Assembly: GCA_024638465.1 (NCBI GenBank)
Contig: JAHEKF010000002.1
Location: 18,678-82,677, forward strand
Length of the DNA: 64,000 nt
Direction of reading: 5' to 3'
DNA from: Rhodospirillaceae bacterium
GTDB lineage: Bacteria > Pseudomonadota > Gammaproteobacteria > Steroidobacterales > Rariloculaceae
The translations under genes and the position numbers were made by a program. This document shows positions 1 through 64,000 of the stretch, piece by piece (the first letter of the stretch is position 1; every line of letters begins with the position of its first letter). Under the pieces are notes generated by a model. The model saw only the letters and a list, made by a program, of their open reading frames with translations. It searched no databases and was not told the DNA's origin.

Positions 1-47
1 ATCCAGGGCGCTATCGACGTCTTCGGATCGTGCGGGAAGTACGCTAG

Positions 48-2084
48 ATGAGCCGTCGTATCTTCAGATATCTGGCGGGCACCGCGGTCGTCCTGTGCGC
101 AATGTTCGCGCTACTGACAGGGATCGTGATGACGTCGGACCCCTCAGCGTTGGAAAGCGAGAATGTTCGCTGGCTCTTGCTCGGTGTCGCGGCGTCGGCA
201 CTTTTCGTAGCACTTGGTGCCGTCTGGTTTGTCGCCCGCTCGCTCGCAGCGCCGATCGAGACGCTGACCGCGGCCCTCGAGAGGGCTGCTGAAGGCGACT
301 ACGATGCGCCGCCTTTAACCAGCGGCCGCGACGGCCCGCAAGAGCTGGTCGGCGCTTTCGCCGAGATGCAACAGCAACTCAAAGCGAGCGTCATCACGCG
401 CGACTACCTCGATCGTCTTCTTTCCAGCATCCGCGATGCGATCATCGTGATCGACCCTAACGAGGTAATCGTGCGCGTCAACGCGGCCGCGGCCAGCCTG
501 CTCGACTATGCCGACGACGCGCTGATCGGTGAACCGTTGGCAACGGTCGTCGACAAGGAGCTGAAAGAGCCTGACGAGGACAACTCCAGCGCGAAACCGA
601 TAGACGGCGTGTTTCGACGCCTGGACGGCTCCCCTGTCGCGGTCTCGTATACGGTGTCGGACGTTCTCAACGATCGCGGCGAGCTCGAAGGCCGAATCGT
701 CGCTGCACAGAACGTCGCGGAGAGACGCCGGGTCGAACAGAGAATCCGCTACCTGGCGCGGACCGATTCGCTGACCAAAATGCCGAACCGCATGCAGTTT
801 CAGCATCAGCTTCAGCAGGCCATTGCACGAGCGAAACGCACTAATCAGTATCTCGCACTGTTGTACATGGACATCGATCGCTTCAAAGACATCAACGACA
901 CGTTCGGCCATGGTGCCGGCGATACCAGCCTGGAGATATTCGCACAACGCATCATGGCGGAATTGCCGGAAGGAGCAACCGCTGGCCGTCTGGCTGGCGA
1001 TGAATTCGCGGTCATTCTGAGCGGCTACGAGCGAATCGAAACCATGACCGACGCCATCGCATCCACGTCGGAAGCGCTCCTCGCTGCGATCGGCCGTCCC
1101 TTCCACGTTCAGGGCGAAGAAATATTCATCACCACAAGCGTCGGCGTCGCCTACTATCCGGACGACGGCGACAACGTCATCGATCTCATTCGCAATGGTG
1201 ACGCGGCTTTATATCAGGCGAAGAAGGCCGGCGGAAATTGTCTCGAGCGTTATTCGCCCGTGCTCAACACGGCCGCGGTCGAGCGTCTGATGCTGAAGAG
1301 CAAGTTGCGGCGCGCGTTCGAACGCGAAGAGCTAAGGCTGCATTACCAACCGAAATACAACCTCGCTTCCGGCCGCATCGAGGGCGTCGAAGCGCTGGTA
1401 CGCTGGGACTTACCCGAACGCGGGCTCGTCTTTCCGTCCGACTTTATTCCCCTCGCGGAGGAAACGAATCTGATCTTGCAAGTGGGCGACTGGGTACTGA
1501 ACCGCGTCTGCGAGGACTATCGCCTCTGGCAGCGAACTCTGCCGTCTCCGGGTCGCGTCTCCGTCAACCTGTCACTGAAGCAATTGCAACAGCAGCGTTT
1601 CCTCGAAAAAGTACGCGCAATTTTCAAGAGGCATGGCGTATCGCCTACCTGCCTCGAGCTTGAGATTACCGAAACGACTTTGATGGACGACGCCGAGAGA
1701 ACCATCAGAATTCTGGATTCACTCTACGGTATGGGTTTGCATCTTGCTATCGACGACTTCGGAACCGGCTATTCCTCGCTGAGCGCCCTGCAACAGTTTC
1801 CGATCAGTACGCTCAAAATCGACAAGTCCTTCGTGCGCGATGTCGCTGTCGACCAGGATGACGCCACGATCGTCGCGACGATCATCAAGATGGCGCGTAG
1901 CCTCAATATGGATGTAGTTGCCGAAGGCGTTGAAGCGCAGGATCAACTGGAGTTTCTGCGTGAACATGAATGCGATTACGTCCAGGGACATCTCTTCGGA
2001 GATCCCCTGGCGGCGGACGGGCTACTCGAACTCCTGATCGAACAGGAACAGGGCGGCAACCAATACCAGGCGCTGTTCGGCTAA
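48..2084 (+). CDS. Membrane-anchored PAS / GGDEF / EAL c-di-GMP signalling protein
   Basis: 678-aa ORF with two N-terminal hydrophobic segments. It has RLAGDEF in place of GGDEF. EAL-domain motifs EALVRW, ELEITE, DDFGTGYSS, KIDKSF and QG are all present. Confidence 0.85.
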   Translation: MSRRIFRYLAGTAVVLCAMFALLTGIVMTSDPSALESENVRWLLLGVAASALFVALGAVWFVARSLAAPIETLTAALERAAEGDYDAPPLTSGRDGPQELVGAFAEMQQQLKASVITRDYLDRLLSSIRDAIIVIDPNEVIVRVNAAAASLLDYADDALIGEPLATVVDKELKEPDEDNSSAKPIDGVFRRLDGSPVAVSYTVSDVLNDRGELEGRIVAAQNVAERRRVEQRIRYLARTDSLTKMPNRMQFQHQLQQAIARAKRTNQYLALLYMDIDRFKDINDTFGHGAGDTSLEIFAQRIMAELPEGATAGRLAGDEFAVILSGYERIETMTDAIASTSEALLAAIGRPFHVQGEEIFITTSVGVAYYPDDGDNVIDLIRNGDAALYQAKKAGGNCLERYSPVLNTAAVERLMLKSKLRRAFEREELRLHYQPKYNLASGRIEGVEALVRWDLPERGLVFPSDFIPLAEETNLILQVGDWVLNRVCEDYRLWQRTLPSPGRVSVNLSLKQLQQQRFLEKVRAIFKRHGVSPTCLELEITETTLMDDAERTIRILDSLYGMGLHLAIDDFGTGYSSLSALQQFPISTLKIDKSFVRDVAVDQDDATIVATIIKMARSLNMDVVAEGVEAQDQLEFLREHECDYVQGHLFGDPLAADGLLELLIEQEQGGNQYQALFG

Positions 2085-2185
2085 AGGAAAACTCCTTCCT
2101 CGGGCCGTGTGCGGGCGTCTTGGTATCGCTACCGACGCTAGGTTATAGTTGGCCGATACTACCCGGGTACAGAAGAGGTAAGAAT

Positions 2186-2620
2186 ATGAAATTGCTACGG
2201 TTTTTGCTGCTGGCGATGGCTGGTGGCACGGCGGCGACGAGTATGGCATGCGATTATCCGCCGCTCGTAGCGATCCCTGACGGACAGACATCGACGCTCT
2301 CGGAAATGGTCGCGGCGCGACAGGCGGTCAATGGCTACATGAGCGCCATGCAGGGCTACCTGGACTGCCTGGACGCTGAACTCACAGCCACCGGCGACGA
2401 CGCACCCGCCGAATACAAGGCGATCATGTACAACCGCCATGTGACGGCGTACGCAGAGCTCGAAGCGGTCGCCGGAAAGATGAATGAGCAAATCGACCTC
2501 TTCTATCAGGCGAATCCGGATGTCCCGCGACCGGGAGGCGCCGCGGCACAACAGTCGCCGCCGCCACAGTCTTTCCAGCCGGCGGCGTCACCTCAGCCGC
2601 CCCCGGGCACTACGCCTTAG
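2186..2620 (+). CDS. Small secreted two-Cys protein of unknown function with a Pro/Gln-rich tail; paralog of 46949..47344
   Basis: Internal ATG at 2186 of ORF 1970..2620, preceded by AGAGG. Signal peptide MKLLRFLLLAMAGGTAATSMA-C. Colinear similarity to the ORF at 46949. Confidence 0.6.
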   Translation: MKLLRFLLLAMAGGTAATSMACDYPPLVAIPDGQTSTLSEMVAARQAVNGYMSAMQGYLDCLDAELTATGDDAPAEYKAIMYNRHVTAYAELEAVAGKMNEQIDLFYQANPDVPRPGGAAAQQSPPPQSFQPAASPQPPPGTTP

Positions 2621-3045
2621 TCTTTAAGCGACTCGAATTCCCGGTCGAGCTTGAAACGGCTCGACGTCAGATATTTTTCCATCTGCTGAATTCGCGATTC
2701 GATGTCGCGAAAGCGATGCTTTACTGCATCGAGCGTTGCATGCGGCGAAGAACGAACCTGGCGCCTGAGCGCTTCCACTTCTTCGTCCACGGGTCCGTAC
2801 AACGCACGCGGTTTCTTTGGCAACAGAAAAGCGAGCACTATGTACGCAACGAAAGTCGGAAACGTAAAGAAGAACAGGCTCAACGCCGCAAGAATCCGGG
2901 TTACGAGAACGTCGAAGCCGAAGTAGTCGGCGATTCCGGCACACACGCCGAAGATCACCCCCCCGTCGCGATCCTGATATAGCCGGCGCCCGCGTGGCGC
3001 GTGGTTCGGACTGCTGCCGTAATCCGTCATAATTGTTTCCTCCAA
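2617..3045 (-). CDS. pspC: Phage shock protein C
   Basis: GVCAGIADYFGFDVLVTRIL PspC-domain motif plus a TM segment and C-terminal coiled region. Located downstream of pspAB. Confidence 0.85.
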   Translation of the reverse strand: MEETIMTDYGSSPNHAPRGRRLYQDRDGGVIFGVCAGIADYFGFDVLVTRILAALSLFFFTFPTFVAYIVLAFLLPKKPRALYGPVDEEVEALRRQVRSSPHATLDAVKHRFRDIESRIQQMEKYLTSSRFKLDREFESLKD

Positions 3046-3254
3046 TCCGGTACTTCGTCTTCGAGTATCGACTCGAGCGCGTTAACGCGTGACTCCATCG
3101 CCTGGCTGCGCTTCCAGAGTTCTTCGAGCATTTGCTCTTCGTCCTGAGACAGGCCCCGAGTTGCTTTCCACTTCGTGATGAAGTGCATGATGATAGCGAG
3201 CGGCAGGATGACGAATCCCATCGCCACCATGAATATGATTAGTGCAGCTTCCAT
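3027..3254 (-). CDS. pspB: Phage shock protein B
   Basis: 75 aa with a single N-terminal TM helix, then LSQDEEQMLEELW...RVNALESIL, typical of PspB. Lies between pspA and pspC. Confidence 0.85.
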   Translation of the reverse strand: MEAALIIFMVAMGFVILPLAIIMHFITKWKATRGLSQDEEQMLEELWKRSQAMESRVNALESILEDEVPDWRKQL

Positions 3255-3260
3255 GGTTGC

Positions 3261-3947
3261 CTACCCGGCTTTGCTGTTCTCGGCCGGCCGTTGCGCACGC
3301 CGGGACTTGAGATCCTGAAGCTCCCTGTCGATGTCGTCCTCGGATTCGAGATCGGAGAATTCCTGCGCAAGATCCTTTTTGCTGCCGAGATCATACGCCT
3401 CTACGCGACCCTCCATTCCGTCGATTCGTCGCTCGAAACCCTCGAAACGAACGAGTGCATCATCGATCCGGTGATCATGAATCTTCTTTCGGACTTCGAG
3501 CTGCCGCGATGCCGCGTCGTGGCGCGCCAGGATGACCTGCTGCCGCGCTTTCGCATCCGCAAGCTTGCTTTCCAGTCGCGAGACATCCCCGTTGAGCTTG
3601 TCGAGACCTTCGTCGAGCGCCGCCAAAGTCGCATTGACGCCGTCAATGGCTTTAGTTGCACGGGCCTTCTCGGCGAGCGCCGCTTTGGCAAGATCGTCAC
3701 GGCCTTTGTCGATCGCAAGCTCCGCTTTCGCGTGCCAGTCATCGACATCGTCCTGCAACGCTTTGAGCGAGCGCGACGCCTCCTTTCGATCCGCGATCGT
3801 CCGTGCTGCCGCGGAGCGGACTTCGACAAGCGTGTCCTCCATCTCCTGGATCATGAGTCGGACGATCTTCGCGGGATCCTCGGCCTTGTCGAGAATCGCG
3901 TTGATGTTCGAGTTAACGATGTCTGTGAAGCGTGAAAAGATGCCCAT
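3261..3947 (-). CDS. pspA: Phage shock protein A (PspA/IM30 family)
   Basis: N-terminus MGIFSRFTDIVNSNINAILDKAEDPAKIVRLMIQEMEDTL is canonical PspA. 228-aa coiled-coil protein. Confidence 0.9.
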   Translation of the reverse strand: MGIFSRFTDIVNSNINAILDKAEDPAKIVRLMIQEMEDTLVEVRSAAARTIADRKEASRSLKALQDDVDDWHAKAELAIDKGRDDLAKAALAEKARATKAIDGVNATLAALDEGLDKLNGDVSRLESKLADAKARQQVILARHDAASRQLEVRKKIHDHRIDDALVRFEGFERRIDGMEGRVEAYDLGSKKDLAQEFSDLESEDDIDRELQDLKSRRAQRPAENSKAG

Positions 3948-4020
3948 GATGTCGTCCTCAGGCGATGTTCGTCGCCGCTGTCTTAAAGAGCGCCGCCAGG
4001 TCGGCTTCTGCCCAAGCTAG

Positions 4021-4036
4021 AGCAGGATCCGTGCCA
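4021..4036 (-). promoter_or_regulatory. Sigma54 (-24/-12) promoter for pspABC
   Basis: The minus strand reads TGGCACGGATCCTGCT, versus the consensus TGGCAC-N5-TTGCW. It lies about 75 nt upstream of the pspA ATG, in the pspA/pspF divergent region. Confidence 0.6.
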
Positions 4037-4172
4037 GTTTCGGGCCGGCGACACCAAGTTATTCATTTCATTGGCGTTTTCGCCACGACCCGCCGGGCGC
4101 AGACGACGACCGATCAGGTTTTTTACGCCATATCTCGGGTGTTTTCGCCGCTTTTTTGGTATTTTCCGCCTC

Positions 4173-5192
4173 ATGCGTTCCGAACGCCCGGAAACACTCG
4201 CGATCGTCGGCGAGGCGCCCGTATTCCTCGAAATGCTGGAGCATGCCTCGCGCGCCGCGCCATTGGCCAAACCCGTACTCGTCATCGGCGAGCGTGGCAC
4301 GGGCAAGGAACTCGTGGCGTCGCGGCTCCACTATCTTTCAGAGCGCTGGGAACAACCGCTCATCAAAGTCAACTGCGCGGCGCTGACCGAGAGCCTGCTC
4401 GAGTCGGAGCTGTTCGGCCACGAGGCAGGTGCATTTACGGGCGCCAGCAGGACCCACATCGGTCAGTTCGAACAATCGAGCGGTGGCACGCTCGTACTCG
4501 ACGAGCTCGGCACGATACCGCTGCGCATGCAGGAGAAGATCCTGCGCGTCATCGAGTATGGTGAGTTTCGGCGCGTTGGCGGTTCCGAAACGCTCGTCAC
4601 GGATGTGCGAATCGTCGGCGTCACGAACGAAGATTTGCCGCAACTCGCCAGGCGCGGCGAGTTTCGGGCTGACCTGCTGGATCGCCTTGCATTCGATGTC
4701 ATTCACGTACCGCCTTTGCGCGCGCGCCCCGAGGATATATTGACGCTCGCTTACCATTTCGCGGTGAATCTCACGAGCGAACTCAAGCGGCCTTTTTTTC
4801 CAGGATTCTCTACTCCCGTTCAGGACGAACTCATCACTGCGAATTGGCCCGGTAACGTTCGCGAGCTGAAGAACACGATCGAACGCAGCGTGTATCGAGC
4901 GGGGGATCCGGAGCTGCCGATTGCGGAGGTCATTTCGAACCCGTTCGAATCACCTTTCGGGCCGCCGGCCGCTGCAGCCTCGAACGAGGAATCGGGCGAG
5001 CAAACCGCGGCGCAGGCCGAGCCTACCGCCGTCGCGTTTCCTGTCGATTTCAAGGCCACGGTCGCCGACTTCGAGCGCGACCTTCTGGATGCGGCGCTCC
5101 GCCGCTCACGCCACAACCAGCGCATTGCGTCCGGCCTGCTCGGCCTGACTTACGATCAGCTGCGCGGCCTCGTCCGTAAATACCGCGCCTAA
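4173..5192 (+). CDS. pspF: Sigma54-dependent transcriptional activator PspF (no receiver domain)
   Basis: Internal ATG at 4173. AAA+ motifs GERGTGKE, ESELFGHEAGAFTGA (GAFTGA loop) and a C-terminal HTH. Divergent from pspA. Confidence 0.85.
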   Translation: MRSERPETLAIVGEAPVFLEMLEHASRAAPLAKPVLVIGERGTGKELVASRLHYLSERWEQPLIKVNCAALTESLLESELFGHEAGAFTGASRTHIGQFEQSSGGTLVLDELGTIPLRMQEKILRVIEYGEFRRVGGSETLVTDVRIVGVTNEDLPQLARRGEFRADLLDRLAFDVIHVPPLRARPEDILTLAYHFAVNLTSELKRPFFPGFSTPVQDELITANWPGNVRELKNTIERSVYRAGDPELPIAEVISNPFESPFGPPAAAASNEESGEQTAAQAEPTAVAFPVDFKATVADFERDLLDAALRRSRHNQRIASGLLGLTYDQLRGLVRKYRA

Positions 5193-5286
5193 GCCATTAA
5201 CCCCGTTTGCGGTTCGGCCGCGTTATAGAGAGGGTAGAGCGGCGGTCGCTCTTCTCCGCGGCGTGCGGATGACCTAAGCTGAATCC

Positions 5287-5850
5287 GTGGACGCGGGAGC
5301 CGATAGTGCGCTGATGTGCCGTTTCAGGGACGGCGATTCTGCGGCCTTCGACAGGCTTTATGCGAACCACCGTGGACCGCTCTATCGCTACTTCGTCAGG
5401 CAGGTTGCGAGAGGTGCAGTGGACGATTTATTCCAGGATGTCTGGTTTCGGGTCATCAGGAGCAAGGCGCGCTACAGCCCGGACGCGCCGTTTGGCGCGT
5501 TTCTCTACCGGATCGCGCACAACGTTCTGGTAGACCACTATCGCCGTATCGGCCGTGCGCCGGAACTGACGCCCACTGAAACGCTCGAGCTTCCCGATCC
5601 GGCGGCAGGGCCCGAGCGGGCGCTCGCCCAGCACGAACTCAGAACCGTATTGACGAAAGCGCTCGACGATCTCCCCGCAGCGCAACGCGAAGCGTTCCTG
5701 TTACACGAGGAGGGCGGACTGACCCTCGAGCAGATAGCGAAGGTCGTCGGCAGCGGCCGCGAAACGATAAAGAGCCGGCTTCGATATGCATTGAACCGGC
5801 TGCGAAAGGAGTTGGCCGAACAAGCGACGCTCGACGAGAGGCAGGCATGA
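5287..5850 (+). CDS. ECF (sigma-70 family group IV) sigma factor
   Basis: GTG start. Region 2 (DLFQDVWFRV) and region 4 (LTLEQIAKVVGSGRETIKSRLRYAL) motifs. 187 aa. Confidence 0.85.
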   Translation: MDAGADSALMCRFRDGDSAAFDRLYANHRGPLYRYFVRQVARGAVDDLFQDVWFRVIRSKARYSPDAPFGAFLYRIAHNVLVDHYRRIGRAPELTPTETLELPDPAAGPERALAQHELRTVLTKALDDLPAAQREAFLLHEEGGLTLEQIAKVVGSGRETIKSRLRYALNRLRKELAEQATLDERQA

Positions 5851-6584
5851 ACACGAACGAGCCAGACGAATTAGTCCCGGGAGCGGAGCAGGTATCCGAG
5901 GCCTACCAGGCTGCGGGCTTCGACGAATCGCCACCGGCAGAACTCGACCGCGCGATTCTCGCTGAGGCCGAGCGCAGTAATCGACGCTCATTGTTTTCCT
6001 TTCTGCCACCGCTCGCATTGGCTGCTACTGTGGTGCTCTCGGTCTCGCTCGTGTTGCGCTCAGGCGTACTCAACGAGAACACCGAGGTTTTCTCCGACGC
6101 GATCCTGTCCGACGTGCCGGGCACGGCGTCACCCGCAACCGTAACCAACGAGCGGGATCTCGAGTCGACAGAACCCGAGAGCCTGGACTCCGTAGTGACC
6201 GGGTCGGAGGAATTGCAGGCGAACGGTGCGGGGACAGACTTCGACACACCGGTCGCTGCAGAAGCGCGAGCGCCCGCACAAGCACCGGCGGAAGACGAGC
6301 TGCGGGCCCGGCAGGAACTACCCGCGCTTCGCCAGGAAGCGGGCGAGCGATCGGTTCGTACAGAGGCACAATCGCCTGGCGCGGCGGCGCTCGAAGAGGC
6401 CGTGGCAACGTCGACGGCGCTGGACTGCCCGACAGCAGATACCGCTGTCGCCGACGACTGGCTCGCCTGTATCGCGGCGGGCGTCGAACTGGGACAAATC
6501 GATGCCGCGCGGCAGGAACTCGAAGCTTTCTTGGCCGTTTACCCCGAAGTTCCGCTGCCGGAGGAACTCGACATACTGCAATAA
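5847..6584 (+). CDS. Putative anti-sigma factor (single-pass membrane protein)
   Basis: ATGA start/stop overlap with the ECF sigma gene. One TM segment ([21 protein letters not shown]). Acidic low-complexity periplasmic part. Confidence 0.55.
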
Positions 6585-6666
6585 TACGGAGGCTGGATCG
6601 CGCAATCGCCATGCTAGAATCTGCGCCCCTTCGAATAACAACCATGAGTCGCGGAGCGAACTTCAC

Positions 6667-7659
6667 ATGACTACGGATACGAGCGGACCGATACGCGTCG
6701 CCATTACAGGTGCAGCCGGGCAAATCGGCTATCAACTGGCTTTCAGAATCGCGTCCGGGCAATTGTTCGGTCCCGAGCGACAAGTCGTACTGCAACTTCT
6801 AGAGATTCCTCCGGCGATGAGCGCGCTGAACGGCGTTGCGATGGAGCTCGACGACTGCGCATTCGATACGCTTGTGGACATCGTCGTTACCGATCAGGCC
6901 GAAGTCGGGTTTCGCGATATTCACTGTGCGCTACTGGTTGGCGCCAAACCGCGGACAGCCGACATGGAGCGCAAGGATCTGCTGCTTGGAAACGCTCAGA
7001 TCTTCTCGGCGCAGGGGAAAGCACTGAACGAAGTCGCTTCGCGAGATGTAAAAGTTCTGGTGGTCGGCAACCCGGCGAACACGAATGCATTGATAGCGCG
7101 CGAGAACGCACCCGATCTCAATCCACTTAATTTCACCGCCATGACGCGTCTCGATCACAACCGCGCTAAAGCGCAGCTCGCCGCGAAGACCGGCGCACAT
7201 GTCTCCGATGTGAACGGCATGATCATCTGGGGCAACCATTCGGCAACTCAGTATCCGGATATCGCACATGCCACGGTCAAGGGCGAACCCGCGTCGGCAC
7301 AGGTCGACGAAACCTGGTATCGCGACGAATTCATACCCACGGTGCAGAACCGCGGGACGGCGATTATCAAGGCACGCGGCGCTTCGTCAGCCGCATCGGC
7401 CGCATCGGCCGCGATCGACCATGTCCGGGACTGGGCGCTCGGCACACCCGGCAACGAATGGATCAGCATGGGTGTCGCTTCGGATGGCAGTTATGGTATC
7501 GCCGAAGGTGTCGTTTACTCCTATCCCGTCCGCTGCGCGGGCGGCGGCGGCTTCGAGATCGTTCAGGGACTGGACATCGACGACTTCAGCCGTGACAAAA
7601 TGGACGTTACCGATGCGGAACTCCGAGAAGAACGCGCGAACGTCGCGGAGCTTCTCTAA
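6667..7659 (+). CDS. mdh: Malate dehydrogenase
   Basis: Internal ATG at 6667 of ORF 6226..7659. [15 protein letters not shown] Rossmann motif. [12 protein letters not shown] is typical of the LDH-like MDH family. Confidence 0.9.
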
Positions 7660-7689
7660 GCAATCTGATACCGGCCCCGGAGAGACAAC

Positions 7690-10221
7690 GTGGAGACATT
7701 GTTTTGGTTCGTCCTCATTGTCGGAACCTGTCTAACGCTCGCGTATCGCCGCGTCGACCTTAAAGTCTCGACCGCAGCCATCGGAGTCGTCGTCGTCCTC
7801 TACACGATTGCCGGCGATAGCGGCTTCTGGACGATCGTTCTGTGGCTGTTGTTCGTACCGCTGGCCATTCTCAATGTCGAGAATTTGCGCCGCGAGTACA
7901 TTACCCGACCGCTGCTCGATATCTTCCGAACGATGTTGCCGTCACTTTCGAAGACAGAGCGAGATGCGCTCGAGACTGGCAGTGTCTGGTGGGAAGGCGA
8001 GTTGTTTTCGGGCATGCCGAACTGGCGCACGTTATCGTCGCTGCCGGCGCCGAAGCTCTCCGACGAAGAACAAGCGTTCCTTGACGGGCCGGTCGAGGAG
8101 CTCTGCGGGATGCTCAAGAACTGGGAGGTCACCCACGAGCGCCTGGATATGTCGGAGGAAGTCTGGGCGTTCATCAAGGAGAAAGGCTTCTTCGCGATGA
8201 TTATCCCGAAGGAGTACGGCGGTCTCGAATTTTCGCCGCTCGCGAACTCGGTAATTCTGACCAAGATCGCGTCGCACAACGGCACGGCCGCGTCGACGAT
8301 CGGCGTACCGAATTCGCTGGGACCGGCAGAACTGCTGCTGCACTACGGGACCGAGGAACAGAAACAACGCTGGCTCCCCGGTCTCGCCAAAGCCGAAGAG
8401 ATTCCATGCTTTGCGCTCACTTCGCCCCGTGCGGGGTCAGACGCAACCGCGATCGTCGACTCGGGCGTGGTCTGCAAAGGCGAGTACGACGGCAAGACTG
8501 TCGTCGGCGTGCGCCTCAACTGGGACAAGCGCTATATCACGCTCTCGCCCATCGCGACCGTACTGGGCCTCGCGTTCAAATTATATGACCCTGATCATCT
8601 GATCGGCGATAAGGAAGAATACGGCATCACGGCCGCGCTGATTCCGACGAATCTGCCGGGCATCACGATCGGCCGGCGCCATCTTCCCATCGGTATTCCG
8701 TTCCAGAACGGGCCGACTCAGGGCAAGGACGTTTTCGTCCCACTCGATGCGATTATCGGTGGTCCGGAAAGGGCCGGACAGGGCTGGCAGATGCTTGTCG
8801 AACAATTATCGGTCGGCCGCGGCATCACGCTACCGAGCAACGCACTCGGCGGCGCCCAGGCTTCCATCTACGCCGCAGGCGCGTACGCTCGTATCCGCCG
8901 CCAGTTCAACCTGCCGATCGGCAAGTTCCACGGGGTAGGCGAAGCTTTGGCTCGCATGGCTGGCTGCACGTACATCATGACGGCCGCCTCTCGCGTGACT
9001 TGCGCTGCGCTCAATGCCGGCGAGAGACCCGCCGTTCCCACCGCGATACTCAAATATCACAACACCGAGTTCGCGCGTGTCGTCGCGAACGACGCGATGG
9101 ACGTGCATGGCGGCAAAGCCATCATGATGGGGCCGAAGAACTTTCTCGCAAGAAAGTACGAGTCGCTGCCAATCAGCATTACGGTCGAAGGCGCGAATAT
9201 CCTGACGCGAAATCTCATCATCTTCGGCCAGGGCGCGGTCCGCTGCCATCCGTTCGTGCTCAAGGAACTGGAAGCTGCTGCGGACGACGACGCAGAGCGC
9301 GGGCTTGCCAACTTCGATGCACTGCTGTTCAGCCACGTGGGCTATGCGATCTCGAACGCCGCCCGCTCATTCATCATGGGATTGACCCTGTCGCGGTTCA
9401 CGAACGTCCCTGCTTTCGGCTGGAAGCGTCGCTACTATCAGCGGGTGAACCGCTACAGCGCTTCGTTCTCGCTGGCGGCGGATGTCGCAATGCTCGTCCT
9501 GGGCGGAGAGCTCAAACGAATGGAGCTGTTGTCGGCGCGGCTCGGCGACATACTGAGCAATCTCTATCTCGTATCGATGGTGCTGAAGCACTACGAAGAC
9601 CAGGGCAGCCCGCACGCGGATCGTCCGATCGTCGAATGGGCCTGCCGGTTCCTGTTCTACCGGACGCAGGAGCAGCTACACGGCTTTCTCAGGAATTTTC
9701 CGAACCGCTGGGTTGCAGCGATATTGCGCGTGCTCGTGTTCCCCCGCGGCCGAACGTTCTCCTCTCCTTCGGATCAACTCGGCCAACAGGTCGTCGAGCT
9801 CATGATCAATCCGACGCAAACGCGCGAGCGTCTCTGCGCAGACGTCTACAAGAAAAACGAGCCCGACAATCCGCTCGGACTTCTGCAGGAGGCGCTGGAA
9901 CTCGCCGAGCAGGTAAAACCACTCGAACGGAAAGTCTTCAACGCCAGGCGCAGCGGGGAAATCTCCGCAGATGACACGATTGGCCAGATTGAGGAGGCGC
10001 GTAAAAAGGGCGTGATCTCGGACGCGGAAGCCGAAGAAATTCTGTCGTTCGACGAGAAAGTCATGGCGATTATCGCCGTTGACGATTTCGATCCGGCGGA
10101 GCTGTCGCGAAGGCATGCCGGAACCAGCAAGAAGACCGTAACGAAACGCGCGACCAGAAAAAAGACCGCGAAGAAGACGACAAAGAAGCGCGCGGCTGCC
10201 AAAAAGAAGCCGGCACAGTAA
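7690..10221 (+). CDS. fadE: Large membrane-associated acyl-CoA dehydrogenase (FadE type) with a Lys-rich C-terminal tail
   Basis: 843 aa, GTG start. N-terminal TM segments, an acyl-CoA dehydrogenase core (TSPRAGSDA, VEGANILTRNLIIFGQGA) and a FadE-type C-terminal domain. Confidence 0.85.
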   Translation: METLFWFVLIVGTCLTLAYRRVDLKVSTAAIGVVVVLYTIAGDSGFWTIVLWLLFVPLAILNVENLRREYITRPLLDIFRTMLPSLSKTERDALETGSVWWEGELFSGMPNWRTLSSLPAPKLSDEEQAFLDGPVEELCGMLKNWEVTHERLDMSEEVWAFIKEKGFFAMIIPKEYGGLEFSPLANSVILTKIASHNGTAASTIGVPNSLGPAELLLHYGTEEQKQRWLPGLAKAEEIPCFALTSPRAGSDATAIVDSGVVCKGEYDGKTVVGVRLNWDKRYITLSPIATVLGLAFKLYDPDHLIGDKEEYGITAALIPTNLPGITIGRRHLPIGIPFQNGPTQGKDVFVPLDAIIGGPERAGQGWQMLVEQLSVGRGITLPSNALGGAQASIYAAGAYARIRRQFNLPIGKFHGVGEALARMAGCTYIMTAASRVTCAALNAGERPAVPTAILKYHNTEFARVVANDAMDVHGGKAIMMGPKNFLARKYESLPISITVEGANILTRNLIIFGQGAVRCHPFVLKELEAAADDDAERGLANFDALLFSHVGYAISNAARSFIMGLTLSRFTNVPAFGWKRRYYQRVNRYSASFSLAADVAMLVLGGELKRMELLSARLGDILSNLYLVSMVLKHYEDQGSPHADRPIVEWACRFLFYRTQEQLHGFLRNFPNRWVAAILRVLVFPRGRTFSSPSDQLGQQVVELMINPTQTRERLCADVYKKNEPDNPLGLLQEALELAEQVKPLERKVFNARRSGEISADDTIGQIEEARKKGVISDAEAEEILSFDEKVMAIIAVDDFDPAELSRRHAGTSKKTVTKRATRKKTAKKTTKKRAAAKKKPAQ

Positions 10222-10307
10222 GCGCCAGGATCCCCGATCGAATCCGTCAATCGGATGGCTGTGCTAAAGTCTCGCCCAGCGTTCAGCCCTCAGCAGGGGA
10301 GATACCT

Positions 10308-10799
10308 ATGCGAATTCGATTGCTTCTCACGTTGTCCTCAGGCCTGGTCCTTGCGGGCTGCGGAGAACAAGCCAGTGAACCTGCAGCGCCGGCCGCTGCA
10401 CCCGCCGCGGCGCCGCCGGCCGCCGCAGCACCGACGATAGAACGCAAGCCATCGCCCGAAGGCGCGTTCGTCTACATCGTCTCACCGGCCGACGGTGCCG
10501 AGGTGCAGAGCCCGGTAACGATTGCGTTCGGCCTGAAGGGCGCAGGCATCGCACCGGCCGGCATAGACCTGCCGAATACCGGGCATCACCATTTGCTCGT
10601 CGACACCGAACTCGCCACCATGGGTCTGCCGATTCCCGCCGACGCGCAGAATATCCACTTCGGCCTTGGTCAAACTCAGGCGACCATCGAACTCGAGCCG
10701 GGCGAGCACACGCTGCAACTCGTTCTGGGCGACGTGATTCATGTCCCCCACGATCCACCGCTGATGTCGGAGCGAATCACGATCACCGTCGTTGAATGA
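10308..10799 (+). CDS. DUF4399-like lipoprotein
   Basis: Lipobox LVLAGC. GHHHLLVD and GEHTLQLVLGD motifs, recalled as the DUF4399 family. Confidence 0.6.
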   Translation: MRIRLLLTLSSGLVLAGCGEQASEPAAPAAAPAAAPPAAAAPTIERKPSPEGAFVYIVSPADGAEVQSPVTIAFGLKGAGIAPAGIDLPNTGHHHLLVDTELATMGLPIPADAQNIHFGLGQTQATIELEPGEHTLQLVLGDVIHVPHDPPLMSERITITVVE

Positions 10800-10861
10800 C
10801 ATTGATGCCGGGCCGAGAATAGCGATCTGACGGCCCGGTCGGACGCTCCCAGGAGTCTGGT

Positions 10862-12466
10862 GTGTACACCCAGTTTTTCGGGTTAACGGAAAAACCCTTC
10901 TCGATCACACCCGATCCGCGCTACCTGTACATGAGTCGGCGCCACGCCGACGCGCTGGCGCACCTGATCTACGGCATTTCTCAGAGCGGTGGTTTCATCC
11001 AGCTCACGGGCGAGGTCGGTACCGGCAAGACGACGCTTGTTCGGAGCTTGTTCGAGCAGCTCCCGGATGAAGCCGACGTTGCGCTGATACTCAACCCCGA
11101 ACTGACGACCAACGAATTTTTGCGGGCTATCGCCGAGGAACTCGACGTCGAGATTCCCGAGGACGGCTCGATCAAGTCGATCGTTGACAGCCTGAGCTCA
11201 TACCTCCTCGACGCGCATGCGCGCGGGCGACGAACGGTCCTGATCGTTGACGAAGCGCAAAATCTCGCGACCGATGTCCTCGAGCAGGTCCGACTGCTAA
11301 CCAATCTCGAAACGCCGAAACAGAAACTGCTGCAGATCATCCTTATCGGACAGCCTGAATTACGCGAAGTACTCGATCGCGAAGACATGCGTCAGCTCGC
11401 GCAACGCATTACCGGGCGTTACCACCTGGAGCCTCTGAGACCGGACGAGACCGAGAAATATCTCGAGCACAGGATGAAAGTCGCTGGCGCACCGGGAGCA
11501 ATTTTCGGCAAATCCGCCGTGCGCGAGATATACCGCTGGTCGAACGGCATTCCGCGAATCATCAACGTCATCGCGGACCGTTCCCTGCTGGCAGCCTATA
11601 CGCAGGACACGCGCAACGTCGACAAGAAACTCGTGAAGCGAGCCGCGGCCGAAGTCTACGGTAAACGGCTCGTTCCACGCGTAGAGCGCCGCCTGGTAGC
11701 GGGTCTCGCCATCGCGGGCTTCCTGCTGTTGATACTCGGTACCTGGCGAAGTCTGAACTCCGGCGAATCCTGGTTGCAGAACCGCTTCGGCAGCGTTCCC
11801 GGATTAACGCTTTCGCAGCCTTTCGACGGCGGCTCCGGCAGCGTATCACTGTCCGCGTTGCTGGCAGACCCCACATTGCCTCGCGGTACCGATGCCGCGT
11901 TCGAGACATTGTTTGGCGAATGGGGCGTGCACTACGAACGCGGACCCGATACCGCGTGTCAGCAAGCAGAGCGCCACATGTTGCGATGCTGGTTCCAGAA
12001 AGGCTCGCTCAATCAACTCAAACGCCTCGATCGTCCCGCTATCCTCGGATTGATCGACGAGAACGGCGACCAGTTTCAGGCGGTTCTGACCGGCCTCTCG
12101 TCTGACACGGCCGAGTTCTCCGTCGGTGGACGGAAGTTCCGGACGCCGCTCGACGAACTGGGCGAGTACTGGTACGGCGATCATCTGCTGCTTTGGCGCC
12201 CGGGCGGCGGCAGCTATCGCACACTGACCCCGGGCGTAGAGGATGAGCGGGTCATCTGGTTGCGCGAAAGCCTGGCGTGGATTCAGCAGACACCTGCCAG
12301 GAACCCCGGCTCCATGTATTACGATGCCGAGCTCGAGGAAAGCGTGCGCGATTACCAGCGCGACCGCCGCCTGACCGTTGACGGAATCGTTGGTACGCAG
12401 ACTCAGATCGTTATCAATAGCGATCTCGGCGCTCCCGGCACGCCCCGGCTTGTGGGAGCGCGATAA
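10862..12466 (+). CDS. exeA: ExeA/GspA-like AAA ATPase with a C-terminal peptidoglycan-binding domain
   Basis: GTG start. FFGLTEKPFSITPDPRYLY followed by Walker A GEVGTGKTT. One TM segment. C-terminal VRDYQRDRRLTVDGIVGTQT is PG_binding_1-like. Confidence 0.8.
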   Translation: MYTQFFGLTEKPFSITPDPRYLYMSRRHADALAHLIYGISQSGGFIQLTGEVGTGKTTLVRSLFEQLPDEADVALILNPELTTNEFLRAIAEELDVEIPEDGSIKSIVDSLSSYLLDAHARGRRTVLIVDEAQNLATDVLEQVRLLTNLETPKQKLLQIILIGQPELREVLDREDMRQLAQRITGRYHLEPLRPDETEKYLEHRMKVAGAPGAIFGKSAVREIYRWSNGIPRIINVIADRSLLAAYTQDTRNVDKKLVKRAAAEVYGKRLVPRVERRLVAGLAIAGFLLLILGTWRSLNSGESWLQNRFGSVPGLTLSQPFDGGSGSVSLSALLADPTLPRGTDAAFETLFGEWGVHYERGPDTACQQAERHMLRCWFQKGSLNQLKRLDRPAILGLIDENGDQFQAVLTGLSSDTAEFSVGGRKFRTPLDELGEYWYGDHLLLWRPGGGSYRTLTPGVEDERVIWLRESLAWIQQTPARNPGSMYYDAELEESVRDYQRDRRLTVDGIVGTQTQIVINSDLGAPGTPRLVGAR

Positions 12467-12467
12467 C

Positions 12468-13100
12468 ATGTCGTTCATTCTGGACGCGCTGCGAAAATCC
12501 GAGAATGAGCGCCAGAAAGCGGCTGTTCCCGGAATCAGCGACGTGCCCGCGATCGTCGAGAGCAACCGAATACCCAGATGGGTACTCGGTGTCATCGCCA
12601 CGCTGTCCGCCGTCGTGCTTGTCCTTGGCTGGGCCTGGTGGCAAAGCGCGTCGGACGAGAATCCCCCGTCAGCTAACTCGCGACCCGCCGGCGTCATACC
12701 GCGGGCCGCTACCGCGCCCCCCGTTGCGGACGATGTAAGAAGTCTCGCGCGCGAGTCGGCTTCCGCAGAACCTGCGCCCGTCGTCGCACCGGCGGCGCCA
12801 CCCGCTCCCGTGGCGCCGGCCCCCGCAGTTTCGCAATCGCCGCAGGCTCCTGTCGATGCGTCGCGCATCGCGGCCGCACCGAACATGATGGAATTGATCG
12901 CGACCGGGGTCTCGCTGCCTGTCCTCGCGCTGGAGCTTCACGTCTACAGTACGACACCGGCACAGCGACTCGTCCGGATCAATGGGGCCAGCTACCGTGA
13001 GGGCGATTCCCTGGGCGATGGGCCGGACGTCGTATCGATTACACCGGAAGGAGTGGTCCTGAATCAGCGCGGCCAGTATTTTCTGCTTACGGCGGAATAG
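12468..13100 (+). CDS. GspB/ExeB-like protein
   Basis: ATG lies 1 nt after the exeA stop. N-terminus MSFILDALRKSENERQ is typical of GspB. One TM segment and a Pro/Ala-rich linker. Confidence 0.6.
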   Translation: MSFILDALRKSENERQKAAVPGISDVPAIVESNRIPRWVLGVIATLSAVVLVLGWAWWQSASDENPPSANSRPAGVIPRAATAPPVADDVRSLARESASAEPAPVVAPAAPPAPVAPAPAVSQSPQAPVDASRIAAAPNMMELIATGVSLPVLALELHVYSTTPAQRLVRINGASYREGDSLGDGPDVVSITPEGVVLNQRGQYFLLTAE

Positions 13101-13112
13101 GCCATACAGCAT

Positions 13113-13793
13113 CTAGCCCGCCGGTCTCTCCGACGCTTCTTCGATGAGTTCCACGCCTTCGTTTCGCGGGTTGTTGACCGTACGCTTGACCTGACGAATA
13201 TCAAGCGTGCCGTCGGGAGCAGGCTGCAACACCGAGAGGCGATCTTCCCTGGAAGCGCTCTCGGCGAGCCACAGCGTCTGCGCGTCGTCGCCGAGAATCA
13301 CGGGCATGCGCTGGTGCACGCCCGCGAGCGATTCGTTGGCGGACGTTGTAATGATCACGCAGGAATCGATCACTTCATCTTCTGCGCTACGCCATCGCTC
13401 CCATAGTCCGGCGAACGCCAGACACTCGCCCCCCGGCGGGCTCATGAAGAACGGGTACTTCCCGGCAGGCGTTTCGCCCCACTCATAGAAGCCGCTCGCG
13501 AGAATCAGGCAACGGCGCTTCGAGAAGGACTGCCGAAACGCGGGTTTTTCGGCAACGGTCTCTGCTCGCGCATTGATGAGCCGGTTGCCGATCGAAACGT
13601 CCTTCGCCCAATGAGGTATCAGTCCCCAGCGCAGAAGATCTAGCTGCCTGAGCCCCTCCTTGTCGGCACGGATCGCGGCAACTGGCTGCGTCGGCGCGAT
13701 GTTATAGCGGGCCTCGACAGGCGAAGCTTTATCGATACCGAACTGGTCGACGATGTCGGCCAGCGGCGTGAACATGGCAAAGCGGCCGCACAT
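13113..13793 (-). CDS. yedK: SOS response-associated peptidase (SRAP/YedK family, abasic-site processing)
   Basis: N-terminal MCGRFA with catalytic Cys2. YNIAPTQ and WGLIPHWAK motifs. Confidence 0.85.
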   Translation of the reverse strand: MCGRFAMFTPLADIVDQFGIDKASPVEARYNIAPTQPVAAIRADKEGLRQLDLLRWGLIPHWAKDVSIGNRLINARAETVAEKPAFRQSFSKRRCLILASGFYEWGETPAGKYPFFMSPPGGECLAFAGLWERWRSAEDEVIDSCVIITTSANESLAGVHQRMPVILGDDAQTLWLAESASREDRLSVLQPAPDGTLDIRQVKRTVNNPRNEGVELIEEASERPAG

Positions 13794-14615
13794 TCAGGTC
13801 CGGATTCCGGTGCCCCGATTAAGGAGATACAGCACGATCGAATAGAGGCTGACGAGTGCGATACCGATGATCGAGTATGCCGTACCGATCGCGATATCCG
13901 ACGACCCGAGCATTCCATAACGAAATGCGTTGACCATGTAGAGAATCGGGTTGAGCTTCGCAACCGCCTGCCAGGCCGGCGACAGCAACGAAATCGAGAA
14001 GAACACGCCACCCAGATAAGTCAACGGCGTGAGCACGAACGTCGGGATGATCGAGATCTCATCGAAATTCTTGGCGAAGATCGCGTTCAGCAGACCCGCA
14101 AGCGCGAACACCATCGACGTCAGTATCACCGTCGAGATAGTAATGAGCGGGTGAGCGACCGTTAAATCGGTGAACATCAATGCGACGACCGTAACCAGTG
14201 TCGCAACCGCGAGACCACGTACGACACCGCCAATGACATAGCCGGTGACGATCGTCGGAAATATCATAGGCGAGACCAGCATCTCCTCGAGATGCCGGTG
14301 CAGCTTGCCGGCGAAGAAGGACGACACCGTATTACCGAACGAGTTCGTTATCACGGCCATCATGATGAGTCCGGGCGCTATGAAGGTCATATACGGCACA
14401 CCGTCCATATCGCCGATGCGGCGGCCGATAAGGCTGCCGAAGATGACGAAGTAGAGCGTCATCGTAATCGCCGGCGGCACGATCGTCTGAACCCAGATTC
14501 GCAAGACGCGCCGTACCTCTCGCTGCACGATTGTCGCGAGCCCGACGAGGTTGATCTGAACGAGATTCGGTCCGCCATCGGCCGCAGCCGGATTAAGTGG
14601 TTCGTTAGCCGCCAT
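13794..14615 (-). CDS. ABC-2 type transporter permease (YadH-like)
   Basis: Internal ATG at 14615 of ORF 13794..14735, overlapping the ATPase stop by 11 nt. Six hydrophobic segments. Its stop abuts the yedK start. Confidence 0.8.
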   Translation of the reverse strand: MAANEPLNPAAADGGPNLVQINLVGLATIVQREVRRVLRIWVQTIVPPAITMTLYFVIFGSLIGRRIGDMDGVPYMTFIAPGLIMMAVITNSFGNTVSSFFAGKLHRHLEEMLVSPMIFPTIVTGYVIGGVVRGLAVATLVTVVALMFTDLTVAHPLITISTVILTSMVFALAGLLNAIFAKNFDEISIIPTFVLTPLTYLGGVFFSISLLSPAWQAVAKLNPILYMVNAFRYGMLGSSDIAIGTAYSIIGIALVSLYSIVLYLLNRGTGIRT

Positions 14616-15543
14616 CTGTCGGTACCTGATTTTTCTGTGCGACGAGATCCATGAAGAGCTCTTCGAGGCGATTGGCCTTCGTGCGCATACTCGAGATATG
14701 CACGCCGCTCGAGGACAATGTCTCGAAGAGTGCATTGAGGTCCCGGTCGTTCGTTACTTCGACCTCGATCTCGTACTCGTTACGTAGTTTGACCGCGTAG
14801 CCGTTGAGCGCCGGCGCCGCGGTGACCGGCTCCGTCAATGTCAGCACGAAAATTTCGCGCTGAAGTTTGCTCACGACGTTTACCATCTTGTCGTTTTCGA
14901 TGATTCGCCCTTCATCGATGATTGCTATGTTGCGACACAGACTCTCCGCTTCCTCGAGATAATGTGTCGTCAGAATGATCGTCATGCCCGAGTCGTTAAT
15001 GTCGCGCATCAGATCCCACATCGAGCGGCGGATCTCGATGTCCACACCGGCCGTTGGCTCGTCCAGCATGAGCAGGCGCGGCTCGTGCACGAGCGCCCGT
15101 GCAATCATGAGGCGCCGCTTCATCCCACCGGACAGCGTCCGCGCGATATCGTCGCGGCGATCCCAGAGGTGCAATGCACGCAGATATTTCTCGGCGCGAC
15201 CTTTCGCGATCTTGCGCGGCACGCCGTAGTAGCCGGCCTGATTCATCAGGATGGTTTCGCAGGTCTCGAAGAGGTTGACGTTGATCTCCTGCGGAACGAC
15301 GCCGATATATGCTTTGGCCGCATCCGGCTCACGGTCGATATCGCGTCCGAACACGAAGACGCTGCCGCTGGTCTTGTTAACGAGCGATGTGATGATTCCG
15401 ATTGCGGTCGTCTTTCCCGCGCCATTCGGGCCGAGCAGCGCAAAGAAGTCGCCGTCGGCTACGGCCAGGTCGATACCCTTGAGCGCCTCGAGACCGTTCC
15501 CGTAGGTCTTGCGAAGATCCTTGATTTCGAGAGCGTTCAGCAG
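14605..15543 (-). CDS. ABC transporter ATP-binding protein (YadG-like); start codon non-canonical or uncertain
   Basis: LSGGMKRRL signature and LLMLDEPTAGVD Walker B lie in the tracked ORF. Walker A GPNGAGKTT lies in-frame upstream of the tracked GTG at 15354. See the finding on the start codon. Confidence 0.8.
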   Translation of the reverse strand: MLNALEIKDLRKTYGNGLEALKGIDLAVADGDFFALLGPNGAGKTTAIGIITSLVNKTSGSVFVFGRDIDREPDAAKAYIGVVPQEINVNLFETCETILMNQAGYYGVPRKIAKGRAEKYLRALHLWDRRDDIARTLSGGMKRRLMIARALVHEPRLLMLDEPTAGVDIEIRRSMWDLMRDINDSGMTIILTTHYLEEAESLCRNIAIIDEGRIIENDKMVNVVSKLQREIFVLTLTEPVTAAPALNGYAVKLRNEYEIEVEVTNDRDLNALFETLSSSGVHISSMRTKANRLEELFMDLVAQKNQVPTDGG

Positions 15544-15638
15544 TCCGGTCCTCGGAGCAGAAGAAAAACGGGGCGTCTATTCTACTCAAAACGAACCGTG
15601 CCATTCGGCGGCATCGACGACCGGGCAGTCGCGATGAA

Positions 15639-16253
15639 TCAGGCGTTTGGTGACCGCAGGGCGAGGATACGATTCTGCCTGTGGAAATCCACATCGGGAT
15701 GCAGCGCTACGAGCCGCAATGCGCGCGTCAGCTCGAAATCGTCCTCGAGAATGAGCGACTGCCAAATCGACTCGGATCCCGAGAAATCGCAGTGAATCAC
15801 TGACGACGAGGTGGCGATGAGCGGCAACTCGGACAGTGCCGTCGTCCGCAGCCTCCGCAAGGTTCGCGCAGACAATCGCAGGAACAGGCGTGCCTGAAAG
15901 TCCCTTCTGCGACTCATATTCCATGCGCTGTGCAATATCGTCAGCGCCAGCGAACGGCGCGAGCTCTCGAGCGGGTCCGGAATGGCCTGTTCACCGGTTA
16001 TCGCAACCTCGTCCAGCGCGATGACGAACAGGGCGCGCGGAAACTCCGCGATAGACTCGAGTTTCGACATCGGGAAATCGCGCAGTTTTCTCGCCAGCGC
16101 GGGCGTCAGACCGAAGCCGCTGACACCTTCTCGCGCAGCGGATCTCAAGTGAATCAGTAACAGCAGATTGAGCTCCTGCAGCTCTTCGATTTCGTCTGAG
16201 TCGGGTGGCGCGTAATGCACGGTTTCGAGCCTGTTTTCGTTCGGAATTACCAT
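15639..16253 (-). CDS. Hypothetical regulator with a weak FlhD-like N-terminal half
   Basis: 204 aa. Residues about 28-82 (LNLLLLIHLRS...FGLTPALARKL...KLESIAEF...ALD) align by eye without large gaps to E. coli FlhD (INLSYLLLAQR...LGINEEMATTL...VKLAETN...FRFD), at roughly 20-25% identity. Divergent from an FlhC-like gene. Confidence 0.4.
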   Translation of the reverse strand: MVIPNENRLETVHYAPPDSDEIEELQELNLLLLIHLRSAAREGVSGFGLTPALARKLRDFPMSKLESIAEFPRALFVIALDEVAITGEQAIPDPLESSRRSLALTILHSAWNMSRRRDFQARLFLRLSARTLRRLRTTALSELPLIATSSSVIHCDFSGSESIWQSLILEDDFELTRALRLVALHPDVDFHRQNRILALRSPNA

Positions 16254-16281
16254 ATATGGTCCTAAAGTACCATATATGGTA
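16248..16281. promoter_or_regulatory. Twin palindromic operator: two copies of TACCATATATGGT, 20 bp apart
   Basis: ACCATATATGGT occurs at 16249-16260 and 16269-16280. The second copy extends to the perfect 14-bp palindrome TACCATATATGGTA. The first copy contains the ATG of the minus-strand gene. Confidence 0.55.
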
Positions 16282-16341
16282 ATAGTAGGCTAAGTCGACG
16301 AATCTGGACGATTCACCTTAAAAGCCCCAAAAGAGGTCCCT

Positions 16342-16923
16342 ATGAGAGCGACTGACAACCGTTATCGCGGCGAAAAAGCCCGTTTCGAACTCGCGATGAG
16401 AATGATTCAACACGAGGCTCGAACCGGAACAATTCGATATTTCACCGGCCTGAGCGACGATCGTATTCGCAAGCTCTACACGAGCTATTTCAAATTCAAC
16501 GATGCGGCGACCGTTAAGCGACGGCGTGGCAAGTCTCCTACGCAGATCGCACCGCTCGTTCAGACCCCGGAACGAGCGCTCGAGTCCGGTGTTTTCGTGA
16601 GCCTGCTCAGGGCGAACGGCCTCGTTGCTGACGACGACACGGAAGGCCCCGCGCTGCAGGGAAACATCGATCTCGGACATCGTTTCTGCCAGTGCTTCGA
16701 AACGCACCTGTTGGTCGTTCCCGACCCCGTTCTCTCGTTTGAGTGGGGCTGGAATCTCCTGCTCGGCATTCGCCGGGGCGATGAGCTTGGCGTGACACGG
16801 TGTCCCGAATGCGCGACGAGCTACGTCTATGATCTGCTCGCGCTGCCGCGAAGCGCCTGCCCGGCGTGCATCTCGATAAAACACGACCACTACGGTCCAC
16901 GCGTCGCTTCGTCTATGATTTGA
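16342..16923 (+). CDS. FlhC-like transcriptional regulator (zinc-ribbon type)
   Basis: AAGAGG RBS. ARFELAMRMIQHEARTGTIRYFTGLSDDRIRKLY aligns with E. coli FlhC [35 protein letters not shown]. C-terminal CPEC...CPAC sits where the FlhC four-Cys Zn site lies. Confidence 0.6.
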   Translation: MRATDNRYRGEKARFELAMRMIQHEARTGTIRYFTGLSDDRIRKLYTSYFKFNDAATVKRRRGKSPTQIAPLVQTPERALESGVFVSLLRANGLVADDDTEGPALQGNIDLGHRFCQCFETHLLVVPDPVLSFEWGWNLLLGIRRGDELGVTRCPECATSYVYDLLALPRSACPACISIKHDHYGPRVASSMI

Positions 16924-16926
16924 CCT

Positions 16927-17673
16927 GTGTGTCTCGCAGCCTTTTCGCTCCGCTCGTCGGCGCAATATCCGCTCGTATTCGCCGCCAACCGCGACGAGCT
17001 GCACGAACGCCCGAGTTCGGCGGCAGCGTGGTGGGAAGACGAGCCAGGCATTTTCGGTGGCCGGGATCTGGTCGCGGGAGGGACCTGGCTTGCCGTAGAC
17101 CGCCGTGGCCGCCTTGCGGCGGTTACGAATTTTCGTGAAGAGATTCGCGCAGAGTACGAGCGATCCCGGGGGGATCTGGTTCGCGACTACCTGACCGCCG
17201 ACATCGCGGCCGTCGACTATCTGGCATCGCTACGGGAAAACGAGTTCGAGTACGGACCTTACAACCTCATTCTCTTCGACGGTGCCGCAGTCCATCTCGG
17301 AAGCAATCGGTCGCGGGGTCGCAGTCTCGATTCGGGCATTCATGCGGTGAGCAATACGCGTTTCGATACGCCATGGCCGAAAGTCGGTTATGCCCGCTCC
17401 CGGCTCGCTGCCAGCCTCGAAGAACCCGATCCCGAGTTCCCGCTGTTCGAATTTCTGACGGACGAGTCCTATCACGGCGAGGACGATGATGCCGACATGA
17501 CGACGAGAATTCGTTCCACGGTATTCATTAATGACGCTCGCTACGGCACACGCGCATCCACCATAATTCTTCTAACCAGCGACGGGCAGTTGCGGTTTAA
17601 AGAACGACGCTTCGGTGCAAGCGGCGAAGTGCTCGGTGAAAACGCGGAATCGTTCAGGATAGCCGGGTCCTGA
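16927..17673 (+). CDS. NRDE family protein (TANGO2-like, Ntn-hydrolase-like fold)
   Basis: GTG start gives N-terminal MCL (Cys2). The AANRDE motif is present. Starts 3 nt after the FlhC-like stop. Confidence 0.75.
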   Translation: MCLAAFSLRSSAQYPLVFAANRDELHERPSSAAAWWEDEPGIFGGRDLVAGGTWLAVDRRGRLAAVTNFREEIRAEYERSRGDLVRDYLTADIAAVDYLASLRENEFEYGPYNLILFDGAAVHLGSNRSRGRSLDSGIHAVSNTRFDTPWPKVGYARSRLAASLEEPDPEFPLFEFLTDESYHGEDDDADMTTRIRSTVFINDARYGTRASTIILLTSDGQLRFKERRFGASGEVLGENAESFRIAGS

Positions 17674-18316
17674 GCCAACGGCTTATGTCGGCGATCTCCT
17701 CGGGACAGACGGAGTGGGGCATCGGATAGCTCTGCCATTCTACCCCGTACCCTCGCTGTAGCAGCGCTTCCCGTGATACGAGCCCGAGCTTCTCCGGGAG
17801 GACGTTGTCGACCGAGCCGTGCGCCATGAAGATCGGGGTGTTCTGATTCGCCGCATGCTTTTCGTCGTCGAGCGTCCAGCTGAGCGGCAGATAAGTCGAC
17901 AGCGCAAGGATACCCGCGAGTGGTTCCGGATGCCGGAGCCCCTGGTGCAATGCGATCGCACCCCCCTGGGAGAAGCCCGCTAAAAAAATGCGCTCGGACG
18001 CGATTCCGCGATCTCGCTCCGCATCGATCAGCGCTGCGACCGCGGCAGCGCTTTCGCGGATACCCGCCTCGTCCTCGATGTCGGTTCGCGCCAGAGACAG
18101 GATGTCGTACCACGCGCGCATGCGGGCGCCGTTATTGATCGTGACGGCCCGGATCGGCGCATGGGGAAAAACGAAGCGGACGTCGCAGGGCAGCCCGAGC
18201 TGCGGTGCGATCGGCGCGAAGTCGTTGCCGTCCGCACCGAGGCCGTGGAGCCAGATGATACTGGCTTCCGGTGCATCGCCGGTTGCGATCTCGATTGTCT
18301 CCAGTCCTGCGCCCAC
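17654..18316 (-). CDS. Alpha/beta hydrolase, carboxylesterase/phospholipase family
   Basis: WLHGLGADG, nucleophile elbow GFSQGG, and a late HGSVDNV plus H motif. 220 aa. Confidence 0.8.
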   Translation of the reverse strand: MGAGLETIEIATGDAPEASIIWLHGLGADGNDFAPIAPQLGLPCDVRFVFPHAPIRAVTINNGARMRAWYDILSLARTDIEDEAGIRESAAAVAALIDAERDRGIASERIFLAGFSQGGAIALHQGLRHPEPLAGILALSTYLPLSWTLDDEKHAANQNTPIFMAHGSVDNVLPEKLGLVSREALLQRGYGVEWQSYPMPHSVCPEEIADISRWLRTRLS

Positions 18317-18348
18317 GGTGCCTCCGAGCGGATTTCAGCGCTTGCAAT

Positions 18349-18380
18349 AATTGCGCATAAGATCTATCCTATGCGCAATT
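18349..18380. promoter_or_regulatory. Candidate ArgR operator (inverted repeat with ARG-box-like AT-rich flanks)
   Basis: AATTGCGCAT (18349-18358) and ATGCGCAATT (18371-18380) form a perfect 10-bp inverted repeat with a 12-nt spacer. The flanks TGCAATAATT and TTTTATTCAT resemble ARG-box halves. Confidence 0.45.
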
Positions 18381-18400
18381 TTATTCATCGAGTTCAGCCC

Positions 18401-18865
18401 ATGCCCAGCGCCGTTGCCCAACAGCAGGCCCGCCGCCGCGCGATCGCCGCGATCCTGAAGCAGAATACGATCGTCCGTCAGACGGAGCTCGTGAAGCTGC
18501 TTCGGAACGAGGGTTATCACGCGACCCAGTCCAGCGTCAGCCGAGACCTCAAGGACATGGGCGCTGCGAAGCTCAACTCCGGTTACAGCTTGCCGGAACA
18601 ACTCAACGGCGACAACGAGGCTGCGCTCGCGTCAGTCGCCGAGTTCGTGCGCGACATTCGCCCGGCCGGACCCAATATGCTCGTCATCACGACCGCAATC
18701 GGCGCAGCGCAGCGAGTCGCACTCACGCTCGATCGAATCAACTGGCCCGAGATTGTCGGCACGCTGTCGGGGGACGACACAATATTTATCGCGACCACGG
18801 GCGCGTCTCCGCAGCGGCGGGTTAGCTCGCGGCTGCGCCAGAAACTTGCGAAGGCTAAATCATGA
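18401..18865 (+). CDS. argR: Arginine repressor
   Basis: IVRQTELVKLLRNEGYHATQSSVSRDLKDMGA winged-helix region and a C-terminal GDDTIFI motif. The start at 18401 gives an E. coli-like length; ATG 18371 is an alternative. Confidence 0.85.
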   Translation: MPSAVAQQQARRRAIAAILKQNTIVRQTELVKLLRNEGYHATQSSVSRDLKDMGAAKLNSGYSLPEQLNGDNEAALASVAEFVRDIRPAGPNMLVITTAIGAAQRVALTLDRINWPEIVGTLSGDDTIFIATTGASPQRRVSSRLRQKLAKAKS

Positions 18866-20064
18866 GTACAGATCCGATCATTCTGGCGTTCTCGGGCGGG
18901 CTCGACACATCGTTCTGTGTGCCCTGGCTAAAGGAAACCTACGACCGGCCTGTCGTTACTGCGACAGTTAATACCGGAGGCCTGGACGAGGCCGCGACGA
19001 CCGCGCTCGCCGAACGTGCCGGACAACTCGGCGCCAGCGATCACGTTCAGATAGAGGCGCGCGACGAATTCTTCGACGACGTCCTCAAGTTCCTGATCAT
19101 GGGGAACGTGCGACGTGGCCAGCTCTACCCGCTGTGCGTCGGTGCCGAACGCGGAATTCAGGCTGCCTACCTCGCAAAACTCGCGCGAGACCGCGGCGCC
19201 GGGACGGTCGCCCACGGCTGTACAGCCGCGGGTAATGACCAGGTTCGCTTCGAAATCATTCTTAAGGCGCTGGCTCCGGAGCTGGAGGTGCTCGCACCGG
19301 TTCGCGACAACTCCTTTCAGCGCGACGAGCAGCTCGCCTATCTCGCAAAACACGGAATGCCGCCACCCGCGGCGGGTTCCGCTTATTCGATCAATCGCGG
19401 ACTCTGGGGAACAACGATAGGCGGAACCGAGACCCTCGATTCCGTCGAGTCGATTCCCGAGTCGGCCTGGGTCCTTAGCAGCGGCGCATTCGACACGCCT
19501 GCCGAGCCCGAAGAGCTTGCGATCGGGTTCGCCAAAGGCGTGCCGAGCGCATTAAACGGTGAGCCGCTTGCTCCCGTTGCGCTGACCGAGAAACTCGAAA
19601 CGATCGGCGCTCGTTTCGGTATCGGTCGTGGCATTCATCTCGGCGACACGATTCTCGGTACGAAGGGCCGGGTCGCATTCGAGGCGCCCGCTGCCGAAAT
19701 TCTTCTGACCGCTCACCGTGAGCTCGAGAAGCTCACGCTGACGGGCTTGCAGCAGCGTATTAAGGAACCCGTGAGCCTGAACTACGGAGATCTCGTCCAC
19801 GAAGGCAAGCAGCTCGAACCTGCATGCCGTGACATCGAGGCGTTGTTTACCTCGTCGCAGGAACGAGTTACCGGCACTGTCCATTGCGTTTTGCGCCCCG
19901 GAAACGTTTTCGTTACGGGTGTCGAATCGCCGCATTCGCTGATGGCGGCGAGCCGCGGCAAGTATGGCGAAGCTGCGGGCGAATGGACGCCCGCCGACGC
20001 GCTCGGATTCTCCCGCATCCTGTCGCTTCCCGGCATGCTGCACACGCGGGCGAAAGGAGACTGA
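18862..20064 (+). CDS. argG: Argininosuccinate synthase
   Basis: AFSGGLDTS ATP-binding motif. 400 aa. ATGA overlap with the argR stop. Confidence 0.9.
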   Translation: MSTDPIILAFSGGLDTSFCVPWLKETYDRPVVTATVNTGGLDEAATTALAERAGQLGASDHVQIEARDEFFDDVLKFLIMGNVRRGQLYPLCVGAERGIQAAYLAKLARDRGAGTVAHGCTAAGNDQVRFEIILKALAPELEVLAPVRDNSFQRDEQLAYLAKHGMPPPAAGSAYSINRGLWGTTIGGTETLDSVESIPESAWVLSSGAFDTPAEPEELAIGFAKGVPSALNGEPLAPVALTEKLETIGARFGIGRGIHLGDTILGTKGRVAFEAPAAEILLTAHRELEKLTLTGLQQRIKEPVSLNYGDLVHEGKQLEPACRDIEALFTSSQERVTGTVHCVLRPGNVFVTGVESPHSLMAASRGKYGEAAGEWTPADALGFSRILSLPGMLHTRAKGD

Positions 20065-20065
20065 A

Positions 20066-21139
20066 ATGCGCTCACTTGTCGTCGACAAGATCGCGTCGGT
20101 CGCGCTCGAAAGCGAGATCGGCAGCGAAGTTCGCATCAGCCCTGAAATCCCGTGCGAAGAAGGCGTGCTCGTGGCAGTCGAAGTGCTGAACAACAAGTCG
20201 CGCTACAACACCCTGGAGCTAACGAGCGGGCGCATGGCGCAGATCAAGCGTGGTGACATCATTGTCGGTGCGCTTGGACACCGCAAAGCGCTGTTCGGCT
20301 ATTCCGGGCACATTCCGGAGAAGCTGGTCCCTGGCGACGTGATTCAGCTTCTGAACCTCGGTGGCGTGCTCGGCATCTGTGATTCGGTCAATCCGACGCA
20401 GGGGCAGCCGTTCGACTGCCGCGTACTCGGCGTCATTCTGGAGTTTCCCTATCTCGGCGAACGCATCGGCATACCCGCGCGGGTTGGATCGCCCGGACAA
20501 TCACCCGAGGATGGCTTCGACTTCGGCGAGATTCCTGTCGTCGCTATTGCCGGCACCTGCATGGACTCCGGCAAAACGGTCGCAGCGTGCTCGGTTATCA
20601 GTCGCTTCCGTCACAATCGCCAGATCGTCGACGCATTCAAGAGTACCGGCGTCGCGCTGCGGCGTGACATTCTCGCGATGGAAGACGCTGGTGCGCGCAA
20701 CACGGGAATCTTCTCCGACTACGGCGTCGTTGCGACGACGTCCGATAACGCGCCGGACCTGACGCGCATGTTGCTGAGTTCGCTCGCGGCCGAACGACCC
20801 GACATCATAGTGTTCGAGCTCGGCGACGGCCTGCTCGGCGCCTATGGCGTCGAGGCCATTCTCACTGACGAATCGATTCGTGACGCGCTGTCTGCCGTCG
20901 TACTCTGCGCGAACGATCCTGTCGGCGCCTGGGGTGGTGTCCAGCTTCTTCGCGACAACTTCGAGATCGAGCCGACCGTCGTGACGGGTCCGGCAACCGA
21001 CAACGCGGTAGGAATCGAGATCATCGAGAAGCGCTGTAACGTCCCCGCGATCAATGCACTGAGTAACGGCGCCGAACTCGGCGACCTGATCCAGTCGTCT
21101 CTCGGTATAGAAATCGTGCGTGCAGAGACGGGATCATGA
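20066..21139 (+). CDS. Uncharacterised protein embedded in the arginine operon (P-loop-like GTxxxxGKT motif)
   Basis: ATG at 20066 with an AAAGGAGA RBS, 1 nt after the argG stop. Its stop overlaps the argC ATG. Motif VVAIAGTCMDSGKTVAA. No family recognised by eye. Confidence 0.7.
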   Translation: MRSLVVDKIASVALESEIGSEVRISPEIPCEEGVLVAVEVLNNKSRYNTLELTSGRMAQIKRGDIIVGALGHRKALFGYSGHIPEKLVPGDVIQLLNLGGVLGICDSVNPTQGQPFDCRVLGVILEFPYLGERIGIPARVGSPGQSPEDGFDFGEIPVVAIAGTCMDSGKTVAACSVISRFRHNRQIVDAFKSTGVALRRDILAMEDAGARNTGIFSDYGVVATTSDNAPDLTRMLLSSLAAERPDIIVFELGDGLLGAYGVEAILTDESIRDALSAVVLCANDPVGAWGGVQLLRDNFEIEPTVVTGPATDNAVGIEIIEKRCNVPAINALSNGAELGDLIQSSLGIEIVRAETGS

Positions 21140-22197
21140 CCGCCTCCCTGCCTGTCACCGTGCTCGGTGGTACCGGCTACGTTGCCGGGGAACTGCTGCG
21201 TCTGATCAGCGACCATCCACGCTTGCATCTCGGAGCCGCGGTGTCGACGAGTCAGGCAGGCAAGCCTGTCGCTGCCAGCTTCGGGCATCTGGCCGGCATC
21301 TATCCCGACGCGGTCTTCGTGTCCGTTGACGATGCGGTAAACCGCGTCGCAGAAACTGCCGACGGGGTCGTCGTTTCCGCTGCGCCGCACGGCGCCTCCG
21401 CCGACCTCGTGGACAAGCTGCTCAACGCTGCCGAAGCCGCGGGTACCGGCTTGACGATCGTCGACGCATCGGCAGATTTTCGCTATGCCGATTCCGGGAG
21501 TTTCGAAGCCGTCTACAAGCAGCCGCACGAAGCACCGAATCGTCTCGATTCATTTCGCTGCGCAGTTCCCGAACACCTCGATGAGATCGACACGCCGCAC
21601 GCGGCCCAACCCGGCTGCTTCGCGACGACGATGCTTCTCGGGATCGTGCCGTTGCTGGCGATGAATCTTTGTGAACCGAAGTTCTTCGTCAGCGCAATTA
21701 CGGGAAGTACGGGCGCGGGACGCACACCTCGCGATACGACGCACCATCCGTTTCGACAGAGCAATCTCTTCGCCTACAAACCACTTGCGCATCGGCATCA
21801 GCCGGAAGTCGTTACTCTCGCTCGCAATGCAACGAACAAGGAACCTGTTCTGCACTTCGTGCCGCAATCCGGTCCGTTCGCGCGAGGTATACACGCAACG
21901 ATCTTCGCGCCAGCGAAACCGGGGGTCGGCGCTACAGAGATCGAAGCCGCATTGACAGACTACTACTCAAAATCGGTATTCGTATCCGTAGCCGCGGTGC
22001 CACCAAAGCTGAAAGATATCGTCGGCACGAATAACGCGGTTCTGAGCGTAGCAGCGGACGATGAAAGCATCGTTATCTTCAGCGTTCTCGACAACCTGGT
22101 GAAGGGTGCGGCCGGCGGCGCGATCCAGTGGGTTAATCGTCTGCGCGGCTGGCCCGACGCTGAAGGCCTGCGCGTTGCGCCGGCGGGATGGATCTGA
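21136..22197 (+). CDS. argC: N-acetyl-gamma-glutamyl-phosphate reductase
   Basis: LGGTGYVAGELLRL Rossmann motif. Active-site PGCFATT. 353 aa. Confidence 0.9.
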   Translation: MTASLPVTVLGGTGYVAGELLRLISDHPRLHLGAAVSTSQAGKPVAASFGHLAGIYPDAVFVSVDDAVNRVAETADGVVVSAAPHGASADLVDKLLNAAEAAGTGLTIVDASADFRYADSGSFEAVYKQPHEAPNRLDSFRCAVPEHLDEIDTPHAAQPGCFATTMLLGIVPLLAMNLCEPKFFVSAITGSTGAGRTPRDTTHHPFRQSNLFAYKPLAHRHQPEVVTLARNATNKEPVLHFVPQSGPFARGIHATIFAPAKPGVGATEIEAALTDYYSKSVFVSVAAVPPKLKDIVGTNNAVLSVAADDESIVIFSVLDNLVKGAAGGAIQWVNRLRGWPDAEGLRVAPAGWI

Positions 22198-23348
22198 TGA
22201 GCGGCGCACATCTCAACGAAGTCTATCCGACATTGCCTTACAAGCCGGTATCCGGCGCGGGCGTCTATCTCGAAGACGCGGATGGGCGCCGCGTGCTCGA
22301 CCTGTACGGTGGACATGCCGTCGCGGGCCTCGGCTACGGCCACCCTCGACTGACTGAAGCGGTCGTTAATCAGGCTCAGCAGCTGATGTTTCAGAGTAAT
22401 GCCGTGACGATGCGAGTACGCGACGAAGCTGCCGACAAGCTCGCCGCGTTCGCGCCGGATGGTCTCGAGCGCGTATTTTTCGTCAACAGCGGCGCGGAGG
22501 CGAATGAGAACGCGTTGCGCCTCGCGCTTCAGGCGACAGGGCGCGGCAAGATCGTCGCCATGGAGCACGCGTTCCATGGTCGTACTGCAGCTGCGGGCGC
22601 GATTAGCTGGAACTCGCGCGACCGATGGTACGGCTTTCCGCAAACGCCGTTCGATGTCGAATTCGTCCCACGCAACGACGAAGCCGCGCTTGCTGCCGCC
22701 GTCGACAGCGACACAGCCGCCGTCATCATCGAGCCCGTGCAGGGCGTCGCCGGCGCGTTCGATTTCGCCGCGTCGTTCATGCAGGCGACGCGAAGTGCTT
22801 GCGACGCGGCCGGCGCACTGCTGATCCTCGACGAAGTCCAGACCGGGGTCGGCCGGCTAGGCAAACCTTTCGGCGCAGATTTTTTCAACGTCACACCGGA
22901 TCTGCTGACGACGGCGAAAGCGCTCGGCGGTGGATTTCCCTGTGGCGCGGTCATCATGCGCGCTGAACTGGCGGCGGATCTGCAGCCCGGTGCGCTCGGA
23001 TCGACGTTCGGTGGCGGTCCGCTCGCTTGCGCGGCTATCGTCGCCGTCCTCGATACGATCGCCGAGTACGATCTGCTTGCGCAGGTAACCGAAGTCTCGG
23101 CGCGGATCGCCGACACCTGCACCTTCGGTCATGTCACAGGCATCCAGGGCGCCGGTTTTCTACTCGGTCTGCGGACCGCGCAGCGCGCTGCCCTCGTACG
23201 AAATGCGCTGCTCGAGCACAACATCCTTGCCGGGACGAGCAGCGACCCGTACATCCTGCGGCTGCTGCCTGCGCTGATTCTGGAATCGAAACACGTTGAT
23301 AGCCTCGCCGAGGCATTGAAGGAGATTGGCGATGAAACGCTTCAATGA
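22188..23348 (+). CDS. argD: Acyl-ornithine aminotransferase (class III PLP enzyme)
   Basis: NSGAEANE, LILDEVQTGVGRLG and TTAKALGGGFP (PLP lysine) motifs. Lies in the arg operon. Confidence 0.8.
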   Translation: MDLMSGAHLNEVYPTLPYKPVSGAGVYLEDADGRRVLDLYGGHAVAGLGYGHPRLTEAVVNQAQQLMFQSNAVTMRVRDEAADKLAAFAPDGLERVFFVNSGAEANENALRLALQATGRGKIVAMEHAFHGRTAAAGAISWNSRDRWYGFPQTPFDVEFVPRNDEAALAAAVDSDTAAVIIEPVQGVAGAFDFAASFMQATRSACDAAGALLILDEVQTGVGRLGKPFGADFFNVTPDLLTTAKALGGGFPCGAVIMRAELAADLQPGALGSTFGGGPLACAAIVAVLDTIAEYDLLAQVTEVSARIADTCTFGHVTGIQGAGFLLGLRTAQRAALVRNALLEHNILAGTSSDPYILRLLPALILESKHVDSLAEALKEIGDETLQ

Positions 23349-24333
23349 TCTGACCGACTTTTCCAGGGAGGAAATTGCCGATTTGATCGCTCTCGCGAAG
23401 CGGCTGGATGAGCACCCGGAGCCAAGGGCTCTGGAGGGCAAGATTCTGTCACTCCTGTTTCTGAGTCCATCGCTGCGAACGCTCGCTTCTTTTCAGGCGG
23501 CCATGGGCCGGCTCGGAGGCGACTCGTTCGTGATATCGCCGTCGATGTCGATCCACGGTATTGAGACACGCCCGGGCATCGTAATGGATGGCGCGGCAGC
23601 CGAGCATATCCGTGAGGCGGTGCCGGTCATCGCGTCCTACGGCGATGCCATCGGAATCCGCGCATTCGCCGAACGGCGTAGCCTCGACGAAGACCTCGCC
23701 GATCGCGAGTTCGAGAACATGGCGCAACTCGTCGATGTGCCGCTCATCAATATGGAATCCGCGATTCAGCACCCCTGCCAGAATCTCGCCGACTGGAAGA
23801 CGATGGACGACCTGGGCGTTCCGTCCGCGGGTGGCCGCTTCGTGTTGTCCTGGGCCTACCATCCGCGCGCCCTGCCGCTTGCCGTCCCGTCTTCGACCGT
23901 TCAGATGGCTGCGATGCGCGGTATGGATGTGGTCGTACTGAACCCGGAAGGTTTCGACTTGCCGGATTCGATTATTGCGAAAGCTAAAACTGCGGCCGAA
24001 TCGTCCGGTGGCAGCGTGACGACGACGCGCGACCGTAAGGAAGCTATGGAGGGCGCCCACGTCCTGTACGCGAAGTCGTGGTCATCAACCGCTCACTATG
24101 GCGATCGGATCGCCGACGAAGCGCTGCGGGAGGATCTCGTCGATTGGTGTGTTGACGATCCCTGGTTCGAGAATGCCCAGGACAATTGCCGCTTTATGCA
24201 CTGCCTTCCAGTTCGTCGCGGCGTCGTCGTCGCCGATCGAGTATTGGACGGCCCACGTAGCGTCGTACTACCTGAAGCGCGGAACCGCATGGTCGCCCAG
24301 ATGGCCGTCCTGCATCGACTATTGAGTGGGTAA
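23326..24333 (+). CDS. argF': N-acyl-L-ornithine carbamoyltransferase (ArgF' family, AOTCase/SOTCase type)
   Basis: Colinear with the recalled Xanthomonas AOTCase: SPSLRT (vs NPSMRT), VMDG..EH, INMES..HPCQ, WAYHPR, HCLPVRR. This is not the classical OTCase pattern. Confidence 0.8.
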   Translation: MAMKRFNDLTDFSREEIADLIALAKRLDEHPEPRALEGKILSLLFLSPSLRTLASFQAAMGRLGGDSFVISPSMSIHGIETRPGIVMDGAAAEHIREAVPVIASYGDAIGIRAFAERRSLDEDLADREFENMAQLVDVPLINMESAIQHPCQNLADWKTMDDLGVPSAGGRFVLSWAYHPRALPLAVPSSTVQMAAMRGMDVVVLNPEGFDLPDSIIAKAKTAAESSGGSVTTTRDRKEAMEGAHVLYAKSWSSTAHYGDRIADEALREDLVDWCVDDPWFENAQDNCRFMHCLPVRRGVVVADRVLDGPRSVVLPEARNRMVAQMAVLHRLLSG

Positions 24334-24339
24334 GCGATC

Positions 24340-25281
24340 ATGGCCCGACTCTCTGGTAACGAGCGCGCAATCGTCGTCACGGCACTGAAGCATGCGGCAC
24401 CTTATATACGCATGTTCAAAAGGAAAGTGTTCGTGCTGAAAGCCGGTGGCGAAGCATTCCTCTCGCCGGCAACGACTCGCGCAATCGTCGAACAAATCGG
24501 CGTGCTGCACGAGGTCGGTATACGCGTCGTGCTCGTTCACGGCGGTGGACCACAATCCACACGCCTCGCAAAGGAACGCGGTATACCGATCAATATCATC
24601 GACGGACGCCGAGTTACGGACGAGGCGACGCTCGAAGTCACCGCGAGCGTATTCAACGAGCAAATCAATCCTATGATCCTCGAGGCCTGCCGGGAACTCG
24701 CGATCCCGGCCGTCGGCATATGCGCGCCTGATGCCCGCGTGATCAGGGCGCACCGGCGGCCGCCCGTACCGCGCGCGGGTCGTGACGGCGAGACGGTAGA
24801 CTACGGGTTCGTTGGCGATATCGATGGCGTCGATGCCGACATTCTGCTGAAGCAGCTCAATGACGGCCTGATACCTGTTATCAGCCCGATGGCCGCTGAC
24901 GACGACGGGACACTGCTGAATATCAACGCCGACACCGTTGCGGCGGCAGTCGCAGCCGCGGTAGGCGCCGAGAAGCTCATACTCGCAACGACAGCGCCTG
25001 GCATACTCGAGTCGCGTGACGATCCCGGCTCACTGATTTCGTATATCGACATCGCCGGGCTCGCAAAGCTTCGCAAGGAAGGCCGCATCGCCGACGGCAT
25101 GTTGCCGAAAGCGACGGCGATAGAGAAAGCCCTGACCGGCGGTGTTCCGCGCGTACATGTCATATCGAGCGAGTTGCCCGACAGCCTGCTTCTCGAAGTC
25201 TTTACCAATGAGGGCACGGGCACGCTCGTCGTCAACGATATCGGGCATCTGAGTCCCGAAGAACAGACGAGTTCGGAGTAG
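24340..25281 (+). CDS. argB: Acetylglutamate kinase (kinase only, no GNAT domain)
   Basis: VLKAGGEA, VLVHGGGPQ and NINADT motifs. The N-terminal extension is typical of arginine-sensitive NAGK. 313 aa. Confidence 0.9.
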   Translation: MARLSGNERAIVVTALKHAAPYIRMFKRKVFVLKAGGEAFLSPATTRAIVEQIGVLHEVGIRVVLVHGGGPQSTRLAKERGIPINIIDGRRVTDEATLEVTASVFNEQINPMILEACRELAIPAVGICAPDARVIRAHRRPPVPRAGRDGETVDYGFVGDIDGVDADILLKQLNDGLIPVISPMAADDDGTLLNINADTVAAAVAAAVGAEKLILATTAPGILESRDDPGSLISYIDIAGLAKLRKEGRIADGMLPKATAIEKALTGGVPRVHVISSELPDSLLLEVFTNEGTGTLVVNDIGHLSPEEQTSSE

Positions 25282-25285
25282 GACG

Positions 25286-26488
25286 ATGCCGCGATTATGG
25301 GATAAAGGCGTGCCGCTGGATCAACGCATTCTGCGCTTTACGGCCGGCGAGGATCATCTCCTCGACGAACGGCTCGTCGAGTATGACGTTCGTGCCTCGA
25401 TCGCACACGCGCGAATGCTCGAGGAGCGGGACCTCCTGTCCGCCGGGGACTGCGAAGCAATCTGTCGGGGCCTCGAGCAGCTGGCCAGCCGGCACGCAGC
25501 CGGCGAATGGTCGATCGAACTCGAGCAGGAAGACGTCCACAGCGCATTGGAACAACATTTGATCGAGCTGATCGGGCCCGCCGGGGGGCGCGTCCATCTC
25601 GGCCGCTCGCGCAACGATCAGGTACTGGCCGCGATGCGGCTCTACCTGCGGGACACCATGCAGACGCTCGCGGACGGCGCCAATTCCGTTGCCGACGCGC
25701 TCGACAGCCTTGTTGCAGCGCAGGGTGACCTTGCTCTGCCGGGCTACACCCACATGCAGCCCGCCATGCCGAGCTCCGTCGCGCTCTGGGCAGGCGGTTT
25801 CGCAGCGGAGATCCGCGATGACGCCGAGGGCCTGCTGGCCACGCTGCGGCGTGTCGACGCTAACCCTCTCGGCTCGGCCGCCGGGTACGGCGTGCCGGGG
25901 CTGCCGCTCGATCGTGAGGCGACCCGCAAAGCGCTCGGCTTCGCCCGAACGCAGGAACCCGTTACGGCCGTGCAGCTAAGTCGCGGCAAAGCCGAAGCGT
26001 CAGTCATTTTCGAGCTGACGATGCTGCTGGGGGATCTCGGTCGTCTGGCCTCGGATTTGTTGTTGTTCTATACGGCGGAGTTCGCGTTTGTCGACCTGCC
26101 CAAAGCAATGACAACGGGATCGTCAATCATGCCGCAAAAACGCAACCCCGACGTCTTCGAGCTGGTGCGCAGCGCGCAAGCGGTAACTACCGGGGCACTT
26201 ACCGAAACGCTCGCTATCACTGCAAAACTGACGTCGGGCTATCAACGAGATCTGCAGAGACTCAAGGCGCCGCTATTCCGCAGTATCGATCTGACCGAAG
26301 ATACGCTCGCGATCATGGCGCACGCACTGTCCGGAATTCGGTTTCGACCCGAATGCATCGATCTCGGTGACGAGTTGTACGCAGCCGAACGAGCGAATGA
26401 ACTCGTCCTGGAAGAAGGCATACCGTTCCGCGAAGCGTATCAGCGTATCGCAGCAGATCTTGAACGGCGAAGTTCGCGCTCGAAATGA
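25286..26488 (+). CDS. argH: Argininosuccinate lyase
   Basis: LWDKG N-terminus, GRSRNDQV, TGSSIMPQKRNPD signature. Confidence 0.9.
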   Translation: MPRLWDKGVPLDQRILRFTAGEDHLLDERLVEYDVRASIAHARMLEERDLLSAGDCEAICRGLEQLASRHAAGEWSIELEQEDVHSALEQHLIELIGPAGGRVHLGRSRNDQVLAAMRLYLRDTMQTLADGANSVADALDSLVAAQGDLALPGYTHMQPAMPSSVALWAGGFAAEIRDDAEGLLATLRRVDANPLGSAAGYGVPGLPLDREATRKALGFARTQEPVTAVQLSRGKAEASVIFELTMLLGDLGRLASDLLLFYTAEFAFVDLPKAMTTGSSIMPQKRNPDVFELVRSAQAVTTGALTETLAITAKLTSGYQRDLQRLKAPLFRSIDLTEDTLAIMAHALSGIRFRPECIDLGDELYAAERANELVLEEGIPFREAYQRIAADLERRSSRSK

Positions 26489-26685
26489 CGCAGACGATCT
26501 TCCACGCAGCAGTTCGGCTCCTGAAGCTCGGCCCGATAGTTGCCGCCTTCGGTTTGCTTTCAGCCTGCGGCCAGAAGGGTCCGCTCATATTACCCGAAGC
26601 AACGGTTACCGAGACAGGTCAAGGCGCCGCACAAACAGGCGATGACCAGCAAGAGGGTGACGACGATGAATCGGGTGGTAACTAG
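26485..26685 (+). CDS. lptM: Small lipoprotein, LptM/YifL-like
   Basis: ATGA overlap with the argH stop. Lipobox LLSAC followed by GQKGPLILP. Acidic tail. 66 aa. Confidence 0.6.
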   Translation: MTQTIFHAAVRLLKLGPIVAAFGLLSACGQKGPLILPEATVTETGQGAAQTGDDQQEGDDDESGGN

Positions 26686-26699
26686 ATCAATGTTCCCCG

Positions 26700-29402
26700 A
26701 TGCGGTGCAAGATGGCGACTAAACCGTTCGTACTCGTCGACGGATCCTCATATCTTTTTCGCGCCTATCACGCGCTGCCCGATTTTTCGTCGAGCAAGGG
26801 CGAGCCGACCGGTGCGATCTTCGGCGTGCTGAACATGCTCAACAAACTCGTCGACGACTACGATCCGGAGAACATCGCAGTCGTTTTCGATGCACCCGGA
26901 AAAACGTTTCGCGATGATCTCTATTCCGACTACAAGGCGAACCGGCCGCCGATGCCCGAGGACCTGCGTCCGCAGATCGAACCGCTGATTCAGGCGATTG
27001 AAGCGATCGGGATACCGGTCATCCGGGTCAAGGGCGTCGAGGCCGACGACGTGATCGGGACGCTCGCGACGCGAGCCGCCGCCGACGGCCGCGAGACAGT
27101 GATATCGACTTCGGATAAGGACATGGCCCAGCTCGTCAACGAGCACGTGACGCTCGTTAACACGATGAGTAATACGAAGCTGGACGAAGGTGGCGTTGCC
27201 GAAAAATTCGGTGTCAATCCCGATCAGATCATCGACTACCTTGCGCTGGTAGGAGACAGTTCAGACAACATTCCCGGCATCCCCGGCGTCGGGCCGAAGA
27301 CTGCTGCGAAATGGCTGGCCGAGCATGGCGACCTGGACACGATCAAGGCCGAAGCCGACAGCGTTCCAGGCAAGGTCGGCGAGAATCTGCGGAACTCGCT
27401 GGATCGGCTTCCGCTGTATAAGGAACTCACGACGATCGTTTGCGACGTAGAACTTCCGCTGTCGCCAGCCGAGCTGGTACTACGGGAACCCGACGTCGAC
27501 CGAGTCCGAAAACTTTACGACCGTCTCGAACTCAGAAGTCTGCTGCGCCGAATCGGCGAACTCGACGAGCAGCAAGAGCAAGCGTCAATGGAACCCGGCG
27601 TCGACTACGACACGGTGCTGACCCAAGCGGCCCTGAACGAGTGGCTGGAGCGTATCGAGGGCGTCGAACTCGTCGCCCTCGATACTGAAACGACCAGCCT
27701 CGATTACATGCAGGCCGAGATCGTCGGCCTCTCTCTTGCCGTTGTAGCGGGAAATGCGGCTTATATCCCGCTTGCCCACAGCTACCCGGGCGCGCCGGAT
27801 CAGCTCAACCGCGAGGAAGTTCTCGCGCGCATGAAACCGTGGCTCGAGAGCGATTCCCCGAAGCTCGGACATCATCTGAAATACGATGCGCACGTGCTGC
27901 GAAATCACGATATCGCACTCGGTGGAATCGCATTCGACTCAATGCTCGAATCCTTCGTGCTGGATTCGACAGCTACGAGACACGATATGGATTCCGTCGC
28001 GAATAAATACCTCGGAGTCAAAACGACGAAATACGAAGACGTCGCAGGCAAGGGAGCGAAGCAGCTGCGATTCGACGAAGTCGACATCGAAGTCGCGTCG
28101 GCCTATGCGGCACAGGACGCGGACATTACGTTTCAGTTGCACGAGACACTCTGGCCGAAACTTCAGGAAGTTCCGTCGTTGGCCAAGCTCTATCTCGAGA
28201 TCGAGCAGCCGCTCGTCGAAGTACTGCGCAAGATGGAATACCTCGGCGTACTCGTCGATGCCGAAATGCTCAAGCAGCAGAGTCAGGAACTTGCAGAATC
28301 AATGGCGGCTACCGAAAAACGGGTACACGAGATGGCAGGCGGCCCGTTTAATCTCGCTTCACCGAAGCAGCTGCAGGAGATTCTTTACGATCGGCTGGGA
28401 CTCCCGGTGCTGAGCAAGACACCCAAGGGCCAGCCGTCAACGGCGGAGAGTGTGCTGCAGGATCTGGCTGAGGAACATGAGCTGCCGAAGGCGATACTCG
28501 AGTACCGTGGGATCGCGAAACTAAAGTCGACCTACACGGACAAACTACCGCTCGAAATCGATCCGCGAACCGGTCGAATCCACACGTCTTATCACCAGGC
28601 CGTCGCGGCGACCGGCCGTCTTTCATCGACGGACCCGAATCTGCAGAACATCCCGATCCGAACGCCGGAGGGTAGGCGCATACGTCAGGCGTTCATCGCG
28701 CCGGAAGGCTACCGGCTGCTCGCTGCCGATTATTCGCAGATCGAGTTGCGCATCATGGCGCATCTATCCGAGGACGCCGGATTACTCGCGGCTTTCGCCG
28801 CCGATACCGACATTCATCGCGCGACGGCTGCGGAGGTCTTCGGGATCGAGCCGGCAGACGTCTCCAACGACGAACGGCGCTCGGCCAAGGCGATCAACTT
28901 CGGATTGATTTACGGGATGTCGGCGTTCGGTCTCGGGCGACAGCTCGGAATCGGACGCAACCAGGCGCAGGAATACGTCGATCTCTATTTCGACCGCTAT
29001 CCGGGAGTCAAAGCCTATATGGATGGCACCCGCGAGCGCGCACGCGAAGACGGTTTCGTCGCAACGGTTTACGGCCGACGTCTGTACCTGCCCGAGATCG
29101 ACTCGCGCAATCATCAACGTCGCCAGTATGCCGAACGCAGCGCTATCAATGCGCCCATGCAGGGCTCGGCGGCGGACATTATCAAGCGAGCGATGATAGA
29201 CGTTGATCGCTGGCTGGCATCATCAGGTGCCGATGCGCGCGTCATCATGCAGGTCCACGACGAACTCGTGCTCGAGGTCGCGGAAAGCAATGCCGAAGAG
29301 ATCGCCGTCGAGATCGCGAAACTCATGGAAAGCGCTGCCGATCTCAGGGTGCCGCTCAAAGCCGACTACGGACTCGGCGCCAACTGGGATGAGGCGCACT
29401 AG
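26700..29402 (+). CDS. polA: DNA polymerase I
   Basis: A 5'-3' exonuclease N-terminus (LVDGSSYLFRAYHAL), a 3'-5' exonuclease region, and polymerase motifs (DYSQIELR, QVHDELV). The start could be ATG 26712. Confidence 0.95.
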   Translation: MRCKMATKPFVLVDGSSYLFRAYHALPDFSSSKGEPTGAIFGVLNMLNKLVDDYDPENIAVVFDAPGKTFRDDLYSDYKANRPPMPEDLRPQIEPLIQAIEAIGIPVIRVKGVEADDVIGTLATRAAADGRETVISTSDKDMAQLVNEHVTLVNTMSNTKLDEGGVAEKFGVNPDQIIDYLALVGDSSDNIPGIPGVGPKTAAKWLAEHGDLDTIKAEADSVPGKVGENLRNSLDRLPLYKELTTIVCDVELPLSPAELVLREPDVDRVRKLYDRLELRSLLRRIGELDEQQEQASMEPGVDYDTVLTQAALNEWLERIEGVELVALDTETTSLDYMQAEIVGLSLAVVAGNAAYIPLAHSYPGAPDQLNREEVLARMKPWLESDSPKLGHHLKYDAHVLRNHDIALGGIAFDSMLESFVLDSTATRHDMDSVANKYLGVKTTKYEDVAGKGAKQLRFDEVDIEVASAYAAQDADITFQLHETLWPKLQEVPSLAKLYLEIEQPLVEVLRKMEYLGVLVDAEMLKQQSQELAESMAATEKRVHEMAGGPFNLASPKQLQEILYDRLGLPVLSKTPKGQPSTAESVLQDLAEEHELPKAILEYRGIAKLKSTYTDKLPLEIDPRTGRIHTSYHQAVAATGRLSSTDPNLQNIPIRTPEGRRIRQAFIAPEGYRLLAADYSQIELRIMAHLSEDAGLLAAFAADTDIHRATAAEVFGIEPADVSNDERRSAKAINFGLIYGMSAFGLGRQLGIGRNQAQEYVDLYFDRYPGVKAYMDGTRERAREDGFVATVYGRRLYLPEIDSRNHQRRQYAERSAINAPMQGSAADIIKRAMIDVDRWLASSGADARVIMQVHDELVLEVAESNAEEIAVEIAKLMESAADLRVPLKADYGLGANWDEAH

Positions 29403-29543
29403 CGCTCCGCCTGATCTCCGTCTCGGCCAGTGAGACGGACTCTCCGGGTCCGACCAACAACTGCTACGTCGACCGGCCCCGAGCGGCTGACGGGGCGGAC
29501 CGCGGCGGTGGAACTTTTGCGCGGGCCGGTGGACTAACTCATT

Positions 29544-29660
29544 AGACGCGAAAGTGTCACCCGCTGACCTCCCTCGGCGGGATGTCCCGGTTACCCCATA
29601 CCGGGAGACCTCTAACCCCGGGTGTGTCCCCTGAATCCCGCACCCGGGGTTTCTTTTTTT
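29544..29660 (+). ncRNA. Candidate small RNA in the polA-engB intergenic region (5' end inferred)
   Basis: A sigmaE-like promoter GGAACTT-N16-ACTAA (29510-29537) is followed by three hairpins (29560-29581, 29585-29607, 29614-29651) and a T-run. No ORF. Confidence 0.35.
29614..29660 (+). terminator. Rho-independent terminator
   Basis: An 11-bp GC-rich stem, AACCCCGGGTG / CACCCGGGGTT, followed by TCTTTTTTT. Confidence 0.7.
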
Positions 29661-30259
29661 CAGGAATCGCTGTCCCCCACCCCGAGCCACGTTAACAATT
29701 GTTCACGTGCGTCTTCGACACCAAGCCGACGGGGCGCGCTGAACAGAATCAGTGGAAACGCGTCCGGCAGCGTCCTCGCGATGTCCAGACGCCGGCTCAT
29801 ACCGCCGCTACGGCTCAGCTTGTCGGCCTTCGTCAGCAGCACTGCAGCGGGTACGGCGGCGTCCTTCGACCAGGCCAACATGACCTCGTCGAGATCCCTT
29901 AAGCCCCGCCGGATATCGACGGTGACGACGAGCCCTGCAAGCGATCGCCGCTCCCGAAAGTAGGCTTCCAGCAGTATCCGCCATTGATCACGAACCGACT
30001 CGGCGACTTTCGCGTAGCCGTAGCCCGGGAGATCGACAAGACGCCGCGTTGCGTCGATTTCGAAGAAATTGATGAGCTGAGTTCTACCCGGTGTCTTGCT
30101 GGTTCTGGCGATACCGCGGCGCGCGGTGATCGCGTTGATCGCACTGGATTTGCCCGAGTTGGAGCGTCCCGCGAATGCCACTTCGCGTCCCGAGTCCGGA
30201 GGGAACTGATCAGGCTTCTGGGCGCTCTTAAGGAATTCGAGATGCTGCGGAAATACCAT
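29660..30259 (-). CDS. engB: Ribosome-biogenesis GTPase EngB/YihA
   Basis: FAGRSNSGKSSAIN (G1) and DLPGYGYA (G3). The ATG at 30259 gives an E. coli-like N-terminus; the tracked ORF extends to a TTG at 30316. Confidence 0.85.
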   Translation of the reverse strand: MVFPQHLEFLKSAQKPDQFPPDSGREVAFAGRSNSGKSSAINAITARRGIARTSKTPGRTQLINFFEIDATRRLVDLPGYGYAKVAESVRDQWRILLEAYFRERRSLAGLVVTVDIRRGLRDLDEVMLAWSKDAAVPAAVLLTKADKLSRSGGMSRRLDIARTLPDAFPLILFSAPRRLGVEDAREQLLTWLGVGDSDS

Positions 30260-30357
30260 TGCCGGTGCCGGATGGACGCCCGGCTCAATGCTGGAAACAA
30301 GCGGATTAGTGTACAATCTCTCGCCGTTTGCAATGAAAGGATTGGGGCCTAAGACGC

Positions 30358-31011
30358 GTGGCGATTATGACTGAAGGACAGATTTCCTGGACGACCAGAC
30401 CCGTTGCGACGCGTTTGGCGGCCATCGCATTTGCGTTTTTGATCTCGGGGCAGGGTTTCGCTCAGGGGTCCGCGGAGGCCGGGCAGGCGAAAGCGGCTTC
30501 TTGCGCCGCATGTCACGGCGCAGACGGCAACAGCATCAATCCTCTGTGGCCCAGCCTCGCAGGCCAGCACCCCGAATACATCGTCCGCCAGCTTGAAGCC
30601 TACCAATCCGGCGATCGCGAAGATCAGCTGATGACGGCTTTCGCGACATCGCTCTCGGACGAAGATATGTATGACCTGGCTGCATACTTTGCGACATTGC
30701 CGTCGGTGCAGCGTGGTGCCGACCCCGCGCTCGTCGAACTGGGACAACGGATTTATCGCAGCGGACTTCCGGATCGCGGCGTCGCGGCCTGCATCGCGTG
30801 CCATGGGCCCGCTGGGCGCGGCAACCCGCTCGCAGCATTCCCGGTGGTCCGCGGCCAGCACGCAACCTATCTCGCCAACACGCTCAACGCCTATGCAGCC
30901 GGCAATCGAAGATCGGATGGTAGCGTCAATCAAATGATGCGCGATATCGCCGTCAGTCTCAGGGCAGAAGAGATACGGGCGGTCTCCAGTTACATGCAAG
31001 GTCTGCGCTAA
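30358..31011 (+). CDS. Dihaem cytochrome c4
   Basis: Signal peptide. Two CxxCH sites (CAACHG, CIACHG), each followed by a distal Met region. Sits in the classical position next to engB and dsbA. Confidence 0.8.
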   Translation: MAIMTEGQISWTTRPVATRLAAIAFAFLISGQGFAQGSAEAGQAKAASCAACHGADGNSINPLWPSLAGQHPEYIVRQLEAYQSGDREDQLMTAFATSLSDEDMYDLAAYFATLPSVQRGADPALVELGQRIYRSGLPDRGVAACIACHGPAGRGNPLAAFPVVRGQHATYLANTLNAYAAGNRRSDGSVNQMMRDIAVSLRAEEIRAVSSYMQGLR

Positions 31012-31028
31012 CTTCAGTCGCGGTAGAG

Positions 31029-31850
31029 GTGGCTAACGTGTCGAATCGAAATCGAAGCAAAACACTTGGAGCGGCTTTCGCCGCATTGATGATCCTTTTT
31101 GCGGGCTGCGCCGAAGAGCCCGCACCTCAGGCCGTTGAGCCGGTCGTAACGAACACCGCGCAACCACCATCGGTGCAGGAATCGATCGAGCCGCCTGCCG
31201 TCGTGGCAGAACCACCCGCTGCGAACACGACTCCGCAGCCCGGCCGCATCACGCTGGCACAGGCAGATTCCGAGCCCTCGACGAGCCGCTTCCAGCTCGG
31301 TACCCATTATCAGCGCTACCCGTCCGCGCAGGGCACGAGTTCGAGCCCGGAGATGATCGAAGTTGCAGAAATATTCTGGTACGGGTGCCCGCACTGCTAT
31401 ACGTTCGACCCTTATCTCGAAGATTGGCGCCAGAATCTTCCGGATGATGTGAGCTTCGTTCGTATACCCGCGGTGTGGAACCCTTTGCTACAGATCCACG
31501 CAAGGGCTTTTTACGCGGCGCGCGCACTGAATGTCAGTGATCAGCTTCACACGGCGTTCTTCCGTGAGATTCACATCAACCGTAACGGTCTGGACTCGCA
31601 GGAAGCGCTCGCAGATTTCTTCGCAAGCCACGGAGTCGATCGGGATGACTTCAACGCTGCTTTCGAATCTTTCGCCGTCAACAACTTCATGAATCGAGCG
31701 GACGAACTGTCACGGCGCTATCGAATCGGGAGCGTTCCAACCGTCGTCGTGAACGGCAAGTACACGACCGACGCCGGCATGGCTGGAAGCTACGAAGATC
31801 TCATGGAGTTGATCGACGAACTGATCGCGATGGAACGCGCCTCACAATAG
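31029..31850 (+). CDS. dsbA: Thiol:disulfide interchange protein DsbA with a long N-terminal linker (possible lipoprotein)
   Basis: CPHC active site within FWYGCPHCY. Lipobox-like LFAGC. A Pro/Ala-rich linker precedes the thioredoxin fold. Confidence 0.8.
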   Translation: MANVSNRNRSKTLGAAFAALMILFAGCAEEPAPQAVEPVVTNTAQPPSVQESIEPPAVVAEPPAANTTPQPGRITLAQADSEPSTSRFQLGTHYQRYPSAQGTSSSPEMIEVAEIFWYGCPHCYTFDPYLEDWRQNLPDDVSFVRIPAVWNPLLQIHARAFYAARALNVSDQLHTAFFREIHINRNGLDSQEALADFFASHGVDRDDFNAAFESFAVNNFMNRADELSRRYRIGSVPTVVVNGKYTTDAGMAGSYEDLMELIDELIAMERASQ

Positions 31851-31878
31851 TATCGATCGCTGTGAGCAATCCTTTAGT

Positions 31879-32805
31879 TCAGAAAGGGTCACGCGACTCC
31901 TCCAGCCCGTAAGGGTCCACATGGATTAATACCTCGGCGCCGGGAAATCCCGCGCGGACATCAGCCTCTACGGCGTCGCAGATTGCGTGCGCGTCGATCA
32001 AAGCCATGTCGGGATCCAGCTCCAGATGGAACTGGATGAAACGCGCGGGCCCGGACGACCGCGTACGCAAATCGTGCATCCCCCTGACATGTTCATGGCC
32101 CGATACGATATCGAAGATCCGCTGTCGGTCCTCTCCCGGCAGCTCACGATCCAGCAATACGTCAATCGCTTTCATCGCTATGATCCTCACGCTCACGAGA
32201 ATGAGCGCCACGACCACCAGGCCGAGCAGCGGATCGAGAATATAAAGTTGCCACTGCACCGAGGCGAAAATCGCCGCTAACACTGCAACGTTCGTCAGGA
32301 TATCCGCGCGATAGTGAACGGCGTCGGCGGAGATCGCGAGAGATCTCGTCCTACGCACGACATAGCTCTGAAACAGCACCAGACTGATCGTCAGCAGCAG
32401 CGACGTCAGCATTACAGCGAAGCCTAGCTCCGGCCGAAGCACCGGCGCTGGCTCAAGCAGCCGCATGATAGCCTCGAATCCGACGAAACTCGCGGACGCC
32501 GTAACGATCAGTGCCTGCGCCAGCCCCGCGATGCCTTCGGCATTGCCGTGACCGAATCGATGCTCGCGATCCGCCGGAGATACGGCGATCTTTACGGCGA
32601 ACAGCGTGATGAGCGATGCAACCAGATCGAGGACCGAATCGGCCAGGGAGCTCAGCAAGGCGATGGAATCGGTTCGATGCCAGCCCCAGACCTTCAGCAC
32701 AATCAGCGCGATAGCCGTTGCGACGGATGCATAGCTTGCCACCCGCATCAGCTTGATCTGTTGCGAATCCAGGTTCGCAACGACAGTCTTTCGCGTCGAG
32801 TCCAT
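31879..32805 (-). CDS. Cation diffusion facilitator family transporter
   Basis: Six TM segments with the SLADSVLD motif in TM2 and HYRADILTN in TM5. C-terminal cytoplasmic domain. Confidence 0.85.
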   Translation of the reverse strand: MDSTRKTVVANLDSQQIKLMRVASYASVATAIALIVLKVWGWHRTDSIALLSSLADSVLDLVASLITLFAVKIAVSPADREHRFGHGNAEGIAGLAQALIVTASASFVGFEAIMRLLEPAPVLRPELGFAVMLTSLLLTISLVLFQSYVVRRTRSLAISADAVHYRADILTNVAVLAAIFASVQWQLYILDPLLGLVVVALILVSVRIIAMKAIDVLLDRELPGEDRQRIFDIVSGHEHVRGMHDLRTRSSGPARFIQFHLELDPDMALIDAHAICDAVEADVRAGFPGAEVLIHVDPYGLEESRDPF

Positions 32806-32865
32806 TCTTGTCAGGGAGGTCGCTGGTAATCCTTATGGTAACAGCGGAACGAATTCGACCCGGGC

Positions 32866-34014
32866 TCAGAGGGCGGCGAGTCTTTGCGCTGCCGCGCGCA
32901 GTGTGTGCGGCTCCTTCGCGAAGCAAAATCTCACGTAACGAGCTTCAGGAGGGCTTTCGTAGAACGCTGTGATCGGAATGACGGCGACGCCGTGTTTCTC
33001 GGTCAACCAGCGCGCGAACTCATGATCCGGCAGATCGGAAACGCCATCGTATCGAGCCAGCTGGAAGTAGGTCCCGAGACTCGCCTCGAATTCAAGACGG
33101 GACTCCGAGAACAATTCTAAAAACAGATCGCGCTTTTCCTGGTAGAACCGCCCAAGACCCAGATAGTGCTCCGGACACTCGGCGAGATAGTCCGCGAGTG
33201 CGTGCTGTAGCGGCGTTACGGTTGTAAAGGTATTGAACTGATGGACGCGACGAAACTCCTGAGAGAGTGCGGGTGGCGCTACGCAATAACCGACTTTCCA
33301 GCCTGTCGCATGGTAAGTCTTACCGAAAGAAAACACGGCGAAACTTCGTTTCGCGAGCCGCGTATTGGCCAACACGGTCGCATGAACGCGATCGTCAAAA
33401 ACGATGTGTTCGTAGACTTCGTCGCTCAATACATACGCGTCATGATCTTCCAGCTCATCAGCGAGTCGCTCCAGATCTTCCGCCGTCAGTAAGGATCCGG
33501 ATGGGTTATGCGGCGAGTTAATGACGACCATCCGTGTCCGGTCGTTCAGCGCAGCTCGAAATCGATCCCAGTCAATTCCGAAGCCTGGCAGCGTCAGGGG
33601 AATGTGTACGGTCTTCGCGCCAGCGAGCGTAATAGCGGGATCGTAGGAGTCGTACGCCGGATCGAACACGATGACTTCGTCGCCCGGACGCACGACAGCG
33701 TGAATGGCGCAGAACAGCGCTTCGGTTGCGCCGCTCGTTACCGTTATCTCGGACTCGGGATCGGAACTGACGCCGTAAAGACGCTCTACTTTGATCGCGA
33801 TCTGCTCTCGCAATGCCGGCACACCGGCCATATGCGGGTACTGATTATGCCCCGCATGGAGGTGATGCGTGACCCGTTCGAGCAACTCTACCGGAGGCTG
33901 ATAGTCCGGAAAGCCCTGCGACAGATTGATCGCATCGTAATCCTCGGCCAGGCGCGACATGACCGTGAAGATGGTCGTCCCGACTCCGGGGAGTTTGCTC
34001 TTGAGCTCCGGCAT
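32866..34014 (-). CDS. PLP-dependent aminotransferase (YbdL/methionine aminotransferase-like)
   Basis: INLSQGFPD, NSPHNPSG and SFGKTYHATGWKVGY (PLP lysine). Confidence 0.8.
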   Translation of the reverse strand: MPELKSKLPGVGTTIFTVMSRLAEDYDAINLSQGFPDYQPPVELLERVTHHLHAGHNQYPHMAGVPALREQIAIKVERLYGVSSDPESEITVTSGATEALFCAIHAVVRPGDEVIVFDPAYDSYDPAITLAGAKTVHIPLTLPGFGIDWDRFRAALNDRTRMVVINSPHNPSGSLLTAEDLERLADELEDHDAYVLSDEVYEHIVFDDRVHATVLANTRLAKRSFAVFSFGKTYHATGWKVGYCVAPPALSQEFRRVHQFNTFTTVTPLQHALADYLAECPEHYLGLGRFYQEKRDLFLELFSESRLEFEASLGTYFQLARYDGVSDLPDHEFARWLTEKHGVAVIPITAFYESPPEARYVRFCFAKEPHTLRAAAQRLAAL

Positions 34015-34049
34015 GCTCCTAGGGTGCCGCTGAAGGCTTAATCGAACCG

Positions 34050-35966
34050 TTAGCGCGTCGACGTCGCGACACGATACAACCCCCAGCTCAACGCCACGAT
34101 GACGAGAATTCCGACGATCTCGGGCAGTTCAACACCGAGCGTGATGATGTCGGGATTGCCGCTCACCACGATCGGGACGGCCATACCGATCCCGATCAGC
34201 GCCTCGCCGGTTATCAGTCCTGAGGCGAACAGCATCCCGTGGCGCTGGCCGCCCGCGACATCCCTCCCGCCTGCAGCGTTTCGACGACTGGTGAAATAAG
34301 CGATCAATCCGCCGATCAGAATCGCGGTTGACAGCTCGAGCGGAAGATAGATACCGACAGCCACGGCGAGAACCGGCGCCCGCCAATTCGCTCCCGTCCA
34401 TTTCAGATACTCGTCGAGGGCGATGATGCCGACACCTATCAACGCGCCGATCGTAATCATGCCCCAGGGCAATCCAGCGCCGAACACGCCTTCGGCGACC
34501 GATGCCATGAGCGTCGCCTGCGGCGCGAGCAACGCATCGGGCTGTTCTGCAGTGGGTGCACCGATCCCGTAAGCCTGCAGCAACAGGTTCAGGATTGGCG
34601 CCATAACGAGCACGGCCGATATCACGCCGGCCGCCTGCATGACCTGTTGTCGCCAGGGTGTGGCGCCGACAATGTACCCGGCCTTGAGGTCTTGCAGATT
34701 GTCGCCGGCGATAGCGGCAGCGCAGCAAACGACAGCGCCGACCATGATCGCCGCGGCGGGTCCGGCGAGCGCGTCGCCGCCCATGAGCCAGAGCAGCAGC
34801 AGCGACGTCATCAGAATCGTGGCAATCGTAATTCCCGAAATCGGATTGTTCGATGAGCCGACGAGACCCGCCATATAGGCGGCGACGGAAGAGAACAGGA
34901 AGCCAGTAATGACCATGATCACGGTCATGGCGAGCGCGACACCGACGGTACCGACGATCGTCTGATATACGGCGAATATCGGCAACACGAAGATCGCCAC
35001 ACCAATCAGCACGAACTTCATGGGCGTATCGTGTTTCGTATGATCGTATCCACCTGCCGTAGACGGTATCTCTGCCCGGAGTCCGCTCACGATCCCCGAT
35101 ACCAGCGAACCGCGCATTGAGATCAGTGCCCAGATCCCGCCGACGAGCATGGCCCCGACACCGAGATAGCGTATCTGCGAGGTCCAGATCGCGAAGGCGA
35201 GATCCGTCGCGTTTGCACCGTCAGCCAACTGCGCCGCGAGGCCCGGGTTGGACTCGATAAAGAACGTCGAGAACACGGGTATTGCGACAAACCACGAGAT
35301 CGCACCGCCAAGAAATACGAGGACAGCGATATTGAGTCCGACGATGTAGCCGACGCTGATCAGCGCCGGAGAGAGATTCATACCGACATAGGCGATCGTG
35401 CTCGAGCCAACGTAGGTCGCCGCATGCGCGGTACCGGCCCAGAGGCGCAAACCCGTCTCGGCGAACTTGGTCGCGGCTCCGAGCAGAGCGGCGATGGCGA
35501 GAAATTTGGCGCCCTGGCTCGGCGCATCTCCGACCTTCAGGACTTCCGCGGTTGCCGTACCCTCCGGGTACATGAGCTGCTCTTCGACAATCAACGAGCG
35601 GCGCAACGGTATCGTGAACAACACGCCCAGGAGCCCGCCGAGGCCGGCGATGATTGTCACCCAGCCGTACTCGAAGACGTTCCAGTAGCCGAGAATGACG
35701 AGCGCAGGCAGCGTAAAAATCACGCCCGCCGCCAGGGATTCTCCGGCCGATGCCGCGGTCTGCACGATATTGTTTTCGAGGATGTTCGACTCCTTGAACA
35801 TCTTGAGGATCGCCATCGAGATGACCGCGGCCGGAATGGAGGCGGAGACGGTCATACCGGCAAACAGGCCCAGATAGGCATTCGCACCTGCGAGAACCAT
35901 CGATAGCACGAGACCGAGCAGTATCGCCTTCAATGTGAGTTGCGGCAGTGGCGTAGCGGCAGCCAT
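34050..35966 (-). CDS. OPT family oligopeptide transporter
   Basis: 638 aa with about 16 hydrophobic segments. Composition and length are typical of the bacterial OPT family. Confidence 0.8.
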   Translation of the reverse strand: MAAATPLPQLTLKAILLGLVLSMVLAGANAYLGLFAGMTVSASIPAAVISMAILKMFKESNILENNIVQTAASAGESLAAGVIFTLPALVILGYWNVFEYGWVTIIAGLGGLLGVLFTIPLRRSLIVEEQLMYPEGTATAEVLKVGDAPSQGAKFLAIAALLGAATKFAETGLRLWAGTAHAATYVGSSTIAYVGMNLSPALISVGYIVGLNIAVLVFLGGAISWFVAIPVFSTFFIESNPGLAAQLADGANATDLAFAIWTSQIRYLGVGAMLVGGIWALISMRGSLVSGIVSGLRAEIPSTAGGYDHTKHDTPMKFVLIGVAIFVLPIFAVYQTIVGTVGVALAMTVIMVITGFLFSSVAAYMAGLVGSSNNPISGITIATILMTSLLLLWLMGGDALAGPAAAIMVGAVVCCAAAIAGDNLQDLKAGYIVGATPWRQQVMQAAGVISAVLVMAPILNLLLQAYGIGAPTAEQPDALLAPQATLMASVAEGVFGAGLPWGMITIGALIGVGIIALDEYLKWTGANWRAPVLAVAVGIYLPLELSTAILIGGLIAYFTSRRNAAGGRDVAGGQRHGMLFASGLITGEALIGIGMAVPIVVSGNPDIITLGVELPEIVGILVIVALSWGLYRVATSTR

Positions 35967-36053
35967 TCGTGCACCTCCGGGTTATTGTTTCTTGTTCGAG
36001 TGGCGAACCTGCGCAGACAGACTAGCGACTGACTCGCTCGAATTCCAGCGCGC

Positions 36054-37550
<1,497 letters not shown>

Positions 37551-37567
37551 TCTACGATCCTCGCGGG

Positions 37568-38377
37568 CTACTCGCCGCCGCCTTCGGTACCGACCTGAAC
37601 GCTATCTTCATCGGCAGAGTCCTTCTTCGGATCGAACACGCGGGCCATGAACAACCCGGTCTCATACAGGACGTAGACGGGAACGGCCAGCATGGTCTGC
37701 GAGATTGCGTCGGGCGGCGTCAGCAGCATGCCGATGACGAAAGCGCCGAGAAATACATACGCGCGTGCCTTCGCCAGCGTCTCGAGCGGTACCAGGCCGC
37801 TCCAAACGAGCATCACCGTTGCGATGGGCACTTCGAACGCGAGTCCGAATGCGAAGAAAAGCGTCAGAATAAAATCGAGGTAGTAAGTGATGTCCGTCAT
37901 CATCGTGACGCCTTCTGGCGTATAGGCCGCGAAGAAGCCGAACATGAGCGGAAAGACAACGAAGTAGGCGAACGCGACGCCGGCGTAGAACAACACAATG
38001 CTCGAAAGAACGAGCGGGAACGCGAACTTCTTCTCCCGGTTGTAGAGACCGGGCGCCACGAAAGCCCAGGCCTGCGTCAAGACCACGGGCATCGCGAGAA
38101 ACAACGCGACGAACAGGCTCATCTTGAAGGGCGTCAGAAATGGCGATGCGACCTGAGTCGCGATCATCGTCGCACCTTCCGGAAGCTGCTCCATCAGCGG
38201 CGTCGCGATTAACGTGAATATCCTCTGGTTAAACGGCACGAGCCCGATAAAGATGATCAGTATCGCCAGCGCCGCTTTCATCAGGCGCTGACGCAGCTCG
38301 ATGAGGTGCGAAACGAGTGATCCTTCCTCGAGCTGCTCCGGTTCTTGCGTGCCGGGGCCGGTTGGATCCGAGCTCAT
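37568..38377 (-). CDS. tatC: Twin-arginine translocase subunit TatC
   Basis: SHLIELRQRL N-terminus and six TM segments. Overlaps the tatB stop. Confidence 0.9.
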   Translation of the reverse strand: MSSDPTGPGTQEPEQLEEGSLVSHLIELRQRLMKAALAILIIFIGLVPFNQRIFTLIATPLMEQLPEGATMIATQVASPFLTPFKMSLFVALFLAMPVVLTQAWAFVAPGLYNREKKFAFPLVLSSIVLFYAGVAFAYFVVFPLMFGFFAAYTPEGVTMMTDITYYLDFILTLFFAFGLAFEVPIATVMLVWSGLVPLETLAKARAYVFLGAFVIGMLLTPPDAISQTMLAVPVYVLYETGLFMARVFDPKKDSADEDSVQVGTEGGGE

Positions 38378-38766
38378 GATTCGCCTTTCTCGCGCCGTGA
38401 TTCATCGTCGGACTCCGCCTGCTGCGGATGGCCGTCCGTGGCAGCGGACTCGGCACGGTCGTCAGCGGAATCGTCGTCAGCGGGATCGCCGTCAGCGGGA
38501 TCGCCGGCGCCACGATCGTCCTCGGCGGCGTTCGGGCCGTTGACCGGAGTGATGTGGTTCGGCTTGCGTTTGGGTGGCGGCGGCGGCTTGTAGTCGGCGG
38601 TTGCGATCTCCTGCTCGAGCTGACGTCGCAAGCTGCTGGCCGTGCGGCGGGCACGCCCTATCCAGCGACCAATCTGACTCGCGACACGGGGCATGCGCTC
38701 CGGGCCCAGGATGATGAGGCCCACGCCGAATATCAGTACGAGTTCCCAAAAACCGACGTCGAACAT
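38374..38766 (-). CDS. tatB: Twin-arginine translocase subunit TatB
   Basis: MFDVGFWELVLIFGVGLIILGPERMP N-terminus. Acidic repeat-containing tail. Confidence 0.85.
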   Translation of the reverse strand: MFDVGFWELVLIFGVGLIILGPERMPRVASQIGRWIGRARRTASSLRRQLEQEIATADYKPPPPPKRKPNHITPVNGPNAAEDDRGAGDPADGDPADDDSADDRAESAATDGHPQQAESDDESRREKGES

Positions 38767-38771
38767 CTGGG

Positions 38772-39014
38772 CTAACTACTTTCTGTCTTGTCCTTCTGCT
38801 CTTCGAACTCCGCGTCCGGCTGGCTGTCCTCGATGCGACGCGGCGAGCCTCCATCGTCTTCATCTTTGTCGTCGGAATCCATGGCTTTGCGAAAACTCTT
38901 CAGCGCGCCGCCGAGATCACCGCCGATGGTCTTCAGTCGCTTGGTACCGAAGATCAGCACGACGATGAGCAGGACGATAAGCAGCTGCCACATGCTTATC
39001 CCGCCTAATCCCAT
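38772..39014 (-). CDS. tatA: Twin-arginine translocase subunit TatA
   Basis: [27 protein letters not shown] motif. 80 aa. Confidence 0.9.
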
Positions 39015-39080
39015 CTCATCTCTCCAAATTCGCTTCCAACGCGTAATGATACGCGAAAGGGCTGACGCGGCGTTTGGCGC

Positions 39081-39527
39081 TCACGCGGGCGGCACTCGAA
39101 GCCAGAACGTGACCGGACCCTCGTTCGTCAGGCTGACCTGCATCGTGGCGCCGAAGCGACCCTTCGCGGTCGTAACGCCTGCTGCTTCTGCTGCGCTGAC
39201 CAGCCCCGAAAACAGCGCAGCCCCCAGTTCTGGCGGGGCTGCCCTGGAGAAGCCGGGCCGGTTTCCCTGCGAGGTGTCCGCCACCAGCGTGAATTGTGGA
39301 ACCAGCAGGAGCGCTCCGCCGACGTCCCGAAGGCTGAGATTCATTCGGCCTTCGGCATCGGGAAAAACCCGATAGGCCAGTAGTCGCTGCAGCAATCTTG
39401 CGGATTCGCGGGAGCCGTCACCGCGCTCCACGCCCACGAGTACCGCCAGACCCGGGCCGATCTCGGCAATGGTTGCGCCGTCCACCTTGACGTCCGCGCG
39501 TCCGACTCTCTGTAACAAACCGATCAT
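39081..39527 (-). CDS. dtd: D-aminoacyl-tRNA deacylase
   Basis: MIGLLQRV N-terminus and the SQFTL-like VPQFTLVADT motif. 148 aa. Confidence 0.9.
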   Translation of the reverse strand: MIGLLQRVGRADVKVDGATIAEIGPGLAVLVGVERGDGSRESARLLQRLLAYRVFPDAEGRMNLSLRDVGGALLLVPQFTLVADTSQGNRPGFSRAAPPELGAALFSGLVSAAEAAGVTTAKGRFGATMQVSLTNEGPVTFWLRVPPA

Positions 39528-39921
39528 GGTGTACTCCGCGCTGCCGCTGGGACCGACGTTGCGGGCGCGGCAAGCGGCTGATTATCGACGTTTGTGGCGC
39601 TAAGGTCCCGATTTACCTGGTTCACGAACGCACGAAAAACGGCATAGTAACGCGGAATGGCTGCCCGGTGGCGTCGAACACGGATGTTTGACGGTGAGCT
39701 CCGGCCATTTTTTGCGCCAAAAAGTAGTTATAAACGCCACTTTTTTTACTATAAGTTAGTTTACGGCGGATTAATTCCCACATGAAATAAAATTATTTAG
39801 AGGTGGGATTTATGATATTTTTTTGGTGATTATCGGCTGGATTGTGGGTTCGGCGTAAACGACTAGGCGCTGGCGGATCAGTCTGGTATTGCTGTCGATC
39901 CCTCATTCGCGACGGGCCACC

Positions 39922-41013
39922 GTGAAACGACGCGACTTCATCACCGGCGTGGCAGGCGGTGCCACGCTCTCGGCCTGCACACCGCCGCCGCAGACCGGAG
40001 CGCCGACCGGCGCTGCCGGAGAGCGCTTCGCATGGAGGATGGTCACTGCCTGGCCGCCGAATTTTCCGGGCCTCGGCACCGGCGCGACCAATCTGGCGCG
40101 CTACCTCGAAGAACTCAGCGGCGGCCGTCTCGCGGTTGAGGTCTATTCGGCCGGTGAGCTGGTTCCCGCGCTCGAGGTCTTCGACGCGGTGTCGGCCGGT
40201 ACGGCCGAACTCGGGCACGGCGGCGCCTATTACTGGCGCGGCAAGGCGGAAGCGACGCAATTCTTCACGACCATCCCTTTCGGCATGAACGCGCTGGAAA
40301 CCAATGCCTGGCTCTACTACGGCGGCGGTCTCGAGTTATGGGAGGAGGTCTATGCGCCATTCGGGCTCAAGCCCTTCCCGGCCGGCAGTTCGGGCGTCCA
40401 GATGGGCGGCTGGTTCAATCGGCCGATCGACAGTCTCGAAGACCTGCGCGGCCTGCGTATGCGGATTCCGGGCATCGGCGGCGAAGTCCTGCAGCGCGCC
40501 GGGGGCACTCCGGTCACGTTGCCCGGAGCGGACCTGTTCACGGCCCTTCAGACGGGCAGCATCGACGCGACCGAATGGGTTGGCCCCTACAACGATGTCG
40601 CTTCCGGCCTGCACCGGGCAGCGCGCTACTACTATTACCCTGGCTGGCACGAGCCGGGCTCGATCATGGAGTGCATGGTCAACCAGGCCGCTTATGACAG
40701 CCTGCCCGGCGACCTGCAGGCCATCATTCGCGTCGCCTGCCAGGCGGCAAACATGGATATGCTGGCCGAGTACAACGCCCGCAACGCTTCGGCGCTCGCC
40801 CAGATCGCAGCCGAAGACTCGATCGAGCTGCGGCGCTTTCCCGACGAGGTTCTGGCCCGCCTCAAGGAGCTGACCCACGAGGTCATGGCCGATCTGGCCG
40901 CGCGCGATCCGCTGTCGGCCAGAATCTGGGATTCCTACCGCTCGTTCATGAATCAGAGCCGTGAATGGCAGCGCATCGGCGAGCAGGCGTTCCTTGCCAC
41001 AACGGACCTCTAG
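39922..41013 (+). CDS. TRAP transporter substrate-binding protein (DctP family) with a Tat-type signal
   Basis: GTG at 39922 gives VKRRDFITGVAGGA (twin-arginine motif). The mature part has the DctP-like pattern (MVTAWP, GGWFNRPI, ATEWVGPYND). No dctQ or dctM nearby. Confidence 0.8.
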   Translation: MKRRDFITGVAGGATLSACTPPPQTGAPTGAAGERFAWRMVTAWPPNFPGLGTGATNLARYLEELSGGRLAVEVYSAGELVPALEVFDAVSAGTAELGHGGAYYWRGKAEATQFFTTIPFGMNALETNAWLYYGGGLELWEEVYAPFGLKPFPAGSSGVQMGGWFNRPIDSLEDLRGLRMRIPGIGGEVLQRAGGTPVTLPGADLFTALQTGSIDATEWVGPYNDVASGLHRAARYYYYPGWHEPGSIMECMVNQAAYDSLPGDLQAIIRVACQAANMDMLAEYNARNASALAQIAAEDSIELRRFPDEVLARLKELTHEVMADLAARDPLSARIWDSYRSFMNQSREWQRIGEQAFLATTDL

Positions 41014-41134
41014 GTGGCCGGCTTAGGTAGAATCCGCAACCGGTTCGAGTGCGAGACCATTACCTCCCGGGCACGGTTCTGATAACATTCTGCCCGCAAA
41101 GATCCCGGGTCTCCGGGACAGGAGTCAATAACAG

Positions 41135-41581
41135 ATGAGAACATTTTTTGCCATTTTCGCGTTGGCAGGGTTATCGATGGGCGGGACCGCGTCGGCCCAG
41201 GAATGCACGCAGACGATCGAGGGAAACGACCTTCTGCAGTTCAACCTTGCTGAGGTGCGTGTGAGCGCGGGCTGCGAAGAAGTGACGATCAACCTGGTTC
41301 ATACCGGCGCGTTGCCGGTTACCGTCATGGGCCACAACTGGATCCTGACAGCAACGACCGATTACATGGACGTCGCAGCCGCGGGACAAGCCGCTGGCGC
41401 ACCCGAATACCTGCCAGCCGGAGACGCCAGAATTCTCGCTGCGACGGATCTCATCGGTGGTGGCGAAGAGACTTCGGTCACGTTCAGCCTGGCGGGGCTG
41501 GAGCCTGGCGGCGATTACACGTTCTTCTGCACGTTCCCGGGTCATTACGTACTGATGAACGGCAAGTTCGTCATCGAATAG
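41135..41581 (+). CDS. azu: Azurin (blue copper protein)
   Basis: Colinear with P. aeruginosa azurin: ECTQTIEGNDLLQFN, MGHNW, FFCTFPGHYVLMNG (Cu ligands His, Cys, His, Met). Confidence 0.85.
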   Translation: MRTFFAIFALAGLSMGGTASAQECTQTIEGNDLLQFNLAEVRVSAGCEEVTINLVHTGALPVTVMGHNWILTATTDYMDVAAAGQAAGAPEYLPAGDARILAATDLIGGGEETSVTFSLAGLEPGGDYTFFCTFPGHYVLMNGKFVIE

Positions 41582-41639
41582 ATAGTCCACGTTCGCTTTC
41601 GGAAGGGCCGACGGGCAATCAACTAAGGAATTCCAACGC

Positions 41640-42992
41640 ATGCTAATGGCAGTTGTACTCATTCTTCTGGTGATCGGCTCGCTGATTTTTCACTTCGCGA
41701 GCCCGTGGTATCTGACGCCACTTGCCTCGAACTGGGAACTCATCGATACCACCATAAATATCACTTTCGTCGTCACCGGTATCGTCTTTGTCCTAGTGAA
41801 CTTCTTCATGGCGTACTGCGTATGGAAGTTTCGCCATCGACCGAATCTGAAGGCCGAATACGACCCCGAGAACACCAAACTCGAGGTCTGGCTGACCGCA
41901 ATTACGTCCGTTGGTGTGGCAGCCATGCTCGCTCCCGGTCTCGTCGTCTGGGGCCAGTTCGTCAACGTTCCGGAAGATGCCATGGACGTCGAAGCAGTCG
42001 GCCAGCAGTGGCACTGGAGTTTCCGCTTGCCTGGCGAAGACGGCGTGCTGGGCAACTCGGATATCCGCCACGTCAGTGAACAGAATCCTTTCGGGGTCGA
42101 CCCGGAAGACCCGACCGGACAGGACGATGTCCTGATCGCGCGCCCCGAAGTACACATGGCTGTCGACCAGCCGGTTAACCTCTTGCTGCGGTCGAAGGAT
42201 GTACTGCACAACTTCGCCGTGCCTCAATTCCGCGTGAAAATGGATCTCGTCCCGGGCATGGTGACCTACCAGTGGTTTACGCCCACTGTCGTCGGCCGAT
42301 ACGACGTACTATGCGAAGAGCTTTGCGGAATCGCGCACTTCGCGATGCGGGCACGAGTGATCGTCGACACGCAGGAAGACTATGACGCCTGGCTCACAGA
42401 GCAGCCGACCTTTGCGGATACGATGGCGCGACCGCCGGGCGACGCAGCGGCAGGTCAGGCCGCCTATGCGATCTGCGCGGCCTGCCACGGCCCGGATGGA
42501 CAAGGCATGCAGGCTCTGAATTCGCCGAAGCTCACGGGCCAGGAAGGCTGGTACCTGCGCCGCCAGATTCAGTATTTCAAGAACGGAATTCGCGGCACGG
42601 CCGAAGGCGACACCTTCGGCGCAACGATGGCACCGATCATGGCAGCCGTTCCCGACGAGCAGACGATCGACAACATCGTCGCTTATATTCAATCGCTGCC
42701 CGAAGAGCCGCTCGAACCGACCGTCGTCGGCGACGTCGTTGCCGGAGAACGCCTCTACGGAACCTGCCAAGCCTGTCACGGCGCCGACGGCGAGGGTATC
42801 TGGGCACTGAATGCCCCGGGACTCGCCGGCCAGACGGACTGGTACCTCGTCAGGCAGCTGCAGAACTTCCGCAGCGGCATTCGCGGATCGCATCCGGGCG
42901 ACGCCTACGGCGACCAGATGCGCATGATGGCCGACATCTTCACCGACGAACAGGCGATCAATGATCTGGTTGCCTACGTCAATACTTTATAG
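41640..42992 (+). CDS. Cytochrome c oxidase subunit II fused to a C-terminal dihaem cytochrome c domain
   Basis: Two TM segments. CuA site HNF...CEELCGIAHFAM. The C-terminal part has CAACHG and CQACHG. Confidence 0.85.
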   Translation: MLMAVVLILLVIGSLIFHFASPWYLTPLASNWELIDTTINITFVVTGIVFVLVNFFMAYCVWKFRHRPNLKAEYDPENTKLEVWLTAITSVGVAAMLAPGLVVWGQFVNVPEDAMDVEAVGQQWHWSFRLPGEDGVLGNSDIRHVSEQNPFGVDPEDPTGQDDVLIARPEVHMAVDQPVNLLLRSKDVLHNFAVPQFRVKMDLVPGMVTYQWFTPTVVGRYDVLCEELCGIAHFAMRARVIVDTQEDYDAWLTEQPTFADTMARPPGDAAAGQAAYAICAACHGPDGQGMQALNSPKLTGQEGWYLRRQIQYFKNGIRGTAEGDTFGATMAPIMAAVPDEQTIDNIVAYIQSLPEEPLEPTVVGDVVAGERLYGTCQACHGADGEGIWALNAPGLAGQTDWYLVRQLQNFRSGIRGSHPGDAYGDQMRMMADIFTDEQAINDLVAYVNTL

Positions 42993-43062
42993 ATCGCGTA
43001 TTTTTCGATACTGACGAGATACTAGGATAATGCGCAAAGAGATTCGCCAGGAGTAGATACTG

Positions 43063-44823
43063 ATGGCATACGTCGCAATAGCGGACCGGGACCACCATCT
43101 CCACGACCCGCAAACCTTCATCACCAAATACATCTATAGTCAGGACCACAAGGTCATTGCTATCCAGTACGGCCTGACAGCCATATTCGTCGGCCTGATC
43201 GCGATGGCGCTTTCGGTTCTCATGCGGCTGCAGCTCGGTTTCCCCGAGACGTTCTCCGTAATCACGCCGGAGGAGTATTACCAGTACGTGACGCTGCACG
43301 GAATGATCATGGTGATCTACCTGCTGACGGCGCTATTTCTCGGCGGCTTCGGCAACTACCTCATCCCGCTCATGTGTGGATCGCGGGACATGGTGTTCCC
43401 GTTCATGAACATGCTGAGCTTCTGGGTATATCTGCTTTCCGTATTGATCCTGCTTTCCAGCTTCTTCGTCCCCGGCGGCCCGACCGGTGCCGGCTGGACG
43501 CTCTACCCGCCACAAGCCATCGCGCCCGGAACACCGGGAATTGGCGCCGGTATCGTGCTGATGCTGTTGTCACTGGCGGTCTTCATCGTGGCGTTCACGA
43601 TGGGCGGCCTCAACTACGTCACGACAGTATTACAGGCACGCTGCAAGGGCATGACGCTGATGCGCATGCCGCTGTCGATCTGGGGCATTTTCGTCGCGAC
43701 TATTCTCGGCCTGCTCGCGTTTCCCGCGCTGCTCGTCGCGGCCATCATGATGTTGCTCGATCAGGCCATCGGCACGAGTTTCTTTCTTCCGTCGATGCTG
43801 ACGATGGGCGAGGAATCGGTGCAGTCAGGCGGCAGTCCGATTCTGTTCCAGCACCTGTTCTGGTTCTTCGGTCACCCCGAGGTCTACATCGTCGCGCTAC
43901 CCGCATTCGGCATGGTATCCGATGTACTCGCAACCCACGCTCGCAAGAACATCTTTGGCTATCGCATGATGGTGTGGGCTATCGTCGCCATTGGCGCGTT
44001 GAGCTTCATCGTCTGGGCGCACCATATGTATGTCAGCGGAATGAACCCCTACTTCGGGTTCTTCTTCGCGACCACGACCCTGATCATCGCAGTCCCGACC
44101 GCCCTCAAGGTCTATAACTGGGTTCTGACGCTCTGGAAAGGCGACCTTCATCTTACGGTACCGATGCTGTTCGCCATCGGCTTCATCTTTACGTTCACGC
44201 ACGGCGGTCTGACCGGACTGTTTCTCGGCAACGTGACCGTTGATTTGCCGCTTTCGGATACCTACTTCGTAGTCGGCCATTTCCACATGGTCATGGGCGT
44301 GTCGCCGGTACTCGTTCTTTTCGCTGCCATCTATCACTGGTATCCGAAGATGACGGGGCGCATGTACAACGAGATGCTCGGCCGCTGGCATTTCTGGCTG
44401 ACCCTGCTCGGCACCTACTCGATCTATCTGCCAATGCACTATCTCGGCTTCCTCGGCGTACCGCGACGTTACTACGCTAACGGCGTAACCGACTTCATGC
44501 CCGATTCCGTGCAAAACGCGAATGCCGGTATCACGATCGCCGCGCTGGTCGTCGCAGCAACCACGCTCATCTTTGTCTTCAACATGATATGGAGCCTGTT
44601 CCGGGGCGAGAAAGCCGACGGCAATCCCTGGGGCGGCACGACGCTCGAGTGGCAAACGCCACAGACTCCGCCCGTGCACGGTAACTGGGGCGATAAACTG
44701 CCAGAAGTCCATCGCTGGGCTTACGATTTCAGCGTACCGGGTGAGAAACAGGACTTCATCCCGCAAACGGAACCGCCACATGAAGGCGTCGTCGCAGGCC
44801 GCGAGCACGGAGTGCATCACTAG
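43063..44823 (+). CDS. Cytochrome c oxidase subunit I
   Basis: 586 aa. WFFGHPEVY, the HHMY region and the haem-copper oxidase His pattern. Confidence 0.9.
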   Translation: MAYVAIADRDHHLHDPQTFITKYIYSQDHKVIAIQYGLTAIFVGLIAMALSVLMRLQLGFPETFSVITPEEYYQYVTLHGMIMVIYLLTALFLGGFGNYLIPLMCGSRDMVFPFMNMLSFWVYLLSVLILLSSFFVPGGPTGAGWTLYPPQAIAPGTPGIGAGIVLMLLSLAVFIVAFTMGGLNYVTTVLQARCKGMTLMRMPLSIWGIFVATILGLLAFPALLVAAIMMLLDQAIGTSFFLPSMLTMGEESVQSGGSPILFQHLFWFFGHPEVYIVALPAFGMVSDVLATHARKNIFGYRMMVWAIVAIGALSFIVWAHHMYVSGMNPYFGFFFATTTLIIAVPTALKVYNWVLTLWKGDLHLTVPMLFAIGFIFTFTHGGLTGLFLGNVTVDLPLSDTYFVVGHFHMVMGVSPVLVLFAAIYHWYPKMTGRMYNEMLGRWHFWLTLLGTYSIYLPMHYLGFLGVPRRYYANGVTDFMPDSVQNANAGITIAALVVAATTLIFVFNMIWSLFRGEKADGNPWGGTTLEWQTPQTPPVHGNWGDKLPEVHRWAYDFSVPGEKQDFIPQTEPPHEGVVAGREHGVHH

Positions 44824-45500
44824 TGAGCGTCGCGATGCTCTTTGCGGCGCTCGGGGTCGCGATCGTCCTGTGGTTCCTGATGGTGCGCAGACTCCGCACC
44901 AAGCCGTGGATCGAGAAAGGCACGATCGACCTCGACGACGGTATCGCCGGTCTCGACGCAGAGCGCGTGGGCCTGTGGATGTTCCTCGGCGTCGTCACGA
45001 GCCTGTTCTCGCTGTTCATGATCATCTACATGGAGCGCTCGGGATTTCCGGATTGGCGGCCGCTACCCGATCCGCAGATCCTGTGGATCAATACGGCGTT
45101 GCTGATACTTGGCAGCCTCGCGTTTCAACTGGCTCGCAACGCCGCGCGGCATGACAGGCTCTCGGGTGTCAAACTGAACCTGACGGCGGGTGGCGCCTTA
45201 ACTATCGCTTTCATCGCCGGACAAGTTCTCGCGTGGCGACAGCTCACGGCTGCCGGATATTTCCTGGCAGCGAATCCAGCCAACACGTTTTTCTATCTGA
45301 TCACGGCGCTGCACGCAGTTCATCTGCTCGGCGGGCTCTGGGTCTGGGCGAGGACCACACTGAGCGTGTGGCGAGGTCTCGAGTCACTCGATGTGACCGA
45401 AATCGCAGGGATCCGGCTCCGCGTCCAGTTATGCTCGGTGTACTGGCACTTCCTGCTGCTGCTGTGGCTGGTTCTGTTCTATTTACTCATAACGACGTAG
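44823..45500 (+). CDS. Haem-copper oxidase subunit III-like protein (CoxO-like)
   Basis: GTG shares a base with the coxI stop. Multi-TM, with ALHAVHLLGG and YWHFLLLLW motifs of the subunit III family. Confidence 0.65.
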   Translation: MSVAMLFAALGVAIVLWFLMVRRLRTKPWIEKGTIDLDDGIAGLDAERVGLWMFLGVVTSLFSLFMIIYMERSGFPDWRPLPDPQILWINTALLILGSLAFQLARNAARHDRLSGVKLNLTAGGALTIAFIAGQVLAWRQLTAAGYFLAANPANTFFYLITALHAVHLLGGLWVWARTTLSVWRGLESLDVTEIAGIRLRVQLCSVYWHFLLLLWLVLFYLLITT

Positions 45501-45516
45501 AAGGGTTTTTGACTCT

Positions 45517-46209
45517 ATGGCACACGACGCGGTTGCAACCGAAACCACGGGCCCCGGATATGCTCCCGGCCTTCGTGGCATAGCGACAGACTGGAGCGCA
45601 GACAAACAGACCTTCCACGTGCCGTGGGGGAAGGCCATGATGTGGATCTTCCTGCTGAGCGACACGTTCATTTTTTCGTGCTTCCTCACCGGCTATATGA
45701 ACGTGCGTTCCTCGACGCGCGTACAGTGGCCGAACCCGAGCGAGGTGTTCGCGCTCTCCTTCGGCGGCGATCCGATCCCGTTGATCCTGATCGCGATCAT
45801 GACGTTCATCCTGATCACGAGCAGCGGCACGATGGCCATGGCCGTCAACATGGGTTACCGCGGCGATCGCGCCAAGACCGCTTCGCTGATGCTGATAACC
45901 GCCGCTTTCGGCGCGATGTTCGTCGGCATGCAGGCTTTCGAGTGGACGAAACTCATCATCGACGAAGGCGTACGCCCCTGGTCCAATCCGATGGGCGCAC
46001 CGCAATTTGGCGCCGTTTTCTTCATGATCACCGGTTTCCACGGCGCACACGTATCGATCGGCGTTATCTATCTCGTCACGGTCGCAATGAAAGTTCTGCG
46101 CGGCGACTACGAGAAGCGCGGTTACGAGATCGTTGAGATCACCGGCCTCTACTGGCACTTTGTCGATCTCGTGTGGGTATTTATTTTTGCGTTCTTCTAT
46201 CTCTGGTAA
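45517..46209 (+). CDS. Cytochrome c oxidase subunit III (CoxP-like)
   Basis: ITGFHGAHVSIG and YWHFVDLVWVFIF motifs. Confidence 0.85.
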   Translation: MAHDAVATETTGPGYAPGLRGIATDWSADKQTFHVPWGKAMMWIFLLSDTFIFSCFLTGYMNVRSSTRVQWPNPSEVFALSFGGDPIPLILIAIMTFILITSSGTMAMAVNMGYRGDRAKTASLMLITAAFGAMFVGMQAFEWTKLIIDEGVRPWSNPMGAPQFGAVFFMITGFHGAHVSIGVIYLVTVAMKVLRGDYEKRGYEIVEITGLYWHFVDLVWVFIFAFFYLW

Positions 46210-46218
46210 GGGTTCGAC

Positions 46219-46578
46219 ATGGCTCAAGACGGTCAACAACATCCTCTCGCCATCTATTTCTGGATCTGGGGACTTCTGTTCGTACTCAGCGCGTTTTCGT
46301 ACGCGGTCGACTACATCGGCTTCGAGGGCTATCTGCGCTGGAGCCTGATTCTCATCTTCATGCTGCTGAAGGCCGGCTTTATCGTCGCGGTTTTCATGCA
46401 CATGATGTGGGAGCGCATGGCATTGATTTACGCGATAATCGGACCGCCGCTGGTGCTGCTCGTTTTAATCGGCCTCATGGCCGTCGAAGGCGATTACACC
46501 GTTCTGACGCGGCTGAACTACTTCGGCGAAGATACGACAGAATTCGTCGGACATGGCGCGGCCGCAGAGGCCCACTAG
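46219..46578 (+). CDS. Prokaryotic cytochrome c oxidase subunit IV family protein
   Basis: HPLAIYFWIWGLLFVLSAFSY and three TM segments. Lies directly after the subunit III gene. Confidence 0.65.
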   Translation: MAQDGQQHPLAIYFWIWGLLFVLSAFSYAVDYIGFEGYLRWSLILIFMLLKAGFIVAVFMHMMWERMALIYAIIGPPLVLLVLIGLMAVEGDYTVLTRLNYFGEDTTEFVGHGAAAEAH

Positions 46579-46591
46579 ACGGGAAGAATCA

Positions 46592-46876
46592 ATGATAGGT
46601 TGGAGCATATTCATCGTTTTGCTGATTCTCTGGGGCTTCGCCTGGCACTACCAGACCAAGCTGGCTTTCGGCGTTCTTATCGGACTCGGTCTCGGCTGGT
46701 TCCTGGCCCTTTTTATCGGACCGTATAACAGCATCGAAGAACTGCCGGTATGGCTGCCAGCCACGCCGCTGATCAGCGTCGTTATTATCCTGCTTGTTCT
46801 CGGTATTCTCGCTTGGGGCGTTGAAGCATTGCCAAGCGAAGAATCGGAAGACTCGGACCACTCATCTTCGCACTGA
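46592..46876 (+). CDS. Small three-TM membrane protein of unknown function
   Basis: Internal ATG at 46592 of ORF 46553..46876. Hydrophobic segments and an acidic His-rich tail (SEESEDSDHSSSH). Lies in the cox cluster. Confidence 0.5.
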   Translation: MIGWSIFIVLLILWGFAWHYQTKLAFGVLIGLGLGWFLALFIGPYNSIEELPVWLPATPLISVVIILLVLGILAWGVEALPSEESEDSDHSSSH

Positions 46877-46948
46877 CTGCCGACGATAGGGCGCGGAATC
46901 CGTGAGACCCGTACCCGAATCCGTTTCCGTACTTAAGGAAGACAGAAA

Positions 46949-47344
46949 ATGAAATTGATCAAGACCCTGAAATTAACGTCTCTTTCCACTCTGCTTGTTC
47001 TCGGCTTTGCCGGTACTGCAGGGGCCCAGTCCGACGAAGCGGCTCGCCTCGCTGAACTGACCGAAACCGAGGGCTGCGAGTTTCCCGATGCACCCGAGAT
47101 TCCGGCGGCCGAGGGAGCGACGATGGAGCAAATGGTCGGCGCGCAAGGCGAGATTCAGGAATACATAACAGAAAGCAATGAGTTACTCGATTGCCTCACG
47201 GGAATAACCGATAACGAGGAGCTTCCGCCCGAAGATCGTCAGGCAGCGATCAACGCGTACAACACGGAGGTAGCGTCTCAGGAAGAAGTGGCTGCGCGCT
47301 GGAACGATGTGCGCACGGCCTTCCTGGAGATGCAACAGCAGTAG
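46949..47344 (+). CDS. Small secreted two-Cys protein; paralog of 2186..2620
   Basis: Signal peptide ending AGAQS. The mature part is colinear with the 2186 protein (C-x2-P-x4-IP ... MV.A ... Y ... LDCL ... AI..YN..V). Confidence 0.6.
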   Translation: MKLIKTLKLTSLSTLLVLGFAGTAGAQSDEAARLAELTETEGCEFPDAPEIPAAEGATMEQMVGAQGEIQEYITESNELLDCLTGITDNEELPPEDRQAAINAYNTEVASQEEVAARWNDVRTAFLEMQQQ

Positions 47345-47526
47345 GCGTCTCGCCGCTCCTTCAAGCTTTTTCCCGGGGTGCGGGCCCTGGCGTTCGCGTA
47401 CCGCGAATGACTCGGCAGGCGCCGATTACCGGCGCGGATTCTGCTGGCGCCAACAATTCGATAGTGGTCTCGAGCGCCTGCTGACCATTCAGCGCGCGCT
47501 ACCCACACGACGATGGTGCTTCGATT

Positions 47527-48903
47527 ATGAGACCTGCTGCTGCGGTCACCTCTGTTGGCATTCTGATCATCAGTCTTTCGTTGAATTTCGCCGTAGCGCA
47601 GAATCTGCCGATCTATGCCTTCGTCAATGCCGACGTGGTTTCGCTGGACTCGAACGGGATTCTGGCCGGCCAGACCGTCATCGTAGCGGCCGGGCGAATC
47701 GTCGCGACCGGTAGCTCGAACGACATCGTCGTTCCCGTGAATGCGGAAATCATCGACGCAGATGGCCTTTATCTCATGCCGGGGCTGACGGAAATGCACG
47801 GGCATGTGCCCGGCAGCGATGACCCGCAGTATCTTGAAGACGTGCTTTTTCTTTACGTCGCCAACGGCGTCACGACTGTGCGCGGCATGCAGGGTCAGCC
47901 CGGTCACCTGGAATTGCGAAGCGCGATTGCGGCGCACGAAGTGCTCGGACCGCGATTTATTACGTCCGGTCCCGGACTGAGCGGCGATCGCGTCGATGGA
48001 CCCGCGGACGCCCGGCGGCAGGTCTTCGAACAAGCCGCTGCGGGTTATGACTTCGTCAAGTTACTTCGTGGACTGACGCGCGCCGAGTACGATGCGGCTG
48101 TCGAAGCAGGTGCCGAGACCGGCATGGCCCTCGCTGGCCATGTCTCGGAAGACGTCGGCGTTGCGCGCGCCCTCGAAGCTCGACAGGCCACGATTGACCA
48201 CCTGGACGGATACATCCAGTACCTCGTCCCACCCGACACCGATATAGCGACGATTCAGGCAGGGTTCTACGGCGTAAATCTGCTCGACCGGGTAGACGAG
48301 GCGCGTATCGCGCAAGCGGCTATCGACACACGTAACGCGGGCGTCTGGATAGTACCCACCCAGGCGCTGGTCGAGCACATCGCAATGCCGAGCCCTTCCG
48401 TCGAAGAGCAGGCTGCCAGTCCGCCGGTCGCGTACATGCCGCCCCGCATCGTCGATGGATGGATCGAGTCCCGGCACCGAATTTTCGCGACTCTCCGTGA
48501 CATCCCTGACGGCGGCCGGCGTCTCCAGAATCTGCGCGGGCGGTTGATCAAAGCGATGAACGATGCGGGCGTCCGGCTGCTACTGGGCTCCGACGCGCCA
48601 CAGATTTTCAGCGTTCCCGGATTTTCGCTGCACCAGGAGCTCGAGTTGATAGTCGACGCGGGACTGACACCGTTCGAAGCTCTGCGAACAGGAACTCTCG
48701 CCCCAGCGGAGTTCTTCGACATGAAGGACGAGTTCGGCGGGATACGCCCGGGTCTCGCCGCGGATTTCGTATTGCTCGAGGAGAATCCGCTCGATGACGT
48801 CGCCGCCGCGAATCGCCCTCGCGGGGTCATGATCCGCGGCGCCTGGCTCGACAGGGCAATGATCGATGAAGGGCTCGCAGAAATCGCGAGCCGCCAACGC
48901 TGA
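47527..48903 (+). CDS. Secreted metal-dependent amidohydrolase family protein
   Basis: Signal peptide. MPGLTEMHGHV (HxH), later GHV and LLLGSDAP motifs. Confidence 0.75.
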   Translation: MRPAAAVTSVGILIISLSLNFAVAQNLPIYAFVNADVVSLDSNGILAGQTVIVAAGRIVATGSSNDIVVPVNAEIIDADGLYLMPGLTEMHGHVPGSDDPQYLEDVLFLYVANGVTTVRGMQGQPGHLELRSAIAAHEVLGPRFITSGPGLSGDRVDGPADARRQVFEQAAAGYDFVKLLRGLTRAEYDAAVEAGAETGMALAGHVSEDVGVARALEARQATIDHLDGYIQYLVPPDTDIATIQAGFYGVNLLDRVDEARIAQAAIDTRNAGVWIVPTQALVEHIAMPSPSVEEQAASPPVAYMPPRIVDGWIESRHRIFATLRDIPDGGRRLQNLRGRLIKAMNDAGVRLLLGSDAPQIFSVPGFSLHQELELIVDAGLTPFEALRTGTLAPAEFFDMKDEFGGIRPGLAADFVLLEENPLDDVAAANRPRGVMIRGAWLDRAMIDEGLAEIASRQR

Positions 48904-48964
48904 AGTTTGCGAGCTACCGGGGTTTAATAGAGCCTCGAGAATATACGATCCCGGGGGACACCCG

Positions 48965-50278
48965 ATGCGAATCTTGATTTCCGCCCTGCTAGCGTGCGTC
49001 GTCGCGACGTCAGCGGCTGCGCAGGATCTCAGCAGCGATATCGAACGAGATTACGACCGTCATCTTGCGGATCTGTTCGATCATTTTCACCGCAATCCCG
49101 AGTTGTCGCTCGTCGAGTTCGAGACGGCGGCGCGAATGGCGGACGAGTTACGTAACGCCGGCTTCGACGTCACCGAGGGTGTGGGCGGTACTGGCGTCGT
49201 CGCAATCCTCGAAAACGGAGCTGGCCCGCTCGTGATGATGCGGGCGGACATGGATGGTCTTCCTGTCGAGGAAATGTCGGGCCTGTCAAACGCATCGGTA
49301 GCGACGCAGCAGGATCCGCTCACGGGCGCTACGGTCCCGGTGATGCACGCCTGCGGACACGACGTTCATATTACGAGCCTGGTGGGCTCGGCAAGGCAGA
49401 TGTCCCGGCGCCTTGACGCGTGGAGGGGGACGCTCATGCTCGTCGTTCAGCCAGCAGAAGAGCGTGGGCTTGGTGCACGGGCGATGCGGGATGACGGACT
49501 TTGGGAGCGTTTCGGGACCCCCGACTACGCGCTCGGTTTTCATGTCGCGGCGCAGCGCGCAGCGGGTGTGATCGATGTGCAGGACTCCAACACCTACGCC
49601 GGTGTCGATTCGGTAGATGTCATCGTGCATGGAATCGGGTCGCATGGCGCCAGTCCGCATCAGGGGATAGATCCCATTGTTCTGGCGAGCCAGATCGTGA
49701 TGGCTCTGCAGACTTTGGTTTCTCGGGACCTGCCGCCGCGATCACCCGGTGTCGTTACGGTCGGATCGTTCCATTCCGGCACGAAACACAACATCATCTC
49801 GAACGAAGCGCGGCTTCAGCTGACGGTCCGCAATACGGACCCCGAGACGAGGGAGACTCTGCTCAACGGCATCCGGCGGATCGCGAAAAATATGGGGCGA
49901 GCTGCCGGTCTGCCGGAGGATTTACTGCCTGAAGTTCTCGTGCTGGACGAGTGGACGCCGCCGGGCCTCAATAATGCGCGTCTCGTTCAGCGTCTCAGAA
50001 ACGTCTGGAGCAGCCAGCTCGGAGCCGAGCGGGTTATAGACGAACCCCCGGACGGAATGGGCGGCGAGGATTTCGCGTTCTTTGCGATCGACCCCGAAAT
50101 CCCTAGCGCATTCTGGCGTGTGGGCGGCACACCACCGGAGGCGTTCGAGAGCGCGACGAACGGCGGACCGGCCATCCCGAGTCATCACTCGCCGCAGTTC
50201 AGGATATCGCCTGAGCCGGCGGTGCGCACGGGAGTCGAATCGACCGTCGTCGCGCTCCTGGACCTGATGCCGCGATGA
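48965..50278 (+). CDS. Secreted M20D family amidohydrolase (aminoacylase/hippurate hydrolase-like)
   Basis: Internal ATG at 48965. Signal peptide. MRADMDGLP, MHACGHDVH and QPAEE motifs. Confidence 0.8.
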   Translation: MRILISALLACVVATSAAAQDLSSDIERDYDRHLADLFDHFHRNPELSLVEFETAARMADELRNAGFDVTEGVGGTGVVAILENGAGPLVMMRADMDGLPVEEMSGLSNASVATQQDPLTGATVPVMHACGHDVHITSLVGSARQMSRRLDAWRGTLMLVVQPAEERGLGARAMRDDGLWERFGTPDYALGFHVAAQRAAGVIDVQDSNTYAGVDSVDVIVHGIGSHGASPHQGIDPIVLASQIVMALQTLVSRDLPPRSPGVVTVGSFHSGTKHNIISNEARLQLTVRNTDPETRETLLNGIRRIAKNMGRAAGLPEDLLPEVLVLDEWTPPGLNNARLVQRLRNVWSSQLGAERVIDEPPDGMGGEDFAFFAIDPEIPSAFWRVGGTPPEAFESATNGGPAIPSHHSPQFRISPEPAVRTGVESTVVALLDLMPR

Positions 50279-52101
50279 GCTTCGACCGCCGGGCTCTCTT
50301 TCGCTTCATCGGCAAGAACGGGAGCTGGCTCGCACCCTGCGTGATGGTCGCCGCCATTACAACTAGCTACCTGATTCGAATTTTCGTTGGCTACTCTCCG
50401 CCCGAGTTCGTTCTTCTCAGCGTCGCAACCCTCATCGCCGGGTTGTCCGGCATCGTCCCGGGAATCGTAAGCGCCGTACTGGTCTGTTGCTACCTGACTT
50501 TTCTGACGATCATCGGGGCGGGTCCGCCGATGATGACGAGCAACTTCTTTCAGCTCGGGCTGACTTCGACAGGTATTCTCGCAGTAGCCTGCGGTCTCGG
50601 TCTTTCGACAGAGAGATATCGCGGCCTGATCGAGAATCTGGAGAGGGCCGACGCCGAGCTGAAAAAGTCACGAGATGAACTCGAGACTAGAATTCAGGAA
50701 GCGACGCGGGATTTACAACTCAGCGAGATTCGGCTCAAGAGAGCGCAGCGCGTCGGACGAATGGGCAGCTGGGAGCGGAACCTGGAGACCGGTGATGTCT
50801 GGTGGTCGGATGAACGCTTTCGTCTTCATGGCCTGTCGGGCGAAACTTCACCACCATCCTTTGAAAAATTTCTGGAATGGATCCACCCTGAAGACAGAGA
50901 AGTCGTCGAAAACGAACTTCTGAAGGTATGGTCGACCGGTGAATCTTCGAATTTCGAGTTTCGAGTCACGACGCCTGACGGCGTGACGCGGATCATTCGT
51001 TCGTCTGCTGAAACGGAAACCGACGTCGACGGGTTCACAAGAGTGATCAGTGGAATTGCTCAGGATGTCACGGAACTTCGTATGGCAAACGAACTTATTC
51101 GACAGAGTGAGGCAAGACTCAGGGAAGCACAGCGCGTCGCACATATTGGCAGCTTCGAACGTGATCTTAGATCTGGTGAGAGTTTATGGTCGGATGAGTC
51201 GTTTAATATCTTCGCCATCGAGCCTTCGGACACGGTTCCGTACAGCACGTTTCTCGAGCGAATTCATCCTGACGACCGCGAGCGCGTTATCGGGCTCGCG
51301 CAAACGGCAATCGCGATGGGCAACAAGTTCGAGTCACAGTATCGAATCGTCCTTCCGGATGGAACAGAGCGAATCATTCGCGCCATCGGGGAAGTCAGAT
51401 ACGATGAAGACGGATCGCCGACCAAGCTGACCGGAACGGGTCAGGACGTCACTGAAAGAGTAGAGCTCGAGCGGGAAGTGATTGCGATTAGCGAACGCGA
51501 ACGCAACCGAATCGGACGCGACCTCCATGACGGGCTTGGGCAGGAACTTACCGGGATCTCGTTGGCACTTCAGTCGCTGTCTCGACAGCTCCTGCGGGGA
51601 GATTCTCTGCATGTTGACTCGCTGCAAACCGTAGTCGCTATGGTTCAGAATACGATTAGCGAGACTCGGGGTTTTGCGCGTCAGCTGGCACCGGTCTTTC
51701 TCGCCGAGCAAGGACTGTCCGCCGCCCTGAGGTCTCTTGCCGATGACATCAACGAACACTCGACTACTGCCTGTCAAGCACACAGCGATTTCGAGGAAGA
51801 TATCCACAATGCCGAGATCGCGACCCATCTGTACCGGATCGCTCAAGAGGGAATCAGTAACGCCATCAAACACGGCTCAGCCAGAAATATCGACCTGAAA
51901 TACGGGCGGGACGGAGACTCGGTATATCTCGAAATCGTAGACGACGGGACGGGTCTGCCGACGACCGGCGAGCTCACCGAAGGCATGGGTATGCGCAGCA
52001 TGCGTTTCCGCGCCCAAATGCTGCGGGGGCAACTGGATGTCGTACCACGACCCGAGGGCGGGACGCGCGTCCGCTGCTCGTGCCCGTTTCCGTTCCACTA
52101 G
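50275..52101 (+). CDS. Membrane sensor histidine kinase (multi-TM, two PAS, HisKA_3, HATPase)
   Basis: ATGA overlap with the M20 gene. Four or five N-terminal TM segments and a coiled coil. Two PAS repeats (WSDERFRLHG / WSDESFNIF). H-box RIGRDLHDGLGQ. N and G boxes. Confidence 0.85.
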   Translation: MSFDRRALFRFIGKNGSWLAPCVMVAAITTSYLIRIFVGYSPPEFVLLSVATLIAGLSGIVPGIVSAVLVCCYLTFLTIIGAGPPMMTSNFFQLGLTSTGILAVACGLGLSTERYRGLIENLERADAELKKSRDELETRIQEATRDLQLSEIRLKRAQRVGRMGSWERNLETGDVWWSDERFRLHGLSGETSPPSFEKFLEWIHPEDREVVENELLKVWSTGESSNFEFRVTTPDGVTRIIRSSAETETDVDGFTRVISGIAQDVTELRMANELIRQSEARLREAQRVAHIGSFERDLRSGESLWSDESFNIFAIEPSDTVPYSTFLERIHPDDRERVIGLAQTAIAMGNKFESQYRIVLPDGTERIIRAIGEVRYDEDGSPTKLTGTGQDVTERVELEREVIAISERERNRIGRDLHDGLGQELTGISLALQSLSRQLLRGDSLHVDSLQTVVAMVQNTISETRGFARQLAPVFLAEQGLSAALRSLADDINEHSTTACQAHSDFEEDIHNAEIATHLYRIAQEGISNAIKHGSARNIDLKYGRDGDSVYLEIVDDGTGLPTTGELTEGMGMRSMRFRAQMLRGQLDVVPRPEGGTRVRCSCPFPFH

Positions 52102-52204
52102 CGTCAGGCCGCGACAAATCCGGGCGCCAGCGAGCCCGTTTCGCGTGCGATTCGCCGCTCTGCGGAGTAAGCTCCCTCAATAACAACTTAGAGGGGATAC
52201 GACC

Positions 52205-53497
52205 ATGTACCTGACTGACGCCCTTGCACGCCTGCGATCTATCTTGACGATTGGCCTGATTCCCGTGGCGCTTGCACTCTCGGCGTGCGGACCGGCGGAG
52301 GAACCCGCGCCACCGGCGCAGCCGCCCGCGGCGCCGCCGGCTGCCGCTGCGCCCACCAGTGTCGTACTCTACGAAGGCGCACGTCTGATTCTCGGTAACG
52401 ACTCCGCAGCTATCGAGAACGGCGCTTTCGCGGTCGATGACGGCCAGTTCATCGCCGTCGGCGCAGCTGGCGCCGTCTCGGTACCGGATAATGCGGCCCG
52501 CGTGGATCTGAACGGTATGACCGTCATGCCGGCCATCGTCGATGCGCACGTTCACATGCGCACCACGCGCGACGAGTTAATCGAAGATCTTACGGCGCGC
52601 GCGCGCTACGGCATCAGCGCGGCGATCAGTATGGGCTCGGACACGGAGGGGACCCCACTGGAACTTCGCGACGAAGTGATACCCGGCGCGGCGCGCTTCC
52701 TGTCAGCGGGGACCGGAATTACCCGGCCGGAGCCGGGTCGCCGTGTCGTCCACTGGATCGACACGCCGGAGCAGGCGCGCGAGGCGGTTCGAACGGAGGC
52801 TGCGCGCAATGTTGATCTGGTCAAGGTCTGGGTTGACGACCGCGACGGACAATTCGACAAGCTCACACCAGAACTTTATGGCGCCGTTATCGACGAAGCT
52901 CACCGGAATAATATCCGGGTTGCGGCGCACCTCTTTACGCTCGAGGACGGCAAGGGACTGCTGAACGCCGGCGTCGATGTCTTCGCACACGGCGTCCGCG
53001 ATCAGGATATCGATGATGAATTCGTAGAGCTCGTAGCAGCCAATCCGAATGTCGTCCTGATCCCGAATCTTCCGGAGAGAGGAGTCGCGACGGATCTGAG
53101 CTGGCTCGAGGGCTCGATGCCCGCTGCGCAATATGCGGCGCTTCAGGAGGGCAATGTCGAGCAGGCCGAGCTTCATGAGGCCTTCGGTATTCAGGCGCGG
53201 AATCTCGCGAGACTCAGCGAGGCCGGAATGACGGTCGCTCATGGCACAGACGGCAACACTCCGTGGGGTCCGCACATCGAAATGGAGGATATGGTTGCAG
53301 CAGGGATGTCGCCCGCCGACGTGATCGTCTCAGCGACCGGAAATTCGGCCGCTGTTCTGGGCCTCGATGACCTGGGCACTCTGGAAGCCGGGAAAAGCGC
53401 CGATTTCATCGTGCTCGAAGCGAATCCGCTCGAGAACATTGCCAATACTCGGCGTATAGCTTCAGTCTACCTGCGCGGCGAAGAGGTAAATCGCTAG
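52205..53497 (+). CDS. Amidohydrolase family lipoprotein
   Basis: Lipobox LALSAC. PAIVDAHVHM (HxH), AAHLF, FAHG and AHGTDGN motifs. Confidence 0.75.
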   Translation: MYLTDALARLRSILTIGLIPVALALSACGPAEEPAPPAQPPAAPPAAAAPTSVVLYEGARLILGNDSAAIENGAFAVDDGQFIAVGAAGAVSVPDNAARVDLNGMTVMPAIVDAHVHMRTTRDELIEDLTARARYGISAAISMGSDTEGTPLELRDEVIPGAARFLSAGTGITRPEPGRRVVHWIDTPEQAREAVRTEAARNVDLVKVWVDDRDGQFDKLTPELYGAVIDEAHRNNIRVAAHLFTLEDGKGLLNAGVDVFAHGVRDQDIDDEFVELVAANPNVVLIPNLPERGVATDLSWLEGSMPAAQYAALQEGNVEQAELHEAFGIQARNLARLSEAGMTVAHGTDGNTPWGPHIEMEDMVAAGMSPADVIVSATGNSAAVLGLDDLGTLEAGKSADFIVLEANPLENIANTRRIASVYLRGEEVNR

Positions 53498-53525
53498 TCG
53501 GGAACGAAGAGCGGCACGAACCTCG

Positions 53526-54653
53526 ATGCAGCTCGTCTTGCGCCTGTTGACGTGCTTGACGCTCGGTTGCGCGACCGGGTGCATCGACAGCTTCCGGTCT
53601 GCCGATCTCTCGGGCCTCGATGACGGCTGGAACGAGATCGCCGGCGGTAGCGATGCAATCTGCTCCGATGGTTCGGACTACCGGTTTTTCGCCCGGCCGG
53701 GCGATCCGCGAAAGCTGTTGATCTATTTTCAGGGTGGAGGCGCCTGCTGGAACGGCAGGTCCTGCGACCCGGATCTCGACCCGACCTATATCGTCAATAC
53801 CGGGGATCTGGATCTCGGTCGCGCAGACGGGATATTCGCTTTCGAACAAGATGCGAATCCGTTTCGCGATCACAGCGTCGTCGTCGCGCCGTATTGCACC
53901 GGAGACGTGCATCTGGGCGATAGCGTGACAGCGTACGAGGCTCCGACGACCCGACAGCATCCCAGCCACACTTTCGAAGTACAGCACCGCGGTCATATCA
54001 ACGGCCTGGCAGTGCTCGACTGGGTCTACACACGCTTCTTTCGCCCCGAGTCGATCTTCGTCACTGGCTCGAGCGCGGGGTCTATTCCGTCTCCCTATTA
54101 CGCGATGCTCGTCGCGGAGCAATACCCCGGCGCGAAACTGACACAGCTCGGCGACGCCTCGAGCGGTTATCGCCGTGAAGTGATGACTGCGACCCCCGAA
54201 GCGGTCTGGGGAACGCTGGACGTCATGCGCGAACTGCCCGAGCTTTCCGCAGCGAGACTCGGCGATTTCAGCAACGAGTTGCTCTACATCATCGCCGGAC
54301 AACGTTTTCCCGATCACCAGTTTGCTGCCTTCGACAACGCCGAAGACCGGGTGCAAAAACGCTTTCTTGAGCTGGCGGGCTATCGTGCCAACACGATTCG
54401 CGAGTTTATACAGCGCAACCAGGCCGACATCCGCACCGAGATCGAGAACTTCGCGTCATTCATCGCGGGCGGCGACGAGCACACAATTCTCCTGCGGCCC
54501 GAGTTCTACACGTTACACGTCGATGGATCGACACTTCGCGACTGGGTCGCGTCGCTGGCGATCCACGACCCGGTCGAGGACGTCGCCTGCACGCGCTGCG
54601 GGCGCGCGGAGTACCTGGAAACGGAGGGCGGCGATACGGAAGCGGCGCGTTAG
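53526..54653 (+). CDS. Pectin-acetylesterase-family-like secreted esterase
   Basis: Lipobox-like LTLGCATGC. IYFQGGGACWNGRSC and FVTGSSAGS (GxSxG) recall the PAE/Notum family. Confidence 0.55.
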   Translation: MQLVLRLLTCLTLGCATGCIDSFRSADLSGLDDGWNEIAGGSDAICSDGSDYRFFARPGDPRKLLIYFQGGGACWNGRSCDPDLDPTYIVNTGDLDLGRADGIFAFEQDANPFRDHSVVVAPYCTGDVHLGDSVTAYEAPTTRQHPSHTFEVQHRGHINGLAVLDWVYTRFFRPESIFVTGSSAGSIPSPYYAMLVAEQYPGAKLTQLGDASSGYRREVMTATPEAVWGTLDVMRELPELSAARLGDFSNELLYIIAGQRFPDHQFAAFDNAEDRVQKRFLELAGYRANTIREFIQRNQADIRTEIENFASFIAGGDEHTILLRPEFYTLHVDGSTLRDWVASLAIHDPVEDVACTRCGRAEYLETEGGDTEAAR

Positions 54654-55423
54654 TGCGTCATCGAGTAGATCAGATAGTTGACGGCGAAACGATAGGCGAG
54701 GGCGGTCATCGGCTCCGGATACCAGGGGTCGTCCGCATGTTCCCAGGCATCGCCCATATCCATATTGAAGTTAATGGCGACCATCAGCCGGTCGTTATCA
54801 TCGAAGATCCCTCGCCAGTGCGGCGTCTCACCGCGTTGACCGCCGCGTCCCGGGATCTGCGTGCGCTGGTCCAGATCGTAGAGTACATGCAGTAACGGGT
54901 GATCCTCGCCGAGCTCGACGATCGGCCGGTCCGGGAATACCTTGTTCATCGACTCGACGAAAATCCCCCACTCATAGATCCCCCAGAAATCGTCGACCAT
55001 CAGGAAACCGCCGCGGTCGAGATATTCACGCAGCCGGGCAGCTTCGAGATCGTCCAGATACCACTGGCCGACCTCGACCGCATACAGCCATGGATAGTCC
55101 ATGAGCGTGTCGTCGTGCAGATTGACGATGCGTCCCTGCTCGCCCGTGGACACGCGCGTCAGACGTTCGATACCCGGCAGAAGATGCGTTTCCGCTTCGG
55201 GATAGTCCGTGAGCCAGGCGCTGCGGCAGCGCGACCGCGTTGAGCAGGAGTACTGCAGCCGAATAAAGTAGAACTCCGCGTCCTTCTCGGCCGTAGCGGC
55301 AACGGGTTCCGGAATCCGCCCCCACCGCCCCTGCCCGAAGGCTGGCTGGTGGCTGACGAACAGGCCGGTGAGAACGACGGCAGCAACCGCAAGCCTGGCG
55401 ATTCTGCGTCTGCCGATTCTCAT
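54650..55423 (-). CDS. DUF4159-like secreted protein
   Basis: Internal ATG at 55423 gives the signal peptide MRIGRRRIARLAVAAVVLTGL. FYFIRLQY, TDYPEAE, LREYLDRGGFLMVDDFWG pattern. Confidence 0.6.
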   Translation of the reverse strand: MRIGRRRIARLAVAAVVLTGLFVSHQPAFGQGRWGRIPEPVAATAEKDAEFYFIRLQYSCSTRSRCRSAWLTDYPEAETHLLPGIERLTRVSTGEQGRIVNLHDDTLMDYPWLYAVEVGQWYLDDLEAARLREYLDRGGFLMVDDFWGIYEWGIFVESMNKVFPDRPIVELGEDHPLLHVLYDLDQRTQIPGRGGQRGETPHWRGIFDDNDRLMVAINFNMDMGDAWEHADDPWYPEPMTALAYRFAVNYLIYSMTH

Positions 55424-55449
55424 TTCCGGTCCGTTGGATTGGTCAGCGG

Positions 55450-56175
55450 TTAGAGCGGCTGCAACATCACGTTGCGGAACCTGATCAGACCGCCGTTGTT
55501 CTGCAACGCGAACGGGCCACTGGGATGGCTGTCGTCGTCGATCTGGGCGGTTACCGTGCCGTTCAAAGTGACAGTAATCTCCGAGCCCTGAGCGACGATA
55601 TCGAAAGTATTCCACTGCTCGTTCGCTTCGGTCGTCACCAGGGGCGCCTGATGGTTGACGATGGAGCCCGTCCGGTTGTCGGGATTTTCGTTGGTGTCGA
55701 AGATGTTGATCTCGTAGCAGCTTTCGGCGCCCACCGCATTGCGATCTTCGCAGCGAATGAAAATACCGCTGTTCGCATCAGGCCCGGGATAGAACTCGAC
55801 CTGGAGGCGGAAATCCGTGTACTGGCCCCTGCTGACGAGAAAGCTTCCGGTGTAACCGTCGGCTTCGACGTAATCGTCGATGATGTTCCACTGCGCATCG
55901 CCCAGCGAATCAAAGCTCGTAAGGTCGTGGCCCGCAAAAAGCACGGCCCATTCGGAATCGCTGACCAACGATGCCTGATTGGTTGTCTGCGGTGTGCCGG
56001 GTTCGGGCATCGGCTCGGGCGCCGGGGCCGGAGCGGGCGCTGGTGGCGGTGCAGGTTCTACCGGCCCGGCGACGGGCGGCGCGTTGTCGGCGGGTGCGGA
56101 AGTGTCCTCGGCGGGCTGGCACGCAGCCAGCGCCAAGCCCGTCAAAATCAGTGTGGCAAAACTCAAGCCCTTCAT
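55450..56175 (-). CDS. DUF1080 (3-keto-disaccharide hydrolase-like) lipoprotein
   Basis: Internal ATG at 56175. Lipobox LALAAC, a Pro/Ala linker, then the YTDFRLQVEF...NSGIFIR...YEINIFD...WNTFDI...LNG pattern. Confidence 0.7.
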   Translation of the reverse strand: MKGLSFATLILTGLALAACQPAEDTSAPADNAPPVAGPVEPAPPPAPAPAPAPEPMPEPGTPQTTNQASLVSDSEWAVLFAGHDLTSFDSLGDAQWNIIDDYVEADGYTGSFLVSRGQYTDFRLQVEFYPGPDANSGIFIRCEDRNAVGAESCYEINIFDTNENPDNRTGSIVNHQAPLVTTEANEQWNTFDIVAQGSEITVTLNGTVTAQIDDDSHPSGPFALQNNGGLIRFRNVMLQPL

Positions 56176-56324
56176 TTCAATCTCCTGCTTCTTGTTCTTG
56201 ATCGCGGCGGGTGCGCGGATCGTCAATCTCCCCCGGCACCCCCGTTGAAAATGCTCAATCGCGACGCGTATGCGGCCCTCGCAGACACATCCCGGCCCCT
56301 GATGATACCGCAGAATCGGGGCCG

Positions 56325-57014
56325 TCACGGCCCGTTGCGCCTCGATCGACGACTGGCGGTGCCGATCCCCCGGTTGCCCCGGCCCAGCTTGCCATGATCC
56401 CAGCGATGTCCCGCCAGATCGACTGCAATTTTCAGAATCACCAGAAGCACCAGGGCGAGCACCGGTTCACCGAGTGCCAGGGACACGCCGCCGCCCACGA
56501 GAATGACGATGTGCAGAATCACGACGCGACCATATGGTCTGGACATCAGCGACGCGATACGAGCCTCGCGATACTCACCCTCTCCGATGAAATTGAAGAA
56601 GAATGAGACGCCGTGGCTCAGGACAAGCGCGGCGAGAGGAAATTCGAGCCGATACTCCGCTACGATTTCGCGAATGGTCGCGGGTGTCGGAAACGGGCCC
56701 TCTACGGTGACGGTGTCGCCGCCGAAGATTGCGAGGATGAAGATCAGGTGCCCCGTCGCGAAGCCACCGTAGTGAACGACGAAGAACGCGGCGAGAAACA
56801 GTTTTCTCGGCAGCATCGCGAATTCGCCGAGTCGTGCCACGAGAATTCGCAGCACGTTGAACGCGCCGACGACGACGTTCTCGAGCCAGAACAGCAACAG
56901 CAACGCTACGACCGGCCAGTCGAGCACAAGCACGCCGTAGAGAGGTAAAAGATTAGCGAGCACCAGAACGGTGCTTGTTAACGGTAGTCGAGACCCTTTT
57001 TTAACTTCGCTCAC
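56325..57014 (-). CDS. Polytopic membrane protein of unknown function
   Basis: 229 aa, about six hydrophobic segments, WLENVVVG motif. Recalled as DUF6498-like, unverified. Confidence 0.5.
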   Translation of the reverse strand: MSEVKKGSRLPLTSTVLVLANLLPLYGVLVLDWPVVALLLLFWLENVVVGAFNVLRILVARLGEFAMLPRKLFLAAFFVVHYGGFATGHLIFILAIFGGDTVTVEGPFPTPATIREIVAEYRLEFPLAALVLSHGVSFFFNFIGEGEYREARIASLMSRPYGRVVILHIVILVGGGVSLALGEPVLALVLLVILKIAVDLAGHRWDHGKLGRGNRGIGTASRRSRRNGP

Positions 57015-57071
57015 AGATCTTGAAGGCGTTTTAGCGCAACTGGCGAAGTGTAGAGGATAAGCGGTTGGAAT

Positions 57072-57809
<738 letters not shown>

Positions 57810-57944
57810 AGCGAGCCTTGTTCAGACGGCTTATTCTCGCCGCTTATTGATTGGATGCCTCCATGGTGCCCAATCGTCGCAGATTTTCAGGGCATTAGCA
57901 GTCCGCGGCCGATCCGCCGCGGATCCGATTCGATCGAGAACAGG

Positions 57945-58907
57945 CTAGGCCGAGGGCAGCGCGTCGACGTGCGCCGCCATGCGCTGCAGCATTTCGGCGT
58001 CGGGCAGACGCCCGATCGCACCGCCCAGATTGTCGATCATGTTCGCGGGCTTGCTCGTGCTCGGCGTAATCACGGTCACGGCCGGATGAGCGGCGATATA
58101 TTTCAGGAAAAATTGCGCCCAGCTGCTCGCGTCGATCTCGGCGGCCCAGTCGGGCAGCGCCTGGCCGCGCACGCGCCCCCAGAGCCGGTTGCGGCCAAAC
58201 GGCGCATAGATCAAAGTCGCGATCCCGAGATCCTGTGCCAGCGGCAGCAGCATGTCGGCCGCCGCACGATTGTCGATGGCGTAGTCGAGGCCGATGAAGT
58301 CGAGCGGTTCGCTGCGCATGACTTCGGCCAGATCCGCGAAACGTTCCGAGCCCGTCCAGGTCACGCCAAGATAGCGGATTCGACCTTGTTCCTTGAGCTC
58401 CTTGAGTATTCCGAGCTGTGTCGGCACATCGCCGAGACTGTGAACCTGGATCAGATCGATCGCGGGTTTCCGGATGATGTCGAATGACCGCTCGATCTGC
58501 GCTCGTGCGGCCGCAGGGTCTGCGTTCGGGTTGCCGCTTCTGCGCGAGACAACATTGACCTTCGTCGCCCAGAAAATTTCTTCGGCGACGCCGAGTTCGT
58601 TGACGAGCTCGCCCGCGACCTGCTCGGCCGTGCCACCGCCGTACCCGGGCGCCGTGTCGAAGACCGTCCCGCCATTGTCGATCAGCGCCCGGAGTACCTC
58701 GCGGAGCGCCGCTGCGTCTTCGTTTCTGGCAAGGGAAGAGAATGTGGCCGAGCTGCCGAGTCCGATCATTGGCAGTGCTTCACCGGTCCCGGGAATCGCG
58801 CGACGGATGATCTCGTTGCCCGACTGCGCCTGCAGCAGCCGCGGCAAGAGCGCCATTGCGGAACCGGCTACGGCGTAATTCTGAAGCAGCTCTCTTCGCG
58901 TGATCAT
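57945..58907 (-). CDS. Aldo/keto reductase with a twin-arginine signal peptide
   Basis: MITRRELLQNYAVAGSAMALLP Tat-like signal, then the AKR pattern (FDTAPGYGGG, HSLGD, GVTW). Confidence 0.8.
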   Translation of the reverse strand: MITRRELLQNYAVAGSAMALLPRLLQAQSGNEIIRRAIPGTGEALPMIGLGSSATFSSLARNEDAAALREVLRALIDNGGTVFDTAPGYGGGTAEQVAGELVNELGVAEEIFWATKVNVVSRRSGNPNADPAAARAQIERSFDIIRKPAIDLIQVHSLGDVPTQLGILKELKEQGRIRYLGVTWTGSERFADLAEVMRSEPLDFIGLDYAIDNRAAADMLLPLAQDLGIATLIYAPFGRNRLWGRVRGQALPDWAAEIDASSWAQFFLKYIAAHPAVTVITPSTSKPANMIDNLGGAIGRLPDAEMLQRMAAHVDALPSA

Positions 58908-59166
58908 CCAGGGTATCTCCGGGCTGTGGTCTGGTAGAGGGGCGCAGCCTAGCTAAAGACCGCTGGACCGGTCAATGCGCTTGAAGATTCTTCACAATTC
59001 CGCCCGGAATCGGGTAGCGGCCGCTCGCTGCGCATCCGCTTTGGCCTAGAATAGCGAGCAAAGAAATGACGTTCGAGGAAATTGGCGGTGAAACGTTGAA
59101 ATGTAATTCTGACGGCAATCCTGGGCATCGGGCTCTATATCGTGGACGCCGGCTCCTCGGAGATCG

Positions 59167-59997
59167 TTGCGACACACGATCCGGTCGCGGTGCTTCAACC
59201 GGATAGCGACTGACCTCGTGAGATCGATCTACATCGGTGGCGGTGTCATTGCTGCCGCAGTCCTCATGTTCACGGCGTGGGCTCAGTTTGCGCCTGTCGA
59301 AGACACTGACAACTGGGGATTCGAGACGGTAGCCGCGTATCCGCATGACCCCGATGCGTTTACTCAGGGATTGCTGATTCACGACGGTGACGTGCTCGAG
59401 AGTACCGGCCAATACGGCGCTTCGACTCTGCGGCGCGTCGATCTCGAAACAGGACGAGTGGAACAGATGACGGCTTTGAGTCGAACTCACTTCGGCGAAG
59501 GCATCGCGCTGGCGAACGACAGTATTTATCAGCTGACCTGGCAAAATCGGTTGGTACTCGTCTATAACGTCGATACGCTCGAACGCACAGGTTCACTGAG
59601 AAACGAGGGCGAGGGCTGGGGGCTCACCTACGATGGCGCGCAACTCATCGCGAGCGACGGCTCGGCGATCTTGACCTTTCGCGATCCCGAAACCTTCAGC
59701 GTCATCAGGCAACTGAATGTTCACGATAACGGTTCAGCGGTGCGAAATCTGAACGAACTCGAATTCATCGACGGCGAAATCTGGGCAAACATCTGGTACC
59801 GAGACGAGATCGCCAGAATCTCGCCGGAGACCGGCGAAGTGCTGGGATGGATCGATCTCAGCACACTCTATCCGCGATCCCAGCGCGGCTCGGAGGATGT
59901 TCTGAATGGAATCGCTTATGACAGCGATAGTGACCGGCTGTTCGTCACGGGAAAAAATTGGCCGCGGTTATTCGAGATTACTGTCGGACCAGATTAG
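59167..59997 (+). CDS. Glutaminyl-peptide cyclotransferase (bacterial/plant beta-propeller type)
   Basis: YPHDPDAFTQGL, ESTGQYGASTLRRVDLETG, GEGWGLTYDG, FVTGKNWP. The start is uncertain: TTG 59167 or GTG 59218. Confidence 0.75.
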   Translation: MRHTIRSRCFNRIATDLVRSIYIGGGVIAAAVLMFTAWAQFAPVEDTDNWGFETVAAYPHDPDAFTQGLLIHDGDVLESTGQYGASTLRRVDLETGRVEQMTALSRTHFGEGIALANDSIYQLTWQNRLVLVYNVDTLERTGSLRNEGEGWGLTYDGAQLIASDGSAILTFRDPETFSVIRQLNVHDNGSAVRNLNELEFIDGEIWANIWYRDEIARISPETGEVLGWIDLSTLYPRSQRGSEDVLNGIAYDSDSDRLFVTGKNWPRLFEITVGPD

Positions 59998-60042
59998 TGT
60001 GCTCCGCACACGAACGTCAGCCTGGCTTGTCCGATCGCCTGA

Positions 60043-60531
60043 ATGAGTAGCATCAGGAACGCATCGACCCGGGATGCCGCGGCCATCGCCGGTATCTATA
60101 ATCCCTTCGTCTCGAACTCGGTCGTGACATTCGAGGAGGAGCCACTGTCCGTCGACGCAATGGCGGAGAGAATTTCCACTGTTACTGCGGGTTATCCGTG
60201 GGTCGTGGCCGAGAAAGACAGCGCCATTGTCGGATACGCATACGCGTCGCGCTTTGACGTCCGGGCAGCCTACCGCTACTCGGTCGAAACGACGGTCTAT
60301 GTCGATCCAGCGCACGCTGGTCGCGGGACAGGATCGAAACTCTATCGAGCATTGCTGGACGATTTGATCTTGAGGGAGACGCGCTGCGCTATCGCAAGAA
60401 TTGCTCTGCCCAACGACCAAAGCGTCGCGCTACACGAGAAATTCGGCTTCGTAAAAGTCGCCGAACTCCGGGAGATCGGTTACAAGCTCGATCGCTGGGT
60501 TGACGTTGGCTACTGGGAGCTTCTGCTCTAG
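60043..60531 (+). CDS. GNAT family N-acetyltransferase (phosphinothricin/MSO acetyltransferase-like)
   Basis: IRNASTRDAAAIAGIYN, VYVDPAHAGRGTGSKLY (acetyl-CoA loop), HEKFGF. Confidence 0.8.
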   Translation: MSSIRNASTRDAAAIAGIYNPFVSNSVVTFEEEPLSVDAMAERISTVTAGYPWVVAEKDSAIVGYAYASRFDVRAAYRYSVETTVYVDPAHAGRGTGSKLYRALLDDLILRETRCAIARIALPNDQSVALHEKFGFVKVAELREIGYKLDRWVDVGYWELLL

Positions 60532-60540
60532 AAACCGGGC

Positions 60541-61122
60541 TTAGTCGTACGGTCGCTCGTAAATCGGCGTGTCATAGCCCTCGAAACGGGTCCTGAATTC
60601 CCATTGCTGCCGCTCGGCTGCTTCCTCCGTGCACGTCTCGAACGAGAGCTTTCTGATCAGGTGGATCGGATCACCGCCCCCGCCGGGAACCGAATCCGTA
60701 CCCATCGTCAGACACAACTCGGGCACTGCCTCCGGCGCGATCCGGCCGTCCGCCCGCACATCGAACTTCTGCGCTGCACCACCGCTGCAAGGCTCTGCCG
60801 CGACGAATGCGCCCGGACTCGGTTCGTTCAGCGTCATGCATCGATCGAAGTAAACGATCCTTATCTCATTGTCTTCGTTTATCTGCTCGAGATCGAAGCC
60901 CTGATCTTCAGTTACGCCATTACCCATGTACGAGAAGCAATTGTGTCCCTGGAACCCGCCGATCGGCAGCCCCCCGGTGAGATGAGCAAACAAATCGACG
61001 CACCAGCCGCGCGTCTCTTCGAGCGGTGACCTGAGTTTTAGCTCCGTCAGCGTCTGTGCGCGAAGCATCGCCGGGAACGTAAGGGCTGCAAGAAAATGCA
61101 TGGCGAACAGCGTGAATTTCAT
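60541..61122 (-). CDS. Secreted Cys-rich protein, possibly ricin-type beta-trefoil-like
   Basis: Signal peptide. Several C..D / CLT segments and a QQWEF (QxW-like) motif. Weak assignment. Confidence 0.4.
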   Translation of the reverse strand: MKFTLFAMHFLAALTFPAMLRAQTLTELKLRSPLEETRGWCVDLFAHLTGGLPIGGFQGHNCFSYMGNGVTEDQGFDLEQINEDNEIRIVYFDRCMTLNEPSPGAFVAAEPCSGGAAQKFDVRADGRIAPEAVPELCLTMGTDSVPGGGGDPIHLIRKLSFETCTEEAAERQQWEFRTRFEGYDTPIYERPYD

Positions 61123-61136
61123 TGTCTACGCTCCGA

Positions 61137-61862
61137 TTAAAGCGTTTCGATAAAGGCGATCACGTCAGCGATCTGCTGATCGTCGCGCAACAGTTTAGCC
61201 ATGGCGGCCATTTGCATACCAAAGGTGTCGCGTGGGTCGGCGCCGCGAATTCCATCTCGGAAATACTCGAGCTGCCGGGCGATATACCAATCCGGCAGAT
61301 CGACGAGCTTGTTGCCTCCGAGTACCGCATTGCCCATGCCGTTCGCACCGTGACAGAGTGCGCAAGTGACCTGGAAAGTCTGTTCGCCGGCATCAGCATC
61401 GCCGGGCGCCGACGCGTTCAGTTCAGCGTACGGCGAATCCCAGGCGAACGGACGCTCGAGCGGGAACAGTTCGCCATTAGGACGTGACTCGAGCGGACCG
61501 CCGGGCTCGAGCGCTTCGATGAATGCCGAGACGTTGGCGATGGTTGCATCGTTATTTCGGAACATGCCTGTGATGAGCGCCATCTGCCGCCCGGGCAGGT
61601 CTTCCGGATGAGTGCCGCGCACACCGTCGATGAAGTTGCGAATTTGTCGTTCCGAATACCAGGCCTCGAGGCCCGCGATCGCCGGCGCATCGAGCCGTTG
61701 ACGACCTTGTCCCTGGGCGCCGTGACAGAAACCGCAGGCACGATAGAGTTCATCGCCCGGCACACCGGTTTCGGAGTCGGGCGGGTACATCTGCGCGGTA
61801 GCTGTCCCGAGTATTGCCAGCATGCCTGCGAACAGCGCTGGTCGTGTAGATTTCGCGATCAT
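61137..61862 (-). CDS. Dihaem c-type cytochrome, paralogous to the C-terminal domain of oxidase subunit II
   Basis: Signal peptide. CGFCHG and CALCHG. WYSERQIRNFIDGVRG and WYIARQLEYFRDGIRG match WYLRRQIQYFKNGIRG and WYLVRQLQNFRSGIRG in 41640..42992. Confidence 0.8.
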   Translation of the reverse strand: MIAKSTRPALFAGMLAILGTATAQMYPPDSETGVPGDELYRACGFCHGAQGQGRQRLDAPAIAGLEAWYSERQIRNFIDGVRGTHPEDLPGRQMALITGMFRNNDATIANVSAFIEALEPGGPLESRPNGELFPLERPFAWDSPYAELNASAPGDADAGEQTFQVTCALCHGANGMGNAVLGGNKLVDLPDWYIARQLEYFRDGIRGADPRDTFGMQMAAMAKLLRDDQQIADVIAFIETL

Positions 61863-62121
61863 TTTTACGCCAGTTAAGTCTTTGTTTTATCAAAGATTAA
61901 CACAGTGCATCGGCTTTTCTGAAATCTCTCCGGGTCGCGGACCGGGTTCGATGTCGCCAACGGTGCTCACCAGGTTGCGATTCGCACATTGAGTTTTGTT
62001 CATGCAAAACCGGAATCTGAACGTATCGTAATTTCCGGTCAGAACGCTGAACCACGATAATGGGTGTCATCGATAGTTTCACGGCGTCGCCTTAACTCGT
62101 CGCCTGACTCAGGAGTAACTG

Positions 62122-63087
62122 ATGAAAATGAACCATGCGCTGACAACATTGGCGGGTCTCGCAATCGCTCTCACCGCCACCGCGCATCACAGCGATTCGG
62201 GATACGATCGGGATTCGCTCGTCGTGTTCGAAGCCGAAGTTTCCAGGTACAGCTTTCGCAATCCCCATATCACTCTATTCGTCGAAACGGAAGACGGCTC
62301 CGGCGAAATTGTCGAGTGGGAGATCGAGACAGGATCAACGCCGATCATGCAACGCAGCGGCTGGACGCGGGATCTTCTGGAAGTTGGCGACACGGTGATC
62401 ATTCGCGCACATCCGGAACGTACCGGACGCCACCGCGCGATCCTGAACACGATGGAGACTGCAGACGGATCGCTCTGGTCACAAATCGAGGAAGATGCCG
62501 AGGCGACTGTCGCTGCGAAGGACCTCAACGGGATCTGGAAGGGCATCGTATCAACGAGCCTTGGTCGACAGGTCCGACAGGCAGCGTTAACGCCAGCTGG
62601 CCAGGCAGCGCGCGACAGCTACAACCCGATCGAAGAAGATCCCAACAACCAGTGCATTGCCAACCCGCCGCCGTTCCATGTTTCCAGCGGGAACTATCTG
62701 ACCGGAATCGAGATACTTGAAGATCGAATAACGATTCGCAGTGAGTTCTTCGACGCCGAGCGTACGATCTGGATCGACGGGCGCGGACATCCGGAGACTG
62801 CCGAACCGACGGTGCAGGGGCATTCGATCGGCCATTGGGAGGGAGACACTCTGGTTGTCGACACGATCCATCTGGCGGAACATCGTGACGGTAACGGCGG
62901 GGGCGTCGCCTCGAGTCCCGAACGCCACGTCGTCGAGCGCTTCAGCTTGAGCGAAGACGGAACGCGTGCGCTGGTAGACGTTGTTGTCGAAGATCCCGAG
63001 TATCTCGCAGAACCGTTTGTCGGTCATACCGAGATGATGTTCGTGCCGCATTTACAGCTGTATCGCTATAACTGCGTCGTCGAATAG
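62122..63087 (+). CDS. Secreted protein of unknown function (N-terminal DUF6152-like segment)
   Basis: Signal peptide ending TATAHHS. HHSDSGYD...FRNPHI pattern, recalled as DUF6152. The rest is unassigned. Confidence 0.5.
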   Translation: MKMNHALTTLAGLAIALTATAHHSDSGYDRDSLVVFEAEVSRYSFRNPHITLFVETEDGSGEIVEWEIETGSTPIMQRSGWTRDLLEVGDTVIIRAHPERTGRHRAILNTMETADGSLWSQIEEDAEATVAAKDLNGIWKGIVSTSLGRQVRQAALTPAGQAARDSYNPIEEDPNNQCIANPPPFHVSSGNYLTGIEILEDRITIRSEFFDAERTIWIDGRGHPETAEPTVQGHSIGHWEGDTLVVDTIHLAEHRDGNGGGVASSPERHVVERFSLSEDGTRALVDVVVEDPEYLAEPFVGHTEMMFVPHLQLYRYNCVVE

Positions 63088-63236
63088 CCGCAACGAATCC
63101 CTGCCTGCGCCCTCCGGGAGACGCGATTTCGCGCGTTACGGGACCCGACGTAGCCAGCCGCGAATCCCTGTCGCGCTAGGCTTTCGCTCGCTCACGCGAT
63201 AAGCTTCGACGAACAACAATAATAGGGGATACCTCC

Positions 63237-64000
63237 ATGCAGTCTGTCGCGATTGTCGTTCTCGGCCTCGCCGGAATGGCCTTTGGTTGGTTTGTCTATT
63301 CGAAGTTTATCGCCGAAAAGATCTTTCAGCTCGATCCCGAATTCACTACGCCGGCACACGAGCTTAACGACGGCGTCGACTTCGTCCCGACGAATCGATA
63401 TGTACTCTGGGGGCATCACTTCACGTCTGTTGCAGGCGCCGCGCCTATTGTCGGTCCCGCAATCGCCGTCTATTGGGGCTGGGTCCCGGCCGTTCTTTGG
63501 GTCACCTTCGGGACGATTTTCTTCGCCGGCGTCCACGACTTCGGAGCTATCTGGGCAAGCGTTCGCAATAAGGGCAAATCCATCGGCGCGCTCTCGGAAG
63601 ATGTGATCGGTACGCGAACACGCGCGCTGTTCATGATCGTGATTTTCCTGCTACTGCTGATGGTCAACGCCGTGTTCGGCGTGGTCATTGCCGGCTTGTT
63701 CGTCGGCACACCGACTGCCGTCTTCCCGGCCTGGTCCGCAATCGTCGTCGCGCTCATCGTCGGTCAGTTTATTCATCGAAACTTCAATTTGACGATATTG
63801 ACCGTTCTCGGTGTCGCAGCACTGTACGCGTCGATTTATATCGGTAGCGGCGTTCCAATCACTCTTCCGCAAGACATGTTGGGACTCGAGGCTAACGGTA
63901 GCTGGATTGTCATTCTTTTCGTCTACGCGGCAATCGCTTCCATGCTGCCGGTCTGGGTGCTCCTGCAGCCGCGAGATTTCATTAACGGTATGCAGTTGTT
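63237..64000 (+). CDS. cstA: Carbon starvation protein CstA (5' partial, runs off the window)
   Basis: Not in the ORF track because there is no stop in the window. My translation from ATG 63237 gives MQSVAIVVLGLAGMAFGW..., WGHHFTSVAGAAPIVGPA, AGVHDFG and LQPRDFING, all CstA hallmarks. Confidence 0.85.
   Translation, partial: MQSVAIVVLGLAGMAFGWFVYSKFIAEKIFQLDPEFTTPAHELNDGVDFVPTNRYVLWGHHFTSVAGAAPIVGPAIAVYWGWVPAVLWVTFGTIFFAGVHDFGAIWASVRNKGKSIGALSEDVIGTRTRALFMIVIFLLLLMVNAVFGVVIAGLFVGTPTAVFPAWSAIVVALIVGQFIHRNFNLTILTVLGVAALYASIYIGSGVPITLPQDMLGLEANGSWIVILFVYAAIASMLPVWVLLQPRDFINGMQL

Follow-up and report, generated by a model that had tools for sequence, protein, structure and literature searches.

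In Enterobacterales and Betaproteobacteria, flagellar genes are governed by the master regulator FlhD4C2, an activator bound upstream of the promoter, whose site precedes class II promoters and comprises two repeats of 17-18 bp separated by 10-11 bp. Apart from this flagellar role, the FlhDC family is known for activating the transfer of mobile elements that carry resistance, and its members act as co-transcribed activators in both settings. Tandem-palindrome operators for dimers of dimers or higher oligomers are known from other systems, e.g., the paired ARG boxes of ArgR and the tandem NrdR boxes. Non-flagellar FlhDC-family pairs are represented by AcaCD, SetCD, and SgaCD of IncA/C plasmids, SXT/R391 elements, and SGI1. 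AcaCD recognizes the 13-bp inverted repeat GCCC-TAAAA-GGGC, which has 4-bp GC-containing arms and an AT-rich center, and AcaCD and SetCD are activators bound upstream of the promoter (PMC4605294). Subunits of the FlhC type reportedly denature if their partner is missing (PMC4605294). The current study deals with a pair of FlhD-like and FlhC-like genes in a 64-kb stretch of DNA, here called the window, and with a double palindrome between them. A literature search revealed no paper linking FlhDC to Woeseia or Rariloculaceae or describing a divergent FlhD/FlhC pair.

The two flanking proteins are distant members of the FlhD and FlhC families. FlhD4C2 (structures 2AVU and 8J56) is among the closest known systems, and profile and fold searches both gave the FlhD and FlhC of 8J56 as the best matches. 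The FlhC-like protein (193 amino acids; positions 16342 to 16923, plus strand) matches PF05280 weakly, with 17.2 bits over the N-terminal 37 residues only and below the gathering threshold of 27 bits. A Woeseiaceae orthologue with 52% identity passes the Pfam FlhC threshold with 35.2 bits over residues 10 to 180, and two close homologues carry a precomputed PF05280 match. The family profile matches FlhC (8J56_C) in two colinear segments (E value of 0.07), and C154, C157, C173, and C176, which are invariant in 30 homologues, align with the colinear cysteine-rich segment of FlhC and would form a putative C-terminal zinc site. The AF2 model of the FlhC-like protein (pLDDT of 53) is too poor to be relied on as confirmation of the fold; its top Foldseek match was still 8J56_C (E value of 0.055, TM score of 0.25 to 0.29).

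The FlhD-like protein (193 amino acids; 15639 to 16220, minus strand) has no Pfam match of its own, but PF05247 is precomputed for 29 of 42 homologues, and the family profile matches FlhD (8J56_A) over residues 7 to 87 with an E value of 0.006. According to its AF2 model (pLDDT of 82, pTM of 0.79), it would adopt the FlhD fold over about half of its length, the part that the structural match spans. The best Foldseek matches include the five FlhD entries 8J56, 1G8E, 4ES4, 5HXG, and 2AVU, all at E values above 1; the target-normalized TM score is 0.43 for 2AVU and lies between 0.63 and 0.76 for the other four. Unlike FlhD with its ca. 116 amino acids, the FlhD-like protein comprises ca. 190 and has a second helical half; an internal duplication gave a weak signal only (hhalign E value of 0.0026, probability of 12%).

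The arrangement of the locus also differs from that of FlhD4C2, since the genes do not form an flhDC operon co-transcribed in the flhD-flhC order but are divergent, and their neighbors are an ABC-2 transporter and TANGO2 instead of flagellar genes. The original prediction had placed the palindromes between divergent FlhD-like and FlhC-like genes, and the open reading frames (minus strand, 15639 to 16253; plus strand, 16342 to 16923) bear this out. The claimed 88-bp gap holds for the longest minus-strand reading frame only. A divergent orientation with 88 to 121 bp of shared intergenic DNA characterizes the window as well as every orthologous locus whose upstream sequence is long enough to judge; the exception is L007, which has a deletion of the FlhD-like gene. 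The orthologous loci share the order ABC transporter, FlhD-like gene (both leftward), FlhC-like gene, and TANGO2 (both rightward). The TANGO2-family gene (16927 to 17673, plus strand; PF05742, E value of 2.7e-59) starts 4 nucleotides downstream of the FlhC-like gene, is syntenic in nearly all 80 loci, and is probably co-transcribed with it. No flagellar genes adjoin the locus, whose neighbors are the ABC-2 transporter, TANGO2, an esterase, ArgR, and arginine biosynthesis genes; ArgR is encoded 2 kb from the palindromes.

The 12-bp sequence ACCATATATGGT occurs exactly at 16249 to 16260 (box 1) and again at 16269 to 16280, without any further match in the window even if two mismatches are allowed. 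The second copy is part of a perfect 14-bp palindrome, TACCATATATGGTA, at 16268 to 16281 (box 2), and the start-to-start distance of the two copies is 20 bp. Sequence matching thus confirmed the two exact copies, the 14-bp palindrome, and the spacing of the original prediction, and its description of AT-rich sites in a GC-rich genome agrees with a local GC content of 0.48 compared to ca. 0.60 around the boxes. A repeat finder extended the direct repeat to 16 nucleotides (16245 to 16260 and 16265 to 16280, 94%), and the dual pattern ACCA-N4-TGGT-N8-ACCA-N4-TGGT is present once in the window compared to 0.01 occurrences expected from shuffled sequences. With their centers 20 bp apart, the boxes are exposed on almost the same side of the helix.

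Orthologous loci were compared from 80 species-level genomes of "Ca. Rariloculaceae," Woeseiaceae, and relatives, of which 64 have alignable upstream regions. Absence of the motif from orthologous intergenic regions had been named as evidence against the original prediction and was checked; both boxes are present in 49 of the 64 regions. Wherever the dual boxes occur in these regions, they are 20 bp apart, and the lineages spanned have FlhC-like proteins that are only 56 to 85% identical. The Woeseiaceae (ca. 50% protein identity), including the cultured Woeseia oceani, have a variant layout with a spacing of 31 bp. Box 1 is the better-conserved palindrome (consensus [G/A]CCATATATGGT), with 81 to 100% conservation per column across 54 orthologous regions, CCA-N4-TGG in 46 of the 49 box-bearing loci, and a TATA center in 41 of them. 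In box 2 (consensus TACCA-nnnn-TGGt), the ACCA arm is conserved at 96 to 100% and the TGG arm at 89 to 98% in the same 54 regions, while the center varies between TTAG, TATA, TTTA, CTAA, and AATA. Near-invariant arms in combination with a freely drifting center of box 2 are the pattern expected of a protein dimer that reads two half-sites. The spacer between the boxes (CCTAAAGT, 16261 to 16268; consensus CCTAAAaT; like the boxes, not assigned to a strand) is conserved as well, with 83 to 98% at six of its eight positions, and it was retained where lineages have lost the palindromes.

Because the boxes are conserved in a fixed 20-bp register in dozens of uncultured marine and soil Gammaproteobacteria, the double palindrome can be regarded with near certainty as a genuine control site to which a protein binds. 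The orthologues share the layout originally proposed, which has the form of an operator for two dimers between the FlhD-like and FlhC-like genes, and two dyad sites that are conserved in a fixed, near-integral helical register have the properties expected of a tandem operator. As judged from the sequence comparison, the motif has accompanied the gene pair since before the split of Rariloculaceae and Woeseiaceae. The boxes are nevertheless dispensable for the pair and their binder need not be the pair itself, since two clades without palindromes retain both genes (66 to 74% identity of the FlhC-like protein to that of the window). Two further loci document natural losses, which we count in favor of the operator model given below. 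L007 lacks both boxes and almost the entire FlhD-like gene, and in L006 exactly one 20-bp unit is missing (box 1 and the spacer) and the FlhD-like gene is frameshifted; box 2 of L006 is still a perfect palindrome despite the apparently broken gene.

The motif is essentially restricted to this locus. In 620 kb of orthologous loci, 116 of 122 matches to a position weight matrix fall within the intergenic region of the FlhD-like and FlhC-like genes. No convincing second site was found with the matrix in the rest of the window or in these 620 kb, so the link between motif and protein receives no independent support. Metagenomes were scanned for dual boxes with a nonorthologous spacer, and 11 matches were obtained, four of which represent the same locus on the opposite strand and seven unrelated low-GC contigs. 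One of the latter matches is located upstream of a wHTH-nucleotidyltransferase gene. Among GC-rich metagenome contigs, dual-box matches with a different spacer came from the FlhD-like/FlhC-like locus only.

Promoter-like signals are interleaved with the boxes. On the minus strand, 5'-TGGTACTTT-3' (TGnTAnnnT, 16264 to 16272) resembles an extended -10 element of an FlhD-like promoter with a predicted start at ca. 16257, inside box 1. On the plus strand, TAGGCT (TAnnnT, 16286 to 16291) is a candidate -10 element of an FlhC-like promoter with a predicted start at ca. 16298 and no recognizable -35 element. The minus-strand signature TGGTAnnnT is found in 47 of the 49 box-bearing loci, in 9/9 loci that have lost both palindromes, and in three of four degenerate loci; it is hence retained in 12 of the 13 loci that have lost the palindromes and keep both genes. 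Plus-strand TAnnnT is present in all 49 box-bearing loci, with T16286, A16287, and T16291 invariant and the three middle positions variable among 54 aligned loci, and both signatures largely persist in palindrome-less lineages. We read them as putative divergent -10 elements. A consensus promoter scan of positions 16100 to 16450 did not find a canonical sigma-70 -35/-10 pair, so both promoter assignments derive exclusively from the conserved -10-like signatures. Comparison by eye with sigma-28, sigma-54, and MerR-type spacer layouts showed a misfit of spacing or bases. The ends of short Logan contigs were considered as transcript ends and rejected, as they are assembly breaks and uninformative.

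The translation start that had been proposed within box 1 requires a correction. The ATG at 16253 to 16251 and an AGGA between the boxes are both present, but their role as functional start codon and Shine-Dalgarno sequence did not stand up to comparison with the orthologues, most of which start ca. 33 nucleotides further in, where the window has a GTG at 16220 to 16218. Owing to its symmetry, the palindromic CCATATATGG necessarily carries an ATG on either strand, and in L001 and L003 a stop codon in frame separates the box ATG from the conserved start. The purine run AAAACAGG (16230 to 16237, minus strand; consensus AAAARGG), located 5 to 9 nucleotides upstream of the conserved start and with T16234 to T16236 conserved at 92 to 100%, probably serves the FlhD-like gene as its Shine-Dalgarno region. 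The real start codon is thus probably the GTG and not the box 1 ATG, in which case the AGGA would not be a Shine-Dalgarno sequence.

Overall, the combination of conserved boxes and interleaved promoter signals is best explained by a tandem operator for the FlhD/FlhC-like complex that exerts negative feedback on the gene pair, a reading to which we assign a probability of about 0.5. The operator, with half-sites of the form ACCA-N4-TGGT, would be interleaved with the core promoters of both divergent regulator genes. Given the predicted starts at ca. 16257 and 16298, box 1 would cover the transcription start of the FlhD-like gene and be centered at ca. -43.5 of the FlhC-like promoter, and box 2 would lie between both -10 elements, centered at ca. 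-17.5 of the FlhD-like and ca. -23.5 of the FlhC-like promoter. If a dimer-of-dimers regulator occupied both boxes, RNA polymerase would be blocked at the FlhD-like promoter, and probably at the FlhC-like one too, so that negative feedback would result. The simplest assumption is that the binder is the FlhD/FlhC-like complex, whose genes flank the boxes, but we infer its identity, the promoter assignments, and the sign of regulation from the DNA. The described relatives FlhD4C2, AcaCD, and SetCD are activators bound upstream of the promoter and not repressors over the core promoter, which speaks against the feedback model.

The same behavior of known FlhDC-family proteins, i.e., activation from upstream sites and not at core promoters, would fit the alternative that the operator is real but read by an unlinked transcription factor that places the pair under an external signal. 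This explanation, which we consider doubtful, could account for the two clades that retain both highly conserved genes without palindromes and for the perfect box 2 of L006 next to a frameshifted FlhD-like gene. The confinement of the motif to the intergenic region of the pair in all DNA scanned and its association with the genes since before the Rariloculaceae-Woeseiaceae split speak against an external regulator. Moreover, to our knowledge none of the operator consensuses of NrdR, ArgR, NtrC, FNR/CRP, and others fits TACCA-N4-TGGTA, and we know of no regulator with such a site.

An activating or switching role of the FlhD/FlhC-like complex at the boxes, by which the ratio of both subunits would be set, is unlikely. 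Box 1 at ca. -43.5 would then activate the FlhC-like promoter in a class II fashion and shut off the FlhD-like promoter. In favor of such a role, promoters that depend on an activator typically resemble the putative plus-strand promoter with its invariant -10 and without a -35 element, the FlhDC family is made up of activators, and the conservation of box 1 exceeds that of box 2. However, box 2 at ca. -23.5 would be located within the spacer of the promoter to be activated, an unusual position for an activator, and the whole geometry depends on the predicted transcription starts.

Pairing between the two boxes as an RNA hairpin or DNA cruciform, which might control translation or stability, e.g., by hiding the box 1 AUG and the AGGA, is very improbable. 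In the window, folding gives a 15-bp hairpin for either strand (-19.4 kcal/mol, z score of ca. -6), and the inverted repeat extends to 18 nucleotides with 94% complementarity, but any two copies of a palindrome are automatically complementary to each other. In the orthologues, the strong hairpin of the window is not maintained: one central pair is broken in 26 and the other in 35 of 47 sequences without a compensating change in box 1, the arms never vary, and minus-strand folding yields only -6.8 to -10.4 kcal/mol (z scores of -1.3 to -2.4). In addition, the box 1 AUG is not a conserved start, neither transcript would hold both boxes given the predicted starts, and no Rfam family matched. Least credible of all is the view that the AT-rich block represents just two overlapping core promoters with a palindromic look as a by-product and no dedicated regulator: parts of the block, such as the spacer and the ACCA arm in box 2, coincide with the putative -10 elements and persist without palindromes, but box 1 as a whole and the TGG arm in box 2 show 81 to 100% conservation outside any -10 or -35 position, dyad symmetry is kept in 87% of cells, and the 20-bp register never varies.

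Returning to negative feedback by the FlhD/FlhC-like complex, the double operator is a solid prediction of a regulatory site and involves no new principle. A more far-reaching scenario, which we put forward only tentatively and regard as improbable at present, is a chromosomal, non-flagellar branch of FlhDC whose divergently split subunit genes are directly self-controlled via the tandem operator interleaved with both core promoters, so that the heteromer would sense and correct the balance of its D and C subunits. In this scenario, the FlhD-like subunit may consist of two FlhD units fused in tandem and act as a pseudo-dimer, with one half-site read by each half. If true, the FlhDC family would for the first time be shown to have a direct autoregulatory circuit and a binding geometry of the repressor type. 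The Woeseiaceae and "Ca. Rariloculaceae," an entire order of Gammaproteobacteria that are abundant in sediment and soil, carry a core-genome version of the FlhDC family with divergent genes, ties to an ABC transporter and a TANGO2-family gene, and a sharply conserved double operator. The 34-bp site, for which lineages with natural losses serve as controls, provides a precise DNA target for an uncharacterized regulator family and an entry point to what this regulator controls in mostly uncultured organisms.

With respect to known systems, the site of FlhD4C2, a pair of longer repeats upstream of the promoter, is unlike the two 12-bp palindromes over the core promoter described here. The ArgR and NrdR operators are more similar in their architecture, because they also consist of two AT-rich palindromes that are near-integral helical turns apart and overlap the promoter, but the half-site differs from both the ARG box and the NrdR box, and neither arginine nor ribonucleotide reductase has a connection with the target genes. 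AcaCD, SetCD, and SgaCD are, like the present pair, non-flagellar members of the FlhDC family, and the short arms and AT-rich center of the AcaCD repeat are of the same style as ACCA-TATA-TGGT, although the sequence differs. Their genes are co-transcribed on mobile elements, whereas the pair investigated here belongs to the core chromosome and is syntenic in 80 species. They activate from a single repeat, whose footprint of ca. 40 bp is positioned 31 bp upstream of where transcription starts, in contrast to the two repeats in a fixed 20-bp register that are located over the core promoter of the FlhD-like and FlhC-like genes.

Exact search recovered both copies of ACCATATATGGT between the divergent FlhD-like and FlhC-like genes, at 16249-16260 (box 1) and 16269-16280, the latter extending to a perfect 14-bp palindrome, TACCATATATGGTA, at 16268-16281 (box 2), which confirms the original prediction of two palindrome copies 20 bp apart. 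With a repeat finder, the direct repeat grew to 16 nt (period, 20 bp), and an inverted repeat of 18 nt with 94% complementarity was returned. Besides the two boxes, no match to ACCATATATGGT with up to two mismatches was found in the 64-kb window, and the composite pattern ACCA-N4-TGGT-N8-ACCA-N4-TGGT occurs there once, compared to 0.01 occurrences expected from shuffles. The GC content dips locally to 0.48 against a background of ~0.60; neither tRNA genes nor, at the gathering threshold, Rfam families were found in the whole 64-kb window.

A scan of a genome collection with the FlhC-like alignment yielded 80 orthologous loci, each from a different species-level MAG; the MAGs belong to Ca. Rariloculaceae, Woeseiaceae, and unclassified Gammaproteobacteria. 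Their synteny is nearly constant (ABC-2 transporter <- FlhD-like <-|-> FlhC-like -> TANGO2), and the locus belongs to the core chromosome, not to a mobile element. The motif is present in orthologous intergenic regions, the comparison on which the original prediction had staked itself, and both boxes are kept in 49 of 64 alignable upstream regions (window counted), invariably 20 bp apart (49/49). A position weight matrix (PWM) built from the boxes scored 10 bits or more at 122 sites in the 620 kb of DNA retrieved, and 116 of these are located no more than 160 nt upstream of an FlhC-like start. In Woeseiaceae, whose FlhC-like proteins are ~50% identical to that of the window and whose divergent neighbor is recognizably homologous to the FlhD-like family (hhalign E value, 1.9e-6), related boxes occupy the same intergenic region at about -69 (cCCATtTAtGGA) and -38 (ACTATATATGGT), 31 bp apart, and some genomes have additional boxes 20 bp off from this pair.

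The dual box is ancestral on the FlhC-like tree, with losses in the clades L008-L026 and L038/L046/L050 (L027 is degenerate) and at locus L007. A Rariloculaceae clade (L008-L010, L015, L018, L021-L023, and L026) has a natural variant of the locus without the operator: both palindromes are gone, both genes are kept, and CCTAAAATACCA (minus strand, TGGTATTTT) is present in 9/9 loci ~130 nt upstream of position 4001. At locus L006 (3731-4001), precisely one 20-bp repeat unit, consisting of box 1 and the spacer, is missing, and the FlhD-like gene is cut to a frameshifted 56-aa ORF, while box 2 remains a perfect palindrome and neither TAGGCT nor the FlhC-like gene is damaged; the deletion is what slippage across the direct repeats would yield, and an assembly error is a less likely cause.

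Per column, box 1 is 81 to 100% conserved at all twelve positions, with a TATA center in 41/49 loci; the arms of box 2 are likewise conserved (ACCA, 96 to 100%; TGG, 89 to 98%), and its center drifts (TTAG, TATA, TTTA, CTAA, and AATA). The 8-bp inter-box spacer (CCTAAAaT) is conserved too, and 5 bp past box 2, T16286, A16287, and T16291 are invariant around three variable bases. Judged from sequence, this TAnnnT (16286-16291) is the signature of a putative plus-strand -10 hexamer, and TGnTAnnnT on the minus strand (TGGTACTTT, 16272-16264) is that of a putative extended -10. The former is intact in all 49 box-bearing and all 4 degenerate loci, the latter in 9/9 loci of the palindrome-less clade and 3/4 degenerate loci; the palindrome-free clade has, shifted by a few bases, GCTAATAT instead of the plus-strand TAnnnT (TAGGCT). 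The two -10-like signals behave like a second layer, distinct from the palindromes; we infer a pair of divergent core promoters that are interleaved and start near 16257 (minus) and 16298 (plus). A consensus promoter scanner found no canonical -35/-10 pair.

The ATG inside box 1 (16253-16251), which had been taken as a start codon, opens the longest minus-strand ORF of the FlhD-like gene (15639-16253), and CCATATATGG, by its very makeup, contains an ATG on either strand. The ATG of most orthologues aligns ~33 nt further in, at a position where the window reads CAC (minus-strand GTG, 16220-16218) downstream of a conserved AAAARGG run (complement of 16230-16237). Homologue lengths cluster at 193 to 197 aa, fitting this GTG start, and the 10 to 11 extra residues of longer start calls are not conserved as protein. 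At loci L001 and L003, the frame from the box ATG meets a stop ahead of the conserved start. On the grounds of alignment, lengths, and these stops, the box ATG is probably not the real start, and the AGGA between the boxes, proposed as its Shine-Dalgarno sequence, would, with transcription starting near 16257 on the minus strand, lie outside the transcript.

Profile, Pfam, and fold evidence justifies the naming of the flanking genes and their placement as a distant branch of the FlhD and FlhC families. The FlhD-like protein of the window itself has no Pfam match; a precomputed FlhD match (PF05247) is present in 29 of 42 database homologues, and the family profile retrieves FlhD of Cupriavidus necator (8J56_A; E value, 0.006; residues 7 to 87). 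The AlphaFold model of this protein, built on the family alignment, has high confidence (pLDDT, 82; pTM, 0.79), and five independent FlhD entries are among the best structural matches, with target-normalized TM scores of 0.63 to 0.76 for four FlhD entries and 0.43 for 2AVU. The protein comprises ~190 aa with a second helical half, compared to ~116 aa in FlhD. According to the AF2 model, whose similar helical halves (residues 8 to 67 and 83 to 143) align weakly with each other (hhalign E value, 0.0026; probability, 12%), the protein is possibly a tandem fusion of two FlhD units, which would make it a pseudo-dimer. The FlhC-like protein (16342-16923, plus strand) scores 17.2 bits on Pfam FlhC (PF05280), below the 27-bit threshold, which a 52% identical Woeseiaceae orthologue passes at full length with 35.2 bits. 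The family profile matches FlhC 8J56_C in two colinear segments, four cysteines are invariant in the family, and the best fold match of the poor model (pLDDT, 53) is nonetheless 8J56_C.

A TANGO2/NRDE-family gene (16927-17673, plus strand), syntenic in nearly all 80 loci, begins 4 nt past the FlhC-like stop and is the likeliest candidate for a cargo gene co-regulated from the FlhC-like promoter. Woeseiaceae have a NudC-like NUDIX gene (L068, 4589-5485) between the two. The 18161-20064 region (plus strand) contains an ArgR gene with both Pfam ArgR domains in a 234-aa ORF, inside which the true start is probably located. It is directly followed by a 400-aa ORF that by eye looks like argininosuccinate synthase and then by a long same-strand gene run to ~29400. 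ArgR is 2 kb from the boxes, and nothing ties it to them.

The conserved arms with a free center, a dyad symmetry that holds in 87% of cells, and the invariant 20-bp register (31 bp in Woeseiaceae) suggest that a dimer-of-dimers protein binds one face of the helix; both registers come near an integral number of helical turns. We regard the boxes as a genuine protein-binding operator with a probability of about 0.85. Given the proposed starts, box 1 would cover +1 to ~+9 of the FlhD-like promoter and be centered near -43.5 of the FlhC-like promoter, and box 2 would lie between the two -10 elements, centered near -17.5 and -23.5, respectively. Such a geometry would suit repression of the FlhD-like gene and probably also that of the FlhC-like gene. 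We favor the FlhD/FlhC-like complex itself as the candidate binder because the site is confined to the locus, has co-traveled with the gene pair across deep divergence, and resembles in style the inverted repeat GCCC-TAAAA-GGGC recognized by AcaCD, an FlhDC-family activator (PMC4605294). Self-binding is opposed by the facts that known FlhDC-family members are activators at upstream sites, that two clades retain both genes without palindromes, and that a perfect box 2 stands beside a frameshifted FlhD-like gene at L006; the main alternative, binding of the boxes by an unlinked regulator, appears rather unlikely. Less probable still is an activator or switch, with box 1 activating the -35-less FlhC-like promoter and shutting off the FlhD-like one. 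An RNA hairpin between the boxes is attractive in the window (-19.4 kcal/mol on either strand), but two central pairs are broken without compensation in 26/47 and 35/47 orthologues, the minus-strand stability collapses in orthologues, and no Rfam family matches. Promoters alone, without a dedicated operator, leave the conservation of box 1 and of the box 2 TGG arm unexplained. The full proposal, predicted self-binding by the gene pair combined with negative feedback, stands at even odds.

The PWM found no more good box sites in the window and the fetched loci, and no regulon was defined. When metagenomes were scanned for dual boxes whose spacer is non-orthologous, 11 matches resulted: four are the same locus in reverse orientation, next to FlhC-like or FlhD-like genes, and seven are unrelated low-GC contigs. 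Two such unrelated contigs, L082 (3321-3350) and L085 (280-309), have ccatatatggttaaNattaaccatWtttggtWtataa in common; in L082, an ORF combining a winged helix with a nucleotidyltransferase lies just downstream of it. The two boxes plus TATAA form a similar layout, here in a different system.

A literature search returned nothing on FlhDC-like regulators in Woeseia or Rariloculaceae, and nonflagellar FlhDC-like regulators only from mobile elements (AcaCD, SetCD, SgaCD, and BisDC). In contrast to these, the locus described here is chromosomal, its genes are divergent instead of operonic, the FlhD-like subunit is longer, and a tandem palindromic site would lie over the pair's own putative core promoters. 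A transcription factor operator in a divergent promoter region is familiar in kind; what is new is its FlhDC-family context.
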